From Chloroflexota bacterium (GTDB taxonomy: Bacteria > Chloroflexota > UBA11872 > VXOZ01): a stretch of 64,000 nucleotides of DNA. How positions within the stretch are numbered: the stretch's first letter is position 1; the number at the start of each line of letters is the position of its first letter. The translations under genes and the position numbers were made by a program. A model generated the notes under the pieces. That model made no database searches, was not told the DNA's origin, and saw only the letters and a program-made list of their open reading frames with translations. Below, piece by piece: positions 1-64,000 of the stretch. Location: positions 1,568,001-1,632,000 of the forward strand of contig OY760183.1 in assembly GCA_963663275.1 (NCBI GenBank). The letters run 5' to 3'.

Positions 1-780
1 TTTGTGTTCATTGGGCTGTACGTCGTCTTGATTGGGACGCGGCGCCCGGGCGACGCGATCCTCGGCCAGCTTGTGGGCGGCCCCCTCTGGCGGCCGATTG
101 CTACGGTGGCGCTCTTGATTGTGCTGGCAGTCGGCGGGTTCTTCGAAATCCGGAACGCGCAACAGCCGGTGGATACGACACAAGGCGGCACTAAATTGAG
201 CCGGCAGGACTTCGTCAATGTATGGAAGGACATCCTGGAAATCAGCAAGCAGGAAACCGGCACGGCGGTGGTGCAGGGCGCTAACGCCTACATGCTGGAT
301 TCGACCGATTTCTTTACGCGGGTACCGTTGGACCGCTACAACTACGTATTCAGCGAGGAAACGGTGCCGTTCTTCCCGTTGGCGGTGCACGGACTGGTGC
401 GGTACACGGGAGATGAGAGCAATCTCCGCAGCGACCGCGATGAGTTCCTGCGCGCCATAGAGTACGGCGCGTTGCCGACGTTCGAGCTTACGGCGAATCC
501 GAGTGTGCTGCTTACGCGCACGCAATACAACCGCCTCTACTCGTCGCGCTTTGCCGACTGGGAACCGCAGATTGTCGATGAGTACGAACTCTTCATCAGA
601 CAGTTGGGGTATACCGTCAATCTGCTTATGGATGACCATCGGCAGTTGGCCGAGAGCGTCTATGAGACCGTCTACGAAGACGGAACGCGCGTAATCGTAA
701 ACTACCACACCAGCCGCTATACCGACGGGGACTATGCGGTTGAGGGCCAGAACTATCTCATCATTCCGCCGCGGAGGTAA
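1..780 (+). CDS. DUF5696-like protein, C-terminal part (5' truncated), linked to a sugar ABC cluster
   Basis: Motifs 'LRAIEYGALPTF' and 'YETVYEDGTRVIVNY' are recalled as typical DUF5696 C-termini; directly upstream of two sugar ABC permeases. Confidence 0.65.
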   Translation, partial: FVFIGLYVVLIGTRRPGDAILGQLVGGPLWRPIATVALLIVLAVGGFFEIRNAQQPVDTTQGGTKLSRQDFVNVWKDILEISKQETGTAVVQGANAYMLDSTDFFTRVPLDRYNYVFSEETVPFFPLAVHGLVRYTGDESNLRSDRDEFLRAIEYGALPTFELTANPSVLLTRTQYNRLYSSRFADWEPQIVDEYELFIRQLGYTVNLLMDDHRQLAESVYETVYEDGTRVIVNYHTSRYTDGDYAVEGQNYLIIPPRR

Positions 781-785
781 GGGCC

Positions 786-1760
786 ATGCAATTTGAGGAT
801 AACTTTACGTGGGTAATCCTGCTCACGGGGTTGGCGTTCGTTGTGCCGGCGTGCATCCTGTCGTTCCGGGTGATACTGTCGGCGGTGGGCGTGCACCTGA
901 CCTATCGCTTCCAACGCGCTATGGACGGCTATTTCTACATCAGCACGTGGATCGTGGGTTTCATGATCTTCCTGGCCTGGCCCCTCTTCCAATCGCTCTA
1001 CGTCAGCTTCCATAACGTGAAGATTACCAGTTCCGAACTCAAGCTGACGTTCATCGGTTGGGAGAACTACGCGGAACCGTTCCTGGAAGACATCCATTTC
1101 CTGCCCTTGTTTACCAAGACGGTGGCTAATCTGCTGACCGACTTGCCCATCATCCTGGTGTTCTCGCTGTTCGTCTCGATTTTGGTGGTGCAGGACCTGC
1201 CGGGTCGCGGTATCTTTCGCATGTTGCTCTTCATGCCGGTGGTGATTGGCTCGGCGATTGTCATTCGCCGCCTCTTTGGCGAGGGGGTGAGCACCGAGGC
1301 GATTGGCGTCAGCGTGCAGACGTTGAGCGAGGTGGTGTTCACGTACTTGCAGGGCACCATCGCCGACTGGGTGCTGGACCTGGTGAACCGCGTGACCCTG
1401 GTGCTGTGGCGCACCGGCGTGCAAATCCTCATCTTCGTGGCCGGTCTCCATAGCGTTCCCATCACGATGCGCGAGGCCGCCAAGACCGACGGCGCGTCCG
1501 GCTGGCAGATCTTCTGGCGGATTACGCTGCCCATGCTTTCGCCCGTCATCCTGGTCAACGTTGTGTACACCATCGTGGATTCCTTCACCGATAACTTCAA
1601 TCAGGTGTTGACGTATATTCAGACCGTAGGCTTGACCCGGGACTTTCGGCTTGGCTACGCGGCGGCTCTGGGCTGGATGTACTTTGCTTCGATCTTCCTT
1701 ATCATGGGGCTTGCCCTCCTGATTTCAGGCCGCTTCGTGTTCTACGCCGGTGAACGTTAG
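786..1760 (+). CDS. Carbohydrate ABC transporter permease (MalF/UgpA-like)
   Basis: Multiple TM segments; EAA loop 'EAAKTDGASGWQIFWRITLP'. Confidence 0.9.
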   Translation: MQFEDNFTWVILLTGLAFVVPACILSFRVILSAVGVHLTYRFQRAMDGYFYISTWIVGFMIFLAWPLFQSLYVSFHNVKITSSELKLTFIGWENYAEPFLEDIHFLPLFTKTVANLLTDLPIILVFSLFVSILVVQDLPGRGIFRMLLFMPVVIGSAIVIRRLFGEGVSTEAIGVSVQTLSEVVFTYLQGTIADWVLDLVNRVTLVLWRTGVQILIFVAGLHSVPITMREAAKTDGASGWQIFWRITLPMLSPVILVNVVYTIVDSFTDNFNQVLTYIQTVGLTRDFRLGYAAALGWMYFASIFLIMGLALLISGRFVFYAGER

Positions 1761-1768
1761 GGAGTACC

Positions 1769-2713
1769 TTGGGCATGGCTGATTCTGTATTCGTCATTCG
1801 GCAGCGGCGCGGCATACTGGGCGCGCTCACCTCTCGCAAGTGGTGGGAGAACGCCTTCCTGCGCATTGCCACCTACATCGTCCTCATCAACGTCTGCTTC
1901 GTGTTCCTCTTTCCCGTCATCTACATGTTCTCCACCTCGCTGAAGACGGTGGCGGACCTGGCGGACCTGACGGTGCTGTGGATTCCCCGCACGTTCTTCT
2001 GGCGGAATTATGAGCTGGCCATCAGCGGTATGCTCTACTGGCAGGCGGCCAGGAACAGCATCATCATCTCGGTGGGATCGGCGGTATTGCAGACGGTAGC
2101 CTGTTCGTTCGTGGCCTACGGCTTTGCCCGCATCCCGTTCCCCGGCCGCGAGCCGCTCTTCATGCTGGTGCTCTTTACGTTCCTGGTGCCGCCGCAGACG
2201 ATTATCGTGCCGCTCTTCATTCTGTACCGCAACCTGGGATTCATGGATACCTACTTCCCGTTCCTGATCCCGGCTCTGTTCGGTCACGGCCTGCGGGGCG
2301 CGCTCTTCATCCTGGTGTTCCGCCAGTTCTTCCGCAATCTGCCGTATGAATTGGAGGATGCCGCCCGTATCGACGGGGCCGGCCCGTTCAGCGTCTATTG
2401 GCGTATCATGCTGCCGCTGGCGGCCCCGGCGATTATCGTGGTCTTCCTCTTCTCGCTGGTATGGCATTGGAACGACTTCTTCGAACCGACGATCTATCTC
2501 TTCGACCAGAATAACTTCACCCTGCCCTTGCGCCTCTCCATCTTGAGCGCGGCGCTCTTGCAGATGTTGGCCGGCCAAGGCGCGGGAGACGAATTCAATG
2601 AGGCTGTGATTATGGCGGCGTCGTTCCTGACCGTCATGCCGCCGTTGATCGTCTATCTCTTTACCCAGCGCTATTTCGTGGAGAGTGTGGACCGCACGGG
2701 CCTGGTTGAATAG
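1769..2713 (+). CDS. Carbohydrate ABC transporter permease (MalG/UgpE-like)
   Basis: EAA loop 'ELEDAARIDGAGPFSVYWRIMLP'; 'WHWNDFF'; C-terminal 'QRYFVESV'. Confidence 0.92.
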   Translation: MGMADSVFVIRQRRGILGALTSRKWWENAFLRIATYIVLINVCFVFLFPVIYMFSTSLKTVADLADLTVLWIPRTFFWRNYELAISGMLYWQAARNSIIISVGSAVLQTVACSFVAYGFARIPFPGREPLFMLVLFTFLVPPQTIIVPLFILYRNLGFMDTYFPFLIPALFGHGLRGALFILVFRQFFRNLPYELEDAARIDGAGPFSVYWRIMLPLAAPAIIVVFLFSLVWHWNDFFEPTIYLFDQNNFTLPLRLSILSAALLQMLAGQGAGDEFNEAVIMAASFLTVMPPLIVYLFTQRYFVESVDRTGLVE

Positions 2714-3046
2714 CCGCGTCCGCGGTTCCTGCTTGGATTCCCTGTCCGCGTGGGCGGCTCGCTGCGTCGCGGTTCGGTTTTCTCGGTTTGCCTTGAATCC
2801 CGCTGCGCGCGTGTGGGCCATTCCCGGCTTTTCCCTGCTGGAACTGCTGCCGTAGCGCGGCGCGCCCATAGTAGTGAGATGGCGATTCTTGGCTGGCGTC
2901 TGCGGCTTGCTGTACCCGCCGTCCGGAAGAGCGCGGCCTGGGCGCGGTGCACGCTCCTCTTTGATTTCTTTCTCCCGACTTACTCCGCTATGGATTGGCC
3001 TCGAGTGGGTTTTACGATTGCGAGGGCGGCCTAGCCGTTCAAGTCC

Positions 3047-4048
3047 ATGGGCATGGATCCGTATAAGTACCGCTCACGCACCCCGCCGGCGCGCAAGGGC
3101 CGGCCTGCGTTTCGCGCATGGATAATCGGGATGGTCATAGTGCTGGCGGGCATTGCGACCTACACGCGGCTTTCCCCGGATGCTTCGGAACCGATCATTA
3201 CGCAGGCTGAGAGCACGCCGGTACCGGCGGAGAGCACGGAAATAGCCGCCGCGCAGCCGCCAGTGCACTTTTCCTACGCGTGGTTGGAGGCTAATCCGCA
3301 GCCAACGCTGGCTAACGTCGTGGCGCAAGCGGCGTTCGTGGTGGATCTCTCTACGCGCACCGTCTTGTACGCCAAGAACGAACACGAGCGGCGCCCTCCG
3401 GCCAGCACCACGAAAATCCTCACCGCGGTGGTTGCCTTGGAGAACAGCGAGCCGGAGCAAGAGGTGGTGGTTTCGCAGCGGGCGGGGGGCGCGGAGCCAA
3501 ACGTGATGGGCTTGCAGACCGGCGAGGTGGTGCCGATCGATGTACTGCTGTACGGCATGATGCTCTCATCCGGGAACGACGCCGCGATCGCCGTGGCCGA
3601 GGGCACGTTCGGCTACCAGGCGTTCGTAGACCTCATGAACGCCAAAGTGCGGGAACTGGGGTTGCAGAATACGAAGTTCAGCAATCCCACCGGTTATGAT
3701 GAAGACGTGCTGCCCCACTATTCGTCGGCCTACGACCTGGCGGTGATTGCCAAGTACGCCCTGGAGTGGACTCCCGCCATCATCGAGTACGCCAGTACCG
3801 TGCGCAAGGAGTTTACGGCCACCGAAAAACACGGCTGGTACGGGCCGGGGAACCTCAATCGCCTGCTGTGGACGTATACGGGCGCTTACGGCCTGAAACC
3901 GGGCTATACGCCGGACGCGGGCTACTGCCTGGTGGCGGTGGCCCAGCGCGGAGGGCGGCACGTGCTGGTGGTGGTGCTGGGTTCCACGCAGCACTTTACC
4001 GATGCGGCGATTCTGCTGGACTACGGCTTCGCGCAGGCGGCGCAGTAG
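3047..4048 (+). CDS. D-alanyl-D-alanine carboxypeptidase (peptidase S11)
   Basis: N-terminal TM; SxxK (PASTTK), SxN (SGNDAA) and K[T/P]G (LKPGYT) motifs. Confidence 0.9.
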   Translation: MGMDPYKYRSRTPPARKGRPAFRAWIIGMVIVLAGIATYTRLSPDASEPIITQAESTPVPAESTEIAAAQPPVHFSYAWLEANPQPTLANVVAQAAFVVDLSTRTVLYAKNEHERRPPASTTKILTAVVALENSEPEQEVVVSQRAGGAEPNVMGLQTGEVVPIDVLLYGMMLSSGNDAAIAVAEGTFGYQAFVDLMNAKVRELGLQNTKFSNPTGYDEDVLPHYSSAYDLAVIAKYALEWTPAIIEYASTVRKEFTATEKHGWYGPGNLNRLLWTYTGAYGLKPGYTPDAGYCLVAVAQRGGRHVLVVVLGSTQHFTDAAILLDYGFAQAAQ

Positions 4049-4071
4049 CCGGAAGGGCGCCAGACGACCGC

Positions 4072-5139
4072 CTAGCCCTCGTTGTCCTCACAGGCGTGAA
4101 TGCGGATGCTGCCGCCGCTGCTGCGCAGTTGCAGTGTGGCCGTCCCCGCGCCCACGGCGCCGGTGTATTGGCCGGTGCCGTAGCGGTTGCGCGCCTCGCC
4201 CGTGGCGCCGGGCAGATTGACGTCTACGCCGCCGCCGGATGCCGCGGCCTCGATGGAGACTGAGGCGTCCTGGTCCAGCACCAGCATCACGCCGCCGCCG
4301 GCGCTCTCCACATGGTGGTCGCCCTCTTGGAGCAGGGCGTGGTTGATGTTCACGCTGCCGCCCGCGGACTTGACGTTCAGCGCGCCCACCGTGCCCAGCA
4401 GGGAGACCGCGCCGCCCGCGGCGACGGCCTGGAGCGACGGCACGTCGCCCAAGACCCCGATAGTGCCGCCGGCCGAGTCCAGCTTGAGCGCCCCGCTGAC
4501 GTCATTGAGCTGGATGGAGCCGCTGGAGACCGAGACTTCCTGCGGCGCAGTGAGATTGCGGCCCGACATGCTGCCGCCCGCCACTCTACAGGTCAGGGAA
4601 CTCACCGGCGGCAGGCGCAGGGCGACGTTGGGCACGCCGGCCCAGACGGCGTTGGCGTAAACGGAGAGGACGTAGGTGTCGTCCAGCTTGAGCACGGACC
4701 ACTCCCAATCGTGGCCCTCCCGGTCGAAGCTGACGCGCGCCTCGCCCGGCGCTTCCTCGATGGTTACGGAACTGCCCTCGATGTCAACTACCATGCTGGC
4801 GCCGGGTGGAAGCGCGAAGGACTGATCTTGCGTTTCTACCGGCGTATAGCCCTGTTCCTCGCGCTGCCGGTTGCGTTTGAGGCCGCGCAAGGGCACGCGG
4901 ATGCTCTTGCCCCGGGGGATGTCGGTTACGGCGCGCGAAATGCGGTCTTCCACCTTGGAGAGCGTTTCGCCGAGCGAGCGTTCGACTTCCTCCCACCAGT
5001 TGCTTTCCAGAATTGAGGAGAAGCCGCGATTGTCGTTGGCGCTGCCGTTGCGCACCGCGCCCAGCAGGCGTTCGGCGTCTTCCACCGTAATTTTGCCTTC
5101 GCGCAGCATTTCCAGTATCAAGCGTTCTTCCGCGCCCAT
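4072..5139 (-). CDS. SHOCT-like + DUF4097 beta-repeat protein (YvlB/LiaX-like)
   Basis: N-terminal 'EERLILEMLREGKITVEDAERLL'; C-terminal repeats of 'SAGGSV/I'. Confidence 0.75.
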   Translation of the reverse strand: MGAEERLILEMLREGKITVEDAERLLGAVRNGSANDNRGFSSILESNWWEEVERSLGETLSKVEDRISRAVTDIPRGKSIRVPLRGLKRNRQREEQGYTPVETQDQSFALPPGASMVVDIEGSSVTIEEAPGEARVSFDREGHDWEWSVLKLDDTYVLSVYANAVWAGVPNVALRLPPVSSLTCRVAGGSMSGRNLTAPQEVSVSSGSIQLNDVSGALKLDSAGGTIGVLGDVPSLQAVAAGGAVSLLGTVGALNVKSAGGSVNINHALLQEGDHHVESAGGGVMLVLDQDASVSIEAAASGGGVDVNLPGATGEARNRYGTGQYTGAVGAGTATLQLRSSGGSIRIHACEDNEG

Positions 5140-5143
5140 TGCG

Positions 5144-5545
5144 TTACTCCTCCTCCGCCAGGCGGCGCAAGGCTTCTTCAACACTGAGCGAGCCGCTCTC
5201 TACGTCCTGCAGCGTCTGCAAGCGTTCGGCCTGAAGTGTTGCCTGGTTGGTGGTCGGTCTATGCCCGAGTTGGCCGATGATTTCTTCCAGGCGCGCGCGC
5301 ACCGTGGGATACGAGACGCCGAGTTCCTTCTGCACCTCGCTCATGTTGCCGCGAGCCACGAGGAAGATTTCCACGAAACGTTGCTGCTCCGCGGAGAGGC
5401 GGTTGAACGGATTCAGGTGAAATTCCCCCTCCAACGCCACGCTGCACGACGAACAACGCAGACGGTGCACGGTGAGTTCGCCGGAGCAGACGGGGCAGCG
5501 CCCAAGCACTTCCGGTGTTTGGGGATTGCCCAAGATGTTGCGCAT
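5144..5545 (-). CDS. DUF2089 family protein (Zn-ribbon + HTH)
   Basis: CPVC...CSSC; 'GNMSEVQKELGVSYPTVRARL'; C-terminal SHOCT-like 'GSLSVEEAL'. Confidence 0.85.
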   Translation of the reverse strand: MRNILGNPQTPEVLGRCPVCSGELTVHRLRCSSCSVALEGEFHLNPFNRLSAEQQRFVEIFLVARGNMSEVQKELGVSYPTVRARLEEIIGQLGHRPTTNQATLQAERLQTLQDVESGSLSVEEALRRLAEEE

Positions 5546-5567
5546 GGCGCGCCTCCCACTTTGCCGA

Positions 5568-5625
5568 CTAAAGTATTCTAATCTGTATCTTTAGAAAATA
5601 TAGCAGATGGCGCGGTAGATGTCAA
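5568..5625 (-). promoter_or_regulatory. Sigma70-type promoter (TTGACA-17-TATATT) with downstream inverted repeat, candidate operator
   Basis: Minus strand TTGACA (5625-5620), 17 bp, TATATT (5602-5597); CTAAAG-N15-CTTTAG at 5568-5594. Confidence 0.55.
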
Positions 5626-5759
5626 CAGATGGATGCGGGAGTTAGAAAAATGGATAATCCGGTTGAGCGGAAGCGCAGGCGCGGTTGGGCGGGGCAAAGC
5701 GGGGAGGTCGCAGGACCGGCCCGGGGATTGCAGATTGCTGTGGCGCGGACGCCGCCGCC

Positions 5760-6758
5760 CTAGCCGCCGATCTGGGACATGGTGCGGTTGGCGCGCTGGA
5801 AGAACTCGCCCTCGTTGATGCGGTGCTTGAGTTCTTTCTGCCAAATGGCGGCGCGGATGAGGCGCTCGAGTTCGTCGTCGTCGGCGCCGCCGCGCAGCGG
5901 CAGGCGCAGGTCGGTTTCGCGCACGGAGAAGAGGCAGGTGCGGAGCATGCCCTCCGCGGTGAGGCGGATGCGGTTGCACGTGGCGCAGAAGGGTTCGCTG
6001 ACGGGATTGATGAAGCCGACCTCGCCGTTGCCGTCGGCGAACCGGTAGACCCGCGACGTGGAGGAGGGGTCGGTGGGTACCGGCTCCAGCGGCACGGGCA
6101 TGGCGTTGTTTATCATATCCAGTATCTCGCCGCCGGTCAGCACCTTTTCTTCGCGCCAGATGCCGTCGGCGTCCAGCGGCATGAACTCGATGAAGCGCAC
6201 CACGTAGGGCTTGCGCCGCGCTAATTCAGCAAACGCCACCACCTCGCGCTCCGTGAATCCGCGAATGCCCACGCAGTTCAGCTTAATCGGCCGGATCGAC
6301 GGGTACTTCTCAAGCTCTTCAAGGCCCTCCAGCACGGCTGCCAGGGCCTTGCGGCGCGTGATGTAGGCGAAGTGTTCCGGCTCCAGGCTATCCAGGCTGA
6401 CGTTGATGCGGGTCAGCCCCGCTTCGGCGAGGGGCCTGGCCAACGACGCCAGCCGGAAGCCGTTGGTGGTGATCGAAAGACTTTCCAGGCCGTCAATCAG
6501 GCGCAGGCGGCCGATGAGGTAGGGCAGGTCTTTGCGCACGGTGGGCTCGCCGCCGGTGATGCGAATGTCGCGGACGCCCAGGCGAACGAAGAGCCGGGAG
6601 AGGCGCTCGATCTCCTCATAGGTCAGGATTTCGTCGCGGGGCACCCACTGCATCATCTCTTCCGGCATGCAGTAGCGGCAACGGAAATTGCAGCGATCCG
6701 TTATCGAGATGCGCAGATTTTCGATCTGTCGCCCAAAGCTGTCAATCAGCGGCTGCAT
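5760..6758 (-). CDS. moaA: GTP 3',8-cyclase (molybdenum cofactor biosynthesis)
   Basis: Radical SAM CNFRCRYC; C-terminal CxxC..C; ends in 'IGG'. Confidence 0.97.
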   Translation of the reverse strand: MQPLIDSFGRQIENLRISITDRCNFRCRYCMPEEMMQWVPRDEILTYEEIERLSRLFVRLGVRDIRITGGEPTVRKDLPYLIGRLRLIDGLESLSITTNGFRLASLARPLAEAGLTRINVSLDSLEPEHFAYITRRKALAAVLEGLEELEKYPSIRPIKLNCVGIRGFTEREVVAFAELARRKPYVVRFIEFMPLDADGIWREEKVLTGGEILDMINNAMPVPLEPVPTDPSSTSRVYRFADGNGEVGFINPVSEPFCATCNRIRLTAEGMLRTCLFSVRETDLRLPLRGGADDDELERLIRAAIWQKELKHRINEGEFFQRANRTMSQIGG

Positions 6759-6846
6759 TCCCTGCTCTCCGAATTGGCGAATACTTCCGGCTATTACCGC
6801 GTGGACATTGCTGCCCTTGGTTCACATTATAGCGCAGCGCCGCCGC

Positions 6847-8247
6847 TCACGTCGGGAGCGCAGCCAGGGCGCGCTTCACGGCCTGGTCCTGCTCCGGCAG
6901 GACCGTGCGCGGGTCGAGCGCAACGGCGTCGTCTTCGATGCGCGCCACCAGCGGCGGGTCGGCGGCGCGCAACCGCTCGGCCAGCGTGACGGGAGAGACC
7001 GCCGGTGAGGTAAGGCGCAGCGTCCACGTGGGCAAGGTTTCGCCCGGGAGCGCGCCGCCGCCGATGGTCGATTCCGCAGGAACGATAGCCGTCGTAATGG
7101 CGGCGTGGGCGGTGAGGGCGCGTTGCCAGACGCGGGCGCGCCGCTTGAGCCGCTCCGGCCGCGCGGCGATCATCTGCCAGACCGGAACGTGCGCCGGGGC
7201 CTCTCGGCGGCGGTAGTGCAGCAGAGTGGCTTCCAGCCCTGCGATGGTTGCCTTGTCCAGCCGGAAGGCGCGGGCCAGCGGGTGGCGCTTCATGGCGGCG
7301 ATGAATTCGCCGCGGCCCGCGATCAAGCCGGCCTGCGGCCCGCCCAGCAGTTTGTCGCCGGAAAAGCTCACCACGGCGCAGCCGGCGGCCAGCGCCGCGT
7401 GGACGGTAGGCTCCGGGCGCAGGCCGTAGGCTGCGGTGTCCAGCAGAGAGCCGCTGCCCAGGTCGTAGAGGACGGGAACGTTCTGTTGCGCCGCTTTGTG
7501 CGCGAGGCTATCCAACGCGGGCTCGTGTGTAAAGCCGACGACCCGGAAGTTGCTGGAGTGAACGCGCAGGATGGCGGCGGTGGCGGGCGTAATGGCGCGC
7601 AGGAAGTCTTCCGCGTAGGTGCGGTTGGTCGTGCCGACTTCCACCAGGCGCGCGCCGCTCTGCGCCAGCACGTCGGGAATGCGGAAGCCGCCGCCAATCT
7701 CCACCGCTTCACCGCGTGAAACGATGACCTCTTTGCCCGCCGCCAGCGCGCTCAGCGCCAGCAGGACGGCGGCGGCATTGTTGTTGACCGCCAGGGCGTC
7801 TTCCGCGCCGCAGAGCGCGGCCAGCGTGCCGGCGAGATGCGTGTAGCGGGAGCCGCGCGCGCCGCCGGTGAGGTCGAATTCAAGATTGCTGTAGCCCGCG
7901 CCCACGGCGGTCATGGCCTGGATGGCGGCCCGGCTCAGGGGCGCGCGCCCCAGGTTGGTGTGCAGGATGACGCCGGTGGCGTTGATCAGCGGGCGGAGAG
8001 AGGGCAGAAACCGCTCTCGCGCGGCGCGTTGCAGGTCGTGGACCAGCGCGTCCAGAGGGGGCGCTTTCGCGCCGTCGAGGATGTCCGCGCGGGCCGTTTC
8101 CAGCACCGCGCGCGCCAGGTCTACCTGGACGTCGTGGGGAAGATCGAGTTTCAGTGCCTGCACGGCGGGCGCAAGGAGCAGGCGGTCGACGCTGGGTAGC
8201 TGGCGGAGGGCGCGGCTACGCGCCGTACTTGGCGAGTTTTTGCGCAT
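6847..8247 (-). CDS. selA: L-seryl-tRNA(Sec) selenium transferase
   Basis: 'LRQLPSVD', 'INATGVILHTNLGRAPL', 'VEIGGGFRIPDV', 'FSGDKLLGGPQAG'; ATG at 8247 overlaps the apgM stop. Confidence 0.95.
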   Translation of the reverse strand: MRKNSPSTARSRALRQLPSVDRLLLAPAVQALKLDLPHDVQVDLARAVLETARADILDGAKAPPLDALVHDLQRAARERFLPSLRPLINATGVILHTNLGRAPLSRAAIQAMTAVGAGYSNLEFDLTGGARGSRYTHLAGTLAALCGAEDALAVNNNAAAVLLALSALAAGKEVIVSRGEAVEIGGGFRIPDVLAQSGARLVEVGTTNRTYAEDFLRAITPATAAILRVHSSNFRVVGFTHEPALDSLAHKAAQQNVPVLYDLGSGSLLDTAAYGLRPEPTVHAALAAGCAVVSFSGDKLLGGPQAGLIAGRGEFIAAMKRHPLARAFRLDKATIAGLEATLLHYRRREAPAHVPVWQMIAARPERLKRRARVWQRALTAHAAITTAIVPAESTIGGGALPGETLPTWTLRLTSPAVSPVTLAERLRAADPPLVARIEDDAVALDPRTVLPEQDQAVKRALAALPT

Positions 8248-9421
8248 GGCCCATCGCCAACAGCATGGCGTCCTGCGCCGGGAAACGGCCCAGGCTGCCC
8301 CGCACGAGCGCGCGTTCCGTGAACTCCGCAATGTCGTCGCTGATGCAGGTGTCGCTATAGAGGGCGAACGGCACCGGATGCCAGGAGTGTCCACTGAGCG
8401 CGGATGGTGAAGAGTGGTCGCCGGTGATGATGAAGACGTCCGGTTGCAGGCGGAGCAAGGCGGGCAGCAGGCTGTCTAGCTCTTCGAGCACCTGCACCTT
8501 CTGGTTGAAGTCGCCGTCTTCGCCGGCGGTGTCGGTGGCTTTAACGTGAAAATAGAAGAAGTCATGCTCGTCCCAGTGCTGCTGCAGGGTCTCGAACTCG
8601 TCCCAAATGGTGCTGCCGGTCTCCAGCGGCTTCATGCCCACCAGCTTGGCCAGGCCCCGGTACATGGGGTAGGCGGCGATGGCGGCCGGGGAGAGCTTGT
8701 AGACATCGGGCAGCGTGGGAATGGCGGGCATACTGGCGGCGCCGCGCAACAGCAGCGCGTTGGCGGGATCCTGGTCTTGCAGCACCGCGAAGGCTTCGGC
8801 CAGAAAGCCATTGACGATCTGCGCCGTCGGCGTGGCGCTTTCGTCCAGCGGCGCGGCGGCCGGCGGTTGGACGCCGGTGCGCTGGGGATCCGTGTCCGTG
8901 ACGCGGTCCGAAAGTCCTTCGCCGCGCAAGACCACCAGGGCGCGGTGGCCGGACTCGGTCTCCACGAACACTTCAACCTCGGAGAGGTGGATGTGCCGCA
9001 GCAGCGCGCAGAGTTCGCGGTTGAGTTCGGTGGCCAGCCGGCCGGCGCGGCGGTCGGTGATCTCGCCGTTGCCGTCGATGGTGGCAAAGTTGGCGCGGAA
9101 ACAGACGTCGTGCGGGCCAATGGGAAAGTCGATGCCCAGCGCGGAGAGCACGCCCCTGCCGATGTCGAATTCGATCGGGTCGTAGCCGAAGAGCGCCAGG
9201 TGCGAGGGGCCGCTGCCGGGGGTGATGCCGGGCGCAATCGGGTCGGTGACGCCGCAGATCGAGAGGCCGGCAAAGCGATCCAGGTTGGGAATGCGCGCCA
9301 CTTCCAACTCGGATTGACCGACCTCCGGATGCGGCATACCGCCGAGGCCGTCCAAGATGAGGAAGAGTATCTTGGAGGGCGTCGGCTGCGCTAAATCTTG
9401 TATGAGCGACAACGGTACCAC
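8216..9421 (-). CDS. apgM: 2,3-bisphosphoglycerate-independent phosphoglycerate mutase (ApgM type)
   Basis: 'LDGLGG', 'PGSGPSHLALFGYDP', 'ITDRRAGR', 'HVKATDTAGEDG', 'TGDHSSP'. Confidence 0.92.
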   Translation of the reverse strand: MVPLSLIQDLAQPTPSKILFLILDGLGGMPHPEVGQSELEVARIPNLDRFAGLSICGVTDPIAPGITPGSGPSHLALFGYDPIEFDIGRGVLSALGIDFPIGPHDVCFRANFATIDGNGEITDRRAGRLATELNRELCALLRHIHLSEVEVFVETESGHRALVVLRGEGLSDRVTDTDPQRTGVQPPAAAPLDESATPTAQIVNGFLAEAFAVLQDQDPANALLLRGAASMPAIPTLPDVYKLSPAAIAAYPMYRGLAKLVGMKPLETGSTIWDEFETLQQHWDEHDFFYFHVKATDTAGEDGDFNQKVQVLEELDSLLPALLRLQPDVFIITGDHSSPSALSGHSWHPVPFALYSDTCISDDIAEFTERALVRGSLGRFPAQDAMLLAMGHAQKLAKYGA

Positions 9422-9507
9422 GAGGAATTCCTGCCGTCAGATGCGCGACCGCTTCAACCGCCATGCTAGCAGGTGGGGGCGGCGCTGTCTAACGGGCGGC
9501 CGCGGCG

Positions 9508-9978
9508 CTAGCCGCAGCGGCCCAGAGCGGCAAAGTAGTCGTCCTCATCGCGCGGGTTCAGCGGCTCGTTGACGATCTTGCCCTGGATCACGCCGTTCTT
9601 GTCGATGATGAACGTGCCGCGGGTGGCAAAGCCCAACTCGTCCAGGAAGACGCCGTACTGCTGGCACACCGCGCCGTGGGGCCAGAAATCGGCCAGGAAC
9701 GTGGCGGGGAACCCGTTATCCTCTTTGAACTGCTTGAGCGTCCACTTGGTGTCGGTGCAGACGCCGATCACGGCGGCGTCGCTGGCGTCGTAGCGGCCGG
9801 CGTTGCCGGCCATGCCGCGAAACTCGCCGTCGCAGATGCCGCTGAACGCGCCCACGTAGAAGACGAGCACGACGTTCTGCTTGCCGCGATAGTCGGAGAG
9901 GGATACTTCCTCACCGTCCTGGTTTACGAGTGTGAAGTCCGGCGCGATCTGGCCGACTTCGGTGCCTTCTGCTGACAT
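9508..9978 (-). CDS. Peroxiredoxin (AhpE/AhpC-TSA family)
   Basis: 'APDFTL', '[13 protein letters not shown]', '[10 protein letters not shown]', '[10 protein letters not shown]'. Confidence 0.85.
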
Positions 9979-10009
9979 GAACTGTGCCTCCTCTATGAAA
10001 TCTAGTGCG

Positions 10010-10171
10010 TCAATCCGTTTCCTGCTTGCGCGCCTCCCGCAGGAAGTAGCCCTCAAGCAAGCCCTCGATGCGGGAAACACGCCCCTCAAGCCGCATGATG
10101 AATCCAACGACCGCGAGTATTGTCACGACGTTTGCGCCAACATTGATGGCAAGGATGACTTCCGGCTGCAT
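10010..10171 (-). CDS. 53-aa membrane-anchored coiled-coil microprotein (not in ORF track)
   Basis: Translated by hand: [53 protein letters not shown]; shares RVSRIEGLL and LEGY..KQ with the 62789..63064 protein. Confidence 0.7.
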
Positions 10172-10339
10172 CGTTGGGTTGCTCTCGGCGCCCGCTGCCC
10201 ACTGCGTTGTGCCACTTACAACACCGCCGTCGCTCCGGCGCTGCCACCTCTATGGTACACCAATCCGGCTCCGGTTAGAAGAAGAGTTCGCTGAGATGCA
10301 AGCTCGGGTGGAAGAAAAGCCCGACTGCGTGACGCTGCG

Positions 10340-12574
10340 TCACCGGCCTGCATAGTCCACGAAAACCGGGCTCGACCATGCCATTTCCATGTCGGTTTGG
10401 ACAACCCGCACCCAGTAGGGATTGACGCCCGGTTGCGGCGCGGGGTCGGTGAACGTGAACGCGGCGGTTTCGGGGCCGCGCGCTTGCGGCGCGAGCGAGA
10501 CCGTAACCTTGCGGCCGAGCGGTCCCAGAGCGAACTCCTGGGGGCCTGCCGCCAGATCGTCCAGAACCACGTGGCAGGCGAGGGATTCTCCGGGAGCGTA
10601 GGCGAGTATCTGCGGCCCCGCCGCGCCGTACGCGCCAAAGCGCGGCCGGCTGATGAGGGATGACGTTAAGGCAAGATCGAGAATCGCCTGCTCGTCGTCC
10701 GTAATGGTCAGCACCACGCCGCCGCGGTAGCCGCACGTCACGGAATGCCATCGCAGGCCGCGCTCGGTTACGCCTGACAGATAGGAACGCGGGCTATCGA
10801 AACGGATGGTATGCGCCGCCGCGAGCGAGCCGCGCCTGATGGTTGCCGCGCCGTCCCAAACCACGCCGGAGTAGCTGGACTTGCGGCTCGCCCCTTGCCA
10901 GAGGATGCGCACCCGTTGTGGGTCCGGCGCGGTTTCCAGGGGGTGGTCGTAGACGCGCTCTAATCCGCGAAATATCTCCACGCTCTCCAGCGGGGCGGTA
11001 CCGGTAACGGAGACCGTGACGGTTGGCGGCGCGTCGGTCGCGCAGGCCGCGCCCATGGGGTGGCGGCCGGCGTCTACCTCCAGCGCGATGCGCGCGCCGG
11101 TGGTGGCGTAGCAGCGGCGCGCCTTCAGCGCCTCGTGAAACGCCTCCAGCGTCAGGTCGCTGGCGTAGATGCCGGTGAGACCCGCCTGGGCGTAGCGGCG
11201 CGGCTGGTAGCCGGGAGTGTCCGTGCCGGGGCGTCCCGTGTGGCTGTCGCTGCCGCCGACGAAACCGACCGTGTAGCGGCGTTCCAGGGCTTCCTCCAGA
11301 AACCACTCAAAACTGCCGTGGGTTGACGTAATTTCGATCGCGGGTTCGATAGCGGGTTCATGGTAAGCAAGATCCGCGTGCGCGCCGCCGACGTGGGGGG
11401 TGATGAGCACGTCGGCGTGTCGATAGGCGGCGTACAGGTCGCGCACGTGGGGGAGATCGGTGGCGGCGTCCGATTTATCGGCCACCTGCGCATGGCTGTT
11501 GCGCCGGATCGGCTGCTCCTGGCGGCGGAAGTAGACGTTGTGGTGCCCGCCGCGGGCCGTCTCCGGCGACCACTCGAAGCCCGGCAGCGGCACGAAACGG
11601 CCGGGTTCCGCAAAGGCGGCCTCCGCTTCTTGCTGCGCGCGCCAGTCATCCGCCGAGACCATGTGGTCGTTGCGCTGGTAGCCCACGAAGTCCAGCGCGG
11701 CCACGTCACGGGCAAAGCGGAAGAAATCGGGAATCTTTTCGGCTAACGCCACCTGGCCGCCGTGGGGGTCCGCCCAGTAGAGCGTATGCTCCGGCCGCCG
11801 CTGCGCGCAGATTATTGGGTTGCTGCGGGCTTCCAGGCCGCTGTCGGCATCCGCGACGCGTATGCGGTTTGTGCCGGGAAGAGAGGCGATGCAGCCTTCA
11901 ATTGCGCGGACGCCGTGGTCGCCTGGGCGCAGGCGCAGGCCGCCCGCCGAATCCGGTATGCGGATGTTCTCCGCGTGTACGGCCAGTGTGCCGTCATAGT
12001 CGTGGGCAGGATTGCCCCAGGCGTCTTCAGCGCGCACCAAGATACGGAACGGCGCGCCGGCGACCACGGATGACGGCGCAACCACCACCAGCTTCTGCGC
12101 CGCGCCGCCAACGATGGAGAGATGCGGTGAATCCGGCAGGGTAACGAACTCGCCGCCGCCGCTGGCGTCCACGGCGACCCAGAAGTAGCGCTTGGACTCC
12201 AGGAAGGTCTGCGCCCGGGACCCCGACCCGCCGCCGGTGCGATCGCCGTAGGTCACGGTGACGGTCTCTCCCGGTCGCAGCGGCCGCCCGTGCACCCGCA
12301 GGCGCAGCGACTTGATGTCCTCGACCAACACGTCGAGGCGGGCCGCCGGCGGAGCGCACACGGTCAGGTATTCGGCGCCGGCGGGGTCGGTTACCTGGGG
12401 CAGGCCCCAGTCGGTATCCGAATCCGTGGAGACGCGGATGGCGCCGCCGGCCGCGACGCCGCCCGCGCCAACGGTATAGCGGAGTTGCCAGGTACCGTAC
12501 GCGCCGGCAACGACCGGAGCGCCCGGCTCCAGCGTAGCCGCGCCGTTCTGCTCGTGAAGGGTTTTACTGGGCAC
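10340..12574 (-). CDS. DUF3604-like PHP-domain metallohydrolase
   Basis: 'LYWADPHG', 'NDH', 'GFEWS', 'GHHNVYF', 'GFVGGSDSHTGRPG', 'RRCYATTG', C-terminal 'MAWSSPVFV'. Confidence 0.75.
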   Translation of the reverse strand: MPSKTLHEQNGAATLEPGAPVVAGAYGTWQLRYTVGAGGVAAGGAIRVSTDSDTDWGLPQVTDPAGAEYLTVCAPPAARLDVLVEDIKSLRLRVHGRPLRPGETVTVTYGDRTGGGSGSRAQTFLESKRYFWVAVDASGGGEFVTLPDSPHLSIVGGAAQKLVVVAPSSVVAGAPFRILVRAEDAWGNPAHDYDGTLAVHAENIRIPDSAGGLRLRPGDHGVRAIEGCIASLPGTNRIRVADADSGLEARSNPIICAQRRPEHTLYWADPHGGQVALAEKIPDFFRFARDVAALDFVGYQRNDHMVSADDWRAQQEAEAAFAEPGRFVPLPGFEWSPETARGGHHNVYFRRQEQPIRRNSHAQVADKSDAATDLPHVRDLYAAYRHADVLITPHVGGAHADLAYHEPAIEPAIEITSTHGSFEWFLEEALERRYTVGFVGGSDSHTGRPGTDTPGYQPRRYAQAGLTGIYASDLTLEAFHEALKARRCYATTGARIALEVDAGRHPMGAACATDAPPTVTVSVTGTAPLESVEIFRGLERVYDHPLETAPDPQRVRILWQGASRKSSYSGVVWDGAATIRRGSLAAAHTIRFDSPRSYLSGVTERGLRWHSVTCGYRGGVVLTITDDEQAILDLALTSSLISRPRFGAYGAAGPQILAYAPGESLACHVVLDDLAAGPQEFALGPLGRKVTVSLAPQARGPETAAFTFTDPAPQPGVNPYWVRVVQTDMEMAWSSPVFVDYAGR

Positions 12575-12703
12575 GTCAGCGTTCTCTACTTTGATCTTTT
12601 CCGATTACTGTGACGACCGCTGGTAGTGTACAACGAAAGCGGTTGCCGTGTCAGGGAAGGATCGCGCTTGCATGGAGCGCGAACGTTGCCGCGGGCGGCA
12701 TTG

Positions 12704-12722
12704 CCCTTCGACAGGCTCAGGC
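12704..12722 (+). repeat. REP-like palindrome, CCCTTCGACAGGCTCAGG family
   Basis: Related copies at about 28187, 41717 (reverse), 41779 and 62477. Confidence 0.6.
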
Positions 12723-12911
12723 CGAATGATAGGAGTCCTCGCCGGCGCGGATTGCACGTAGACGTGGCAAGGCGGCGGCTGCGGCAAAGCGCGTGTTCTC
12801 ATTTGAAGATTCGGCGGCTGTTGGCTAGACTGAAATTAAGGGAAGTCATGTGACCAAAATGTGTCGCCTGGCCGGAATGAGCGGCCCAGGCCAGATAGGA
12901 AGGGAGCCGGT

Positions 12912-14981
12912 ATGGCCCAGGGGATGCCGTGGTACGATCAGTACGTGCGATTTGGACAGGTGGCGCTCCACGAGGCTGATCCGCCGCACGTAGACGTTGG
13001 CTGGTGGCAGGAGCGCTGGCAGGAGAGCGGCTTTGGCGGCGTGGCGTTGAGCGCCGGCGGTGTCTTGGCATTCTACCCCACGACCGTGCCCTTTCACCGG
13101 CGGAGTCGTTGGCTGGGCGAGCGCGACGTCTTCGGGGAGTTGGTGGAAGCGGCCAAGCAGCAGGAACTTATCGTGCTGGCGCGCATCGATCCCAGTCTCG
13201 CCCACGAGGACCTTTACTATACCCATCCCGACTGGTTCATGGTAGACCACGACGGCAAGCCGCGCCGGTCGAACGGTCTCTATTACACGTGCGTCAATTC
13301 GCCGTACTACCGCGAATATCTCCCGGCAATCGTGCGCGAGATTGGCGAACGGTATCCGGTGGATGGCTTCTTCGGCCACAATTGGCACGGGCGGCGGGAG
13401 ATTTGCTACTGCGCCTACTGCGAGCGGCGCTACGCGCGGGAAGCCGAGATGCGCTTGCCCAAACCGTCCGGCGGCCCGGCGCGAGAACAAGACGAGCGCG
13501 CGCAGCGGGGCTGGCAGCGCTGGCGCAGGGAAGTGGATGAGGAACTGTGGACGTTTCTCGAGCGGGTGACCAAAGAAGCGCGGGCCGAGGCGCTCTGGGT
13601 GGGGGATACGACCCAGGGGCGCGTGGCCTCGTTGGCGGAATTCGTCGTTGGCCGGCATGAGGGCGGCCGCGGCGCGCAGCCGCTCTGGGCGGCGGGACTG
13701 GCCAGCCGCGTGGCCCAGGGCATGGCCGGCCGGAATAAAGCGGCCTACGTCACGGTCGCCATGGGCAGCGGCGCGGCCGGTGAGACGCCGCCGGCCGAGA
13801 TACCGGTGACCCTGGCGGAGGTGCTGGCGCATGGCGCGTGGCCGTGGGTGAGCATGGCGGCCGTGCCCCGGGACCGGCGCATGTTCAAGGAGTTGGCCCC
13901 GGCCCTCGCCTGGCGCAATCAGCACGAGCGCATCCTGGGCGGACGCCTGCCCGGGGCTTCCGTGGGCGTGTTGTACGCTGCCTGCGCCGCTGAGGACGCG
14001 GTGAGCGGGCTGGATAGCCACACGCTGGGCGCGTGCCTGGCGCTGCTGCGGGCGCGGATTCCGTTCGACCTGGTGGACGTAGGGCGCCTCCAGCCGGGAG
14101 CGTTGCAGGACTACCAGTTGGTTGTGTTGCCCAATCTCAGCGAGCTATCGGACGGCCAGGCGCAGGAGGTGCGGCGCTTCGTGAGCGGCGGGCGCAGCTT
14201 GGTGGCCACGTTCGAGACCTCGCGCCGGGATCCGTCCGGCGGCTACCGCGCCGACTTCGGCCTGGCGGACGTATTTGGGGTCACGGCCTCAGGCAGCGCG
14301 CCGCTGGAAGGGCTGGAGAACACCCAGTACCAGATTGGCGGCGACCACCCGATCGTCCACGACTTCGGCGATACGGTCGTATTGCCGGCGGCGGGGCGTC
14401 TCAGTCTGGTGCAGCCGCTGGCGCGGGCGGAAACGCCGCTGGTGCTGGTGCCGCCGGCGGCGGATACGCCGCTGGAGTATGGGCTGTCGGAGTTGCCGCA
14501 GATTTCCCGTCCGGTCTTGTTTGCGCGGGAACAGGAGCGGAGCCGCATCGTCTACTTCCCCGGAGACGTCGATCACGCCATCTGGGAGCGCAATCATACG
14601 GACCTGGCGGCCTTGCTCGCCGGCGCGGTGCGGTGGGCGCACGGCAGCGAACTGCCGGTAACGGTGACGGGCCCGGGATTGGTGGACGTGGGCGTGCACG
14701 TTTACGGCAACATGCTGCAAGTGCACCTGGTAAACCTCACCAGCGCCGACGCCTGGCGGGGCTCGATTGAAGAGGTGGTGGCCGTGGGCGCGCAGGAACT
14801 GCGGGTGGTGTTGCAGCCGGGCAACGCGGTGCAGGAGGCGCAATTGCTCGTGAGCGGCGCCAGCGCCGAGTACAGCGTGCAAGACAACGTGCTGCGGATT
14901 GCGATTCCGCAGATCGAGACGCATGAATTCGTAACCGTCCGCTTTGCGGCAGAGGCCGCGCAGACGGCCGAAGCTGAATAG
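12912..14981 (+). CDS. Putative glycoside hydrolase (GHL6/GH42-like TIM barrel + trimerization domain)
   Basis: 'GGVLAFYPT', 'HPDW', 'CVNSPYY', 'CYCAYC', 'LVVLPN..LSD', 'HLVNLT'. Confidence 0.7.
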   Translation: MAQGMPWYDQYVRFGQVALHEADPPHVDVGWWQERWQESGFGGVALSAGGVLAFYPTTVPFHRRSRWLGERDVFGELVEAAKQQELIVLARIDPSLAHEDLYYTHPDWFMVDHDGKPRRSNGLYYTCVNSPYYREYLPAIVREIGERYPVDGFFGHNWHGRREICYCAYCERRYAREAEMRLPKPSGGPAREQDERAQRGWQRWRREVDEELWTFLERVTKEARAEALWVGDTTQGRVASLAEFVVGRHEGGRGAQPLWAAGLASRVAQGMAGRNKAAYVTVAMGSGAAGETPPAEIPVTLAEVLAHGAWPWVSMAAVPRDRRMFKELAPALAWRNQHERILGGRLPGASVGVLYAACAAEDAVSGLDSHTLGACLALLRARIPFDLVDVGRLQPGALQDYQLVVLPNLSELSDGQAQEVRRFVSGGRSLVATFETSRRDPSGGYRADFGLADVFGVTASGSAPLEGLENTQYQIGGDHPIVHDFGDTVVLPAAGRLSLVQPLARAETPLVLVPPAADTPLEYGLSELPQISRPVLFAREQERSRIVYFPGDVDHAIWERNHTDLAALLAGAVRWAHGSELPVTVTGPGLVDVGVHVYGNMLQVHLVNLTSADAWRGSIEEVVAVGAQELRVVLQPGNAVQEAQLLVSGASAEYSVQDNVLRIAIPQIETHEFVTVRFAAEAAQTAEAE

Positions 14982-15212
14982 CCGGCTTTCCTGCTGCGCG
15001 ATGAGAGTGGCACGCTGCCGCGATAGGGGAGGGATGCGAAGATCGGTTCCTCAGATTACGAACGTTCGGAAGAGAGTGACGGCGTAAACGACGGCGGCGT
15101 CCTTGGCGAAGGCGACGCTCGCCAGGCGGATGCGCAGCGCGTCCCTCGGGTTGCGCACATCGCGGCGCCCCCCCGGCAAGGGCGGGGACGGCGGCGGGAA
15201 TCATCCCCTTCC

Positions 15213-16514
15213 GTGGTGCTTGTGGGCGGCTTTGCCGTGCTCATCGCGGTGGGGACGCTGCTCCTCATGCTGCCGCCGGCCGCGGCGTCCGGCAGGTCCA
15301 CGTCCTTCATCGATGCTCTCTTCACCGCCACGTCGGCGGTATGCGTAACCGGGTTGGTGGTGGTCGATACCGGCGAGCACTGGAGCGCGTTCGGCCACGC
15401 GGTCATTCTGGCGCTCTTCCAGCTTGGCGGCTTCGGTTTCATGACCGGCTCGATTCTGATTTTGATGATTCTCGGGCAATCGATCCGGCTGCGCCAGCGT
15501 GTCCTGATGCGCGAAGCCCTCAACCTCTCCAACATCGGCGGCATTGTGTCCATCGTGCGCAATATCGCCATCTGGACGTTGGTGGTGGAGGCCGCCGGCG
15601 TGCTTGCGCTGGCGCTCTTCTTCGCGCGGGAGAACGAGCCGGGGCACGCCCTCTGGATGGGGTTGTTTCACGGGGTATCGGCTTTCAATAACGCCGGATT
15701 CGACCTGATGGGCGGCTTTTCCAGCTTGACCCAATATCGCAGCGAAGGGTTCCTGCTTACGGTTATCGCCCTGTTGGTGGTATTCGGCAGCACCGGGTAC
15801 GTGGTGTTTGAGGATATGGCGCGCTCGCGGCGCTGGCTGCGCCTGAGCCTGGAGACCAAGCTCATCGTGCTCGTAACCGGCGCGTTGTGGCTGATTGGCG
15901 GCCTGGCGTTCTTCTGGCGCGAACGGTCCAATCCGCTTACGCTGGCCGGCGAAGTGTGGCACGTGCAACTCCTGGACACGTTCTTCCACAGCGTGGCCGC
16001 CCGCACCGCGGGGTTCGTCGCGCTGCCGGTGGGCAGCATGACCGAGGATACGACGTTCTTCACCATGGTGCTCATGCTCATTGGCGGCGCGCCGGGCTCC
16101 ACGGCGGGGGGCATCAAAGTGACGACTTTTGCTATTCTCATCGTGACGGTCATGGCGGTGATGCGCGGCAGAACGCGCATCACGATACTGCGCCGCACGC
16201 TGCCCCAGGAAGTGGTGCTGCGCTCGCTTGCCATCACTTTGCTGGCCGCCTTGCTGCTCATCGCCGTCAGTTGGGTGCTGGCGGAGTTCGAGACCGGCGG
16301 CTTCATGCCGGTGCTCTTCGAGGCCGCGTCGGCGCTGGGCACGGTAGGCATGTCGTACGGCATAACGCCCCAGCTGCACGACGTTAGCCGTCTCGTGCTG
16401 GTGGCGGCCATGTTCGTGGGGCGACTCGGCCCGCTTACGCTGGTGCTGCTGTTAGCGCAGAAGACCCAGCGCGAGCATCTGCAATTTCCTCGTGAATCGG
16501 TACGTGTGGGATAG
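15213..16514 (+). CDS. Trk/Ktr potassium uptake membrane subunit (KtrB/TrkH); start uncertain
   Basis: Pore loops 'FTATSAVCVTGL', 'SAFNNAGF', 'RTAGF', 'GSTAGGIK', 'SALGTVG'. Confidence 0.93.
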   Translation: MVLVGGFAVLIAVGTLLLMLPPAAASGRSTSFIDALFTATSAVCVTGLVVVDTGEHWSAFGHAVILALFQLGGFGFMTGSILILMILGQSIRLRQRVLMREALNLSNIGGIVSIVRNIAIWTLVVEAAGVLALALFFARENEPGHALWMGLFHGVSAFNNAGFDLMGGFSSLTQYRSEGFLLTVIALLVVFGSTGYVVFEDMARSRRWLRLSLETKLIVLVTGALWLIGGLAFFWRERSNPLTLAGEVWHVQLLDTFFHSVAARTAGFVALPVGSMTEDTTFFTMVLMLIGGAPGSTAGGIKVTTFAILIVTVMAVMRGRTRITILRRTLPQEVVLRSLAITLLAALLLIAVSWVLAEFETGGFMPVLFEAASALGTVGMSYGITPQLHDVSRLVLVAAMFVGRLGPLTLVLLLAQKTQREHLQFPRESVRVG

Positions 16515-16524
16515 GAGTGACGCC

Positions 16525-17175
16525 ATGCCGAATCAACAGATCGCGGTGATCGGGCTGGGCCGCTTTGGCACCAGCGCGGCTATTCAGCTTGCCAGCCTGG
16601 GCTACGACGTGCTGGGGGTGGACAAGAGCGCGGACAAGGTGGAAAGCATGTCGGACGAGCTTACCCACGTGGTGCGGGCGGATACGGCAAATGAAGGCGC
16701 GCTGGAAGAACTGGGCATTCGCAACTTCGACGTGGTGGTGGTGGGCATTAGCTCGGACGTGCAGGGCAGCATCATAACGACGTTGATCCTCAAGCATCTG
16801 GACGTGCCCTACGTAATCGCCAAGGCGCGCGACGAACTCCACGGCGAAATCCTGGATAGGATCGGCGCCGACAAGGTGATCTATCCGGAGCATGAAGCCG
16901 GCGTGCGCATTGCGCATACGTTCATCTCCCACGCCATCATCGACTATGTCGAAGTGGTGCCCGGCTACGGCGTGAGCAAGCTCAAAGTGCCCGATCGGTT
17001 CGTGGGCCGCTCGCTGCAGGTGCTCGGCTTCGGCGAGGACAGCGGACTGCGCATTTTGATGATCGGACGCAACGACAGTGTGGTGCACGACCCCAAACTG
17101 AGCGAACGCATCCAGGACGGCGACGTCTTGATGATGGTGGGCGAAGACCGGTACTTGAGCGAGATGGAACTCTAG
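16525..17175 (+). CDS. Trk/Ktr potassium uptake RCK subunit (KtrA/TrkA)
   Basis: 'VIGLGRFG' Rossmann motif; 'GADKVIYPEHEAG'. Confidence 0.93.
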   Translation: MPNQQIAVIGLGRFGTSAAIQLASLGYDVLGVDKSADKVESMSDELTHVVRADTANEGALEELGIRNFDVVVVGISSDVQGSIITTLILKHLDVPYVIAKARDELHGEILDRIGADKVIYPEHEAGVRIAHTFISHAIIDYVEVVPGYGVSKLKVPDRFVGRSLQVLGFGEDSGLRILMIGRNDSVVHDPKLSERIQDGDVLMMVGEDRYLSEMEL

Positions 17176-17274
17176 CGGTCAGTCTTGCGCGGTCGCTTCA
17201 CGCGGGGAGCGCGAGACTGCCAGGCAAATGGCGCGTGAAGGCTTGACGAAGTTCGCGCTATGTGGTTAAATGGA

Positions 17275-17617
17275 ATAGGAGAGGGCGTGAGTCCTCGAAA
17301 CGGCACCAAGGAGGGAGGTGAGCGATGAGAGGCATACGCTTGCCGTTGGATAACCCGAGAGTGCTGTACGGTGTTTGGCAAGTGGACAGGTAACCCTCCA
17401 TCCGCGCACGATTGAGACAGGTTCGATGCGGGTGGAGGGCCAGACCGCAGGGTGGCGGGTTTTGCCGCTCGATGCGTAGCAACGGCCGGACGTCTGAAGA
17501 GCCCGGCCGCGCTAAAGCTGACGCCCCAGTCCAGGGCAGTTGAATACGGCGAAACTACGGCCCGACCCATCATTGGGAATGAAGCGCGCCTCGGATACGT
17601 TCCGAGGCGCGCTCTTT
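17275..17617 (+). ncRNA. Candidate structured RNA (long hairpins, hammerhead-like core, 22-codon ORF)
   Basis: TTGACG at 17243; hairpin CCCTCCATCCGC/GCGGGTGGAGGG (17394-17439); CTGAAGA..GAAAC core (17494-17555); strong terminator at the end. Confidence 0.45.
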
Positions 17618-17620
17618 GGT
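17583..17620 (+). terminator. Intrinsic terminator
   Basis: 13-bp perfect stem AGCGCGCCTCGGA/TCCGAGGCGCGCT followed by CTTTGGTT. Confidence 0.7.
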
Positions 17621-17717
17621 TGGCGAGAGGGGGCTTGGTTCTGCCCGCGTGCGGCACGCTGTGCGCGGCGCGCCGGGCGGCGGCAGAGTGTCAACCCACG
17701 GAGATCCGGAGAGAGTC

Positions 17718-18050
17718 ATGAGGGATATGCGCGCGCGCACACCGGCGGTGATCTCACGCGGCGAGGCTGAGCGCACGCTGGTGATCGAATGGCGCGACGG
17801 CCACGTTACGCGCTACGACTGGGAAGCTTTGCGCCGCCTGTGCCCGTGCGCGCTCTGCGCGGGCGAAATGGGCGCGCCGGGCACAATGAAACCCGGCACG
17901 ATTCTGATGGCTAGCCAGACGTTTCTCGAATCGATCGAACAGGTGGGCAACTACGCGGTGCGCATGCAGTGGGAAGACGGCCACAACACGGGAATCTACA
18001 CGTTCGACGGCCTGCGCGAGCAATGTCCGTGCTGTGCGGAAGCCGGATAA
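17718..18050 (+). CDS. DUF971 / gamma-butyrobetaine hydroxylase N-terminal-like protein
   Basis: 'IEWRDGH', 'LRRLCPCALC', 'VGNYAV..WEDGHNTGIYTF..LR'. Confidence 0.88.
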   Translation: MRDMRARTPAVISRGEAERTLVIEWRDGHVTRYDWEALRRLCPCALCAGEMGAPGTMKPGTILMASQTFLESIEQVGNYAVRMQWEDGHNTGIYTFDGLREQCPCCAEAG

Positions 18051-18062
18051 AGGCGGCGGGCG

Positions 18063-18764
18063 TCACTGCTTGAGATAGAGGGCCGCGCTGGGGCAGAGGT
18101 CTTGCACGGGGCACGCGCCGCAGTCCGGCTTGCGGGCGGCGCAGACGGCGCGGCCGTGGTGAATGAGCAGGTGGCCGACGTCGATCCAGTCGGCCTCGGG
18201 CACAACGTCCATGAGGTCGCGCTCGATTTTGGCGGGGTCTTTGTGACGGGTTAGCTTGAGGCGCTGCGAGAGGCGCGAGACGTGAGTATCGACCACCACC
18301 CCGTCCGCAACCTGAAACGCCACGCCCAGCACGACGTTGGCGGTCTTGCGCGCCACGCCCGGCAATTCCAGCAACTCAGCCATCGTCTGGGGCACGTCGC
18401 CGCCGAATTTCTCCAGAATGACGCGCGCCGCGCCCTGGATGTTCTTGGCTTTGTTGCGGAAGAAGCCGGTGGTCTTTACGGCCGCTTCCAGGTCCTCCCT
18501 GGAGGCGGACGCAAAGGCTTCCACAGTTGGAAACTGCGCGAACAAGGCCGGCGTGACGATGTTCACGCGCTTGTCCGTGCATTGGGCGGAGAGAATCGTC
18601 GCTACCAGCAGTTCCCAGGCGTTGCGGTAGTGCAGGGCGCACTCGGCATGGGGATAGGTAGCGCGGAGACCGGCGATGACCTGGCCCACGCGCGCGCGCA
18701 GGGCGCGTTTCGACTCTCTTCCCCGCCTCGCCTGCGGCGGCTTTGCGTTCTTCCGGGTAGGCAT
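18063..18764 (-). CDS. nth: Endonuclease III
   Basis: 'LLVATILSAQCTD', HhH 'LPGVARKTANVV', 'VDTHV', Fe-S cluster C-x6-C-x2-C-x5-C. Confidence 0.96.
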   Translation of the reverse strand: MPTRKNAKPPQARRGRESKRALRARVGQVIAGLRATYPHAECALHYRNAWELLVATILSAQCTDKRVNIVTPALFAQFPTVEAFASASREDLEAAVKTTGFFRNKAKNIQGAARVILEKFGGDVPQTMAELLELPGVARKTANVVLGVAFQVADGVVVDTHVSRLSQRLKLTRHKDPAKIERDLMDVVPEADWIDVGHLLIHHGRAVCAARKPDCGACPVQDLCPSAALYLKQ

Positions 18765-18780
18765 GGCGGCGGAACGCGGG

Positions 18781-19089
18781 CTACGAGGATTGGTCGGCGC
18801 CGACCAGGTCGCCGCGGCCGCGCAGGCTTTCCAGATTCTGCGTATGCACGTGATTGCCGGGCACGATGTCCTGCGTCGCGGCGCCGATAGATTCGCCGTA
18901 CTTGATCACGTGCTCGCCGTTGGCGATGGGCTTCACCGCAACCTTGTGGCCGAAGGGAATGTCGTCGCGGATGGTGATCTCCTGCTCACCGTCCGGCCCG
19001 GTGAAAGAGACCGTAGTCCCCGGAGTGAGGTCCGCCAGCGCAATGGCGGTGTTGTCCTTGTCGTCGATGATGTGGAGCACTTGCTTCAT
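18781..19089 (-). CDS. UxaA/SuyA-like SAF-domain dehydratase small subunit
   Basis: 'DNTAIAL', 'IPFGHKVA', 'VIKYGESIG', 'HVHTQNL'. Confidence 0.85.
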   Translation of the reverse strand: MKQVLHIIDDKDNTAIALADLTPGTTVSFTGPDGEQEITIRDDIPFGHKVAVKPIANGEHVIKYGESIGAATQDIVPGNHVHTQNLESLRGRGDLVGADQSS

Positions 19090-19347
19090 GCGGCGCAATC
19101 CTCGCGGCAGGTGTGTGCTTTGAATGACGAACAGCCGTACAAAGTGAATAATTGGGCACGGCTGGTACCAGCATAGCGCAATCTAACCGTATTTGCCAGA
19201 GGATCTCTTGACGTTTCGGAGGAGGCAGAGAACGAAGTCCCGGATAGAGAGCATAGGTGAGTGTGTGGAATAAATCCAGCACAACCGGCCAACACACCAA
19301 GAATCGCAGTCGCAGGACTAACGAACCAACGTGAGGGGCGGGATACG

Positions 19348-19776
19348 TCACGATACTGCTGGGAAAGCGTCCTCCAGGCCAACTAGTGCTCTGATTTCCA
19401 CTGCAATCTCGAAGTCGTCCACGGTATATCCGAATATGCCGGCGTGGGACTCGTCGTCAACGAGGGGCATGTGCTCAACGCTAAGTGAACGCTCAGGAAT
19501 GGCTAGTGTGGCGCTCTTGATGTCCTGAACGTTGAGCGCAGCGAACCGACCGTTCGGTCGAACTCGATACCCTTTGGCATCGAAAGCCGTTCGAACTAGC
19601 TGAATAGCGACGTTCAAATCGGATGTGTCAAAGAACTCCAGCCAGTTGACGGAGAGGTAGTCCTCGCCCTGCCGGGGTCTGAAGGCGCTCACTGCTGGCA
19701 ATCCGTCCGTGCCAACGGACGAAGGCTTGCAGTATCTCGCTACGTGGTCTTCATCAGGAAGCGGGTTGCCAGGCAT
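19348..19776 (-). CDS. Hypothetical protein, possible ADP-ribosyltransferase-fold toxin
   Basis: 'VARYC..AF..LSVNW..HMP..DESHAGIFG'; start overlaps the upstream gene by 23 bp; lower GC. Confidence 0.55.
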   Translation of the reverse strand: MPGNPLPDEDHVARYCKPSSVGTDGLPAVSAFRPRQGEDYLSVNWLEFFDTSDLNVAIQLVRTAFDAKGYRVRPNGRFAALNVQDIKSATLAIPERSLSVEHMPLVDDESHAGIFGYTVDDFEIAVEIRALVGLEDAFPAVS

Positions 19777-20212
19777 TGCTCGTGATCTGCGCTGTGAAGA
19801 CTTCAACGGCCTTTAGCGTAGCGGCCAACTGCAATGTGCCGCTCACTCTCATCCTTGGAGAGTTGCTCCTGGCGGAAGCGGAGACGGCTGCAAAGCGGAT
19901 CAACTCATCGGGCAGAAACTCCATTGCCAGAACACCGGTTTCGCCAACCCGCCACTCGATTTGCGCCAGTCCGTCCGGACTGATGGCAATCTGAGGTTCA
20001 GGCAGTTGTCGTTCGCTCATGAGGAAATAGGCCAACTCTCGCATGGAGTGGAGCGCCATTGGCTGTTCATCCGGATCCTCTGCGGCAAGGCTCTGGAGGT
20101 AGCTGAGGCGATCCGCGACCTTGCCCAAGCCGTAGAACCTGAGCAAGGCAATGATGTCCGCTTGCTCCGCGGCCAGGGATAGTTCCTCTTTCCAAGAGAG
20201 TTTCTCAATCAA
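19754..20212 (-). CDS. Hypothetical protein, possible antitoxin/partner
   Basis: TTG start with GGAGG RBS; extended -10 TGATATAAT near 20271-20279; 'PQIAISPDG..IEW....LAMEF'. Confidence 0.6.
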   Translation of the reverse strand: MIEKLSWKEELSLAAEQADIIALLRFYGLGKVADRLSYLQSLAAEDPDEQPMALHSMRELAYFLMSERQLPEPQIAISPDGLAQIEWRVGETGVLAMEFLPDELIRFAAVSASARSNSPRMRVSGTLQLAATLKAVEVFTAQITSNAWQPAS

Positions 20213-20438
20213 AGCCTTAAACGCCTCCTAGAAGGACTAGTGATACTGCCCTATGGTTTTCTTGATTCGCATTATATCATCGAAAAGAAGACGAGCGTCA
20301 CGGGCATCTTGTTGGGGAGGCGATTCTCTTGACTGGGTACTACGGCACTCTTTGCCAACTGCCGTGCCGCTGTCGTAGGCTAGAGGGTACGGTTACGGCA
20401 CGACTATACTGCCAGAAGCAACGAGAAGAGCAAAGAAG

Positions 20439-21537
20439 ATGATCAAAGAACGCATTGCGGCCTTGAGCGCGCGCGCGGCGGAACTTCGGAGGCGCCTTTG
20501 ACCTGGCGGCGTGGGAAGCGGAGATTGGCGCACTGGAGGCGAAGTCGCTAGATCCCGGGCTTTGGGACGCGCCGGCCCGGGCGCAACAGGTGATGCAAAA
20601 GCTGGCCGGACTGCGCCGCCTGGTCGATGATTGGCGCGGGTTCTTCGATGACGTTGAGACCCTGGAAGAGCTTGCGGCCCTGGACGATCCGGCGCTGGAG
20701 ACGGAACTCGAGGCCGAGGTGAGCCGTCTGGAGGCGGAAGGCGAGAAGCGCGAAATCCAGACGCTCTTCCAGGGTTCGTATGACGAGCGGGACGCGCTGC
20801 TTTCCCTGCACGCCGGTGCGGGCGGCACCGATTCGCAGGACTGGGTGGAGATGCTCCTGCGCATGTATATCCGCTGGGCGGAGACGCACGCGCACAAGCC
20901 GGAAGTCCTGGATAGCACGCCCGGCGAAGAGGCCGGCATCAAGAGCGTCACCCTGCAAGTCAGCGGCCCGTATGCCTACGGCCGGCTCCGCTCTGAGCAC
21001 GGCGTGCACCGGCTGGTGCGGCTCTCGCCGTTCGACGCCAACAGCCGCCGCCACACCTCGTTCGCGCTGGTGGAGGCGCTGCCGGTGATCGATGACGACG
21101 TTACGGTTGAAATCAAGCCCGACGACGTGCGGCTGGATACATTTCGCGCCAGCGGGGCCGGCGGGCAGCACGTGAACAAGACGAGTTCCGCCGTGCGCAT
21201 TACCCACATTCCCACGGGTATCGTCATCTCCTGCCAGAATGAGCGTTCGCAACTGCAAAACCGCGAGGCGGCCATGCGCATCTTGCGGGCGCGCCTCCTG
21301 GAGCGCAGACTGCAAGCGCAGCGGGAGGAACAGGCGGCGCTGAAGGGCGAGCACACCAGCGCCGAGTGGGGCAACCAGATTCGCTCCTACGTGCTCCATC
21401 CGTACACGATGGTGAAAGACCTCCGCACCGGCGCGGAAACCGGCAATACCCGAGCGGTATTGGACGGCGCGATCGATGCGTTCATGGAGGCGTACCTGCG
21501 GCAAGAAGCCGAGAACCGGCCAAGACAGAGCGGGTAA
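20439..21537 (+). CDS. prfB: Peptide chain release factor 2 (+1 programmed frameshift)
   Basis: ATG 20439; GGAGG then CTT TGA C at 20496-20502; +1 frame has SPF and GGQ motifs. Confidence 0.97.
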
Positions 21538-21571
21538 GCGTTCCGATCATGGCTTTTGAGGTGTTTGAGCG

Positions 21572-22237
21572 ATGATTCCGGTGGTGTGCGTCGTCGGCAA
21601 GCACAACGCGGGCAAGACGACGCTGCTGGAGCGGCTGATTCCTTGTCTGCGGGAGCGCGGGCGGCGGGTGGCGGTGATCAAGCACGCGGCGCACGGCTTC
21701 GCGCTGGACCGCGAGGGCAGCGATTCGTGGCGTCTGGCCCAAACGGAGGCCGGCGCGGTGGTGGTCGGCGGGCCGGGGAGCGCCGCTGCTTTCATTCCTC
21801 TGCGGGATGATGCCTCGTTGCCGCACCTCCTGGGACTGCTGCCGCCGCTGGGGTTCGATCTCGCGCTGGTGGAGGGCTTCAAGCGGTCGGACTACCCCAA
21901 GATCGAGGTGCACCGCAGCGCGCTGGGGCCGGACTTAATTGTGCCGGTGGAGCACCTAGAGGCGGTCGTGAGCGACGGCGAGGGCGACTTCGGGGTTCCC
22001 GTTTTCGCTGCCGACGACGCGGCGGGACTGGCGGCTTTTCTGGATGAGCGCTACGTGCGCCCACGCCTGGAGCGCGACGCCATCCGCGTCACGGTGGACG
22101 GCGAGGAGGTACGGTTGAACGCCTTTGCCAGCGCGGTGATTGCCGGCGGGATTCAGGGCATGTTGTCCGCGCTCAAAGGCGTCGGCGAACCGGAGACTGT
22201 CCGCATTGAATTGCGCCGCGGGCGGAGAGACACGTAG
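21572..22237 (+). CDS. mobB: Molybdopterin-guanine dinucleotide biosynthesis protein B
   Basis: 'VGKHNAGKTTL', 'VAVIKH', 'VEGFK', 'PKIEV'. Confidence 0.9.
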   Translation: MIPVVCVVGKHNAGKTTLLERLIPCLRERGRRVAVIKHAAHGFALDREGSDSWRLAQTEAGAVVVGGPGSAAAFIPLRDDASLPHLLGLLPPLGFDLALVEGFKRSDYPKIEVHRSALGPDLIVPVEHLEAVVSDGEGDFGVPVFAADDAAGLAAFLDERYVRPRLERDAIRVTVDGEEVRLNAFASAVIAGGIQGMLSALKGVGEPETVRIELRRGRRDT

Positions 22238-22257
22238 CGCGGGGGCTCGTCCCCCGC
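22234..22257 (+). repeat. GTAG-type REP, GTAGCGCGGGGGCTYGTCCCCCGC family
   Basis: Near-identical copies at 56831-56854 and 62573-62596. Confidence 0.75.
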
Positions 22258-22266
22258 CAGAGTAAG

Positions 22267-22307
22267 AAAGGCGTAGGGGCACGACATGTCGTGCCCCTAC
22301 GCCTTTT
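22267..22307. terminator. GTAG-type REP palindrome probably acting as bidirectional terminator between convergent mobB and leuA
   Basis: AAAGGCGTAGGGGCACGAC-AT-GTCGTGCCCCTACGCCTTTT. Confidence 0.7.
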
Positions 22308-22322
22308 GGCCGAACCGGACGT

Positions 22323-23900
22323 TCAGGACGTGGGCGCAGCCTCGGCGGCCGCGGCGGCCAGCGGCGCGCCGTCTCCCTGCGTTTCAGCGGCGTTCTGCGC
22401 CGAGATGTGCTTATTGAGGGCGTTCATGTAGGCTTTCGCGCTGGCGACCACGATGTCGGTGTCCGCGCCGTAGCCGGTCACGGAGACCCCCTCGCTTTCC
22501 AGGCGGATGCTCACCTCGCCTTGGGCGTCGATGCCTTCCGTAACGGCCTGCACGCGAAACTCGGTGAGGTTGGCCGGCACGTTGATGATGCGGTCGATGG
22601 CCTTGCAGACCGCGTCCACCGGCCCATCGCCCAGCGCCGCATCCTCGAAGACCCGCTCCTGGTCATCCACGATGCGCACGGTGGCCGTGGGGATGCTCTT
22701 ATCGCCGCAACTCACCTGCACGTGGTCCAGATGGAAGTACTCCTTGGCGTGCAGCACGTCGCTGGAGAGCAGCGCCTCGATGTCGCGCGCCGTGACGTTG
22801 CGCCGCTTGTCGGCCAGGTCCTTGAAGCGGTCGAAGGCTTCCTGGAACTCCTGCTCGTTCAGGCGGTAGCCCATCTTGGCAAGCTGGTCGCGGAAGGCGT
22901 GGCGGCCGCTGGTCTTGCCGAGCACGATGCGGCTGCCGCCCATGCCCACGCTTTCGGGCGTCATGATTTCGTAGGTCTGCCGGTCTTTCAGCATCCCGTC
23001 CTGGTGCAGGCCGGATGAATGAGCAAAGGCATTTGCGCCGACGATAGCCTTGTTGGGCTGCACCGGCATGTGCATGAGTTCGCTCACCATGCGGCTGGTG
23101 CGGTAGATTTCTTCAGTGTTGATACGATGCTCGACCTTGAAGAAGTCCTTGCGCACGGTGGTATTCATCACCACCTCTTCCAGGGAAGCGTTCCCCGCGC
23201 GCTCGCCAACGCCGTTGAGCGTGCACTCAATCTGATCCACACCGTTCAGAATGGCGATCAGCGAGTTCGCGTTGGCCTGGCCCAGGTCGTTGTGGCAGTG
23301 CACGGAGAGCGTAATGTCGTCGATGCCCGGCGTGTGCGCGCGGAGGTACTGCAAGAGTTCCGCAAACTCGTCCGGCTGGGTGTAGCCCATGGTGTCGGGC
23401 ACGTTGATGACCTTGGCCCCCGCCGCAATCGCGTCGCCGAACAACTGACACAGATAGTCCCAATCGCTGCGGGTAGCGTCCATTGCCGAGAACTCGACGT
23501 TGGAACAGTAGCCGACGGCTTGCTCGACGCACGCCACCGCGGCCTCGCGCACTTCCTGGCGCGTCATGCGCAGTTGGCGCTCCAGGTGGATGTCGCTGGA
23601 CGAAATGAAGACGTGGATGCGGGGCGCTTCACCTTCCTTGATGGCCTCCCAGGCGGCCTCGACTTGGTCGGGCTTGAAGCCGGAGAGGGCGCAAATCTGA
23701 ACGTCGCGCAGTTTCTCCGCCAGGAGTTGCACCGCCTGGAAATCGCCGGGCGAGGTGCGGGGAAAGCCGGCCTCGAGAATATCGACGCCGAGGCGTTCCA
23801 GTTGCTGCCCCAGATACAGCTTCTCATCTACCGTCAAAGACCCGCCCGCCGCTTGCTCGCCGTCGCGCAGGGTGGTATCGAAGATTTGCAGGGTTCGCAT
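22323..23900 (-). CDS. leuA: 2-isopropylmalate synthase
   Basis: 'FDTTLRDGEQ', 'HCHNDLG', 'GERAGN', 'HSSGLHQDG', regulatory domain 'GDGPVDA'. Confidence 0.97.
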   Translation of the reverse strand: MRTLQIFDTTLRDGEQAAGGSLTVDEKLYLGQQLERLGVDILEAGFPRTSPGDFQAVQLLAEKLRDVQICALSGFKPDQVEAAWEAIKEGEAPRIHVFISSSDIHLERQLRMTRQEVREAAVACVEQAVGYCSNVEFSAMDATRSDWDYLCQLFGDAIAAGAKVINVPDTMGYTQPDEFAELLQYLRAHTPGIDDITLSVHCHNDLGQANANSLIAILNGVDQIECTLNGVGERAGNASLEEVVMNTTVRKDFFKVEHRINTEEIYRTSRMVSELMHMPVQPNKAIVGANAFAHSSGLHQDGMLKDRQTYEIMTPESVGMGGSRIVLGKTSGRHAFRDQLAKMGYRLNEQEFQEAFDRFKDLADKRRNVTARDIEALLSSDVLHAKEYFHLDHVQVSCGDKSIPTATVRIVDDQERVFEDAALGDGPVDAVCKAIDRIINVPANLTEFRVQAVTEGIDAQGEVSIRLESEGVSVTGYGADTDIVVASAKAYMNALNKHISAQNAAETQGDGAPLAAAAAEAAPTS

Positions 23901-24125
23901 ATTGATTCAAGTCCTTCATGCCTTGTTGAGATCGACTACGTGCCCAAGCGCACGTCAACCACTACTGACGCAAGGCATGGCAAGCGGGCAGGCCCGCCAG
24001 CAAACCAAGGCAGTTACGCCCTGGCGCCGGAAGGGCCTGAGACCACTCTCCTGTTCGACTACACGTGGCGGCAGTGAAAAAGGCGGATACCGCAGTATCT
24101 CCATCGCTTGTAATCCTTCTAAGAG

Positions 24126-24250
24126 CGCTTTGCGTAACTCTGACGAATACAGGCCATGTGCCCGGAACGGTGAAGTTCTCCCCCCTCACCCCGGCCCTCT
24201 CCCCAGGGAGAGGGTGACGTTTCGCCTGCCGGCGTGAGTTGCGCAAAGCG
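24126..24250. mobile_element. MITE-like element: 15-bp terminal inverted repeats enclosing a CCCTCACCCC-type palindrome
   Basis: CGCTTTGCGTAACTC (24126-24140) vs GAGTTGCGCAAAGCG (24236-24250), 14/15 complementary; palindrome at 24183-24214. Confidence 0.5.
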
Positions 24251-24286
24251 TATCCCGCATGTGATACGGGATCTTCTCACAGGTGT

Positions 24287-25282
24287 CTACTTCGGGTCGA
24301 GCCACGGCATCATGGCGCGCAGGTTCTTGCCCACGGTTTCGATTTGGTGCGACTTATCCATTTCGCGGTAGGCGTTGAAGGCCGGGCGGCCGGCCATGTT
24401 CTCCAGGATCCACTCGCGGGCGAACTCGCCGTTCTGGATTTCGCGCAGGATGCCCTGCATCTTCTCACGCACGTGGTCGTCCACCACGCGGGGGCCGCGG
24501 CTGTAGTCGCCGTACTCGGCGGTTTCGCTCACCGAGTAGCGCATATAGTTGAGGCCGCCCTGGTAGAAGAGGTCCACGATGAGCTTGAGTTCGTGCATGC
24601 ACTCGAAGTAGGCGATTTCCGGCTGGTAGCCGGCTTCCACGAGCGTCTCGAACGCCATCTTGACCAGCGCGCTCACGCCGCCGCAGAGGACGGTCTGCTC
24701 GCCAAAGAGGTCGGTTTCCGTTTCCTCTTTGAAGGTCGTATTCAGCACACCGGCGCGGGTGCAGCCGATGCCGCGCGCGTAGGCCAGGGTCAGTTCGCGG
24801 GCGTTGCCGCTGGCGTCCTGCTGGATGGCGAGGAGGCCGGGCACGCCGTTGCCTTCCTCGAACGTGGCTCTCATGCGGTGTCCCGGCGCTTTCGGCGCGA
24901 CCATGCTCACGTCTACGACGGCGGGCGGGACGATCTGCTGGAAGTGGATGTTGAACCCATGCGCGAAGAGGAGCATCTGGCCGGCGCGCAGGTGCGGCGC
25001 GATGGCCTCCTGGTAGAGGCTGGGCTGCACGGTGTCGGGCGCGAGCATCATGATGAGGTCGGCCTGCTGCGCCACCGCTTCGGTGGTGCCGACGCCGAGC
25101 CCGTCGCTCTCCACTTTCGACCAGGAGCGGCTGCCTTCGTAGAGGCCCACCATGACGTTGCAGCCGCTGTCGCGCAGGTTCAGCGCGTGGGCGTGCCCCT
25201 GGCTGCCGTAGCCAATGATGCCGATCGTCTTGTCATTGAGCAGATCGATATTCGCGTCTTCGTCGTAGTAGACCTGAACCAC
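24287..25282 (-). CDS. ilvC: Ketol-acid reductoisomerase
   Basis: '[19 protein letters not shown]', '[16 protein letters not shown]', '[10 protein letters not shown]'. Confidence 0.98.
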
Positions 25283-25384
25283 GGTTCCCTCTCTTCACTC
25301 TGCAAATGTGTCGTTACCTTAGAGGACGGATAGCCAACAGTGAAAGACAGAGTGCCGACCTCCGTCACACCCGAGTCCATTCCG

Positions 25385-25453
25385 TCATTCCGGCGAAAGC
25401 CGGAATCCATCTTTGCCGCGCGCACCCTGGATTCCGGCTTTCGCCGGAATGAC
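25385..25453. repeat. Inverted pair of GTCATTCCGGCGAAAGCCGGAATCCA palindromes
   Basis: Copy at 25385-25409 and reverse copy at 25428-25453; third copy at 51616. Confidence 0.8.
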
Positions 25454-25594
25454 AGCAAAGAAGCCGGAGTGACGGTCGAGGAGTCTCATGCCTTTCTTCT
25501 TTGTTTTCCTGCTTGGCCTGGGCAAGGCCACGGTGATGGCTGTTCGAGAAACGGGCCACCTCTAAGCTATGAGGCGGCCCACGCCTGGCGCTCA

Positions 25595-25628
25595 CCCTCA
25601 CCCTAACCCTCTCCCTCAGGGAGAGGGG
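25595..25628 (+). repeat. CCCTCACCC..CCCTCTCCC/GGGAGAGGG REP-like palindrome
   Basis: Same family at 24183, 31272 (split by IS), 32773 (reverse) and 49161 (reverse). Confidence 0.8.
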
Positions 25629-25760
25629 ATAATCTCGGAGCCGATTCACCAGCCAAAGCCATCAGCCAAGGCTAAGTATCTGCCGTTGCTATCAGTTGCA
25701 ACTGTCAGCCAAGGCTGTGTGCCTGGGCTAACTGGAAGCGCTTCCAGGCTATCGCATACG

Positions 25761-26282
25761 CTATGCGGCCGGGCCCTCGTGGGCCAGGACCGAGGGCGAC
25801 GGCATGGCGCGTCCGCGCACCATGGCGACCTCGCCGGTGCGGCTCAGTTCCAGGATGCCGTAGGGGCGGATGATCTCGACGAACGAGTCGATCTTATCCT
25901 CGTCTCCGGTAATCTCCAGAATGATGCTGCCGGGCGAGACGTCCACCACTTGCGCGCGGTAGACGTTGGCGAGTTGCAGAATCTCGGTGCGCTTCATCTC
26001 CGGCGCGGCGATCTTGGCCAGGGCCATTTCGCGCGAGACGTGGCGCTGCTCGGTGACGTCCGTCACCGCAACCACCTCGATCAGCTTCTCCAACTGCCGC
26101 GCCACCTGGATCGATTCCTTGTGGTCTTCCGCCACCACGATTGTCATGCGGGAGATGCCCGGCCGGTGCGAGTGGCCGACGGCCAGGCTCTCGATGTTGT
26201 AGCCGCGCTTGCGGAAGAGGCTGGCAATGCGGTTCAGGACGCCGGGATGGTCCTCGACGTCCGCGATGAGGACGTGTCTCAT
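25761..26282 (-). CDS. ilvN: Acetolactate synthase small subunit
   Basis: ACT domain 'VEDHPGVLNRIASLFRKRGYNIESLAVG'; 'ELSRTG'. Confidence 0.96.
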   Translation of the reverse strand: MRHVLIADVEDHPGVLNRIASLFRKRGYNIESLAVGHSHRPGISRMTIVVAEDHKESIQVARQLEKLIEVVAVTDVTEQRHVSREMALAKIAAPEMKRTEILQLANVYRAQVVDVSPGSIILEITGDEDKIDSFVEIIRPYGILELSRTGEVAMVRGRAMPSPSVLAHEGPAA

Positions 26283-27982
26283 GCGTACCTCGCTTCTTCC
26301 ACGGCGTCGCCTTCAATCGTCTCGGCCAGGCTGGAGCCGGCCGGCACCATGGGGTAGACTTTTTCCACTTCGTCCACCACCAGATCGAGCACCACCGGTC
26401 CGGGGATCTTCTCCGCCTCTTTCAGCACCTTGAGCACGTCGGCCTTGTTCGAGGCGCGCAGGCCCGGCAGGCCGTAGGCCTCGGCCAGCTTGACGAAGTC
26501 CGGGTTCTCCAGCTTGGCGCTGATGAAGCGGCTATCGTAGAAGAGCGTCTGCCACTGGCGAATCATGCCGAGGTGGTTGTTGTTGATGATGGCGATCTTC
26601 ACGTCCACGTTGTGCTCTTTGACGACCGCCAGGTCTTGCAGCGTCATCTGGAAGCCGCCGTCGCCGATGATGCACCACACCTGCTCGTTGGGGCGCGCGT
26701 ACTTGACGCCGATGGAGGCCGGGAAGGCGTAGCCCATCGCGCCGAGGCCGCCGGACGAGAAGAAGGTGTTGCGCCGGTCGTACCAGAAGTGCTGCGCGGC
26801 CCACATTTGCGCCTGGCCCACGTCCGTGACCACCACCGCCTCGCCGTTGGTGATGTGGTAGATCTGGCGAATGACCCACTGGGGCAGGACGATGTCGGTC
26901 TCGCGGATGGCGAGGCTGGGATGCTCCTCGCGCCACTCGCGGATCTGATTGACCCACGGCGAGTGGTCAAGCTGGTCGATTTCGTCGATCATGGCGCGGA
27001 TGGTGGGCTTCAGGTCGGCCACGATGCCCACGTCGGTGGCCACGTTCTTGCCGATTTCCGCCGGGTCGATGTCCACGTGGATGATGCGCGCGCTGGTGGC
27101 GAAGTCTTCCAGCCGCCCGGTCACGCGGTCGTCGAAGCGCATGCCCAGGGAGATGAGCAGGTCGGCGCGGTCTACGGCCCAGTTGGCGTAGAGATTGCCG
27201 TGCATGCCCACCATGCCGAACGAGAGTTCATGGCTCTCCGGGAAGGACGAAACGCCGTGGAGCGTGGTGATGACGGGTATGTTCGCCTTCTCCGCGAACG
27301 CCAGCAGTTCGTCATACGCGCCGGAATAGTGGATGCCGTGGCCGGCCAGGATGATCGGCTTCTCAGCGCCGTGAATCACCTCCGCGGCGGCGCGCACGAG
27401 CGTGGGGTCGGGCTGGGTGCCTTCCTCCGGGTTGTAGCCGGGGATGTTGGGCGGCGGAAAGCCGTCGAACTCGACCTCTTCCAGGTAGACGTCCTTGGGC
27501 ACGTCCACCTGCACCGGCCCCTTGCGGCCGGTGTTGGCGATGTAGAAGGCCTCTTCCATCACGCGGGGGAGTTCCTCGGCGTTCATCACCAGCCAGTTGT
27601 GCTTGGTGACGGGCAGCATGACGCCGGTGGCGTCGGTTTCCTGAAAGCCGTCGGTGCCCAGCAGGTTGCGCGGCACCTGGCCGGTGAGGGCCACCACGGG
27701 CACGGAATCCATGTGGGCGCCGGCAATGCCGGTGACGAGATTGGTGACGCCCGGGCCGCTGGTGGCGATGCAGACGCCCACGTCGCCGCTGGCGCGGGCG
27801 TAGCCGTCGGCGGCAAAGGCCGCGCCTTGCTCGTGGCGCACCAGGATGTGGTTGAGCCGGTCCTGGTAATGATAGAGGGCGTCGTAGAGGGGCAGGCACG
27901 CGCCGCCGGGATACCCGAATACGGTGTGCACGCCGTGCGCCACCAAGCTATCCAAGATGATCTGTGCTCCGGTCCGTTTCAT
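26279..27982 (-). CDS. ilvB: Acetolactate synthase large subunit
   Basis: 'FGYPGG', 'RHEQGA', 'TSGPG', 'RFDDRVTG', TPP motif 'GDGGFQM..NN..LGM'. Confidence 0.97.
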   Translation of the reverse strand: MKRTGAQIILDSLVAHGVHTVFGYPGGACLPLYDALYHYQDRLNHILVRHEQGAAFAADGYARASGDVGVCIATSGPGVTNLVTGIAGAHMDSVPVVALTGQVPRNLLGTDGFQETDATGVMLPVTKHNWLVMNAEELPRVMEEAFYIANTGRKGPVQVDVPKDVYLEEVEFDGFPPPNIPGYNPEEGTQPDPTLVRAAAEVIHGAEKPIILAGHGIHYSGAYDELLAFAEKANIPVITTLHGVSSFPESHELSFGMVGMHGNLYANWAVDRADLLISLGMRFDDRVTGRLEDFATSARIIHVDIDPAEIGKNVATDVGIVADLKPTIRAMIDEIDQLDHSPWVNQIREWREEHPSLAIRETDIVLPQWVIRQIYHITNGEAVVVTDVGQAQMWAAQHFWYDRRNTFFSSGGLGAMGYAFPASIGVKYARPNEQVWCIIGDGGFQMTLQDLAVVKEHNVDVKIAIINNNHLGMIRQWQTLFYDSRFISAKLENPDFVKLAEAYGLPGLRASNKADVLKVLKEAEKIPGPVVLDLVVDEVEKVYPMVPAGSSLAETIEGDAVEEARYA

Positions 27983-28263
27983 CTGCTCCCTACCTTCTCC
28001 TTCACTTGAGCGAAATCTCGCCATTGCTATGCAGTGTACTACGTTGGGCGGCGGCGCGCCCGCCACGGGCGTGGAACGCCGCGTCTTCTTGCCTCATGCC
28101 TCCGCTATCGCCGCTGTGCCGATCCACTTCATGATACTCGTCACACCGGCCGTTGTTAAGGGATTGCCCGCACGGCCCGCAATTGGCCCTTCGACACGCT
28201 CAGGGCTTGCCCCGTACGCGATACGGGGGCGAACGGCGCTCATGCGCGCAACCTGAAGTCTCC

Positions 28264-28608
28264 TCATGCTACGGCAATGCCAAACTTGGCCAACACCCGC
28301 CGCACGACGAAATAGAGCGCCACCAGCGTCCAGCCCAGCGCGAACTCCGCGGCCAAGAGGAACGGGCTCGCGCGCCATAGCTGCGCCAGCGTGCGCTCGG
28401 CGGCTGGCCAACTACCCTCTACCATACCAGTAATCAGCGCGATGGGGATGCCCAAGAGCACGAGGGCGAGCACGCCCAAGACGAGAATCGCCCCGGAGAG
28501 CGCCAGCGCGCCCAGCAGCAGCGCTCGCTTGCTCCAGCGATAGGCCGCGGTGTCCGGCTCGGTCTCGATTTGCAGGTCTACGGAAGATTCCGGAATGGCG
28601 TCGAACAT
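28264..28608 (-). CDS. Small hypothetical membrane protein
   Basis: Two long hydrophobic segments; lies between the attenuator and ilvB. Confidence 0.55.
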   Translation of the reverse strand: MFDAIPESSVDLQIETEPDTAAYRWSKRALLLGALALSGAILVLGVLALVLLGIPIALITGMVEGSWPAAERTLAQLWRASPFLLAAEFALGWTLVALYFVVRRVLAKFGIAVA

Positions 28609-28644
28609 CGTGTCTGCTGCCTGGCTGCGCCTGAGGCGCGTCTA

Positions 28645-28682
28645 CAAAAAAACCCGTCCCTTTCGCGTGGGGACGGGCATCC
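28645..28682 (-). terminator. Attenuator terminator of the ilv operon
   Basis: Minus strand GCCCGTCCC-CACGCGAAA-GGGACGGGTTTTTTT; antiterminator GGGACGGCAGCATCC near 28817-28831. Confidence 0.8.
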
Positions 28683-28868
28683 GCAATCTCAACTGCAATA
28701 CGTACAGTATGTTTCGTTCTCTAGCCGCCTGCGCGCCGTCCGCGCCGGAATGCCTGTGCGAACTGTCCGGCGAGATGAATTCCGGTTGCGCGTCGCGCCG
28801 CTATGCGTGGCGCTGGGGATGCTGCCGTCCCGCTGGTGGTGGTGTGAGTGTTATCATTCTTGCGCCGC

Positions 28869-28964
28869 CTAGGCGGCTACAAGAATCATCAACACGAGCG
28901 GCCACAATTCAGGCGTGTGGCCGCCGCGTAGCGCGAGGTTTCGGCTGTCCGCAGCGCGGTTCAT
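28869..28964 (-). CDS. ilv leader peptide (31 aa)
   Basis: MNRAADSRNLALRGGHTPELWPLVLMILVAA with a Leu/Val/Ile run; promoter TTGACG-16-TATACT at 29048-29021. Confidence 0.7.
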   Translation of the reverse strand: MNRAADSRNLALRGGHTPELWPLVLMILVAA

Positions 28965-29243
28965 AGTCGCGTTTCTTGCCTCTACCGTTTCACGTGCTTC
29001 GACTCTCTGTGCGTACGTTAAGTATAGCGAATTCGGCGGCGGCGTCAAGTGCGCCGGACGGAAGTAGTTGACAACAATTCGCAGATTCTGGTAGCTTTTG
29101 ACGTAGGCGGCGAGCGTTGTTCGCTTCGCCGGTAGGCGCGCCCCATTGCTTCTCAGCGAGGATCGAGCGGCGGGAGCGCGTGCCTTCACTCAATACGCAA
29201 CCACACCGCAAGCGCGCGCCGCGTTTGGAAAGAGGATTACATA

Positions 29244-29690
29244 ATGATGACTATTCCCGGTCGGCCGGATCTGACGATCGTGCCCACGCTGGAGGGCGGC
29301 CAGGAAATCTTGCAGATGAAGGCGGGCTTCCTCTTCGTGTGCGAGGGCTGCTGCTGCGGCAATGGGCACTCCTTCCCCAGACTCGAGAAAGCGCACTACC
29401 TGCGCGAAGCGCGCCGCCGGGGCATCTCGGAACACGTGAGCATCGTCTTCACGGCCGATGACGGCGGCGGCTGCCTGGGCCCGTGCGGGCTTGGGAACAA
29501 CGTCTTCCTCTACCTCTACGGCAGCGGTCTGTGGTTCCAACGCATGAACGCCAAGGCGGACATCGACGCGCTGTTCAGCTACCTGGAAGAGAGTATCGAA
29601 CTCAGGCAGCCGGCGCCGGTTGAGGGCAGCCTGGCCCAGCGGGTCTACACCCGGGTGCACAACGAGCGGATTCCGGTCGCCGCGACGTAA
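29244..29690 (+). CDS. Thioredoxin-like (2Fe-2S) ferredoxin-domain protein
   Basis: 'VCEGCCCG' and 'CLGPCGLGN' motifs. Confidence 0.65.
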   Translation: MMTIPGRPDLTIVPTLEGGQEILQMKAGFLFVCEGCCCGNGHSFPRLEKAHYLREARRRGISEHVSIVFTADDGGGCLGPCGLGNNVFLYLYGSGLWFQRMNAKADIDALFSYLEESIELRQPAPVEGSLAQRVYTRVHNERIPVAAT

Positions 29691-29711
29691 AGCGCGCCGG
29701 CCGCTACGCGC

Positions 29712-30104
29712 CTAGCCTGCGTTCGGATCCGGCTGCATCATGCCGAAGATGTTGCTTTCGGTATCCTTGGCGTACGCCACCCAGCCGACGCCCGGCACGG
29801 CGCCTTTGGGTACGGCAATCACGCCGCCGGCCGCGGTGATATTCTCGAGGGTCTCGTCGAGGTCCGTGACTTGGATGACGCAGGCGTAGCAGTTGACGGC
29901 GGCGCCTTCTTCAGGCGGGTCGCCGCGCCGCCGCCCCAGGCCGCCGTCGATGCCGGGCTCGTCTGCGGGGCCGGTGGTGATGAGCCAGTATTCCGCGTCG
30001 CTGCCTTCCCACTTGTCGAATTTCCAGCCAAACACGCCGGCGTAGAAGCCGATGGCCCGCTCCGGATCGGCGGCTTGGATTTCGAAGTGTATGATGCGTG
30101 ACAT
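29712..30104 (-). CDS. VOC/glyoxalase family protein
   Basis: 'IIHFEI.AADPERA..FY..VFGW', 'PGIDGG', 'DTESNIFG'. Confidence 0.9.
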   Translation of the reverse strand: MSRIIHFEIQAADPERAIGFYAGVFGWKFDKWEGSDAEYWLITTGPADEPGIDGGLGRRRGDPPEEGAAVNCYACVIQVTDLDETLENITAAGGVIAVPKGAVPGVGWVAYAKDTESNIFGMMQPDPNAG

Positions 30105-30144
30105 GGCGCAATCCTTTCATGCCGCAACGTGACGACGGCGTGTG

Positions 30145-30561
30145 CTATAGGGCGGTTGCGGGGCGATAGTTGCCAAAACTCCACTCGTAGCCTTCCGGGT
30201 CGCGGACGCGGTAACGGCGCGTGCCCCACCCGGTGTCTTCCGGCGGGAAGACGATTTCCGCGCCGGCTGCCTGATCCTGCCGATAATGGGCGTCCACGTC
30301 TTCGACGTACACGTAGATGCCGTGCTCCAACTCCCCCCTTGCGCCGGCCTCCGCCGGTTGTGGAGTAGTGGACGTGCCCAGCATGATCGCGCCGTTGCCA
30401 CAGGTCATTTCGGCGTGCATTATGGTTCCCTCGTCGTCCTGGAACGCGGCGGTCTTCACGAAGCCGAAGGCTTCCGCCAGCCAGTCCAGGGCCGCGGCGG
30501 CGTCGCGGTAGCTCAAGTAGGGGTAGAGTGCCGGTGGGGCAGCGCCCGCTTCCGGTTGCAA
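30145..30561 (-). CDS. VOC/glyoxalase (bleomycin resistance-like) protein
   Basis: 'PYLSYRDAAAALDWLAEAFGF', 'HAEM', 'RDPEGYEWSFG'; probable TTG start after AAAGGA. Confidence 0.85.
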   Translation of the reverse strand: MQPEAGAAPPALYPYLSYRDAAAALDWLAEAFGFVKTAAFQDDEGTIMHAEMTCGNGAIMLGTSTTPQPAEAGARGELEHGIYVYVEDVDAHYRQDQAAGAEIVFPPEDTGWGTRRYRVRDPEGYEWSFGNYRPATAL

Positions 30562-30568
30562 TTGCCGT

Positions 30569-30952
30569 CTAGTCCTTTCCAATCTTCTCAAGCTCCAACG
30601 TGTAGCCGTTGGGCGTCTTGACCTGCATTTCCCACGAGTCCATTGCTTCCCAAAACTGCCGGGGATGGGAATACTCGATGCCGTGCGCTTCGCAGACGGC
30701 GATGACCGCGCGGAAACTGGCCGTTTCCATCTGCCAGACGAAAGTGTCTACAATCTTCTCCGGGTCGAAGCCGGCGCGTTCTTTCAGGCCGAATTCGACT
30801 CCGCCGTTGCGCAAGCCGACGAATCCGGGAAACTCGTTCCCCTGATACGAAATCTCAAAGCCCAGGGTCAGGTAGAAGGCTACTTCCCGGTCTAAGTCGC
30901 CGACGTAGAGAATCGGAACGAGGCGGTTGAAATGGGGTTTCTCGGCGGGCAT
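30569..30952 (-). CDS. VOC/glyoxalase family protein
   Basis: 'LVPILYVGDLDREVAFY..LGF', 'TPNGYTL'. Confidence 0.75.
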   Translation of the reverse strand: MPAEKPHFNRLVPILYVGDLDREVAFYLTLGFEISYQGNEFPGFVGLRNGGVEFGLKERAGFDPEKIVDTFVWQMETASFRAVIAVCEAHGIEYSHPRQFWEAMDSWEMQVKTPNGYTLELEKIGKD

Positions 30953-31031
30953 GGCCGTTCTCCATGACCGGAGGGACGCCGCGACGGGGACGTGAAGCAG
31001 GTCAGCGCGCGGCTGTGGGAATCAAGGCAAC

Positions 31032-31123
31032 TGGCGGAGAGGGTGGGATTCGAACCCACGACGCCCTTTTGGGGGCGTAATCGTTTTCGAGACGATCTCC
31101 TTCAACCACTCGGACACCTCTCC
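31032..31123 (-). tRNA. tRNA-Ser(CGA)
   Basis: GGAGAGG acceptor stem, anticodon loop CT-CGA-AA, long variable arm, GGTTCGAATCC, encoded CCA. Confidence 0.95.
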
Positions 31124-31293
31124 CAGGGTTGATAGTTAATACGATAGCGAAACCGGGCGCGCGGCACAACCCGCCAGGCGTAAAGGGGGGTTGCCGCTTG
31201 CCTGGATTCTGTGGATATGCTGATGGGATTCTGCCGAGCGGTTTGGAGGTGGGCTGTAGCGAGGCAGGATTCCCCTCACCCCGGCCCTCTCCC

Positions 31294-32559
31294 TGTAGAG
31301 CCCGGGGACATAGGTAACACATTTTCAGGGACATAGGTTACACCATAAGGCATGGGAATTCGTCACTAGAGGAGGACGACCATGTCGTGGAAAGTGAGTA
31401 CACCTATGTCTGAGCGGGAAGAGTTTATAGCCGTGATGCTGACGGGTGAGGTGAGCATGAGCGCACTGTGCAAGCGTATGGGCATCAGCCGCAAGACCGG
31501 CTACAAGTGGCGCACGCGCTACAGGCAGGGCGGGATGGAGAACCTGGGGGACCGGTCGCGGCGTCCGCACACCAGCCCACAGCGCACGCGTCCAGAGATG
31601 GAGCGGCACATCATCGCCTTGCGCCTGGCACATCCGGGGAAGGGCGCGGACGCGCTGGGCCGGATGCTGCGGAACCGCGGCTACGCCGACGTGCCCGCCA
31701 GGAGCACCATCAACGCCATTCTCAAGCGCCACGGGTTGATCGACCCGGCCGAGAGCGCCAAGCGCATGCCCTTCATTCGCTTTGAGCGCCCGCTGCCCAA
31801 CGAACTCTGGCAGATGGACTTCAAGGGGCATTTCGCCATGTCTCGCGACCGCTGCCATCCGCTCACCGTGCTCGACGACCATTCCCGCTACAACCTGGCT
31901 GTGGAGGCCTGCGCCGACGAGCGGGGTCAGACCGTCCAGGAGCGCCTCACCCGCGTCTTTCGGCGCTACGGCCTGCCTGCGGCCATGCTCATGGACAACG
32001 GCGCCCCCTGGGGCAACGACAGCGCCCATCCCTTCACGCCGCTCACCGTCTGGCTCATGCGCCTGGGCATCAAGGTGCTTCACAGCCGTCCCTACCATCC
32101 CCAGACCCTCGGCAAGCTGGAACGCTTCCACCGCTCCCTGAAAAGCGAAGTCCTGGCCGGTCGCACCTTCACCAACCTGGAGCACTGCCAGCGCGCCTTC
32201 GACGCTTGGCGGCACTTCTACAACCGGGAACGCCCGCACCACGCCCTCACGCTCAACACGCCCGTCAGCCGGTACACGCCCAGTCCACAGCCCTTTCCCG
32301 AAACGCTGCCCCCCATCACCTACGCTCCCGACGACCAGGTGCGCGCCGTCGACGTCAGCGGCCGCATCTCGTTCCAGGGCAAGACCCTCCGCGTGGGGCG
32401 AGCTTTCGCCCACACCCGCGTCGCCCTGCGACCCACGCAAACCGACGGCGTTTGGAACGTCTACTTCGCTGTCAATCCGATAAGAACGGTAGACCTCAGT
32501 GAACAAAATGTGTAACCTATCTCCCTGAATAACTGTTACCCATGTCCCCGGACTGTACA
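31294..32559 (+). mobile_element. IS481-family insertion sequence (1266 bp) with 5-bp target duplication CTCCC
   Basis: TGT...ACA ends; long IRs each with two GGACATAGGT(A/T)ACA-like sub-repeats; CTCCC at 31289-31293 and 32560-32564. Confidence 0.93.
31382..32515 (+). CDS. IS481-family DDE transposase
   Basis: HTH 'GISRKTGYKW', 'WQMDFKG', 'MDNG', 'HPQTLGKLERFH', 'YNRERPH'. Confidence 0.95.
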   Translation: MSWKVSTPMSEREEFIAVMLTGEVSMSALCKRMGISRKTGYKWRTRYRQGGMENLGDRSRRPHTSPQRTRPEMERHIIALRLAHPGKGADALGRMLRNRGYADVPARSTINAILKRHGLIDPAESAKRMPFIRFERPLPNELWQMDFKGHFAMSRDRCHPLTVLDDHSRYNLAVEACADERGQTVQERLTRVFRRYGLPAAMLMDNGAPWGNDSAHPFTPLTVWLMRLGIKVLHSRPYHPQTLGKLERFHRSLKSEVLAGRTFTNLEHCQRAFDAWRHFYNRERPHHALTLNTPVSRYTPSPQPFPETLPPITYAPDDQVRAVDVSGRISFQGKTLRVGRAFAHTRVALRPTQTDGVWNVYFAVNPIRTVDLSEQNV

Positions 32560-32566
32560 CTCCCCA

Positions 32567-32733
32567 GGGAGAGGGAGTGACGTTGCTTTTCTGCGGGGAG
32601 AGGGAGTGACGCTGCTCTTTACGAGGAGAGGGAGTGACGCTGCTCTTTACGGGGAGAGGGAGTGACGTTGCTCTTTACGGGGAGAGGGAGTGACGCTGCT
32701 CTTTGCGGGGAGAGGGAGTCATGTTGCTCTCCC
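32567..32733 (+). repeat. Tandem array, six ~28-bp units (GGGAGAGGGAGTGACGYTGCTCTTTACG)
   Basis: Unit starts 32567, 32596, 32624, 32652, 32680, 32708. Confidence 0.9.
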
Positions 32734-32815
32734 TTGGGGTGGCGGCGACTGAGGGCGGCGCCTTCTCCGGTTCCCTCTCCCTGGGGGAGAGGGTTAGGGT
32801 GAGGGGGGCGTTCTC

Positions 32816-33625
32816 TCAGCGGCTTGAAGGCGGCCGGAAGTCCGGCTGCGCGGGCGGTTCGGGGTCAGGGGGACGCCACTGGCCGGCCTCGGCCTCGCGG
32901 GCCAGGGTGTGGACCGGAGCGCCTGACACTTCATCCTGCGAAGCGTTCCAGCGGGAGAGCACGCCGTCGCTCATCGTATACGTCTCATCGGCGATGTCGC
33001 GCACCGAGAGGTCGTGAGTCGCCATGACCACCGTAACGCCCTCCTGGCGCACGATGCGCGAGAAGAGGAGCATCATCTGGAGGCCGGTCACGCTATCCAG
33101 GTCGCCGGTTGGCTCGTCGGCCAGGAGCAGGGCGGGATTGTTGGCAAGGGCGCGGGCAATCGCCACGCGGCCCTGCTCGCCGCCGGAAAGCTCGAAAGGA
33201 CGGTGACTTGCGCGCTTGCTGAGCCCCACCAGGTCGAGGAGTCCAAGCGCCCGTTCGTGGCGTTGGCGCGCGCCCATACCGGCAATGCGCATGGGCAGTT
33301 CCACGTTCTCGTAGGCGGAGAGCACCGGCAGGAGGGCGAAGGCCTGGAAGATGAAGCCAATCTTGTGCCGCCGCAGCATCGTCAGTTCCCGGTCGCTCAT
33401 CTGGCGCGTGTCGTTATCCATGATCCTGACCATGCCGGCGGTGGGCCGGTCCAGGCCGCCAACCAGGTTGAGCAGGGTGGTCTTGCCGCTGCCGGAGCGC
33501 CCTTGCAGCGCCAAGAAGCGGCCGGGCAGGATGCGCCAGTTTGCTTCGCGCACGGCGTATACGTCCTCACGGCCCACGTGATAGACGCGGGATACGCCTT
33601 CCGCCAGGGTAATCGGTTCAGCCAT
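32816..33625 (-). CDS. ABC transporter ATP-binding protein (LolD/MacB type)
   Basis: [25 protein letters not shown]. Confidence 0.93.
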
Positions 33626-33738
33626 GGCTGCGAGTTTGCCCCTTCTCTTGCTACTGTTGTCTCGTACGGCGGCACGATTGCTAACGAATGGCCGCCGGGC
33701 CCCGCGGCTAGCCCACGGCGGGGCGCGCGGGCGGTTGC

Positions 33739-34680
33739 CTAGCGGCGCAGGAGACCGCGCAGGCCGCGCTTCTCCTCTTCTTCATCGCTGGAAGCGTATG
33801 CCGGTTTCACGATGATGCCGTCGTCCGACACTTCCACAATCGCGCGGTCGCGGATGCCGAATTGTTCCAGGTACTCTTGCGGAATCTGGAGGCGGCCGGC
33901 GGAGTCGAGCACCACGTACTCGTCGTGGCTGATCTCTTCCTCGCCCTGTTCCAGATTGATGCGCCGCACCGTCTCCGTGCTGGTGCGGCCGTCGCGGATT
34001 TGCACCACCCGGTCTACGCGAAACGCCACGTTGGGGTCGTGGCTCACGATGATGATGGTGGTGCCGTATTCCGCGTTGATGCGGCGAAAGGTGTCGTAGA
34101 TGGTGCTGGCGGTCTGGGTATCAACCTCGCCGGTGGGTTCGTCCGCCAGCAGCAGCGGCGGCGAGTGCGCCAGCGAGATGGAGATGGCGACGCGCTGCTG
34201 CTCGCCGCCGGAGAGTTGGCCCACCCGGTGGCGCAGGCGGTGCCCCAGCCCCACGGCTTCTAGCAGTTCCGCCGCTCTGGCTTCCCGTTTCTTGGCGGAC
34301 ATGCCGGCGATGATCAGCGGCATCTGCACGTTTTCCAGCGCGGTGAGGTAGGGGATCAGGTTGCGCGAACTCTGCTGCCAGACGAAGCCCACCATGTGGC
34401 GCTTATACCAGACCAGGTCGGTGTCGGAGAGCTTGATCAGGTTCAGGTTGCCGACGGTCAGGTTGCCGGCGCTGGGCCGGTCCAGGCCTCCAAGCGTATT
34501 GAGGAGCGTGGACTTGCCGCTGCCGGAGTTGCCGATGATTGCCATGATTTCGCCGCTGGCCACTTCCAGGTCAAGCCCCTGCAAGGCCACCACCTCGAGG
34601 TCGGCGACTTTGTAGATCTTGACGAGGTTGTCGCAGAAGATGAACCGCTCGCCGCGTTTGGGGAGTTCCGGAAACTTCAT
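33739..34680 (-). CDS. ABC transporter ATP-binding protein with C-terminal AbrB-like domain
   Basis: [24 protein letters not shown]; C-terminal '[11 protein letters not shown]'. Confidence 0.92.
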
Positions 34681-37466
34681 CCTTGCTCCTCACCAAACTT
34701 GATGGCTTCGTGAATGCGCATGCGCGAGAGCATGGAGATGATCACCGGCACGGCGATGACGAGGATGATGGCCAGGATGAAGTAGATCTTGGCAATGTCG
34801 CCCCAGGCGGTGACGACGACGAATGAGGGAATGTTGGCGTGTTCGCCGGTCTTGATTTGGAGGAAGGGGATGAAGATCCGGCCGGCGGCCACGCCGAAGA
34901 TCGTGCCGATCGTCACGCCCATCACGATGAGGAAGCCCTGCTCGAAGATGTAGAGGCTGATCAACTGCCGGATGGAGAGGCCCATGGCGCGCAGGATGCC
35001 AAAGTCCTGCATGCGGCGCTGGAAGGAGAGCAGCGAGTACGTCAGGAAGCCCAAGACGGTAAGGAGGATGGCAATCAGGAAGCCGACGGTCAACATGCCG
35101 AAGACGCCGGTGCGCTGGGGGTCGTCGCGCTGGGCTATCACTTTTTCACGGGTATCCTGGGTGCGCACCACGATGAATTCCAGTTCGCGCAGTTCCTCTT
35201 CGATCTTCTCGATGTCGGCGCCCGGGTCGGTCTTTACCCAGGCGTCGTACGGCCCCAGTCCGATATTGTCGAAGATGTAGTCCAGGTTCGCGATGGCAAA
35301 GTAGTCGGTATCGGGAAACTGGGTTGGGAAGTAGTCAACCCAGTCCACGATGACGAAGTCGATCTGCGTCTGGCGCAGGTTGATGCGCACGCGGTCGCCG
35401 ACCTTGAGCTTGTGGTCGATCATGAAGTTGGCGCTGGCCAGGATGGCGTCCGGCTGGGCGGCGAGTTCGTTCAGCAGCGTCACCAGCGAACGGTGGGCGA
35501 AGTCGGGCCGCCAGTACATCACGTTCACGGCGTCCCAGGGGTCGATGCCCACGATTTGTATCTCCGGCGTGGCGCGGTCGGGCAGGATGGCGTTGCCTTT
35601 GCTATCCCAGAAGCGGGCCACCGCCTTGATTTCCTCCACCTGCAAGTGGTCGTAGAACGGCGCGATATACCACTGCTCCAGTTCTTCGTCGTAATCGCCG
35701 GATTCATAGAACGCCATGTCCGCGCCGATGCGGTAGTAGACGGAGTCCGAATGGTTGCGCGTCAGCGTGGCGGCCACGGAGGCGCTGAAGGTGCCAATCG
35801 CCAGGGTCAGCACCAGCAGCAGGAGCAGGCTGTTGTACTGTCCCGCCGAACGGGAGATGTGGCGCAACCCCAGGAGGATGGAGACGCCCCAGAAGCGGTT
35901 GCCGATGCGGGTGACCAACTCCACGATGTAGGGAAAGAGCCGCACGAACAGGAGCGCCATGCCGAACATGAAGACCGAGGGCACAATGAGCAAGAGGGGA
36001 TTGGAGAAGACGTTGCCTTCCTCTCCCAGGACGATCACCTGCCGCTGGTCTTGCAGCAGGCGGTAGCCGTAGACAGCCAGCGCCAGCAGGAGGATATCGA
36101 CGAAGAACCGCTGCCACCAGGGCCGGCGCAACTTGCGGGAGGCTTCCTGCTTGAAGGTGACGATGCTGTGCCGGGCGGTGGCGGCCGCGGGCATGAGCGC
36201 CGCGCCAATCGAGAGCGCAATCGCGGCCAAGGCATAGTTGAAGGTGCTGGCGTTAATGGTGATGGGCAGCGGGTCGCGGCCGATGAACGTGAGGAACGTG
36301 TACGTGCGCGCGATGAGTTGGGCCAGATAGACGCCCAGCACCGGCCCCACCACCAGCGCCAAGATGCCGATCATGCCGCCTTCCAGCAGGTAGATGCCGA
36401 TGATTTGCCACGTGCTGGCGCCGCGGCTCTTGAGCACGGCAATCTCGTTGCGCTGGCGGTCCACCACCATCGAGGAAGCGATACCAATGTAGTAGAGCAC
36501 GATGCCGATGATGGGCGCGGAGAGGATGAAGAGCAGGATCTTGAGGAAGAAGAGGTCGCGCAGATAGCGCATCAATATGTCTTCGGGGGAGATGTCAACC
36601 TTCACCTTGCCAAGAATTGTGCCCAGGTTGGAGCGGATTTCGCTCACGCCGGTGACGATGGCCCGGGCATTGCTGGCGTTGATGGCGTCCACGTCGAACA
36701 CGGAGAACCACGTGTATTCATAGCCAATTTCCTCATAGTCGGACAGAATCACGTCGATGAACGTCTCGTCCGGGACCATCAATCCTTCTTTGAAGTACTG
36801 GGGATGGTAGAACCAGTAGATTTCGTTGGGGTCGTTGGGGAACCAGCGGCCCACGATCTTCACTTCGATGGGTTGCGGCTCGTTGTTGGGATTCATGAAG
36901 CGGACGTAGAGATGGTCGCCGACTTCGGCCCCGATGGCGTCCATCTTCTCGGTCATTATCACCGCTTCGATGTACGGATCGCCTGACTTAGCCGGGTTGG
37001 CGTAGCGTCCTTCCAGGATGCGGACGTGATCATCGAAGTCGGTGGCAAAGGCGATGAAGCCCCAATCGGCGAACTGGCGCGATGAAAAGTTGACCTCATC
37101 GCCGCTTGAAAGAATGGCCATGTGCTCGGTCTGGCCGTAGCGGGTGGAGAGGAGCAGCGGAATGCCCATCTCGGTAGGCGCCGTGACCCGCATGTAGTCG
37201 TCCGCCTGCTGGTATTGCAGCAGCGTGATGTTCACTTCGTTCTTGGGCTCGAACATGCGGATAAGCAGGCTGGCGCGGGGCTGCGCCTGGCGCTGCTCGG
37301 ATTCGCGCAGGGCGCGGTGCAGCAGCATCTCGCTCATGCCCTCGGAGTACAGCGGGACGCTGGAAACCAGGGTGACGGTGACGATCAGGCCCAGGATGGT
37401 GGAGGAGACGATGTTGATGTTGTTGAGCAGGCGCTTCGTAACGAGGACCAGGATCGAGTAGGTCAA
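34677..37466 (-). CDS. FtsX/MacB-type ABC permease (duplicated architecture)
   Basis: 'QRNEIAVLKSRGAS' and 'DFGILRAMGLS' repeats, many TMs, two large extracytoplasmic loops. Confidence 0.88.
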   Translation of the reverse strand: MTYSILVLVTKRLLNNINIVSSTILGLIVTVTLVSSVPLYSEGMSEMLLHRALRESEQRQAQPRASLLIRMFEPKNEVNITLLQYQQADDYMRVTAPTEMGIPLLLSTRYGQTEHMAILSSGDEVNFSSRQFADWGFIAFATDFDDHVRILEGRYANPAKSGDPYIEAVIMTEKMDAIGAEVGDHLYVRFMNPNNEPQPIEVKIVGRWFPNDPNEIYWFYHPQYFKEGLMVPDETFIDVILSDYEEIGYEYTWFSVFDVDAINASNARAIVTGVSEIRSNLGTILGKVKVDISPEDILMRYLRDLFFLKILLFILSAPIIGIVLYYIGIASSMVVDRQRNEIAVLKSRGASTWQIIGIYLLEGGMIGILALVVGPVLGVYLAQLIARTYTFLTFIGRDPLPITINASTFNYALAAIALSIGAALMPAAATARHSIVTFKQEASRKLRRPWWQRFFVDILLLALAVYGYRLLQDQRQVIVLGEEGNVFSNPLLLIVPSVFMFGMALLFVRLFPYIVELVTRIGNRFWGVSILLGLRHISRSAGQYNSLLLLLVLTLAIGTFSASVAATLTRNHSDSVYYRIGADMAFYESGDYDEELEQWYIAPFYDHLQVEEIKAVARFWDSKGNAILPDRATPEIQIVGIDPWDAVNVMYWRPDFAHRSLVTLLNELAAQPDAILASANFMIDHKLKVGDRVRINLRQTQIDFVIVDWVDYFPTQFPDTDYFAIANLDYIFDNIGLGPYDAWVKTDPGADIEKIEEELRELEFIVVRTQDTREKVIAQRDDPQRTGVFGMLTVGFLIAILLTVLGFLTYSLLSFQRRMQDFGILRAMGLSIRQLISLYIFEQGFLIVMGVTIGTIFGVAAGRIFIPFLQIKTGEHANIPSFVVVTAWGDIAKIYFILAIILVIAVPVIISMLSRMRIHEAIKFGEEQG

Positions 37467-37637
37467 GGTGTATCCCCTCGCAGCGGCTTACGATTCAACG
37501 TCGAGCGTGCCGCAGAGATTACTGCGAACCAGGAAGTTCGATTGTGCTTCTTTCATGCGGCGGGCGCCCGCGCTGCCGGCGAGAATGCCGTTGATCTCGC
37601 CGGTCGCGCGCGGCGCTCCGTCCAGCGGCCCTCCGCG

Positions 37638-39950
37638 CTACTGGCCCTGCAAGATGACAAAGCCTTCTTCCAGGCCGCTCAGGATTTCCACTTCCGTCTC
37701 GGTTTGAATGCCGATTTCCACGTTCTTGGCGCGTTTGATGTCGCCGTCCATGTATTCCACGTAGGTGCGCCGGCCGGAACGCTTCACGGACTCGATCGGC
37801 ACTTTCAGCACGTTGTCCTTATGCTGCACGGTGATGTTCACCCGCGCCAACATGCCGATTTCCGCGCCCGCCTTCGGCCAGTTCACCTCGATGTGGATGG
37901 AGCGGTCCTGGATGACGCCCTGCGTCGTTACCAGACTCGTCGGCAATTTCGTGATGATGCCCGTGATACTCTCGGACGAGAAGGCGTCCAGCGTCAGGTC
38001 CGCCACTTGCTCCAGGGCCACCTTGGCGGAGTCGTCTTCCGAAAGGTCGGCGGTGATGATGAGTACCGTGGGGTCGGCCAGGCCGATGATGGGCTGGTAG
38101 GCCGTGGCGCTTTCACCCGCCTTGCCCTTGATGAACTGGATTACGCCGTCGAACGGCGCCTCCAGGCGGGCGTCCTTCAGTTGCTCCAGCAGCAACTCGT
38201 GGTTGGCGCGGGCGCGCTTGAGGTCGTTCTCCAGCGTGGTCACGTTGCCGGCGTCGGCGACGTTGAGTTGGGTCTGCTCCAGGTTCACTTTGGCCTTTTG
38301 CAGGGCGGCTTCCTTGCTCGCCAGGTTCCATTCGGCGTCCTGGAGTTTCTCCGGGTCCAGGCCGGAGCGCACCACGTCCCAACGCTCCTCGGCCACGGCG
38401 AGGTCGGCTTCGGCCTGCCTGACGGCGGCTTGCGCGGCGTTGAGGTTGAGTTCCGCCGTGGTCAGCGCCTTTTCAAGCGACGGCCCTACGTCGTCGAAGG
38501 CCTGCTGCGCCTGCTCCAAGGCGAAGCGGGCTTTGTCCACTTCAGCCTGGGCCGTGGGCAAGGCCTGGCTGCCCTGCGCTTTTGCCTGATCCAGGCCGGC
38601 CGTGGCCGATTGCAGGTCCAGCCTCGCCTTCTCGCGGGTGGCCCACAGGATGGCCATTTGCGTACCCACCAGCGGAGGGGCCACAAGCTGTTGGTTGCGG
38701 ACGAGAATCTCTTCGTTCATATCGGTCTTGCGCTCGGTATACTCTTCCTTTTCTTCGCGCACGGCGTCGATTGCGCTCTGGGCGGAAGTAACGTTCGTGC
38801 CCGCTTCCTTCGCCGCCGCGTACTCAGTCTCCGCCGCGTCCAGCGCGCTATCGAGGGATGCCCCCAACACGGCCTCGAGCGTGGTCTGGGCGGTCACCAC
38901 GTCTCCCTCTTCCCGCCGCGTTTCGTTGTAGGTCTGCCGGGCTTCCTCCAGCGCGTCCAGCGCCGTCTCCAACGCGGCCTTCGCGTTCGGGGCCTTATTC
39001 CCCAGGCCTCTAGCCGAGTCGAACGCCGCTTGCAGCTTTTCTTCGATTTCCTTCGACAACTGGACGAGATCGGCCTGGAACTTCAGGATCTCGTTGTCGA
39101 TCTCGTCCATCAGCTTCTTGCGCTCGGCGTTGACCTTCTGATTAGCTGATTCCAGGGCCTGCTGCTTCGCTTTGAGATTGGCTTCTTGCGACAGCACCTG
39201 GGAATCGGGGCTGCCGGAGCGCAGGTCTTCCAGCCGGGCCTTCGCCGCGCCCAAGGCTTCTTCCGCCGCGCGCAGGGCGAGTTCCCGCTGCACTTTCAGG
39301 TCTACCACCTCACCGGCGCGGAAACTCGTCAGGTCTTCCTGCGCCTGGGCATACGCTGCCTGTGCGCTCCGCAGGGTGTCCTGGGCCGTGTCGAGTTTGG
39401 CGGCGGCATTGGTATAGGTCGTCTCCGCCTGGGCGCGTTCCTGGGCGTTGGGGCCGGCCTGCGCCTCGGTGAGGGCGTCCTGCGCCTCGGCAACGTCCTG
39501 CTCCGCCCGTTCCACGGCAATGCGCGCCAGCGTTACTTCCGCTTCGCCCGACGCGGCCTGGGAACGCGCCTTGTTCAAGGCGCGCTCTTTGTCCTGGAGG
39601 CTTAGCTCTGAATTCTGGATGGACGTTTCGAGGTTGCCGGTTTCCAGGTCCGCCAGCAACGTGCCTCTCACGACTGGCTGGTTATACTCGACGTAGACGC
39701 CTTTCAGGCGGCCGTTTTGCTTGAAGAAGAGGCTCTCTTCGGTTTCCGCCGTGACGCGCCCCAGGACGCGCACCGCGTCGATGATGGAACCGCGCTCGAC
39801 TTTGACGGTGGGCCGCTCGACGCGGGACTGGACCGGCCGCGCCACGACGTCTTCTTCATCGTCACCGGAGAGAAACGGCAGCGAAGGCACACACGCCGTG
39901 AACAGCAGCACGCCGCTCACGAGAAGTATAGAGAACGATCTGATCTTCAC
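37638..39950 (-). CDS. Efflux adaptor (membrane fusion protein family) lipoprotein with extended coiled coil
   Basis: Lipobox-like 'FTAC'; split biotinyl-like halves 'GRLKGVYV..V.RG.LLA' and 'LEAPFDGVI'; ends 'VEILSGLEEG'. Confidence 0.85.
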   Translation of the reverse strand: MKIRSFSILLVSGVLLFTACVPSLPFLSGDDEEDVVARPVQSRVERPTVKVERGSIIDAVRVLGRVTAETEESLFFKQNGRLKGVYVEYNQPVVRGTLLADLETGNLETSIQNSELSLQDKERALNKARSQAASGEAEVTLARIAVERAEQDVAEAQDALTEAQAGPNAQERAQAETTYTNAAAKLDTAQDTLRSAQAAYAQAQEDLTSFRAGEVVDLKVQRELALRAAEEALGAAKARLEDLRSGSPDSQVLSQEANLKAKQQALESANQKVNAERKKLMDEIDNEILKFQADLVQLSKEIEEKLQAAFDSARGLGNKAPNAKAALETALDALEEARQTYNETRREEGDVVTAQTTLEAVLGASLDSALDAAETEYAAAKEAGTNVTSAQSAIDAVREEKEEYTERKTDMNEEILVRNQQLVAPPLVGTQMAILWATREKARLDLQSATAGLDQAKAQGSQALPTAQAEVDKARFALEQAQQAFDDVGPSLEKALTTAELNLNAAQAAVRQAEADLAVAEERWDVVRSGLDPEKLQDAEWNLASKEAALQKAKVNLEQTQLNVADAGNVTTLENDLKRARANHELLLEQLKDARLEAPFDGVIQFIKGKAGESATAYQPIIGLADPTVLIITADLSEDDSAKVALEQVADLTLDAFSSESITGIITKLPTSLVTTQGVIQDRSIHIEVNWPKAGAEIGMLARVNITVQHKDNVLKVPIESVKRSGRRTYVEYMDGDIKRAKNVEIGIQTETEVEILSGLEEGFVILQGQ

Positions 39951-40075
39951 GCGGCTCTTCCCTCACATGGCTCTTGATTCGGCACGTTTCCAACAAAATG
40001 CGTTGGGGACATGATACCCCGCGCCGCCGCCAGCGGCACGCACGTATATTCTAGCAAGTCTCGCACATCCTTTGC

Positions 40076-40127
40076 ATCATGTCTATTGCGAAGAAAGCTG
40101 TCAAGAGAATTCTTAGAGGATTCTTAG
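40076..40127 (-). promoter_or_regulatory. Promoter of the ABC exporter operon with an 11-bp direct repeat just upstream of -35
   Basis: Minus strand TTGACA (40104-40099)-17-CATGAT; AGAATTCTTAG/AGGATTCTTAG at 40106-40127. Confidence 0.5.
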
Positions 40128-40297
40128 ACAGATTGAGATACCGTGACCGCTCCGGCGCGCGGCGCGGCAACTTGCGCGGGCATAGCAGTGGTGATATGCT
40201 CCCTTGGCTTGCGCAATGGAGCGCCACGCATGGACGCGCGGCAAGGGTGCTATGCTATAGTGCGGAGACCGCTCTCAGCTAGATGGAGGTACGAGGG

Positions 40298-40573
40298 ATG
40301 ACTCAAAGCGACTTGATCAAGGATATTGCGTCTCGTACAGGCACCACCCAAAAGGCGGCCAAGACGTTCTTGGACGCTTTCGTCGATTCGGTGCAGGACT
40401 CGCTCCAGCGTGGTGAGAACGTCGCCATTTCGGGCTTCGGCACGTTTCGCGTCGCGCAGCGCGCGGCTCGCACCGGGCGCAACCCGCGCACGGGCGAACC
40501 ATTGGAAGTGGCGGCGCGCAAGGCTCCAGTCTTTTCTGCGGGCACGACTCTGCGCAAGTCCGTCAGCGGATAA
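40298..40573 (+). CDS. hup: HU family DNA-binding protein
   Basis: 'GFGTF', 'RAARTGRNPRTGE'. Confidence 0.95.
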   Translation: MTQSDLIKDIASRTGTTQKAAKTFLDAFVDSVQDSLQRGENVAISGFGTFRVAQRAARTGRNPRTGEPLEVAARKAPVFSAGTTLRKSVSG

Positions 40574-40603
40574 GGGCCTTTCCCGTGTAATCCGGTGGCG
40601 GGC

Positions 40604-41617
40604 ATGGCAGGCCGAACGCCTCGGTTCATTCTCTGGCTGCTTGCGTTGCTGGCAGTGGCGCTTGCCTGCGGCCCGGGAGCGCAGACCGCGGTGCAAGGCC
40701 CGGTGCGCTTGCTGGTAGCGCCGGACGACGGCGCGGGCGCGCTGCTCCCGTGGTTGCGCGGCGCCGAACACTCCATCGACATAATGATATATCTGCTTTC
40801 GAGCGATGAAGTCGTGGCGGAGCTGGCGGCGGCGTGGCGGCGCGGGGTGGCGGTGCGGGTACTGCTGGAGGAAGACCCGGTTGGCGGCGGGGCCAGCAAC
40901 CGCGCGTCGGCGCAAAAACTGAAGGCCGCCGGTGTGGCGGTGCGCTGGGCCGGCCCGGCTTTTCGCTTTACCCACGCCAAGGTGATGCTGGTGGACGGCC
41001 GGCGGGCCGCCATCATGACTCTCAACCTTACGCCCAGTTCGCTGCGCACCAATCGCGAATTCGCCGTCCTGGTGGAAGATCCCGCGGTTGCGCTTGCCTT
41101 GGCGCGCCTCTTCCAGAGCGATTGGGAACGCGCGCCGGCCCCGCGGCCGGAACTTCCTCTTATCGTTAGCCCGGTCAACGCCCGCGAGACCCTGCAAGAC
41201 CTGATCGGCGGGGCGCGCCAGAGCCTGGAGGTCTACGCGCCGGCGCTGGAGGACGACGCGATCGCGGCGGCGCTGGCGGCGGCGGCCGGCCGGGGCGTGC
41301 GGGTGCGCGTGATTATGAACCCACCGTCAGACGCCGACCCCTACGGCGACGAACGCGCGTGGCTGCGGGAGCGCGGCGGCATCGTGGGCTTCCTGGACTT
41401 TCCCAACGTGCACGCCAAGGCGGTGATCGCGGACGGCCAGCGCGCCTTCGTGGGCAGCCAGAACTTTACGGCCACCTCTCTTGACCGCAACCGCGAGGTG
41501 GGCATTCTCATCGATGAGCCGGCGGCGCTCCGGCGCTTGCGGCAGACGTTCGAAGCCGACTGGTCCGAGGCGGCGTTGGAAGGGGTGGAGGCGCGCGCGC
41601 CGGTTCTGGCCGCGTAG
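40604..41617 (+). CDS. Phospholipase D family lipoprotein (two HKD motifs)
   Basis: 'HAKVMLVD' and 'HAKAVIAD..GSQN'; lipobox 'LACG'. Confidence 0.88.
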   Translation: MAGRTPRFILWLLALLAVALACGPGAQTAVQGPVRLLVAPDDGAGALLPWLRGAEHSIDIMIYLLSSDEVVAELAAAWRRGVAVRVLLEEDPVGGGASNRASAQKLKAAGVAVRWAGPAFRFTHAKVMLVDGRRAAIMTLNLTPSSLRTNREFAVLVEDPAVALALARLFQSDWERAPAPRPELPLIVSPVNARETLQDLIGGARQSLEVYAPALEDDAIAAALAAAAGRGVRVRVIMNPPSDADPYGDERAWLRERGGIVGFLDFPNVHAKAVIADGQRAFVGSQNFTATSLDRNREVGILIDEPAALRRLRQTFEADWSEAALEGVEARAPVLAA

Positions 41618-41900
41618 CAGGGTTGCTGCTTGAGTGGCGCGTGATTGCGAACTCCGGCGCTTGGTCTGGATGAGCGTGGGCACAGCCGTTCGCCCCCGAA
41701 TCAGGTACGGGGCAGGCTCTGAGCCTGCGGCAAGGCGCATGGCGGGTTGGTGGTGGGGCGTTGTACTATCCGTTCGTGCTTCGACAGGCTCAGCACGAAC
41801 GGGAAGTACAGTGCTCATCAGTTTTGGGCGACGGCGTTGGGGAGAAGCCCCGGCGCAACGATGAGCCAGGAGGCGGGGGCAAGTCCCCGCGCTACGTTGT

Positions 41901-41955
41901 TTGACGCTGCGCGGCGTAGCGTGCTACGCTAATTCCTAGAAGGCGGCTAGGGTTT
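41901..41955 (+). promoter_or_regulatory. suf promoter with candidate Rrf2 operator
   Basis: TTGACG-18-TACGCT followed by the imperfect palindrome AATTCCTAG-N7-CTAGGGTTT. Confidence 0.45.
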
Positions 41956-41985
41956 CGTGTGGAGTGAGCCGGTGGAGATAGGGCG

Positions 41986-42471
41986 ATGTTGGGGATTTCC
42001 ACCAAGGGACATTACGGTCTGGTGATAATGACGGCGTTGGCCGGGGCGGCGGATGAGAAACCGCTTTCCCTGGCGCGCATCGCCGAGGAAACCGGCATCT
42101 CTCTCGGCTATCTGGAGCAGATCGTCTCGACGCTCAAAGAAGCCGGCTTGGTCGAGAGCACGCGCGGCGCGAAGGGCGGCTACGTGCTCGGCAGAGCGCC
42201 GGCCGAGATTACGGCGCTGCAAGTCATTCTGGCAACGGAGCGCGAAATCGCGCCGATTTCCTGCTCGTTGCAACCTGAAGAAGGTGTATGCTGTGAGCGG
42301 GTTGACTATTGCCCCACGGTCTTCCTCTGGGGACGGCTGGAACAGCAACTCAGCCTGGCGCTGGGAGACACCACGCTCGCGGACCTGGCGCGGCACAGCC
42401 GCCGCAGCAAGCCGGCTGCGCGCGGGCCTCTGTCCGCGGTGACGCAGTTTGGCGCGGGCGCGCTGGACTAA
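41986..42471 (+). CDS. Rrf2-family regulator (IscR/CymR-like)
   Basis: 'STKGHYGL', 'YLEQI', 'STRGAKGGY', C-terminal Cys cluster. Confidence 0.92.
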   Translation: MLGISTKGHYGLVIMTALAGAADEKPLSLARIAEETGISLGYLEQIVSTLKEAGLVESTRGAKGGYVLGRAPAEITALQVILATEREIAPISCSLQPEEGVCCERVDYCPTVFLWGRLEQQLSLALGDTTLADLARHSRRSKPAARGPLSAVTQFGAGALD

Positions 42472-42525
42472 GCTCGTTGCCCGCGCGGCGGGATTGGAGC
42501 CGCGGCGGTCGGAAAGACGCAAGCG

Positions 42526-42990
42526 ATGCCAGTGTTCGATACGCACAAAGCGGTAAAGGCGCTCACCGGCGCGGGCTTTCCGGCCCACCAGGCGGAAGCC
42601 TTGGTCGAGGTAGTGGGCGAGGAACATGAGGCCCTGGCAACGAAGGCTGATCTGCAGTCGCAGGAACGTGTGCTCAGGGGCGACATTCGGTCGCTGGAAC
42701 AGAAGGTCGAGTCCGGTCTGCAGTCGCTGGAACAGAAGATCGAGTCGGATAGGCAGTCGCTGGAACAGAAGATCGAGTCGGATAGGCAGTCGCTGGAACA
42801 GAAGATCGAGTCGGAAGTACAGTCACTTGAACAGAAGACTGACGCGAGGATTGATTTGCTGGAGCAGAAATTCAATTCCGATATGCGCGCGAGCGAATTG
42901 CGCATGCGGCTCGTTCTTGGCGCATATCTCTTTGCTGCGACCACTTTGATGATAGCGGTGATGTTGGCGCTGGAATTGCTGCCCCGGTAG
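42526..42990 (+). CDS. CCDC90/DUF1640-like coiled-coil membrane protein with 11-aa tandem repeats
   Basis: 'FDTHKAVKAL..AGF...QAEALV', 'LATKADL', 33-bp repeats at 42688-42852, C-terminal TM. Confidence 0.8.
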   Translation: MPVFDTHKAVKALTGAGFPAHQAEALVEVVGEEHEALATKADLQSQERVLRGDIRSLEQKVESGLQSLEQKIESDRQSLEQKIESDRQSLEQKIESEVQSLEQKTDARIDLLEQKFNSDMRASELRMRLVLGAYLFAATTLMIAVMLALELLPR

Positions 42991-43042
42991 CGTGTCCGCC
43001 GGAACCGAAGAAGCAGAGAACAAGGGAAGAAAACACAGCACG

Positions 43043-43810
43043 ATGGCTAGCGAGCAACCGTTTTTTCGTATAGACGATCTCCACGTGGAGATTGAAGAGA
43101 ACGAGATTCTGCGCGGGGTGGATCTCTCCGTTGAGCGCGGCGAGATTCACGCGATCATGGGGCCGAACGGCTCCGGCAAGAGCACTCTGGCCCACACGTT
43201 GATGGGGCATCCGAGTTACGAGGCCACCGCCGGCCAGGTGCTCTTCAACGGCGAGGACATTCTGGAGAAAGACCCGAACGACCGCGCCAAACTCGGCCTC
43301 TTCCTCGCCTTCCAGTATCCGCTGGCGATTCCCGGCGTGAGCACCTTGAACTTCCTGCGCACCTCCCTGAAGGCGGTGAAGCAGAAGGAAATCAGCGCGC
43401 GGGAGTTCCGGCGGCATCTGCTGGAAAAGATGGACCTGCTCAAGATCAGCCGCGAGTTCGCCGGGCGCTATCTCAACGACGGCTTCTCCGGCGGCGAAAA
43501 GAAGCGCATGGAGATCTTGCAGATGGCGGTGCTGGAGCCGGAAATTGCCATCCTGGACGAAATCGACTCCGGCCTGGACATCGACGCCATTCGCGCGGTG
43601 GGCGAGGGCATTTCGTCGCTCATGCACGCCGGAATGTCCATCGTAATCATCACGCATTATCCGCGCATTCTCCACTTTGTAAAGCCGGACTACGTGCACA
43701 TCATGGTGGACGGCAAGATCCGGCAATTGGGCGGTTTCGAACTGGCGGAGGAGTTGGAGGCCAAAGGCTACGACGTGCTGCTCAAAGAGGTGATGCAGAC
43801 CTCGTCGTAG
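43043..43810 (+). CDS. sufC: Fe-S cluster assembly ATPase SufC
   Basis: '[11 protein letters not shown]', 'FLAFQYP', 'GFSGGEKKR', 'DSGLDID'. Confidence 0.97.
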
Positions 43811-43871
43811 ACGCAGACCTAGTCATAGACGCAGACTACGTCACGAACGCGAACCTCGTCGCGGACGCAGG
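43795..43871 (+). repeat. Four degenerate 18-bp tandem units starting at the sufC 3' end
   Basis: GCAGACCTCGTCGTAGAC-like units at 43795, 43813, 43831, 43849. Confidence 0.75.
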
Positions 43872-43895
43872 AAGCCTAGGGAGGCAGGCGCAGAC

Positions 43896-45311
43896 ATGGC
43901 GGTAACCGAGAAAGACATACAAGAGAGCAAGAAGGTCTACAAGGAGAAGTACGGCTTTGCGGACCCGGAGCAGGCGCTTTACAAAGCGCCGAAGGGCCTG
44001 GATCCGGAGCGCGTGATCGAGATTTCCCGCATGAAGAACGAGCCGGAGTGGATGCTCGAGTTCCGGCTCAAGTCGCTGGAGATCTTCAACAAGAAGCCGG
44101 TGCCGAAGTGGGGCGCTAACCTCTCCAAGATTCCGTTCGAAGACCTCTCCTATTTCGTGCGCACCACGGAGAAGCAGGGCCAGACCTGGGAAGACGTGCC
44201 GGAGTACATCAAGGAAACCTTCGATAAACTCGGCATCCCGGAGGCGGAACGCAAGTTCCTGGCCGGCGTTTCCGCGCAGTACGAATCGGAAGTCGTCTAT
44301 CACTCCATCCAAAAAGACCTGGAAGCGAAAGGCGTGGTCTTCCTCAGCACTGAGGAAGGGCTGGAGCAGCATCCGGAGCTTTTCCGGCAGTACTTTGGCA
44401 CGGTCATTCCGTCGGCGGACAATAAGTTCGCCGCCATGAACGGCGCGTTCTGGAGCGGCGGCTCGTTCGTCTACGTGCCGCCGGGTGTGCAGGTGACTAT
44501 CCCGCTTCAGGCCTACTTCCGCATCAACGCCGAGCAGATGGGGCAGTTCGAGCGCACGCTCATCATCGTGGACGAGGGCGCGTACGTGCACTACGTGGAA
44601 GGCTGCACCGCGCCGGTCTATTCGACCGACTCGTTCCACAGCGGCGTCATCGAGATCATCGTGCAGAAGAACGCCCGCTGCCGCTACACGACCATCCAGA
44701 ACTGGTCGACGAACGTGTACAACCTGGTGACCCAGCGGTCGGCGGTCTACGAAGGCGGAGTGATGGAGTGGGTGGACGCCAACCTGGGCTCCAACATCAC
44801 GATGAAGTATCCCAGCGTCTACCTGATGGAACCGGGCGCGAAAGGCGACATTCTTTCGATTGCCTACGCGGGCGACGGCCAGGTGCTGGACGCCGGCGGC
44901 AAGGCGATTCACGTCGCGCCGAACACATCGTCCAAGATCATCTCCAAGTCCATCAGCCAGCACGGCGGGCGTACTTCGTTCCGGGGCTTGTTGAAGATCT
45001 ACAAGGGCGCGGAGCAGGCCAAGTCGGCCATGCGCTGCGACGCCCTCATTCTGGACCAGGCTTCGCGTTCCGACACTTATCCGACGATCGAAATCGAGGA
45101 GGAGCAGGTCAACCTCGGCCACGAGGCGGTGGTGAGCCGGATTGGCGAAGACCAACTCTTCTACCTCATGAGCCGCGGCCTGAGCGAGTCCGAGGCGGCG
45201 GGCATGATCGTCAGCGGCTTCATCGAGCCGATTGTGAAAGAACTGCCGATGGAGTACGCGGTGGAAATGAACCGCCTGATCCAACTGCAAATGGACAAGG
45301 CAGTGGGCTAA
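43896..45311 (+). CDS. sufB: Fe-S cluster assembly protein SufB
   Basis: 'GQFERTLII', 'YVEGCTAP', 'DTYP', 'ELPMEYAVE'. Confidence 0.97.
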
Positions 45312-45480
45312 GCGCGGAGTATCGTGCGTATGCGCGGTGGGCGGGGCGTAGAGCGCCAGGCACAGCAGCACGGCCAGCCGTGCGCTTGTCTGGCGCGATT
45401 GCTGTACGCCGGACTGTGCGGACGCGAGGCGGGTTTCGCGGGTAGGCAACCAGGCAAGGGTAGAATCAGGAAAGGGAAGC

Positions 45481-46845
45481 GTGAGTCAATCGTCAGTTGA
45501 ACAAGAGCCGCTAACGGCAGTGCAAGGCATTACGACGGCAGCATGGCAAGAGGTCTCTCGCGCCAATGGAGAGCCGGACTGGGCGCGCGACCTGCGCCGC
45601 AAGGCATGGGAGGCGTATGTGGATACGCCGCTGCCCACCATGAAAGATGAAGATTGGCGGCGCACCGACTTTCGCGAGTTGAAGCTGGAGGAACTCCTGC
45701 TCTCCCCGCCCGCCGGTCTCGACGCGCCGGGCGGGTCCGCGCTGCCGGAGGTGTGCCGCGCCCACGTGGATACCGGCGACACCTGGGGCGGTTTGGCCGT
45801 GCAGGTGAATTCCGAAGTCGTGTACGTGGAGTTGGACGAAACGTTGCGGGAGCAGGGCGTCATCCTGGCGCCGCTGGCCGAGGCGATGCGCGCGTATCCG
45901 GAGCTTGTGCGGCCGCACCTGGGGCAGGTCGTGACCCCCGACGACGGCAAGTTTCCGGCGCTGCACGGCGCGTTCTTCTCAGGCGGCGTCTTCTGCTACG
46001 TGCCGCCGGATACCCAGGTGGAGTTGCCGCTCCAGGCGTGCGTGTGGATGGATGCCGAGCGCGCCGCCGTCTTTCCCCATGTGCTGCTGGTGGCGGACGT
46101 TGGCAGCCAGGTCACGTTCGTCGAGCGGTACGCCGGCCCGGACCTGGAAGGGCAGTCGTTCTCGTGCCCGGCCACGGAGGTGGTGGCAAAGGACGGCGCG
46201 CGGGTGCGCCACGTCACAATTCAGGACTGGGGACGGCACGTCATCGAGCTGGGGTTTCAGCGGTTCAGCGTGGCCAACGACGGCAATCTCCACACCATTC
46301 TCGCCGCCGTCGGCGGCCGGCTGGTCAAGAACTACGTGGACAACAGTTTCGCGGGGTCGGGGGTAGAGTCCTTTCATCGCGGCTTCTTCTTCACCGACGG
46401 CACCCAGCACATGGACTATAAGACCATGCAGGATCACCTGGCGCCCTACAGCACCAGCGACCTCCTGATCAAGGGCGCGCTGCGGGACCGCTCGCGGGCC
46501 GTCTTTACCGGTATCATCAACGTGCGCAAGGGATCGAAACGCACCGACGCCTACCAGGAGAACCGCAACCTGCTCTTGAGCAAGCGCGCGCGTTCCGATT
46601 CTATTCCCATCCTGGAAATCGACAACGACGACGTGCGCTGCACCCACGGTTCGGCCACCGGCCAGGTGGACCAGGAGGAACTCTTCTACGTGATGGCGCA
46701 CGGCCTGAACAAACGCGACGCGGCGCGGATGCTGGTGGAAGGCTTCTTCAGTGAAGTGATCCAGCACACGCCGGTCGACGGCGTGCGGGCGCAGCTTGCG
46801 GAGATGGTGCAGCGGAAGATGACCGGCTGGCAGGTGGAGGATTGA
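45481..46845 (+). CDS. sufD: Fe-S cluster assembly protein SufD
   Basis: 'EDWRRTD', 'NRNLLLS', 'PILEIDNDDVRCTHGSATG'. Confidence 0.94.
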   Translation: MSQSSVEQEPLTAVQGITTAAWQEVSRANGEPDWARDLRRKAWEAYVDTPLPTMKDEDWRRTDFRELKLEELLLSPPAGLDAPGGSALPEVCRAHVDTGDTWGGLAVQVNSEVVYVELDETLREQGVILAPLAEAMRAYPELVRPHLGQVVTPDDGKFPALHGAFFSGGVFCYVPPDTQVELPLQACVWMDAERAAVFPHVLLVADVGSQVTFVERYAGPDLEGQSFSCPATEVVAKDGARVRHVTIQDWGRHVIELGFQRFSVANDGNLHTILAAVGGRLVKNYVDNSFAGSGVESFHRGFFFTDGTQHMDYKTMQDHLAPYSTSDLLIKGALRDRSRAVFTGIINVRKGSKRTDAYQENRNLLLSKRARSDSIPILEIDNDDVRCTHGSATGQVDQEELFYVMAHGLNKRDAARMLVEGFFSEVIQHTPVDGVRAQLAEMVQRKMTGWQVED

Positions 46846-46848
46846 CCC

Positions 46849-47160
46849 ATGGCAAACTTCGTGAGGGTGGCGTCCGTAGACGAAATCCCGGAGGGCCGGG
46901 CGATTGTCGTGGACATAGACTACGATAGCTTGGCCCTGGCGCGGGTGGACGGCGAGGTGTATTGCATCGACAACATCTGCACCCATGACGGGGGGCCGTT
47001 GGGTGAGGGCGAACTGGACGGCACGGCGCTGGAGTGCCCCCGGCACGGCGCCCGCTTCGACGTCTGCACCGGACGGGCGATTACCTTTCCGGCGGTGGTG
47101 CCGGTGAATACGTATGACGTGCGCATCGATGGCACGGACGTGCTGGTGGACATGGGATGA
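46849..47160 (+). CDS. Rieske-type ferredoxin
   Basis: CTH...CPRHG motifs. Confidence 0.93.
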   Translation: MANFVRVASVDEIPEGRAIVVDIDYDSLALARVDGEVYCIDNICTHDGGPLGEGELDGTALECPRHGARFDVCTGRAITFPAVVPVNTYDVRIDGTDVLVDMG

Positions 47161-47224
47161 CCGTTTTCACGGACGAACGCCGCGCATGCGGCGAGAGCGG
47201 CGCCGCTAGATTGGACTGCGCGCG

Positions 47225-48481
47225 ATGGTGAACAATGGCTTTGACGTGAATGCCGTGCGGCAGGATTTTCCCATCTTGGGCATCCAGGTGCACGGCAAGC
47301 CGCTGGTCTACTTGGACAACGCCGCGACCTCGCAGAAGCCGCAAGCCGTCATCGACAGCCTGGTGGACTACTATTCGCGGTACAACGCCAACGTGCACCG
47401 GGGCATCTACACGCTCAGCGAGCAAGCGACCGCGGCTTACGAAGAAGCGCGAGCCAAGGTGGCGCGCTTCATCAACGCGCCCTCGCCGGAGTGCATCGTC
47501 TTCGTGCGCAATACCACCGAGGCTATAAACCTGGTGCGCTATGCCTGGGGGCCCGACAACGTGCGCGGCGGCGATGAAATCCTGGTCTCCGAAATGGAGC
47601 ACCACTCCAATCTGGTGCCGTGGCAACTGCTGGCGCGGGAGCAAGGCGCGGAACTCCGCTTTCTGCGCGTCAACAATGAAGGCCGTCTCATGCTGGATGG
47701 CATAGACGCGCTCATCACGGAAAAGACGCGGCTGATCGCGGTGACCCACGTCTCCAACGTGCTCGGCACGATCAACCCGGTTAAGGGCATCGCCAAGCGA
47801 GCGCACAAGTATGGCGCGTTGCTCCTGGTGGACGCCGCGCAGAGCGTGCCCCACATGCCGGTGGACGTGCAGGACCTGGACTGCGACTTTCTGGCGTTTT
47901 CCGGCCACAAGATGATGGGGCCGACCGGCGTGGGCGTGCTCTACGCCAAGCCTCACTTGCTCAAGTCGATCGGCCCCTTCCTAGGCGGCGGCAGCATGAT
48001 TCGCAAGGTGATGCTGAGCGAATCCACCTGGGCGGAGGCGCCGCAGAAGTTCGAAGCGGGCACGCCCAACATCGCGGACGTGATCGCCCTCGGCGCGGCC
48101 GTGGACTACCTCAGCGAACTCGGCATGGAGCAGGTGCGCGAGCACGAGCGGCAGATTACCCAGTACGCGCTGGACCGGCTGCGCGAGGTCTCCGGCATCA
48201 AGCTCTTCGGCCCATGGGAACTGGACACACGGGGCGGGGTGGCGTCCTTCGACGTGGACGGCGTGCATCCCCACGACGTTGCGCAAATCCTGGATAGCGA
48301 AGCGGTGGCCGTGCGCGCCGGGCACCACTGCTGCCAGCCGCTGATGCGGCGGTTCAACGTGCCCGCCACGGCGCGCGCGAGTTTCTACGCCTACAATACG
48401 GAGGCGGAGGTGGACGCGCTGATACTGGGCATCAACAAGGCGCAGAGGGTATTCGGCCATGCAGTTGAACGATCTCTATAA
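47225..48481 (+). CDS. sufS: Cysteine desulfurase
   Basis: 'YLDNAATSQKP', 'FSGHKM', 'RAGHHC'. Confidence 0.96.
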   Translation: MVNNGFDVNAVRQDFPILGIQVHGKPLVYLDNAATSQKPQAVIDSLVDYYSRYNANVHRGIYTLSEQATAAYEEARAKVARFINAPSPECIVFVRNTTEAINLVRYAWGPDNVRGGDEILVSEMEHHSNLVPWQLLAREQGAELRFLRVNNEGRLMLDGIDALITEKTRLIAVTHVSNVLGTINPVKGIAKRAHKYGALLLVDAAQSVPHMPVDVQDLDCDFLAFSGHKMMGPTGVGVLYAKPHLLKSIGPFLGGGSMIRKVMLSESTWAEAPQKFEAGTPNIADVIALGAAVDYLSELGMEQVREHERQITQYALDRLREVSGIKLFGPWELDTRGGVASFDVDGVHPHDVAQILDSEAVAVRAGHHCCQPLMRRFNVPATARASFYAYNTEAEVDALILGINKAQRVFGHAVERSL

Positions 48482-48914
48482 GGAAATAATCCTCGACCAC
48501 TACGAGAGTCCCCACAACCGGGGACGGCCGCCGCACGCGGACATCGAGGCCGAGGGCAGCAATCCGCTCTGCGGCGATGACGTGGAAATCTACGTGCTGA
48601 TGGATGGCGACCGCCTGAAAGAGGTGCGCTTCGACGGCGCCGGCTGCGCAATCAGCCTGGCGGCGGCGTCGATGATGAGCGAGGCGCTGGAGGGCAAGTC
48701 CAAAGAAGAGGCGCGCGAGATCGGCGAACGCTTCAAGGCCATGATGCACGGCGCCGACGTGGAGTTGCCGGAAGAGATGGAAGACCTGGAAGCCCTGAAG
48801 GGCGTGGCTAACTTCCCGCTGCGCGTGAAGTGCGCCCTGCTGGCGTGGACAACCCTGGAACACGGCCTGGCCAATGAGGATGCGGGACGCAAGGTCTCCA
48901 TCGAGATGGACTAG
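48459..48914 (+). CDS. sufU: SUF system NifU-like sulfur transfer protein
   Basis: 'NPLCGD', 'GCAIS', 'RVKCALLAW'. Confidence 0.94.
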   Translation: MQLNDLYKEIILDHYESPHNRGRPPHADIEAEGSNPLCGDDVEIYVLMDGDRLKEVRFDGAGCAISLAAASMMSEALEGKSKEEAREIGERFKAMMHGADVELPEEMEDLEALKGVANFPLRVKCALLAWTTLEHGLANEDAGRKVSIEMD

Positions 48915-49015
48915 CGCGGTACTTGGTAACCCTGGTAGTGGACGCAGCGCCGTTCTTAGCTTAGCGCCGCCTGCGGACTGGCTCCGTATCCAATGTCGGA
49001 AGCGGCCACCTTGCG

Positions 49016-49195
49016 AAAGCAAGAAGACCCCCGCTCGCTTCAAAGCAGCAAAAGTCCCTCTCACTCGAGAGCCAGAAAACTCCCTCGCACTTTAGAGCCA
49101 GAAAACCCCCTCTCACATGGGAGCCAGTAAACTTCCGCTCCCTTGAGAGCCAGATTACTCCCTCTCCCTTGAGGGAGAGGGCCGGGGTGAGGGTG
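49016..49195. repeat. Six degenerate 26-bp tandem units merging into a reverse CCCTCACCCC-type palindrome
   Basis: Unit starts 49016, 49042, 49068, 49094, 49120, 49146; palindrome at 49161-49195. Confidence 0.8.
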
Positions 49196-49217
49196 AAGTT
49201 CTCCGGGCCCGAGGGGT

Positions 49218-49370
49218 CTACTTATTCGAGGTATGGCGTAGTATCCCTCTGACCGCAACCATGATGGCGAGACTGGTCAGAATGGCGATCATGGGCGCGA
49301 CGACGAAGGGAAGCCCGGAAAAGAACCCCCAGACGACAAACCCGATGATGCGCAGCACGATGTCCATCAT
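49218..49370 (-). CDS. 50-aa hydrophobic microprotein (not in ORF track)
   Basis: GGAGGA RBS; MMDIVLRIIGFVVWGFFSGLPFVVAPMIAILTSLAIMVAVRGILRHTSNK. Confidence 0.65.
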   Translation of the reverse strand: MMDIVLRIIGFVVWGFFSGLPFVVAPMIAILTSLAIMVAVRGILRHTSNK

Positions 49371-49487
49371 CCGCTCGATCCTCCGCAGGTAGTAGTGTGA
49401 TTAGAGTCAGGTGAAAGTAGCTTCATAGTACACTACCCGCGCGCGCAACGCACCCGCGGCGGGCAAGAATTTCGGCATTACAGGAGC

Positions 49488-50309
49488 ATGCACACCATGG
49501 CGGCGAAAATTGGCTGTCAGGCGCGGTTGTGGCTGCGGGAGACGCAGGACCTGGGCGTCGTTTTGCCGAGAATTGGCAACGACCTGGCGGCGGCGGGATA
49601 CGAGGGCTTGGAGATTGGCTACGCCTACGTCAACGACCCGGACGATGTTACCGCTTACCGGCGGGCGGTGGACGGCAACGGTCTCAGGACGGCCGGCATC
49701 CACGTGGGCGGCGCGTGGCACGACCCGCATGTTGTCAAAGAGAAGGCCATGCCCCAGGCGCGGGCCGCCGCGGATTTCGCCGGCGCGGTGGGCGCGGAAT
49801 ACCTGGTGATCAGCACGGGACGGAAGCAGGACGGCCCGCTGACGCAAGCAGAGATTGGCCTGCAAGTGGCGCACCTCACCGAGTTGTGCGCGTACACGGC
49901 GGCCCAGGGGGTGACGCCGTTGCTGCACAACCATCAGCACGAGTTCGCCCATGGCGCGGCGGTCTTCAACGGGATCATGGCCGGCATCGACGCCGCGGCC
50001 CTTGGCCTCTGCCTGGACGTCAACTGGGCAATGTGGGCCGGCGCGGACGGTCCGGCGGTGATGGCAGAGCACTTTGACCGGCTGCGCATGGTGCACATAC
50101 GCGATACCGTCGCCAACAAGGCCTGCGTGGAGGCGCTGGGCGAAGGCGACGCGCCCCTGGACGAGATCTTCTCCCCACTCCGCGCCAGGGAGTACCCGCA
50201 CTGGGTCCTCTACGAGTGGTCGGCATGCGACCCGACCACGAACCGCCCGACGGCTGAAATTGCCCGGTTGAACTTGGAGTATCTCCGTAGAGCGCAGGGA
50301 CAATCGTAG
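49488..50309 (+). CDS. Sugar phosphate isomerase/epimerase (xylose isomerase-like TIM barrel)
   Basis: 'AGYEGLE', 'HNHQHEF', 'CLDVNW', 'VHIRD', 'LGEG'. Confidence 0.85.
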   Translation: MHTMAAKIGCQARLWLRETQDLGVVLPRIGNDLAAAGYEGLEIGYAYVNDPDDVTAYRRAVDGNGLRTAGIHVGGAWHDPHVVKEKAMPQARAAADFAGAVGAEYLVISTGRKQDGPLTQAEIGLQVAHLTELCAYTAAQGVTPLLHNHQHEFAHGAAVFNGIMAGIDAAALGLCLDVNWAMWAGADGPAVMAEHFDRLRMVHIRDTVANKACVEALGEGDAPLDEIFSPLRAREYPHWVLYEWSACDPTTNRPTAEIARLNLEYLRRAQGQS

Positions 50310-50347
50310 AGTGCTGGGCCAAGAGCCAACACCGTCGGCGTGTTCCG

Positions 50348-50444
50348 CGGAGGCGCATGGGAGTCGAACCCACCCAGGACGGGAGTAGCCCGCCCCGCAG
50401 ACGGTTTTGAAGACCGCGAGGCCCACCGGGACCCGAGCGCCTCC
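50348..50444 (-). tRNA. selC: tRNA-Sec(UCA)
   Basis: 8-bp acceptor stem GGAGGCGC/GCGCCTCC, anticodon loop CT-TCA-AA, long variable arm, GGTTCGACTCC; CCA not encoded. Confidence 0.93.
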
Positions 50445-50713
50445 ACGTTCCAGTCTAGCAGTCTCCGTCCCCGCGTGAAATACGCTCGACTCCCCCCACT
50501 CCGCCCACGCGGCGCCGGACGCTCCCGCGGGTCACTTGACAGGCGCTTGCCGGGTTCGGTATCTAAGGTGGGAAACGCCAGGTCGCGTTCGTCTGTGGCA
50601 ACGGCGTCTTACGCGGTGAGGCAATGCGCGCTCGCCGATCCAGACGAATGGCGGGAGAGTGGGCGGCGAGCACGGCATGGAAGAAAACCGGTACGAATGC
50701 TTGATCGATAGCG

Positions 50714-51553
50714 GTGTCATCGATGTTAGTCGGATTCAATCCTCGTTTGCAGCCGTTTCGGCGTATGAGTGTGGCCGAGCAGTTGCAGGAGACGGTGCAT
50801 ACGGCGGAGCGGCTTGAGTTTGCGGTGGTCGAGTTGAGCGTGGACGAGGTGGTCTATCGCAGGGGGTTGTGGGACACGTACACGCAGGACGCGCTGGACG
50901 TCATCACGCGCGCGCCGCTGCAATTCCAGGTGAATCTCTTCCCGGACGAGGGTTTCGAGGAAACGCCGAGCGACGTCAACGCCTTTCCGCGCTCGATCTA
51001 CCTGCGGCGGCTGGTGCAGACCATCGAGTTCTTCGAGGCGTACGCGCCGATGTCGCTCTACGTGGCGCACGCGGGACGGCGCACGCGGCACGTGGACGAC
51101 CACCTGAAGGCGCTGGACGAGGCGTTTCAGGCGCTGCAAACGCTCTATCCCGGCGTGCCGCTGGCGATCGAGAACGGCGGGCGCGAGTTCGTGCTGCACT
51201 TTCCCGACGACTTCCTGACGTTCCTTGATGCGTTCCCGTCGCTGCGCTTTGTGCTGCACACCGGCCGGGCGTTTCAGTCGGTGATGTGGGATAACGAGCA
51301 GTTGGCGCGCTACGTGCGCAAGGCGGCGCGCTTCGTGGACCGGCTGGCGGCCATTCGCTGGACGAACGCCAATCCGATCACGGACCCGGACCGCCCGCTG
51401 CAACTGGAACTCGACCGCGCGCCGGACCTTGGGCTGATCATGCGCGGGTTGGGACGCAATCCGGCGCTGGTGCACCTGCTGGATACGGTTGGCGGCCGGC
51501 CGGCGGCGCTGGCCCGCGAACGCCGGGCGCTCCACGCGCAGGTGGAACGGTAA
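50714..51553 (+). CDS. Hypothetical protein, degenerate xylose isomerase/AP-endonuclease-2-like barrel
   Basis: 'VAHAG', 'LAIENG', 'LHTGRA' match the positions of the xHxG, xEN and DxGH motifs, with substitutions. Confidence 0.55.
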   Translation: MSSMLVGFNPRLQPFRRMSVAEQLQETVHTAERLEFAVVELSVDEVVYRRGLWDTYTQDALDVITRAPLQFQVNLFPDEGFEETPSDVNAFPRSIYLRRLVQTIEFFEAYAPMSLYVAHAGRRTRHVDDHLKALDEAFQALQTLYPGVPLAIENGGREFVLHFPDDFLTFLDAFPSLRFVLHTGRAFQSVMWDNEQLARYVRKAARFVDRLAAIRWTNANPITDPDRPLQLELDRAPDLGLIMRGLGRNPALVHLLDTVGGRPAALARERRALHAQVER

Positions 51554-51597
51554 TCCAGTTTGACTATAGCGCTGAATTGCGCGCGCACCCCCTGGGG

Positions 51598-51736
51598 AGA
51601 CCTTTGCAAAACTCCGTCATTCCGGCGAAAGCCGGAATCCAGAGCGCCTTTACAACTATAGATTGCATGACGTCAAGCCATTTCACCCCCCATCCCAACC
51701 TTCCCCCCAAGTGGAGAAGGGGTTACGCAAAGGTCT
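51598..51736. mobile_element. MITE-like element: 18-bp terminal inverted repeats enclosing two different palindromes
   Basis: AGACCTTTGCAAAACTCC vs GGGGTTACGCAAAGGTCT (15/18); GTCATTCCGGCG.. at 51616 and CCCCCATCCCAACCTTCCCC.. at 51687. Confidence 0.55.
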
Positions 51737-51882
51737 ACTGGACGCTATGCGGGCGCGCCTGCGGTATACTTTAGAGTGTAGCGATTCTCTGCGCTTACGC
51801 GCCGGCGTCCCGTCGATGGTGTAAAGGCGCAATCACCGGTGAGGCGCACCGCAGCGAAACGGGCATCGAGGCAGAATTCGCC

Positions 51883-52227
51883 ATGGACACCGCAACCATA
51901 GACGCCGCCGTCGAGCGCCTGGAGTATGATGCCCAAGGGCTGGCGCCGGCCGTTATCCAGGACGCGAGCACGCGGCAGGTGCTCATGCTGGGCTTCATGA
52001 CGCGGGAGATGGTGGCCAAGACACTGGAGACGGGTCGGGTCTGGTTCTGGAGCCGGAGCCGGCGGGAGCCGTGGCTGAAAGGCGCTACCAGCGGCAACTA
52101 TCTGAACGTGGCGGGCGTCTACCGCAACTGCGAGGACAACTCCCTGCTGATACTGGCGCGGCCGGAGGGTCCCACCTGCCACACCGGAAACGTTTCCTGC
52201 TACTACCGCGCGCTGGATGAGGAGTAG
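51883..52227 (+). CDS. hisI: Phosphoribosyl-AMP cyclohydrolase
   Basis: '[14 protein letters not shown]', 'CEDNSLL', 'CHTG..SC'. Confidence 0.93.
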
Positions 52228-52229
52228 CC

Positions 52230-52604
52230 GTGGCTGACGAGCAAACGCGCGCCCCGGCAACGGCGGCGGTGCTGGACGCGGTCTTTCAGACTATCCGCGA
52301 GCGGCAGGAGACGCTGCCGGAGGGGTCGTACGTCACGCACCTGCTGCAAGGCGGCGTCGATCGCACCGCCCGCAAGGTGGGCGAGGAAGCGATCGAGGTG
52401 GTGCTGGCGGCGAAGAACGAAGCGCCGGACGAGCTCACGGCGGAGGTGGCCGACCTCTGGTTCCACTGCCTGGCGCTGCTGGCGCAGAGCGGCCTCACGC
52501 CGGCGGACGTGTACGCGGAACTGGCGCGGCGGCACGGCAAGACTCCCACTTTTCAGCAGAAAGCTGAGGCGCAAACCCGGCTGCCCACGGCGAAAGACGT
52601 GTGA
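52230..52604 (+). CDS. hisE: Phosphoribosyl-ATP diphosphatase
   Basis: 'GSYV..L', 'KVGEEAIEV', 'EVADLWFH'. Confidence 0.93.
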
Positions 52605-52910
52605 CGCCGGCGCCGGCCGGGGTGACTTGGTCGGGGGCGGCGCCCGGCGAGACGTGAGAGACGCGCGTCCGGGACGAGGATCAATTCGCGCTTGCATAGC
52701 CGCAAAGCCGTCCTGCCAGGCCGCTAATGCGCTGCTCCCAGGATTGCATTGACGACGAAAAAAACTTGTGCGATACTACTGCTACCCGATTGAGGGGGAG
52801 TAAGCAGGGGAAAGGAGGCGAGACTGTCCCTTTAATGGCGCGAGTGCGCCTAGAGTAGTTCGATTTGATTGCCGCTCCGGAGGGAGTTGGCTGACCGAGG
52901 AGAAGCAATA

Positions 52911-54302
52911 ATGGAAGAGAAGCGAAACGTCTTTTCCCGCCGTGGATTCCTGGCGGGAGCGGGCGGTCTCGGTGGCGTTGTGTTCCTGGCGGCTTGCGGC
53001 GCGGTGCCGGTAGCCGATTCCGGTGACATGGCCGAGGACGGCGAGCCGGAACCTGAGGCCCAAGAAGAGACGACGGTGGAAGAGAAGATCATGCGGATTG
53101 ACGAGACCTTCGTCGAATCCGATGGTCGCTATCAGGCCTTCCGCAACACCTTGGAGCAGGCCGAGGAAGCGCTGGGCATCACGACGGAAATCGTGCCCGG
53201 CGAATACAGTACGATTTGGGAACGGCGGCAGACGAACCACGCGGCCGGACAAGCCGACGTGGACCTCTCCATCAACCAAATCAACTGGTACGGCTATGGT
53301 GGCTTGCGGGGCATTTTCCCGGACCACATCCCGTTCTTCCAGCGCGATAAGATTTCGTTGGAAGACTACTTCCAGGCCGACCTCCGTTCTTGGACCTGGC
53401 AGAACAAGCTCTACGCCGTGCCCATGCAGTCCGGCGGCGAGGTGGTGCTCTTCAACAAGGAGTACTTCGACGAAGCCGGCCTGAACTACCCCGGCGGCGA
53501 CTGGACCTACGACGACCTGCTCTCGATGGCCGAGCGGCTCCATAAGCCGGACGACGGCCGCTGGGCGCTGCAAGTGGGCCAGAATAGCCTCTGGTACATG
53601 GGCGGCACCTTCCTGCTCAACTTCGGCGGGTCCATCATGAACGAGAACGACACCAAGGCCCTCTACGGAGAGGACCCGTTGTCGCTGCGCGGCGCGCAGT
53701 TCAACGTCGATCTCCACATCAAGCACCAGTACACACCTTCCGGCGATGATATCAAGAAGGTTACTGGTGGTAGGTCCGGTATCGGCATCCTCGAGGTGAG
53801 GGCCCTTGCCATGGAGTTCAACGGCATGTTCCGGTACAACGCCGCCAAGAAGCACTTGGAGGACGCGCTGGACATCGCCATGCCGCCGCGGGACCAGCGC
53901 CAGACTGCTACCCTGGTCGGCAATGGCTACTCTCTGATGACCCTCTCACCGAACCAGGAGACCGCTTGGAGTTTCCTCAAGTACATCCATAGCGATGAGG
54001 GCGCAGAGGAAACCGACTACTTCGGCTTTATCGCATGGCCGCCGATTATCCGGCACGGCCTGTTCCCGAAGTGGGCAGCGCGCTACGAAGGCACGCAGGT
54101 AGAGCAGGTGGTGAACGGTTGGGCCGCCGGCGGCCGCCCGTTCCCGCGTGTGCTCGAGTTCAGCGAAGCCTTCGGCCCGTCCAACGCGCCCTGGTATGAA
54201 GCCCTACGTGGTGAAATTACCGTGGCCGAGGGTCTGCGCCAGTCCGCAGACATCCTCAACGAGGTCCTGGATCGCCGCCCCGAGGAGTATCGGGAGGCAT
54301 AG
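52911..54302 (+). CDS. Tat-exported lipoprotein, sugar-type extracellular solute-binding protein
   Basis: 'SRRGFL' twin-arginine motif, 'LAACG' lipobox, 'LYAVP..FNKEYFDEAGL..WTYDD'. Confidence 0.85.
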   Translation: MEEKRNVFSRRGFLAGAGGLGGVVFLAACGAVPVADSGDMAEDGEPEPEAQEETTVEEKIMRIDETFVESDGRYQAFRNTLEQAEEALGITTEIVPGEYSTIWERRQTNHAAGQADVDLSINQINWYGYGGLRGIFPDHIPFFQRDKISLEDYFQADLRSWTWQNKLYAVPMQSGGEVVLFNKEYFDEAGLNYPGGDWTYDDLLSMAERLHKPDDGRWALQVGQNSLWYMGGTFLLNFGGSIMNENDTKALYGEDPLSLRGAQFNVDLHIKHQYTPSGDDIKKVTGGRSGIGILEVRALAMEFNGMFRYNAAKKHLEDALDIAMPPRDQRQTATLVGNGYSLMTLSPNQETAWSFLKYIHSDEGAEETDYFGFIAWPPIIRHGLFPKWAARYEGTQVEQVVNGWAAGGRPFPRVLEFSEAFGPSNAPWYEALRGEITVAEGLRQSADILNEVLDRRPEEYREA

Positions 54303-54354
54303 GGCCCGAGCCTTTGGCCGCAGGAGATTGATCTCCGCGATTGGAGAAACGCGC

Positions 54355-54480
54355 GTAGGGGCACGACACGTCGTGCCCCTACGCGCGTTAGTGATTCCCT
54401 AACGGTAGGGACACGACATGTCGTGTCCCTACACCGGGGCACGGGTTGGCATTGGTGGGGGCACGATACATCGTGCCCCG
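54355..54480. repeat. Cluster of three GTAG-type REP palindromes
   Basis: GTAGGGGCACGACACGTCGTGCCCCTAC, GTAGGGACACGACATGTCGTGTCCCTAC and a degenerate third copy; same family as 22273. Confidence 0.85.
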
Positions 54481-54608
54481 CGCGGCGCGTTTTCAATGGG
54501 CGCGCGTCGGTATATAATCGCAATGGCAGACCGCGCCGGGCGATGGGGCGTTGTCCGCCGCGCGGCGGCGCGGGCTAATGAAGAGAATTGCTGAACAGGG
54601 AGGACGAT

Positions 54609-55523
54609 ATGGGCGTATCGAACAAGATCTACTTTTCTTATTTCGTAGATTGCGAGCCGCTGGCGGCCAGGTCGCCCCGCTGCGGCGGGCCGGCATCCTG
54701 GGCGGTCAGCGAACGCACCGTGCGCAACATTCGGCAGTCCTTCGAATCCCACGGCTTGCTGCCCGCGGTCACCTTCAACCTCACGCCGGAGGCCGCCAAG
54801 GCCCACGCCGACATGATGCGCGAGTGGCACGCCGAGGGCGTGAACATCGGCATCCAGCCCAACGTGCCCGGCTTTCGCTATCCCAAGTACGAAAACGACC
54901 TGGGTGAATACGACGAAGCCACGCAGCGCCAGATCATCGCCGAGGCGACGGAGGACTTCGAGACCGCGCTGGGCTTCCGTACCGATACCTATTGCGCCTG
55001 CTGCGGCTCGAAGAGTCCGGTCACGCTGCGGCTGCTCTACGAGGCCGGCTACCGGCAGTACATCGCGCCCGCGCCGGGGCGGTACTTTCCGGACCGCCCG
55101 GACCGCTGCACGGAAGGCGACTACCCCTATCCTCATTGGGGCAGCGCGCAGCACCACGTGCTGGGCGGCGCGTTGCCGATCTGCGTCATCTCGTGCAGCG
55201 GCGAGATGAGCGGCGGCCGCTGGGCGCGCCCCCGCGACCTGCGCTCGGAAGAGCCGGTCAGCGAGGAGAGCCGCGAACTCTACCGCACCATCATCAATTG
55301 GAACCTGGAACTTTCCGGTCTCATCCAAACCCCGGTGCGGGCTATCATCGGCGCCACCCACAACTCCGAGAAGGTCAACATTCCCAACGTCGATTACGTG
55401 CTGGAGTACATCCAGGAAGCCACCGAGCGCGAGGGGCTGGAACTCGTGCCGGCCTCGTTCCCCATGATCCACGAGGCGCTGGCGGAGGCCTTGCCCCTTT
55501 CCCAAGCGACGTTGCCGGCCTAA
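54609..55523 (+). CDS. Polysaccharide deacetylase-like (NodB-fold) protein
   Basis: 'FVDCE', 'VTFNLTPE', 'QRQIIAEA...FETALG', 'THN'; the usual His ligands are altered. Confidence 0.55.
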   Translation: MGVSNKIYFSYFVDCEPLAARSPRCGGPASWAVSERTVRNIRQSFESHGLLPAVTFNLTPEAAKAHADMMREWHAEGVNIGIQPNVPGFRYPKYENDLGEYDEATQRQIIAEATEDFETALGFRTDTYCACCGSKSPVTLRLLYEAGYRQYIAPAPGRYFPDRPDRCTEGDYPYPHWGSAQHHVLGGALPICVISCSGEMSGGRWARPRDLRSEEPVSEESRELYRTIINWNLELSGLIQTPVRAIIGATHNSEKVNIPNVDYVLEYIQEATEREGLELVPASFPMIHEALAEALPLSQATLPA

Positions 55524-55550
55524 TAATTCGCAGACGTGGAGGCAAAACCC

Positions 55551-56714
55551 ATGGCAACCACTATCGACCGCGTAACGCTGGAGGAACTGCAAGCCGATCC
55601 GGCGCGGGAAGAGGCGATCGCGCCGGAGTTGCGGATCATCGAATACCAGAATGAACGCCTCGTGCGCAGCGCGTTTCCATATCGCTATCAAGCGCCGGAC
55701 GCGATGCTGGCCGAGTTGCGCGAACGCTACCGGCTGGACGACGTAATCGCCGCCGGCCGGACCGAGTTCGAGCAAGTGCTGCACCTGCGCGAGTGGGTGC
55801 ACACGCGGTGGAAGCACGGCTGGACTCGCGTGCCCCCGCCCCGCAACGCGCTGGAGATCCTGGCCGCGGTGGAGCAAGGCAAGGACTTCAACTGCGGCTA
55901 CTTTGCGGTCACGTTGATGCAGTGCCTCTTGTCGCTGGGTTTCGTGGCCCGCACGTTGAGCATCTGCAAACCGGAAAGCGAGTGGATGTCCGCCGACGAG
56001 GGCAATATCGGCCACTCGATCGTGGAGTTCTGGTCGCACGAATACCACAAGTGGATTCTGCTGGATCCCGACCTGAACGTGCACTACGAGCGCGGCGGCG
56101 TCCCGCTGAGCGTCCTGGAAATCCACCGGGCCTGGGTCACGCGCCGCTGGGATGACGTGAGCATGATTACCGGGCCGACACCGTTCCGCGTTACGGACAA
56201 GGTGGAATCCGGCGCGGCCACGACGTTCCTGAATCAAGACAATCAGGACGCCGAGTTTCAAATCTTTGGCTGGCATGACGTTGGCGACTACTACTCGTGC
56301 GTTGTGCTGCCCATGCGCAACACCCAGCACTCGTCGAACGAGGGTGAGCCTTCGCTGGAATGGGTCGATCCCTGGACGCCGCCGCGCATCATCGCCTACA
56401 ACCGGGCGAACGGCAGCCACTTCACCAGTAATGAAGACGATCTCTATTGGTCAGTCGACCAGGTGCAGATCAACCTGGAGGCGGATCAGGCGGCGTGGGA
56501 GCGCAGAGAGGCGGCGCTGTTCGTGACGCTCGACCACAGCATGCCCAACCTCGACCGGCTCTTGGTGCGCCTGGACGATGAAGAATGGCGCGCGAGCGCG
56601 CCGACGTTTACCTGGCGCCTGCGCCCCGGCAAGAACCAGATCATGGCCAAAGGCGTGAACCAGTTTGGCCGCGAGGGGCACGTGAGCCGGATTCTGTTGC
56701 GGTTCAATCCGTAG
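55551..56714 (+). CDS. Transglutaminase-like domain protein
   Basis: Cys-His-Asp triad pattern 'FNCG', 'GHSIVEFWS...KWILLDP'. Confidence 0.8.
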   Translation: MATTIDRVTLEELQADPAREEAIAPELRIIEYQNERLVRSAFPYRYQAPDAMLAELRERYRLDDVIAAGRTEFEQVLHLREWVHTRWKHGWTRVPPPRNALEILAAVEQGKDFNCGYFAVTLMQCLLSLGFVARTLSICKPESEWMSADEGNIGHSIVEFWSHEYHKWILLDPDLNVHYERGGVPLSVLEIHRAWVTRRWDDVSMITGPTPFRVTDKVESGAATTFLNQDNQDAEFQIFGWHDVGDYYSCVVLPMRNTQHSSNEGEPSLEWVDPWTPPRIIAYNRANGSHFTSNEDDLYWSVDQVQINLEADQAAWERREAALFVTLDHSMPNLDRLLVRLDDEEWRASAPTFTWRLRPGKNQIMAKGVNQFGREGHVSRILLRFNP

Positions 56715-56931
56715 CCGATGGGGCCGGGGGGGAACCGCGCTTCCTTGCCATACCGGAATAGGCTAATGCGGAGTCAGGCTAACCGACCAAAATCAGGATG
56801 TGCGCGTTTGCCGATGCTGTTCGCTTTACCGTAGCGCGGGGGCTTGTCCCCCGCCTCCGGCCCGTCGGAAGCCCGGGGGGCAATGCTTAGCCTCTGGATT
56901 TTCGCTTGCGCCAGTATAGATGTTGATCGGA

Positions 56932-57063
56932 CTCAGATTGAAAGCCTGCGCAATCAGAGGCTGGCCGCATGTTGAATACCTACGCTGCCGGGGGCCGAGC
57001 GCAGGTTACAAACCTACGCTACCGGAGGGTGGGCCGCAGGTTGAAAACCTACGCTACCGGAGG
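56932..57063. repeat. Four 34-35-bp tandem units, each with a CGCAGGTT..AACCTACGCTAC hairpin
   Basis: Unit starts 56932, 56966, 57000, 57035. Confidence 0.75.
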
Positions 57064-57153
57064 AAACCGCCTCAGGGCGCGCCGGCGCGCTGGGCCATCA
57101 TGCACTCGTTCACAATTTCAATTGCCACGTAGTAAGGAGAATGGGAAACGCCT

Positions 57154-58665
57154 ATGGACGTGCTAGCGGCACAGGGAAACATACTCGAGCAGGACGCGGA
57201 CCTCGTCGTCGTCAATCTCTTCGAGGGCGTCACCGCGCCGGGCGGCGCGACCGGAGCGGTAGACCGCGCCCTGAACGGCCAGATAAGCGAGGTCATTGGC
57301 GCCGGCGACTTCGAGGGCAAGTTGCACGAGACGCTCTACCTCTACACCGGCGGCGCCATGCCGGCGCGGCGTGTGCTCCTCATCGGGCTGGGCAAGCAGG
57401 ACGACTTTACGCTGGAGCGCGCCCGCCAGGTTGGGGGCAAGGCGGCGCGCGCGGCCCGTGACATGGGCGCGAAGCGGGTTGCCAGCATCGTGCACGGCGC
57501 CGGTATTGGCGGCCTCGAGCCGGTGGACGCCGCCCGCGCCGCCGCCGAAGGCGCCGTGCTCGGCCTTTACCGCTACCTGCGCTACTCGTCCGAGGAAGAC
57601 GGCAAGGAGTTGGACTCCTTGACCTACGTCGAGGCGGACGCGGCCAAGTTCGGCGCGGTAGCCAGCGGCGTCAGCGAGGGCGTTGCCATTGGCGAAGCGC
57701 AGAACTTCGTCCGCGACTTGGCTACCACCCCCGGCAGCGACCTGCCGCCGGCCGCGCTCGCGGACGCCGCCAGCGCCATGGCGCAGGAGTTCGGCTTGCG
57801 TTGCACCATTCTCGGGCCGGAAGAGATTGCCGCCGAGAACATGAACGTTATCCTGGGCGTGGACCGGGGCAGCGACCAGCCCTGCCGCTTCATCGTGCTG
57901 GAATACACGCCGGCGGAGGCCACCGACCAGACCGTCGCGCTGGTGGGGAAGGGCATCACATTCGACACCGGCGGGCTGAACCTCAAGCCCGGCGATTCCA
58001 TGCGCCACATGGAAAGCGACATGGCCGGCGGCGCCGGCGTGATCGGCGCGATGCGCCTGGTGGGCCACTTCAAGCCGCCGGTCCGCGTGGTCGGCCTGGT
58101 GCCCGCCTCGGAGAACATGCCCGGCGGCAATGCCTTCAAGCCCGGCGACATCCTCCGCGCCGCCAACGGCAAGACCATCGAGATCGACAATACCGACGCT
58201 GAGGGCCGTCTGGTGCTCGCCGATGCCCTGTGCTACGCGCAGCGCTACAATCCCTCGGCCATCATAGACATTGCCACGCTCACCGGCGCGGTGATCGTTG
58301 CCCTGGGCCAGCACGCCGCGGGACTGATGGGGAACCACGCCGGCCTGGCGGATAAGGTGAAGGCCGCGGGCGAACTGACGGGCGAGCGCGTCTGGGAACT
58401 GCCGCTGTGGCCGGAGTACGAAGAACAGGTGAAGAGCACGCTTGCCGACGTCAAGAATACCGGCGGCCGCGCGGCCGGGAGCATTACCGGCGCGGCGCTG
58501 CTCAAGCTGTTCGTCGATGAAAAACCGTGGGTGCACCTGGACGTGGCCGGTGTGGACTATACGGACCTGGATCGGCCCTACATTCCCAAAGGCAGCAGCG
58601 GCTACGGCGCGCGGCTGCTCTTCCAGGTCGTGCGCGACTGGGGGGAGGGGCTCGATTCCGATTAG
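57154..58665 (+). CDS. pepA: Leucyl aminopeptidase (M17)
   Basis: 'VGKGITFDTGG', 'NTDAEGRLVLAD', 'ATLTGA', 'HLDVAG'. Confidence 0.96.
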   Translation: MDVLAAQGNILEQDADLVVVNLFEGVTAPGGATGAVDRALNGQISEVIGAGDFEGKLHETLYLYTGGAMPARRVLLIGLGKQDDFTLERARQVGGKAARAARDMGAKRVASIVHGAGIGGLEPVDAARAAAEGAVLGLYRYLRYSSEEDGKELDSLTYVEADAAKFGAVASGVSEGVAIGEAQNFVRDLATTPGSDLPPAALADAASAMAQEFGLRCTILGPEEIAAENMNVILGVDRGSDQPCRFIVLEYTPAEATDQTVALVGKGITFDTGGLNLKPGDSMRHMESDMAGGAGVIGAMRLVGHFKPPVRVVGLVPASENMPGGNAFKPGDILRAANGKTIEIDNTDAEGRLVLADALCYAQRYNPSAIIDIATLTGAVIVALGQHAAGLMGNHAGLADKVKAAGELTGERVWELPLWPEYEEQVKSTLADVKNTGGRAAGSITGAALLKLFVDEKPWVHLDVAGVDYTDLDRPYIPKGSSGYGARLLFQVVRDWGEGLDSD

Positions 58666-58768
58666 GCATTGCCAAGAAGAGTGGGCGGGGCTGAGAAGAG
58701 TCAGGTATCGCTGAGAATGCGAGCGGCGGCCTCTGTTATTCCTACACGTGTTGATAGGGGCGTTGACA

Positions 58769-58912
58769 GAATCCGCCCTCTTCTCAGCAACGGAATCTAC
58801 GCTATTCTCAGGAACGGGATCCGCCCAATTCTCAACAACGGGAGCCACCCTCTTCTCTGCAACGGGAGCCACTCTTTGCTTAGCAGTGGTAACCCTTCTG
58901 TCATTCCGAGCG
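58769..58912 (+). repeat. Degenerate 24-bp tandem array (5 units plus one merging into a palindrome)
   Basis: Unit starts 58769, 58793, 58817, 58841, 58865, 58889. Confidence 0.8.
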
Positions 58913-59159
58913 CAGCGAGGAATCCAGGGCCGTCCCCCACGAAGTCCATAGTGCCCAGCGCCAACGTTTCCGCACTCGATTCCTCACTGCGCTGCGCTCC
59001 GTTCGGAATGACATGCGTGTGGTGTGTTTGCGCCGCTCCGAGCGCAGCGAGGGATCCAGGGCCATCCCACACGAAGCCCATAGTGCCCAGCGCCAACGTT
59101 TCCGCACTAGATTCCTCACTGCGCTGCGCTCCGTTCGGAATGACATGCGTGTTGTGCGT
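58899..59159. repeat. TGTCATTCCGAGCG..GGAATGACA palindromic element, duplicated with a 132-bp period
   Basis: 58906-59027 and 59038-59159 are nearly identical. Confidence 0.85.
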
Positions 59160-59275
59160 GCCCGGCGCTGGGCAGCCACCGCCGGGCCGTCCGCCCAGGG
59201 CGGCGGGCCGCCCTATGCTATAATGCCCTCAAAGCGGAAATCCAATTCCCTCCCAGATATAGAAGAAATCCGGTT

Positions 59276-61723
59276 GTGGATGTCGATCGTCTAACGGACA
59301 TGGCCAGGCAGGCGCTGGCCCTGGCGCGCAACGAGGCGCTCTTCTTCCAGCACGAACAGGTGCGGCCCGAGCACGTCTTGTTGGCGCTCGTGGCCTTGCC
59401 CGAGTGTCTCGCGGCGCGCTTGTTGCGCGAACTCGGGCTCGACCTGCACGTGATCGTGCGCGAAATCGTGGCGGCCATCGACTTTGGCAAGACCCGTGAA
59501 GCCTCCGCCAGTCCCCGGCTCTCCGCCGCGGGCGCGCGCGTGCTGGAACTGGCCGAAGCGGAGTCCAAGGCGCTCAAAGCGGAATATACCGGCACCGAGC
59601 ACCTGCTACTCGGCCTCCTTATCGAAGAAGAGGGGCTGGCCTCGCACGTTCTCATCAACCGTTTGGGCGTACAGCTTGACGTAATTCGTCACGTGGCCGC
59701 CCGTTGGGCGCGCAAGAGCCCGGAAGTGGGACGGCAGCGCGGCCGCGAGCGCGGGCGGCGCCAGGAACGCGCCTCGATACTGACCCAGTACGGGCGGGAC
59801 CTGACTCAACTTGCCCGGCAGGAGGAACTGGACCCGGTCATCGGCCGCCATCGGGAGACCGAGCGCATGTGCGAGATTCTGCTGCGCCGCCGCAAGAACA
59901 ATCCGGTGCTCGTCGGCCCGGCCGGCGTGGGCAAGACCGCGGTGGTGGAGGGTCTCGCCGAACGCATCGCCTCCAAAGAAGCGCCCACCATCATGCACGA
60001 GTCCCGCGTCGTGCAACTCGACCTTGCCGGTCTGATCGCCGGCACCAAGTTTCGCGGCGAGTTCGAGGAGCGGCTCAAGCGGCTCCTGGAAGAGGTGAGG
60101 AACACCGAAAACCTCATCCTGTTCGTGGACGAAGTGCACATGATGCTCGGCGCCGGGTCCGCGGCCGGCGCGATGGACGCCGCCAACATGCTCAAGCCCG
60201 CGCTCTCTCGCGGCGAACTGCGCATGATCGGCGCGACCACGTGGGAAGAATACCGCCGCTACATCGAGCGCGACGGCGGCCTGGTGCGGCGCTTTCAACC
60301 GGTTGCCGTCGAGGAACCGGCCTTCGAGGAGACGGTGGACATCCTGGCCGGCGTGCGCAGGGTCTACGAGACCTACCACGGCGTGACGGTTACCGACGAA
60401 GCGTTGGTAAGCTCGGTGCGGCTGGCGCAGCGCTACTTGCCCACCCGCTTCTTTCCCGATAAGTCGATCGACCTGATCGACGAGGCGGCCGCCCGCCTCA
60501 AAGTGGAGCGCCTCACGCCGCCGTCCGAGATGCGCAAGCTGAAGCACCGCTTGGAATTGCTGCAAAAAGAGGCGAAAGCGGCCCGGGAAGAGGGCAATTA
60601 CGATTGGATTACGCGCGTCAACAGCGAGATCGAAAGCCTGCACATGCAGTTGCGCGACATCGAGACCGGCTGGCGCCACAAACTGGCGGAACACAAGGCC
60701 GAAATCGGCGAAAAGGAAATTGCTACCGTCATCGCCCAGTGGACGGGCATCCCCAGCAGCGCGGTGGACGCCAACGAGGCGCGGCGGTTGCTGGAGATGG
60801 AAGCGGCAATCGCGCGGCGCATCGTGGGACAGCGGGAACCGGCGCGGGAAGTAGCGCAGGCGCTGCGGCGCGCCCTGGCCGGCGTCAAAGACCCCAACCG
60901 GCCGATTGGTTCCTTCCTCTTCGTCGGCGGCCCGGGCGTCGGCAAGACGGAACTTGCCAAGGCTATTGCCGAGTTCGTGCTGGGCGACGAGAAGCAGATC
61001 GTCCGCATCGACATGTCGGAGTACGACGAATACCACACCGTCTCGCGCCTCATCGGCTCGCCACCGGGCTACGTGGGCTACGACGAAGCGGGACAGCTTA
61101 CGGAAGCAGTGCGGCGGCGGGCATACGCCGTGATACTGCTGGACGACATCGATAAGGCGCATCCCGCCGTGCTCGACGCGCTGCTGCAGATCCTCGATCA
61201 CGGCCAACTCACCGATGGACACGGACGCGCCGTGAGCTTCCGCAACGCGATCCTGATCTTCACCTCCAACTTCTTCGACGACGACCCGGAACGCATTGGC
61301 ATCGGCTTCAACGCCCATGAGGCTGTGCTGGACTACCAGCGCGTCAAGCAAGCGGCCATGAAGGCGCTGCAGCGCAACCTGCGGCCTGAGTTCCTGAACC
61401 GGGTGGATACTGTTTCCGCGTTTCGCCCGCTTGAACCGGACGACATCCACGCGATTGCGCGGAGGCTGGTGGCGGAGCGCGCGGCACACCTGGCGGAAGA
61501 GGGCGTCACCCTGGAGGTGGACGAGGCCGTTATCGAACACCTGGCGCGGCGCTGCGGCGCGGCGCAGGGCGCGCGGCCCTTGCGCCGCCTGGTTACCACG
61601 CTGCTGGAAGACCCGCTCACCGACCTGCGCCTGCGGCACGATACCCAGACCCACTGGCTGGTGACGCTCAACGCAGCCGGCGACGACGTGATCATCGAGC
61701 CGGCTGAGGTCACGGTTGGCTGA
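59276..61723 (+). CDS. ClpC-like AAA+ ATPase
   Basis: Two Clp-N repeats; D1 [13 protein letters not shown]; M-domain; D2 GPGVGKT and GYVGY; IGF loop; extended -10 TGCTATAAT at 59216. Confidence 0.92.
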
Positions 61724-61726
61724 CGG

Positions 61727-62434
61727 GTGCGGAGCCTGGTTCACCACGTTTTCGACCTGCTGCTGCCGCAGCGTTGCGTGAGTTGCGGCGTCCTCGGCGA
61801 GAATCTTTGCCCTTCGTGCCTTGAGCGGATTGCCTTACTACCCACTCTGCGGTGTCCCCTGTGCGCCGCCGCCGTCTCCCGCAGCTATACGCTCTGCCGC
61901 GCGTGCCGGCGGACGTACCCGCGGCTGCGGGGCATCGTGGCGGTGGGCGCGTTCGGCGGCCCGCTGCGCCAGGCAATCCACCAGTTCAAGTACCGCGGCC
62001 GCACCAGCTTAGCGGGAGAATTGGGGGCGTTGCTGAGCCGCGCCATCGTGGAGGCTGAGATTCCGCCGTGCGCGGCAATCGCGCCGGTGCCGCTCCATCC
62101 CAAGCGGGAGGCGGCGCGGGGCTTCAACCAGGCCGCGCTGCTGGCACAGGAGGTCGGCGAACGCCTGCGCGCGCCCCTGGACCGCGACGGCATCGCGCGC
62201 GTGGTGGATACGCCGCCGCAGGTGGGGCTGTCGCGGGCGCAGCGCCTGCGCAACGTGGCCAACGCCTTCGCCGCGCGCCCCGGCGCGTTCAGCACAGGCG
62301 GCGTGCTGCTCGTCGACGACGTGGCCACTACCGGCGCGACCCTGGCAACGTGCGCCCGGTTCGCGGCGGGTGAGGGCGGTGCGCCTTGGGTGTGGGGCGC
62401 GGTGCTGGCGCGGGATACTAAGGAAGACGTGTGA
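61727..62434 (+). CDS. comF: ComF family protein (Zn-ribbon + phosphoribosyltransferase)
   Basis: CxxC pairs, 'PVPLH..R...RGFNQA', 'LLVDDVATTGATL'. Confidence 0.9.
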   Translation: MRSLVHHVFDLLLPQRCVSCGVLGENLCPSCLERIALLPTLRCPLCAAAVSRSYTLCRACRRTYPRLRGIVAVGAFGGPLRQAIHQFKYRGRTSLAGELGALLSRAIVEAEIPPCAAIAPVPLHPKREAARGFNQAALLAQEVGERLRAPLDRDGIARVVDTPPQVGLSRAQRLRNVANAFAARPGAFSTGGVLLVDDVATTGATLATCARFAAGEGGAPWVWGAVLARDTKEDV

Positions 62435-62788
62435 AAAAGGCGCCGTCGAGCGCCGTCGAGCGCCGTCATCCGTTCACCCTTCGACGCGCTCAGGGCGAAC
62501 GGATGACGGCGCTCCGCGATTCAAAGGCGCTCATCCATTGGCAAGCGCAGGCCGAATGGGAGGACGACTAACGTAGCGCGGGGGCTTGTCCCCCGCCGGA
62601 GACAGGGATACGAAGACGCAGAGATTGACCCTAGGCCGGCGCAAGTTGCACACTTGCGCTATTCGCAGCAAAGACCCTTGGTGTGGCGCTGTACGATTGC
62701 AGTGGTGAGTTGGAGGGCCGTCAGCTTAAGTCTGCAACCTGCCACACGCCTGTCAATAGATGCCGGGATTCCTTTGCAACAGGCTGGC

Positions 62789-63064
62789 TTACTCCTCGTC
62801 TTGCTTCTTGCTGGCATGCATGATGTAGCCTTCGAGACGTGCTACATCGGCTTTAGTAGCGAAGGTCTCTAGCCGACATTCAATGCGGGCTATATTCCCT
62901 TCAATACGAGCCACATCGTCTTTGGTAGCAAAACTCGTCAATAGACCTTCAATACGAGACACGCGGTCGGAGAAACTGGAAAACCTTGCCTCAACCCGCC
63001 AGAGCAAGCCTAGCCCAATGAGAATGACCGTGGCGATCGTCGCGTAGTCGGTGTTGAATTCCAC
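62789..63064 (-). CDS. 91-aa membrane-anchored coiled-coil protein with ATKxD motifs
   Basis: GTG start after AAAGGA; N-terminal TM; 'FATKDDVARIEG' and 'FATKADVARLEG'; lower GC. Confidence 0.7.
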   Translation of the reverse strand: MEFNTDYATIATVILIGLGLLWRVEARFSSFSDRVSRIEGLLTSFATKDDVARIEGNIARIECRLETFATKADVARLEGYIMHASKKQDEE

Positions 63065-63278
63065 TTCGATTTTCCTTTCATACCCACAGTGCCGCACCTA
63101 TCCATCTACGGAACAGGATTCCCTTATCTACATAATAAACTATGCCTGCTACAGTCGTGCCCCTGGCTTGTGAGCAAAACCCTGAGTTTGGTAGATTTGT
63201 CAAGCAAGAGACCAAGAGGAAGACTGACAATCTTTGCTGGCCACTACGCTCATTGACCTCTTCAAGTGTGAAATCTGT

Positions 63279-63665
63279 TCAATGAGCACAGCCCAGCGCG
63301 CCTAGCGCACAATCCGCCAGCTCATACACCGTGACCGGCAGCCTGAGAACATGGTTGACGCCGTGCCAGTCGGAGCGGGTGCGGGTGCGCGGTTCGACGA
63401 GCAGGACGATGGCCAGCGGCAGGCGGGACGCGGCTTTGAGGCGGGCGCACTCCTCGTAGACGTCCGGATAGATGAACGCTTCGTCCAGCACCAGCACGCG
63501 GGCGCTCCCCGGCGCGTCTGCCGTCTCCGCCGCCAGCAGCCGCGTCAAGTCTTCCAGGTCGCGGGTCGTACGGACAGCCGCGCCGCGAGCGCGCAGTTCC
63601 GCTGTGAGCCTCGTCCGCAAGCGCGGATTGGCGATAGCGACGACTAAGGCAGGTAGTTCCGGCAT
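63279..63665 (-). CDS. Atypical receiver-like (CheY-fold) protein
   Basis: Alternating beta/alpha pattern, 'VLVLD', 'IVLL', 'VLRLP' where KP is expected. Confidence 0.5.
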   Translation of the reverse strand: MPELPALVVAIANPRLRTRLTAELRARGAAVRTTRDLEDLTRLLAAETADAPGSARVLVLDEAFIYPDVYEECARLKAASRLPLAIVLLVEPRTRTRSDWHGVNHVLRLPVTVYELADCALGALGCAH

Positions 63666-63681
63666 GCTCCGGCGCTCACAT

Positions 63682-64000
63682 CTACCGCCGTCCCGGCACG
63701 CGCCGCCGCAGCCATCGCGGCAGGCGGGCGCGCCAACGGGACTGAGCGATCATGCGCACCGGCGCGCGGGCCTGGCGCGGAATGGGTATGCGCGGCCGGG
63801 GCAGGCGCGCGGAACGCACGAGCGCGCCAAAGACGCCCAGTTCGTACCACGTAAAGCGGAGGCGGCGCACGCCAATATCGGCCACGAAGAGCAGCAGGGC
63901 GATCACGACCAGCGGCTGCCAGAAGGGACGGTTGTAGCCTTCCGGCGGCGGACGGTCGTGGCGAAAGGCCTCCGCCGCGTCGGTCAGCGCCTGGCCGCCG
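63682..64000 (-). CDS. C-terminus of a membrane protein (likely VWA-domain family), truncated by the window edge
   Basis: 'GGQAL....AFRHD...WQPLVVIALLLFVADIGVRRL'. Confidence 0.55.
   Translation of the reverse strand, partial: GGQALTDAAEAFRHDRPPPEGYNRPFWQPLVVIALLLFVADIGVRRLRFTWYELGVFGALVRSARLPRPRIPIPRQARAPVRMIAQSRWRARLPRWLRRRVPGRR

Follow-up and report, generated by a model that had tools for sequence, protein, structure and literature searches.

A stand-alone Chloroflexota transcript in which a very short conserved open reading frame abuts a covarying RNA structure: a possible translation-coupled bifunctional RNA

What kind of gene lies between ktrA and a DUF971 gene in this Chloroflexota genome? 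A first-pass annotation of the window, which is the whole 64,000-nucleotide stretch of DNA analysed here, proposed an autonomous structured transcript at this position and considered that it may be a new non-coding RNA or a dual-function RNA. The proposal gains support from the present comparison, in that the unit (window positions 17243-17622, forward strand) has no strong Rfam match and is conserved with covariation, and the coding signature of its open reading frame (ORF) favours the dual-function option over a plain non-coding RNA. The unit is laid out as a promoter, a ribosome-binding site, a 22-codon ORF, a hairpin, a multi-helix 3′ domain and a terminator (Table 1). As far as can be judged from sequence, it is a stand-alone gene with a promoter and a terminator of its own (about 17278-17620), and it gives a folded RNA of ~340 nt together with a 22-residue peptide. 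The genome that holds the window (G000) contains a single copy of it, as found with a 401-nt query. The RNA from 17270 to 17620 is predicted to fold at -158.5 kcal/mol, compared to -134.9 ± 5.2 kcal/mol for shuffled sequences (z = -4.53), and 0 of 100 shuffles were equally stable.

Table 1. Positions of the unit, its parts and its neighbours in the window
Feature	Positions	Strand	Description
ktrB			further upstream
ktrA	16492-17175		TrkA_N/TrkA_C domains; upstream neighbour of the unit
Promoter	17243-17271	+	-35 TTGACG (17243-17248), 17-nt spacer, extended -10 TGG-TTAAAT (17263-17271)
5′-terminal hairpin	17281-17296	+	GAGGGC-GUGA-GUCCUC; helix 1 of alignment A1
Shine-Dalgarno sequence	17310-17320	+	GGAGGGAGGTG / GGAGGGAGGUG; 4 nt 5′ of AUG
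Small ORF	17325-17393	+	22 codons and TAA; peptide MRGIRLPLDNPRVLYGVWQVDR
C-terminal motif	17370-17387	+	G-V-W-Q-V-D; variable last codon AGG (17388-17390) follows
Hairpin Pa	17394-17439	+	CCCTCCATCCGC/GCGGGTGGAGGG; helix 6 of A1; starts 1 nt past the stop and 7 nt past the Asp codon
Folded 3′ domain	17444-17580	+	two-part closing helix, two inner hairpins, small 3′ hairpin
Intrinsic terminator	17583-17622	+	13-bp stem (17583-17613), 5-nt loop, tail CTTTGGTTG
DUF971/GBBH-like_N gene	17718-18050	+	downstream neighbour of the unit
Endonuclease III		other	downstream

The signals expected of an independent transcript were all named in the first-pass annotation, and each of them is present. TTGAC of the -35 element, which is of the TTGACA type, is invariant in 17 of 17 species of the genus, and the -10 element is conserved too; its hexamer TTAAAT (17266-17271) is directly preceded by TGG, as in an extended -10, and transcription would start near 17278. 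The promoter scores 9/12 in a simple scan, and another promoter scan of the region, which demands an A at the second position of the -10 element, returned 0 sites. The 13-bp terminator stem has 10 G-C pairs and is followed by a T-rich tail; it corresponds to helix 13 of A1, in which six of its pairs show compensatory change. The region holds one terminator-like site, compared to a mean of 1.4 in shuffles, so that this site counts solely through its conservation. Taken together with the null promoter scan, both signals carry weight via conservation and not by themselves. In the wider family described below, a promoter-like site scoring at least 9/12 lies upstream at a similar distance in 41 of 50 members, and a terminator-like hairpin with a T-rich tail is found in 48 of 50, both being counts without a shuffle control; the 40 members having both sites imply transcripts of 250-398 nt. 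The 5′-terminal hairpin consists of six pairs that are formed in 100% of cells, one of them with a compensatory change (17 species), and it is likely to act as a 5′ stabiliser. The strong ribosome-binding site is conserved in 17 of 17 species of the genus, and a run resembling a Shine-Dalgarno (SD) sequence lies 5′ of the start codon in the family members that were read.

The absence of any signature of tmRNA, RNase P RNA, SRP RNA or the common riboswitches, as remarked in the first-pass annotation, agrees with the searches against known RNA classes. Rfam 15 at gathering thresholds gave no match in the unit and only two tRNAs elsewhere in the window. At E ≤ 10 the only match in the unit was BcKCsr2 on the terminator, with 17.3 bits against a gathering threshold of 40, and 14 members from other lineages gave only ctRNA_p42d, with 21.9 bits against 50. 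The unit shares with tmRNA a structured RNA of about 350 nt and a short internal ORF. However, its ORF has an SD sequence and an AUG, it has no tRNA-like end, ARAGORN found no gene over positions 17150-17750, and the true tmRNA of G000 lies elsewhere (3064905-3065264; 170.3 bits), so that this assignment was rejected. The RNase P RNA and SRP RNA of G000 are likewise located elsewhere. 6S RNA is rod-like, measures about 180 nt and carries a central bubble, unlike the multi-hairpin consensus fold of the unit, and the 6S model (RF00013) matched nowhere in G000, which is a result of low sensitivity in view of a control that was positive in only 5 of 14 known genomes.

Homologues and covariation could be examined within the genus. 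The unit is present in 16 of 16 other genomes at 69-83% identity, whereas the same query matched 0 of 24 genomes in five other families of the class. Of 86 pairs counted in the genus alignment, 22 show compensatory changes, compared to 9.5 ± 1.9 in shuffles; 0 of 500 shuffles reached 22 pairs, and slid controls gave 3-6. The fraction of paired cells is 97.7%, compared to 95.0% in shuffles, and RNAalifold on the 17 sequences predicts 89 pairs, 23 of them with compensatory change. It can be concluded from these computations, and from those on the family below, that the RNA is conserved and that its helices covary.

The covarying helices differ in part from those first drawn. An imperfect hairpin of ~110 nt had been proposed, and its inner arms, CCCTCCATCCGC/GCGGGTGGAGGG, stand as hairpin Pa, which has 13 pairs in the genus, with 99.1% of cells paired and two compensatory pairs. 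Its outer arms, AACCCG/CGGGTT, are not supported; they are paired in 97.1% of cells with no compensatory change, and they compete with a helix that has four compensatory pairs. A second pairing, AACGGCA/TGCCGTT, was proposed to bracket the ribosome-binding site and is not supported either, being paired in only 73.9% of cells; taken together, the two pairings score no higher than shuffles. A predicted pairing joins part of the ORF to the SD region and to upstream bases (helices 2-4). The 3′ domain (alignment A2, model R1) has 29 pairs, 12 of them with compensatory change. Model R1 matches G000 at 1585444-1585580, which is the stretch given for this domain in Table 1, and the domain is positionally equivalent to helices P1, P2 and P4 of the family model R2. 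As a side observation, the CCCUCC sequence in one arm of Pa is peculiar to the genus, and a switch between SD and anti-SD pairing through this arm was dropped for that reason.

The 22-codon ORF carries a protein-coding signature. Among the 17 species, residues 5-21 (RLPLDNPRVLY-x-VWQVD) are invariant except for position 16 (G/C), and 9 of the 17 codons over this stretch vary at the DNA level, 8 of these 9 through synonymous changes alone. Of the 17 species, 14 end the ORF with TAA, one with TAG and one with TGA, and one has lost the stop, which adds 6 codons. The variation at synonymous sites and the interchange of TAA, TAG and TGA indicate that the ORF is translated, and the computation shows selection at the level of the peptide, the selected part being a C-terminal [L/F/Y]-G-x-W-Q-[V/I]-D followed by 0-1 variable residue and the stop. 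Selenocysteine recoding was dropped because all three stops are used.

How far the motif itself can serve as evidence depends on how the members were found. W, Q, V and D are invariant in the 19 peptides of alignment A3. However, members were mostly collected with peptide-based queries, so that the invariance of the motif is partly circular, and W-Q-[VI]-D, which the picking motif required, is invariant there by construction. Independent evidence is drawn from free third positions, from the conserved frame and stop, and from loci found by the RNA model. Outside the genus, the motif Gly is kept in 33 of 33 members by means of three codons, and each of the four GTN codons occurs at both Val positions. 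Although the ORF ranges from 12 to 28 codons, 56 genomes preserve its start, frame and stop. The RNA-model finds include the motif variants RWDFD and VRQVD (W to R, and Q-V to D-F). No match was found for the window peptide in Pfam or NCBIfam, nor in either of them, even at E ≤ 10, for the 7 of the 19 aligned peptides that are long enough to scan, and PDB chains gave no peptide match at E ≤ 10.

Codon usage adds another feature. The last codon encodes Arg in 10 of 17 genus members, always by AGG or AGA, and in 16 of 33 members outside the genus, by AGG or AGA in 15 of the 16, compared to 11 AGG and AGA among 133 Arg codons in five neighbouring genes. The ORF as a whole abounds in codons that are rare in the five genes (AGA, ATA, TTG, GGT, GTT, CAA, and AGG). 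The rare Arg codon at the end gives signs of slow decoding.

Is the unit an oddity of one genus? Model R1, which describes the 3′ domain as found in the genus, was run on 98 genomes of the class and matched 17, none of them from outside the genus; the 3′ domain has diverged too far for this model, and the family was therefore reached via the peptide. A six-frame search of 401 phylum genomes with the 22-residue peptide gave weak matches outside the genus, and among 16 such loci read, 15 share the design and one is false. The profile built from A3 matches 50 of 401 Chloroflexota genomes in 32 of 217 genera (E ≤ 0.01); one of these genomes (G301) enters this tally only and is not among the loci read, and the genome G132 likewise belongs to the loose six-frame tally. 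Of 21 further loci read, 19 carry the motif by pattern, and one more, in G017 of the same class, has the ending YGVRQVDR before the stop. The covariance model A4/R2 describes the main type, namely the W-Q-V-D codons, hairpin Pa and the 3′ domain, and it matches all the family members collected. In a sample of 151 genomes it matches 14, a lower bound, since under stricter filters it missed the genus itself. Four of these 14 had been missed by the peptide profile; their ORFs end in LGRWDFDS, FGVWQIDG, FGVWQIDR and LGVWQVD, each followed by the stop.

Altogether, members were read in at least 39 genomes outside the genus, under 21 family codes, and they share a 12-28-codon ORF ending in G-x-W-Q-[V/I]-D-(X)-stop, a Pa-like hairpin, a covarying 3′ domain and a terminator. 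On these comparisons, the unit represents a Chloroflexota family that is as yet undescribed and is no genus oddity. The family is spread patchily, a point against the reading favoured below: profile A3 matches 11 of 11, 5 of 6, and 5 of 7 genomes in some families, but under four family codes with good sampling it matches 0 of 25, 0 of 24, 0 of 25 and 0 of 28. The back-translated core of the genus peptide proved too specific a pattern when run over all species genomes, giving 15 stretches that are all from Chloroflexota MAGs of the same genus. In viral contigs, the general motif followed by a stop and NNCCC gave 0 stretches. Searches of the literature covered here for the GVWQVD motif and related terms returned nothing on the element; any Chloroflexota entries in catalogues of dual-function RNAs could bear on its novelty.

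The anatomy of the family was compared in 50 members, of which 17 belong to the genus and 33 do not. After the Asp codon, one codon and then the stop follow in 45 members, the stop follows directly in 2, and 5-6 extra codons are present in 3; the stop is TAA in 28, TAG in 11, and TGA in 11. Hairpin Pa begins 0-7 nt past the Asp codon in 50 of 50 members, wherever the stop lies. This count includes the 3 members in which the stop is lost and the ORF extends 5-6 codons into Pa, as well as the 2 in which the stop immediately follows Asp. The predicted stability of Pa ranges from -10.9 to -31 kcal/mol, and across the family compensatory changes occur in each of the 8 pairs modelled for it, with 97.3% of cells paired. 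In the family alignment of 47 matches, which is fitted to model R2 and biased towards that structure, 23 of 25 pairs show compensatory change, compared to 10-14 pairs in slid controls. Pairing is seen in 94.1% of the cells of this alignment, compared to 72.4% in shuffles, and double changes occupy 181 cells, with no more than 31 in slid controls.

The best reading of these data, which we hold tentatively and would not call probable, is that of a bifunctional RNA in which the ORF and the 3′ RNA halves would be coupled through translation. The ribosome footprint is such that a hairpin whose base lies ~6 nt past the Asp codon reaches the entry site when V-D occupies the P and A sites. On reaching the end of the ORF, a ribosome would accordingly hold V-D (then X or the stop) in these sites as its leading edge meets and melts Pa. 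The conserved C-terminal residues could act inside the exit tunnel or at release, so that the ribosome dwells. A dwelling ribosome would keep Pa open and could thereby determine in what state the 3′ domain exists, how long it lasts or how accessible it is; this domain would be the trans-acting part and might bind a protein, a ligand or other RNAs. In a narrower form of this reading, the nascent peptide would park the ribosome, aided by Pa and often by AGG or AGA, and would gate the folding, stability or trans action of its own 3′ domain; we consider such an arrest-gated riboregulator rather unlikely. The peptides are conserved at the C-terminus while the N-terminus varies in length and sequence, which is the pattern of conservation looked for in arrest peptides. 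In contrast, the cis control over a downstream gene that is also looked for in them is not seen, the unit ending in a terminator and being followed by unrelated or opposite-strand genes. That known arrest peptides control a downstream gene, and that there is none here, weighs against the coupled reading.

A ribosome pause at V-D-(X)-stop is plausible by analogy with PepNL, which is encoded upstream of pepN in E. coli. PepNL is reported to be a 14-residue peptide that arrests the ribosome at the stop codon with tRNA-Asp in the P site, and the arrest depends on the penultimate Ile13 (PMC11890864). Sense codons that replace the stop are also decoded slowly, and peptidyl transfer is slowed; the peptide acts with RF2 at UGA, read-through by Trp-tRNA relieves the arrest, and pepN is regulated (PMC11890864). 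The PepNL ORF, as read from E. coli K-12 upstream of pepN, ends in A-T-G-I-D-TGA. Both systems thus have very short ORFs (14 codons in PepNL and 12-28 in the Chloroflexota family) that end in a beta-branched hydrophobic residue and Asp, as I-D-stop and [V/I]-D-(X)-stop, respectively. Both also have hydrophobic or aromatic residues 5-10 positions upstream, which PepNL is reported to need for a mini-hairpin. The likeness is one of two residues and a similar length and implies no homology. The Chloroflexota family differs in using all three stops, in usually having one variable residue after Asp, and in having a terminator and no conserved downstream gene; the variable residue and the free choice of stop weigh against a PepNL-like coupling.

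A free micro-protein accompanied by a stabilising or independently acting RNA is nearly as likely as a translation-coupled RNA. In the plainest form of this alternative, the unit is an ordinary small-protein gene, whose free peptide of 12-28 residues would be the sole product of importance and would bind a cellular partner via the C-terminal YGVWQVD, and whose RNA structures would only stabilise the mRNA, shield it from ribosomes or nucleases, and terminate it; we regard it as a serious contender that is nevertheless somewhat unlikely. It would account for the strong purifying selection on the peptide, for the very strong SD sequence and for a 5′ hairpin that is typical of stable mRNAs, and small proteins on short transcripts are reported to be common (PMC12310071 and PMC12612679). 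It would also fit the folding of 23 members with the first 25 nt blocked (through the 5′ arm of Pa), which revealed no clear RNA switch: the mean pair probability changed from 0.63 to 0.50 for P1 and from 0.47 to 0.44 for P2, and the direction differs between members. However, a 3′ UTR that only stabilises is unlikely to keep 23 of 25 covarying pairs over 21 family codes, and the shortest members, with 12-14 residues, are very small for a stable free peptide in the cytoplasm. An ORF rich in rare codons is odd for a bulk product, and three members add 5-6 residues past the motif while the rest is unchanged.

The short peptide, with its variable N-terminus and invariant aromatic-rich C-terminal core, also recalls the precursor of a modified peptide, that is, a RiPP or a peptide-derived cofactor in which the conserved C-terminus is the core. 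RiPP-type precursors normally cluster with their enzymes, whereas the family has no conserved neighbour of the maturase type (radical SAM, cyclodehydratase, protease, or exporter). In addition, 12-14 residues leave no room for a leader and a core, and no NCBIfam or Pfam precursor model matches, so that we consider this explanation quite improbable.

Even less can be said for a cis-acting leader or attenuator that controls read-through into the DUF971 gene. The unit does lie upstream of this gene on the same strand, with its terminator about 100 nt before the gene start, and the order of unit and DUF971 gene is kept in 15 of 15 genus relatives, as part of the order ktrB-ktrA-unit-DUF971-endonuclease III (all relatives being labelled as Chloroflexota or Chloroflexi MAGs). 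Outside the genus, however, each locus has another gene downstream (for a c-di-AMP receptor, succinate dehydrogenase flavoprotein, an oxidoreductase or a sulfatase, among others), or the gene there is on the opposite strand. The flanking genes of 14 lineages vary likewise, several being on the opposite strand, and they include genes for a c-di-AMP receptor, transketolase, gamma-glutamyltranspeptidase, succinate dehydrogenase flavoprotein, LytR, phosphofructokinase, aconitase, a sulfatase, a Rieske protein, ferritin, SRP54, and others. An all-against-all comparison of the neighbours at 27 loci found genes in common within three groups, each of 4 related genomes, and none beyond them. Such a distribution is compatible with vertical descent and local synteny, with no partner gene that is linked by function. 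Since the neighbours differ between lineages, the unit is neither a DUF971 leader nor tied to a particular downstream gene. Within the genus (17 species), DNA 3′ of the terminator gives no alignment, the 98 nt from the terminator tail (17622) to the DUF971 start (17718) being unalignable, and no conserved antiterminator was seen. We accordingly give the leader very little credence.

That the RNA is purely non-coding and the ORF a by-product of constraint at the RNA level is barely credible, because, although part of the ORF is predicted to be paired (helices 2-4) and several of its codons are nucleotide-invariant in the genus, the changes sit on synonymous sites, start, frame and stop persist across ORFs of such different lengths, and the third positions of the motif Gly and Val codons vary freely across families.

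For the bifunctional reading, several other systems provide comparisons. RNAIII/delta-haemolysin is a bacterial dual-function sRNA. The dual-function sRNAs SR1/SR1P, SgrS/SgrT and VcdRP are likewise described as short independent transcripts with a translated small ORF and conserved structure (PMC3526287, PMC8672173, PMC12310071, and PMC12612679), and conservation of both ORF and RNA across species is common to them and to the Chloroflexota unit. The unit differs from them in that it has no Rfam match to any, a base-pairing function is only putative, the ORF is shorter and conserved only at the C-terminus, and the stop abuts a hairpin. TnaC, which controls tnaAB through Rho, and other leader or arrest peptides of attenuators resemble the unit in having a short ORF whose conserved Trp and Asp lie close to the C-terminus, a link to termination and an RNA structure just downstream. 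In the Chloroflexota unit, the spacing of these residues differs, the terminator is intrinsic, and there is no conserved downstream operon. In the bypass element of phage T4 gene 60, a signal in the nascent peptide is combined with a stop codon and with a hairpin starting at the stop, as in the unit; unlike in gene 60, no coding frame resumes downstream in the Chloroflexota unit. Bypassing of the T4 type into a second ORF was excluded, since the 3′ region evolves by compensatory pairs and by indels whose lengths are not divisible by three.

To our knowledge, almost no regulatory RNAs or small proteins have been described for Chloroflexota. Under either of the two leading readings, both the peptide and the RNA are absent from current annotation pipelines, and the family is easily searchable by a 6-residue signature and a covariance model, being present in roughly one-eighth of the sampled phylum genomes. 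If the peptide acts inside the ribosome, arrest peptides would extend from gene-specific leaders to stand-alone RNAs, and structural studies would gain a natural arrest motif of very small size. If the arrest-gated form holds, an arrest peptide that targets its own RNA, and not a downstream gene, would be conserved across a phylum, and the cell would report its translation capacity, or a metabolite that modulates arrest, through an RNA. Should the peptide instead act as a free micro-protein, few conserved bacterial proteins would be shorter, and it would come with a conserved RNA domain as its partner.

Sequencing data provide a weak hint that a close relative of the unit is expressed. Three metatranscriptome runs of one study each contain one contig of 268-275 nt from such a relative. 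These contigs, which cannot show transcript ends or expression level and may reflect DNA carried over into RNA libraries, cover positions 17325 or 17337 to 17486 with 15-18 differences and continue for 110-121 letters that are too diverged to align. The consensus of these loose ends resembles L002, the closest relative. Flanking ktrA and DUF971 have no cover in the three runs, and a further run (X16) gave no aligned sequence, absences that carry no weight. Chloroflexota are abundant in sponges, soils, sediments, and bioreactors, and the window stretch itself is found in full in one sequencing run and in part in several sponge-metagenome runs.

Within the small ORF of the element (17325-17393), nine of the 22 codons are rare (AGA twice, ATA, TTG twice, GGT, GTT, CAA, and AGG), where a rare codon is one that accounts for less than 20% of its amino acid's codons in five neighbouring genes, with the exception of ATA, the usage of which was not tabulated. 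An AAYCCG segment of the same ORF (17353-17358) can pair with CGGGUU (17458-17463), the 5′ strand of the helix closing the 3′ domain. This pairing is retained in 97.1% of cells and shows no compensatory change in the genus alignment of 17 species; when not being translated, the RNA of this genus could adopt it as an alternative conformer.

Unusual forms of the G-x-W-Q-[V/I]-D-(X)-stop motif were found at three family loci. The ORF of L076 carries the motif twice, the second Asp being followed at once by the stop codon, and looks from its reading like the product of an internal duplication of 10 codons. The variants at L145 and L152, which were reached solely via the RNA model, replace Trp with Arg and Gln-Val with Asp-Phe, respectively, so that neither Trp nor Gln-Val is strictly essential.

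Coordinates and basis of features discussed in this part
Feature	Location	Strand	Basis or remark
Selenocysteine tRNA	window 50349-50444	-	Rfam match, 67.1 bits
Long-arm tRNA, 89 nt	window 31035-31123	-	Rfam match
ktrB (TrkH family) and ktrA (TrkA_N/C)	window 15213-17175	+	gene/domain calls
Cyclic-di-AMP receptor (PF06153)	L088 3556-3870	-	first gene downstream of element in genome G104
Double-motif ORF, ending LGAWQVDQAFLGVWQVD-stop	L076 99-182 (genome G294)	+	sequence reading
YGVRQVDR-stop	L145 ~530-610 (genome G017, same class)	+	RNA-model match
LGRWDFDS-stop	L152 (genome G116)		RNA-model match

In the window, the element lies 3′ of ktrA (16492-17175), encoding a K+ uptake subunit; the ends of ktrB and ktrA share 23 nt (16492-16514), an arrangement suggestive of translational coupling. 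KtrA is regulated by c-di-AMP in other bacteria. The link to c-di-AMP that this neighbour shares with the receptor gene in G104 may be a coincidence, because no further locus among those compared for neighbours has a K+ or c-di-AMP gene beside the element. Other neighbours recur at L089, L093, L155, and L159 (genomes G385, G350, G149, and G176): a gamma-glutamyltranspeptidase gene lies immediately upstream of the element in two family codes (f64 and f33), and the downstream neighbour in f27 encodes a pyridine-nucleotide-disulphide oxidoreductase that carries a rubredoxin-reductase C-domain.

The two tRNA genes are the only Rfam matches at gathering thresholds within the 64-kb window, and the presence of the selenocysteine tRNA indicates that the organism probably uses selenocysteine.
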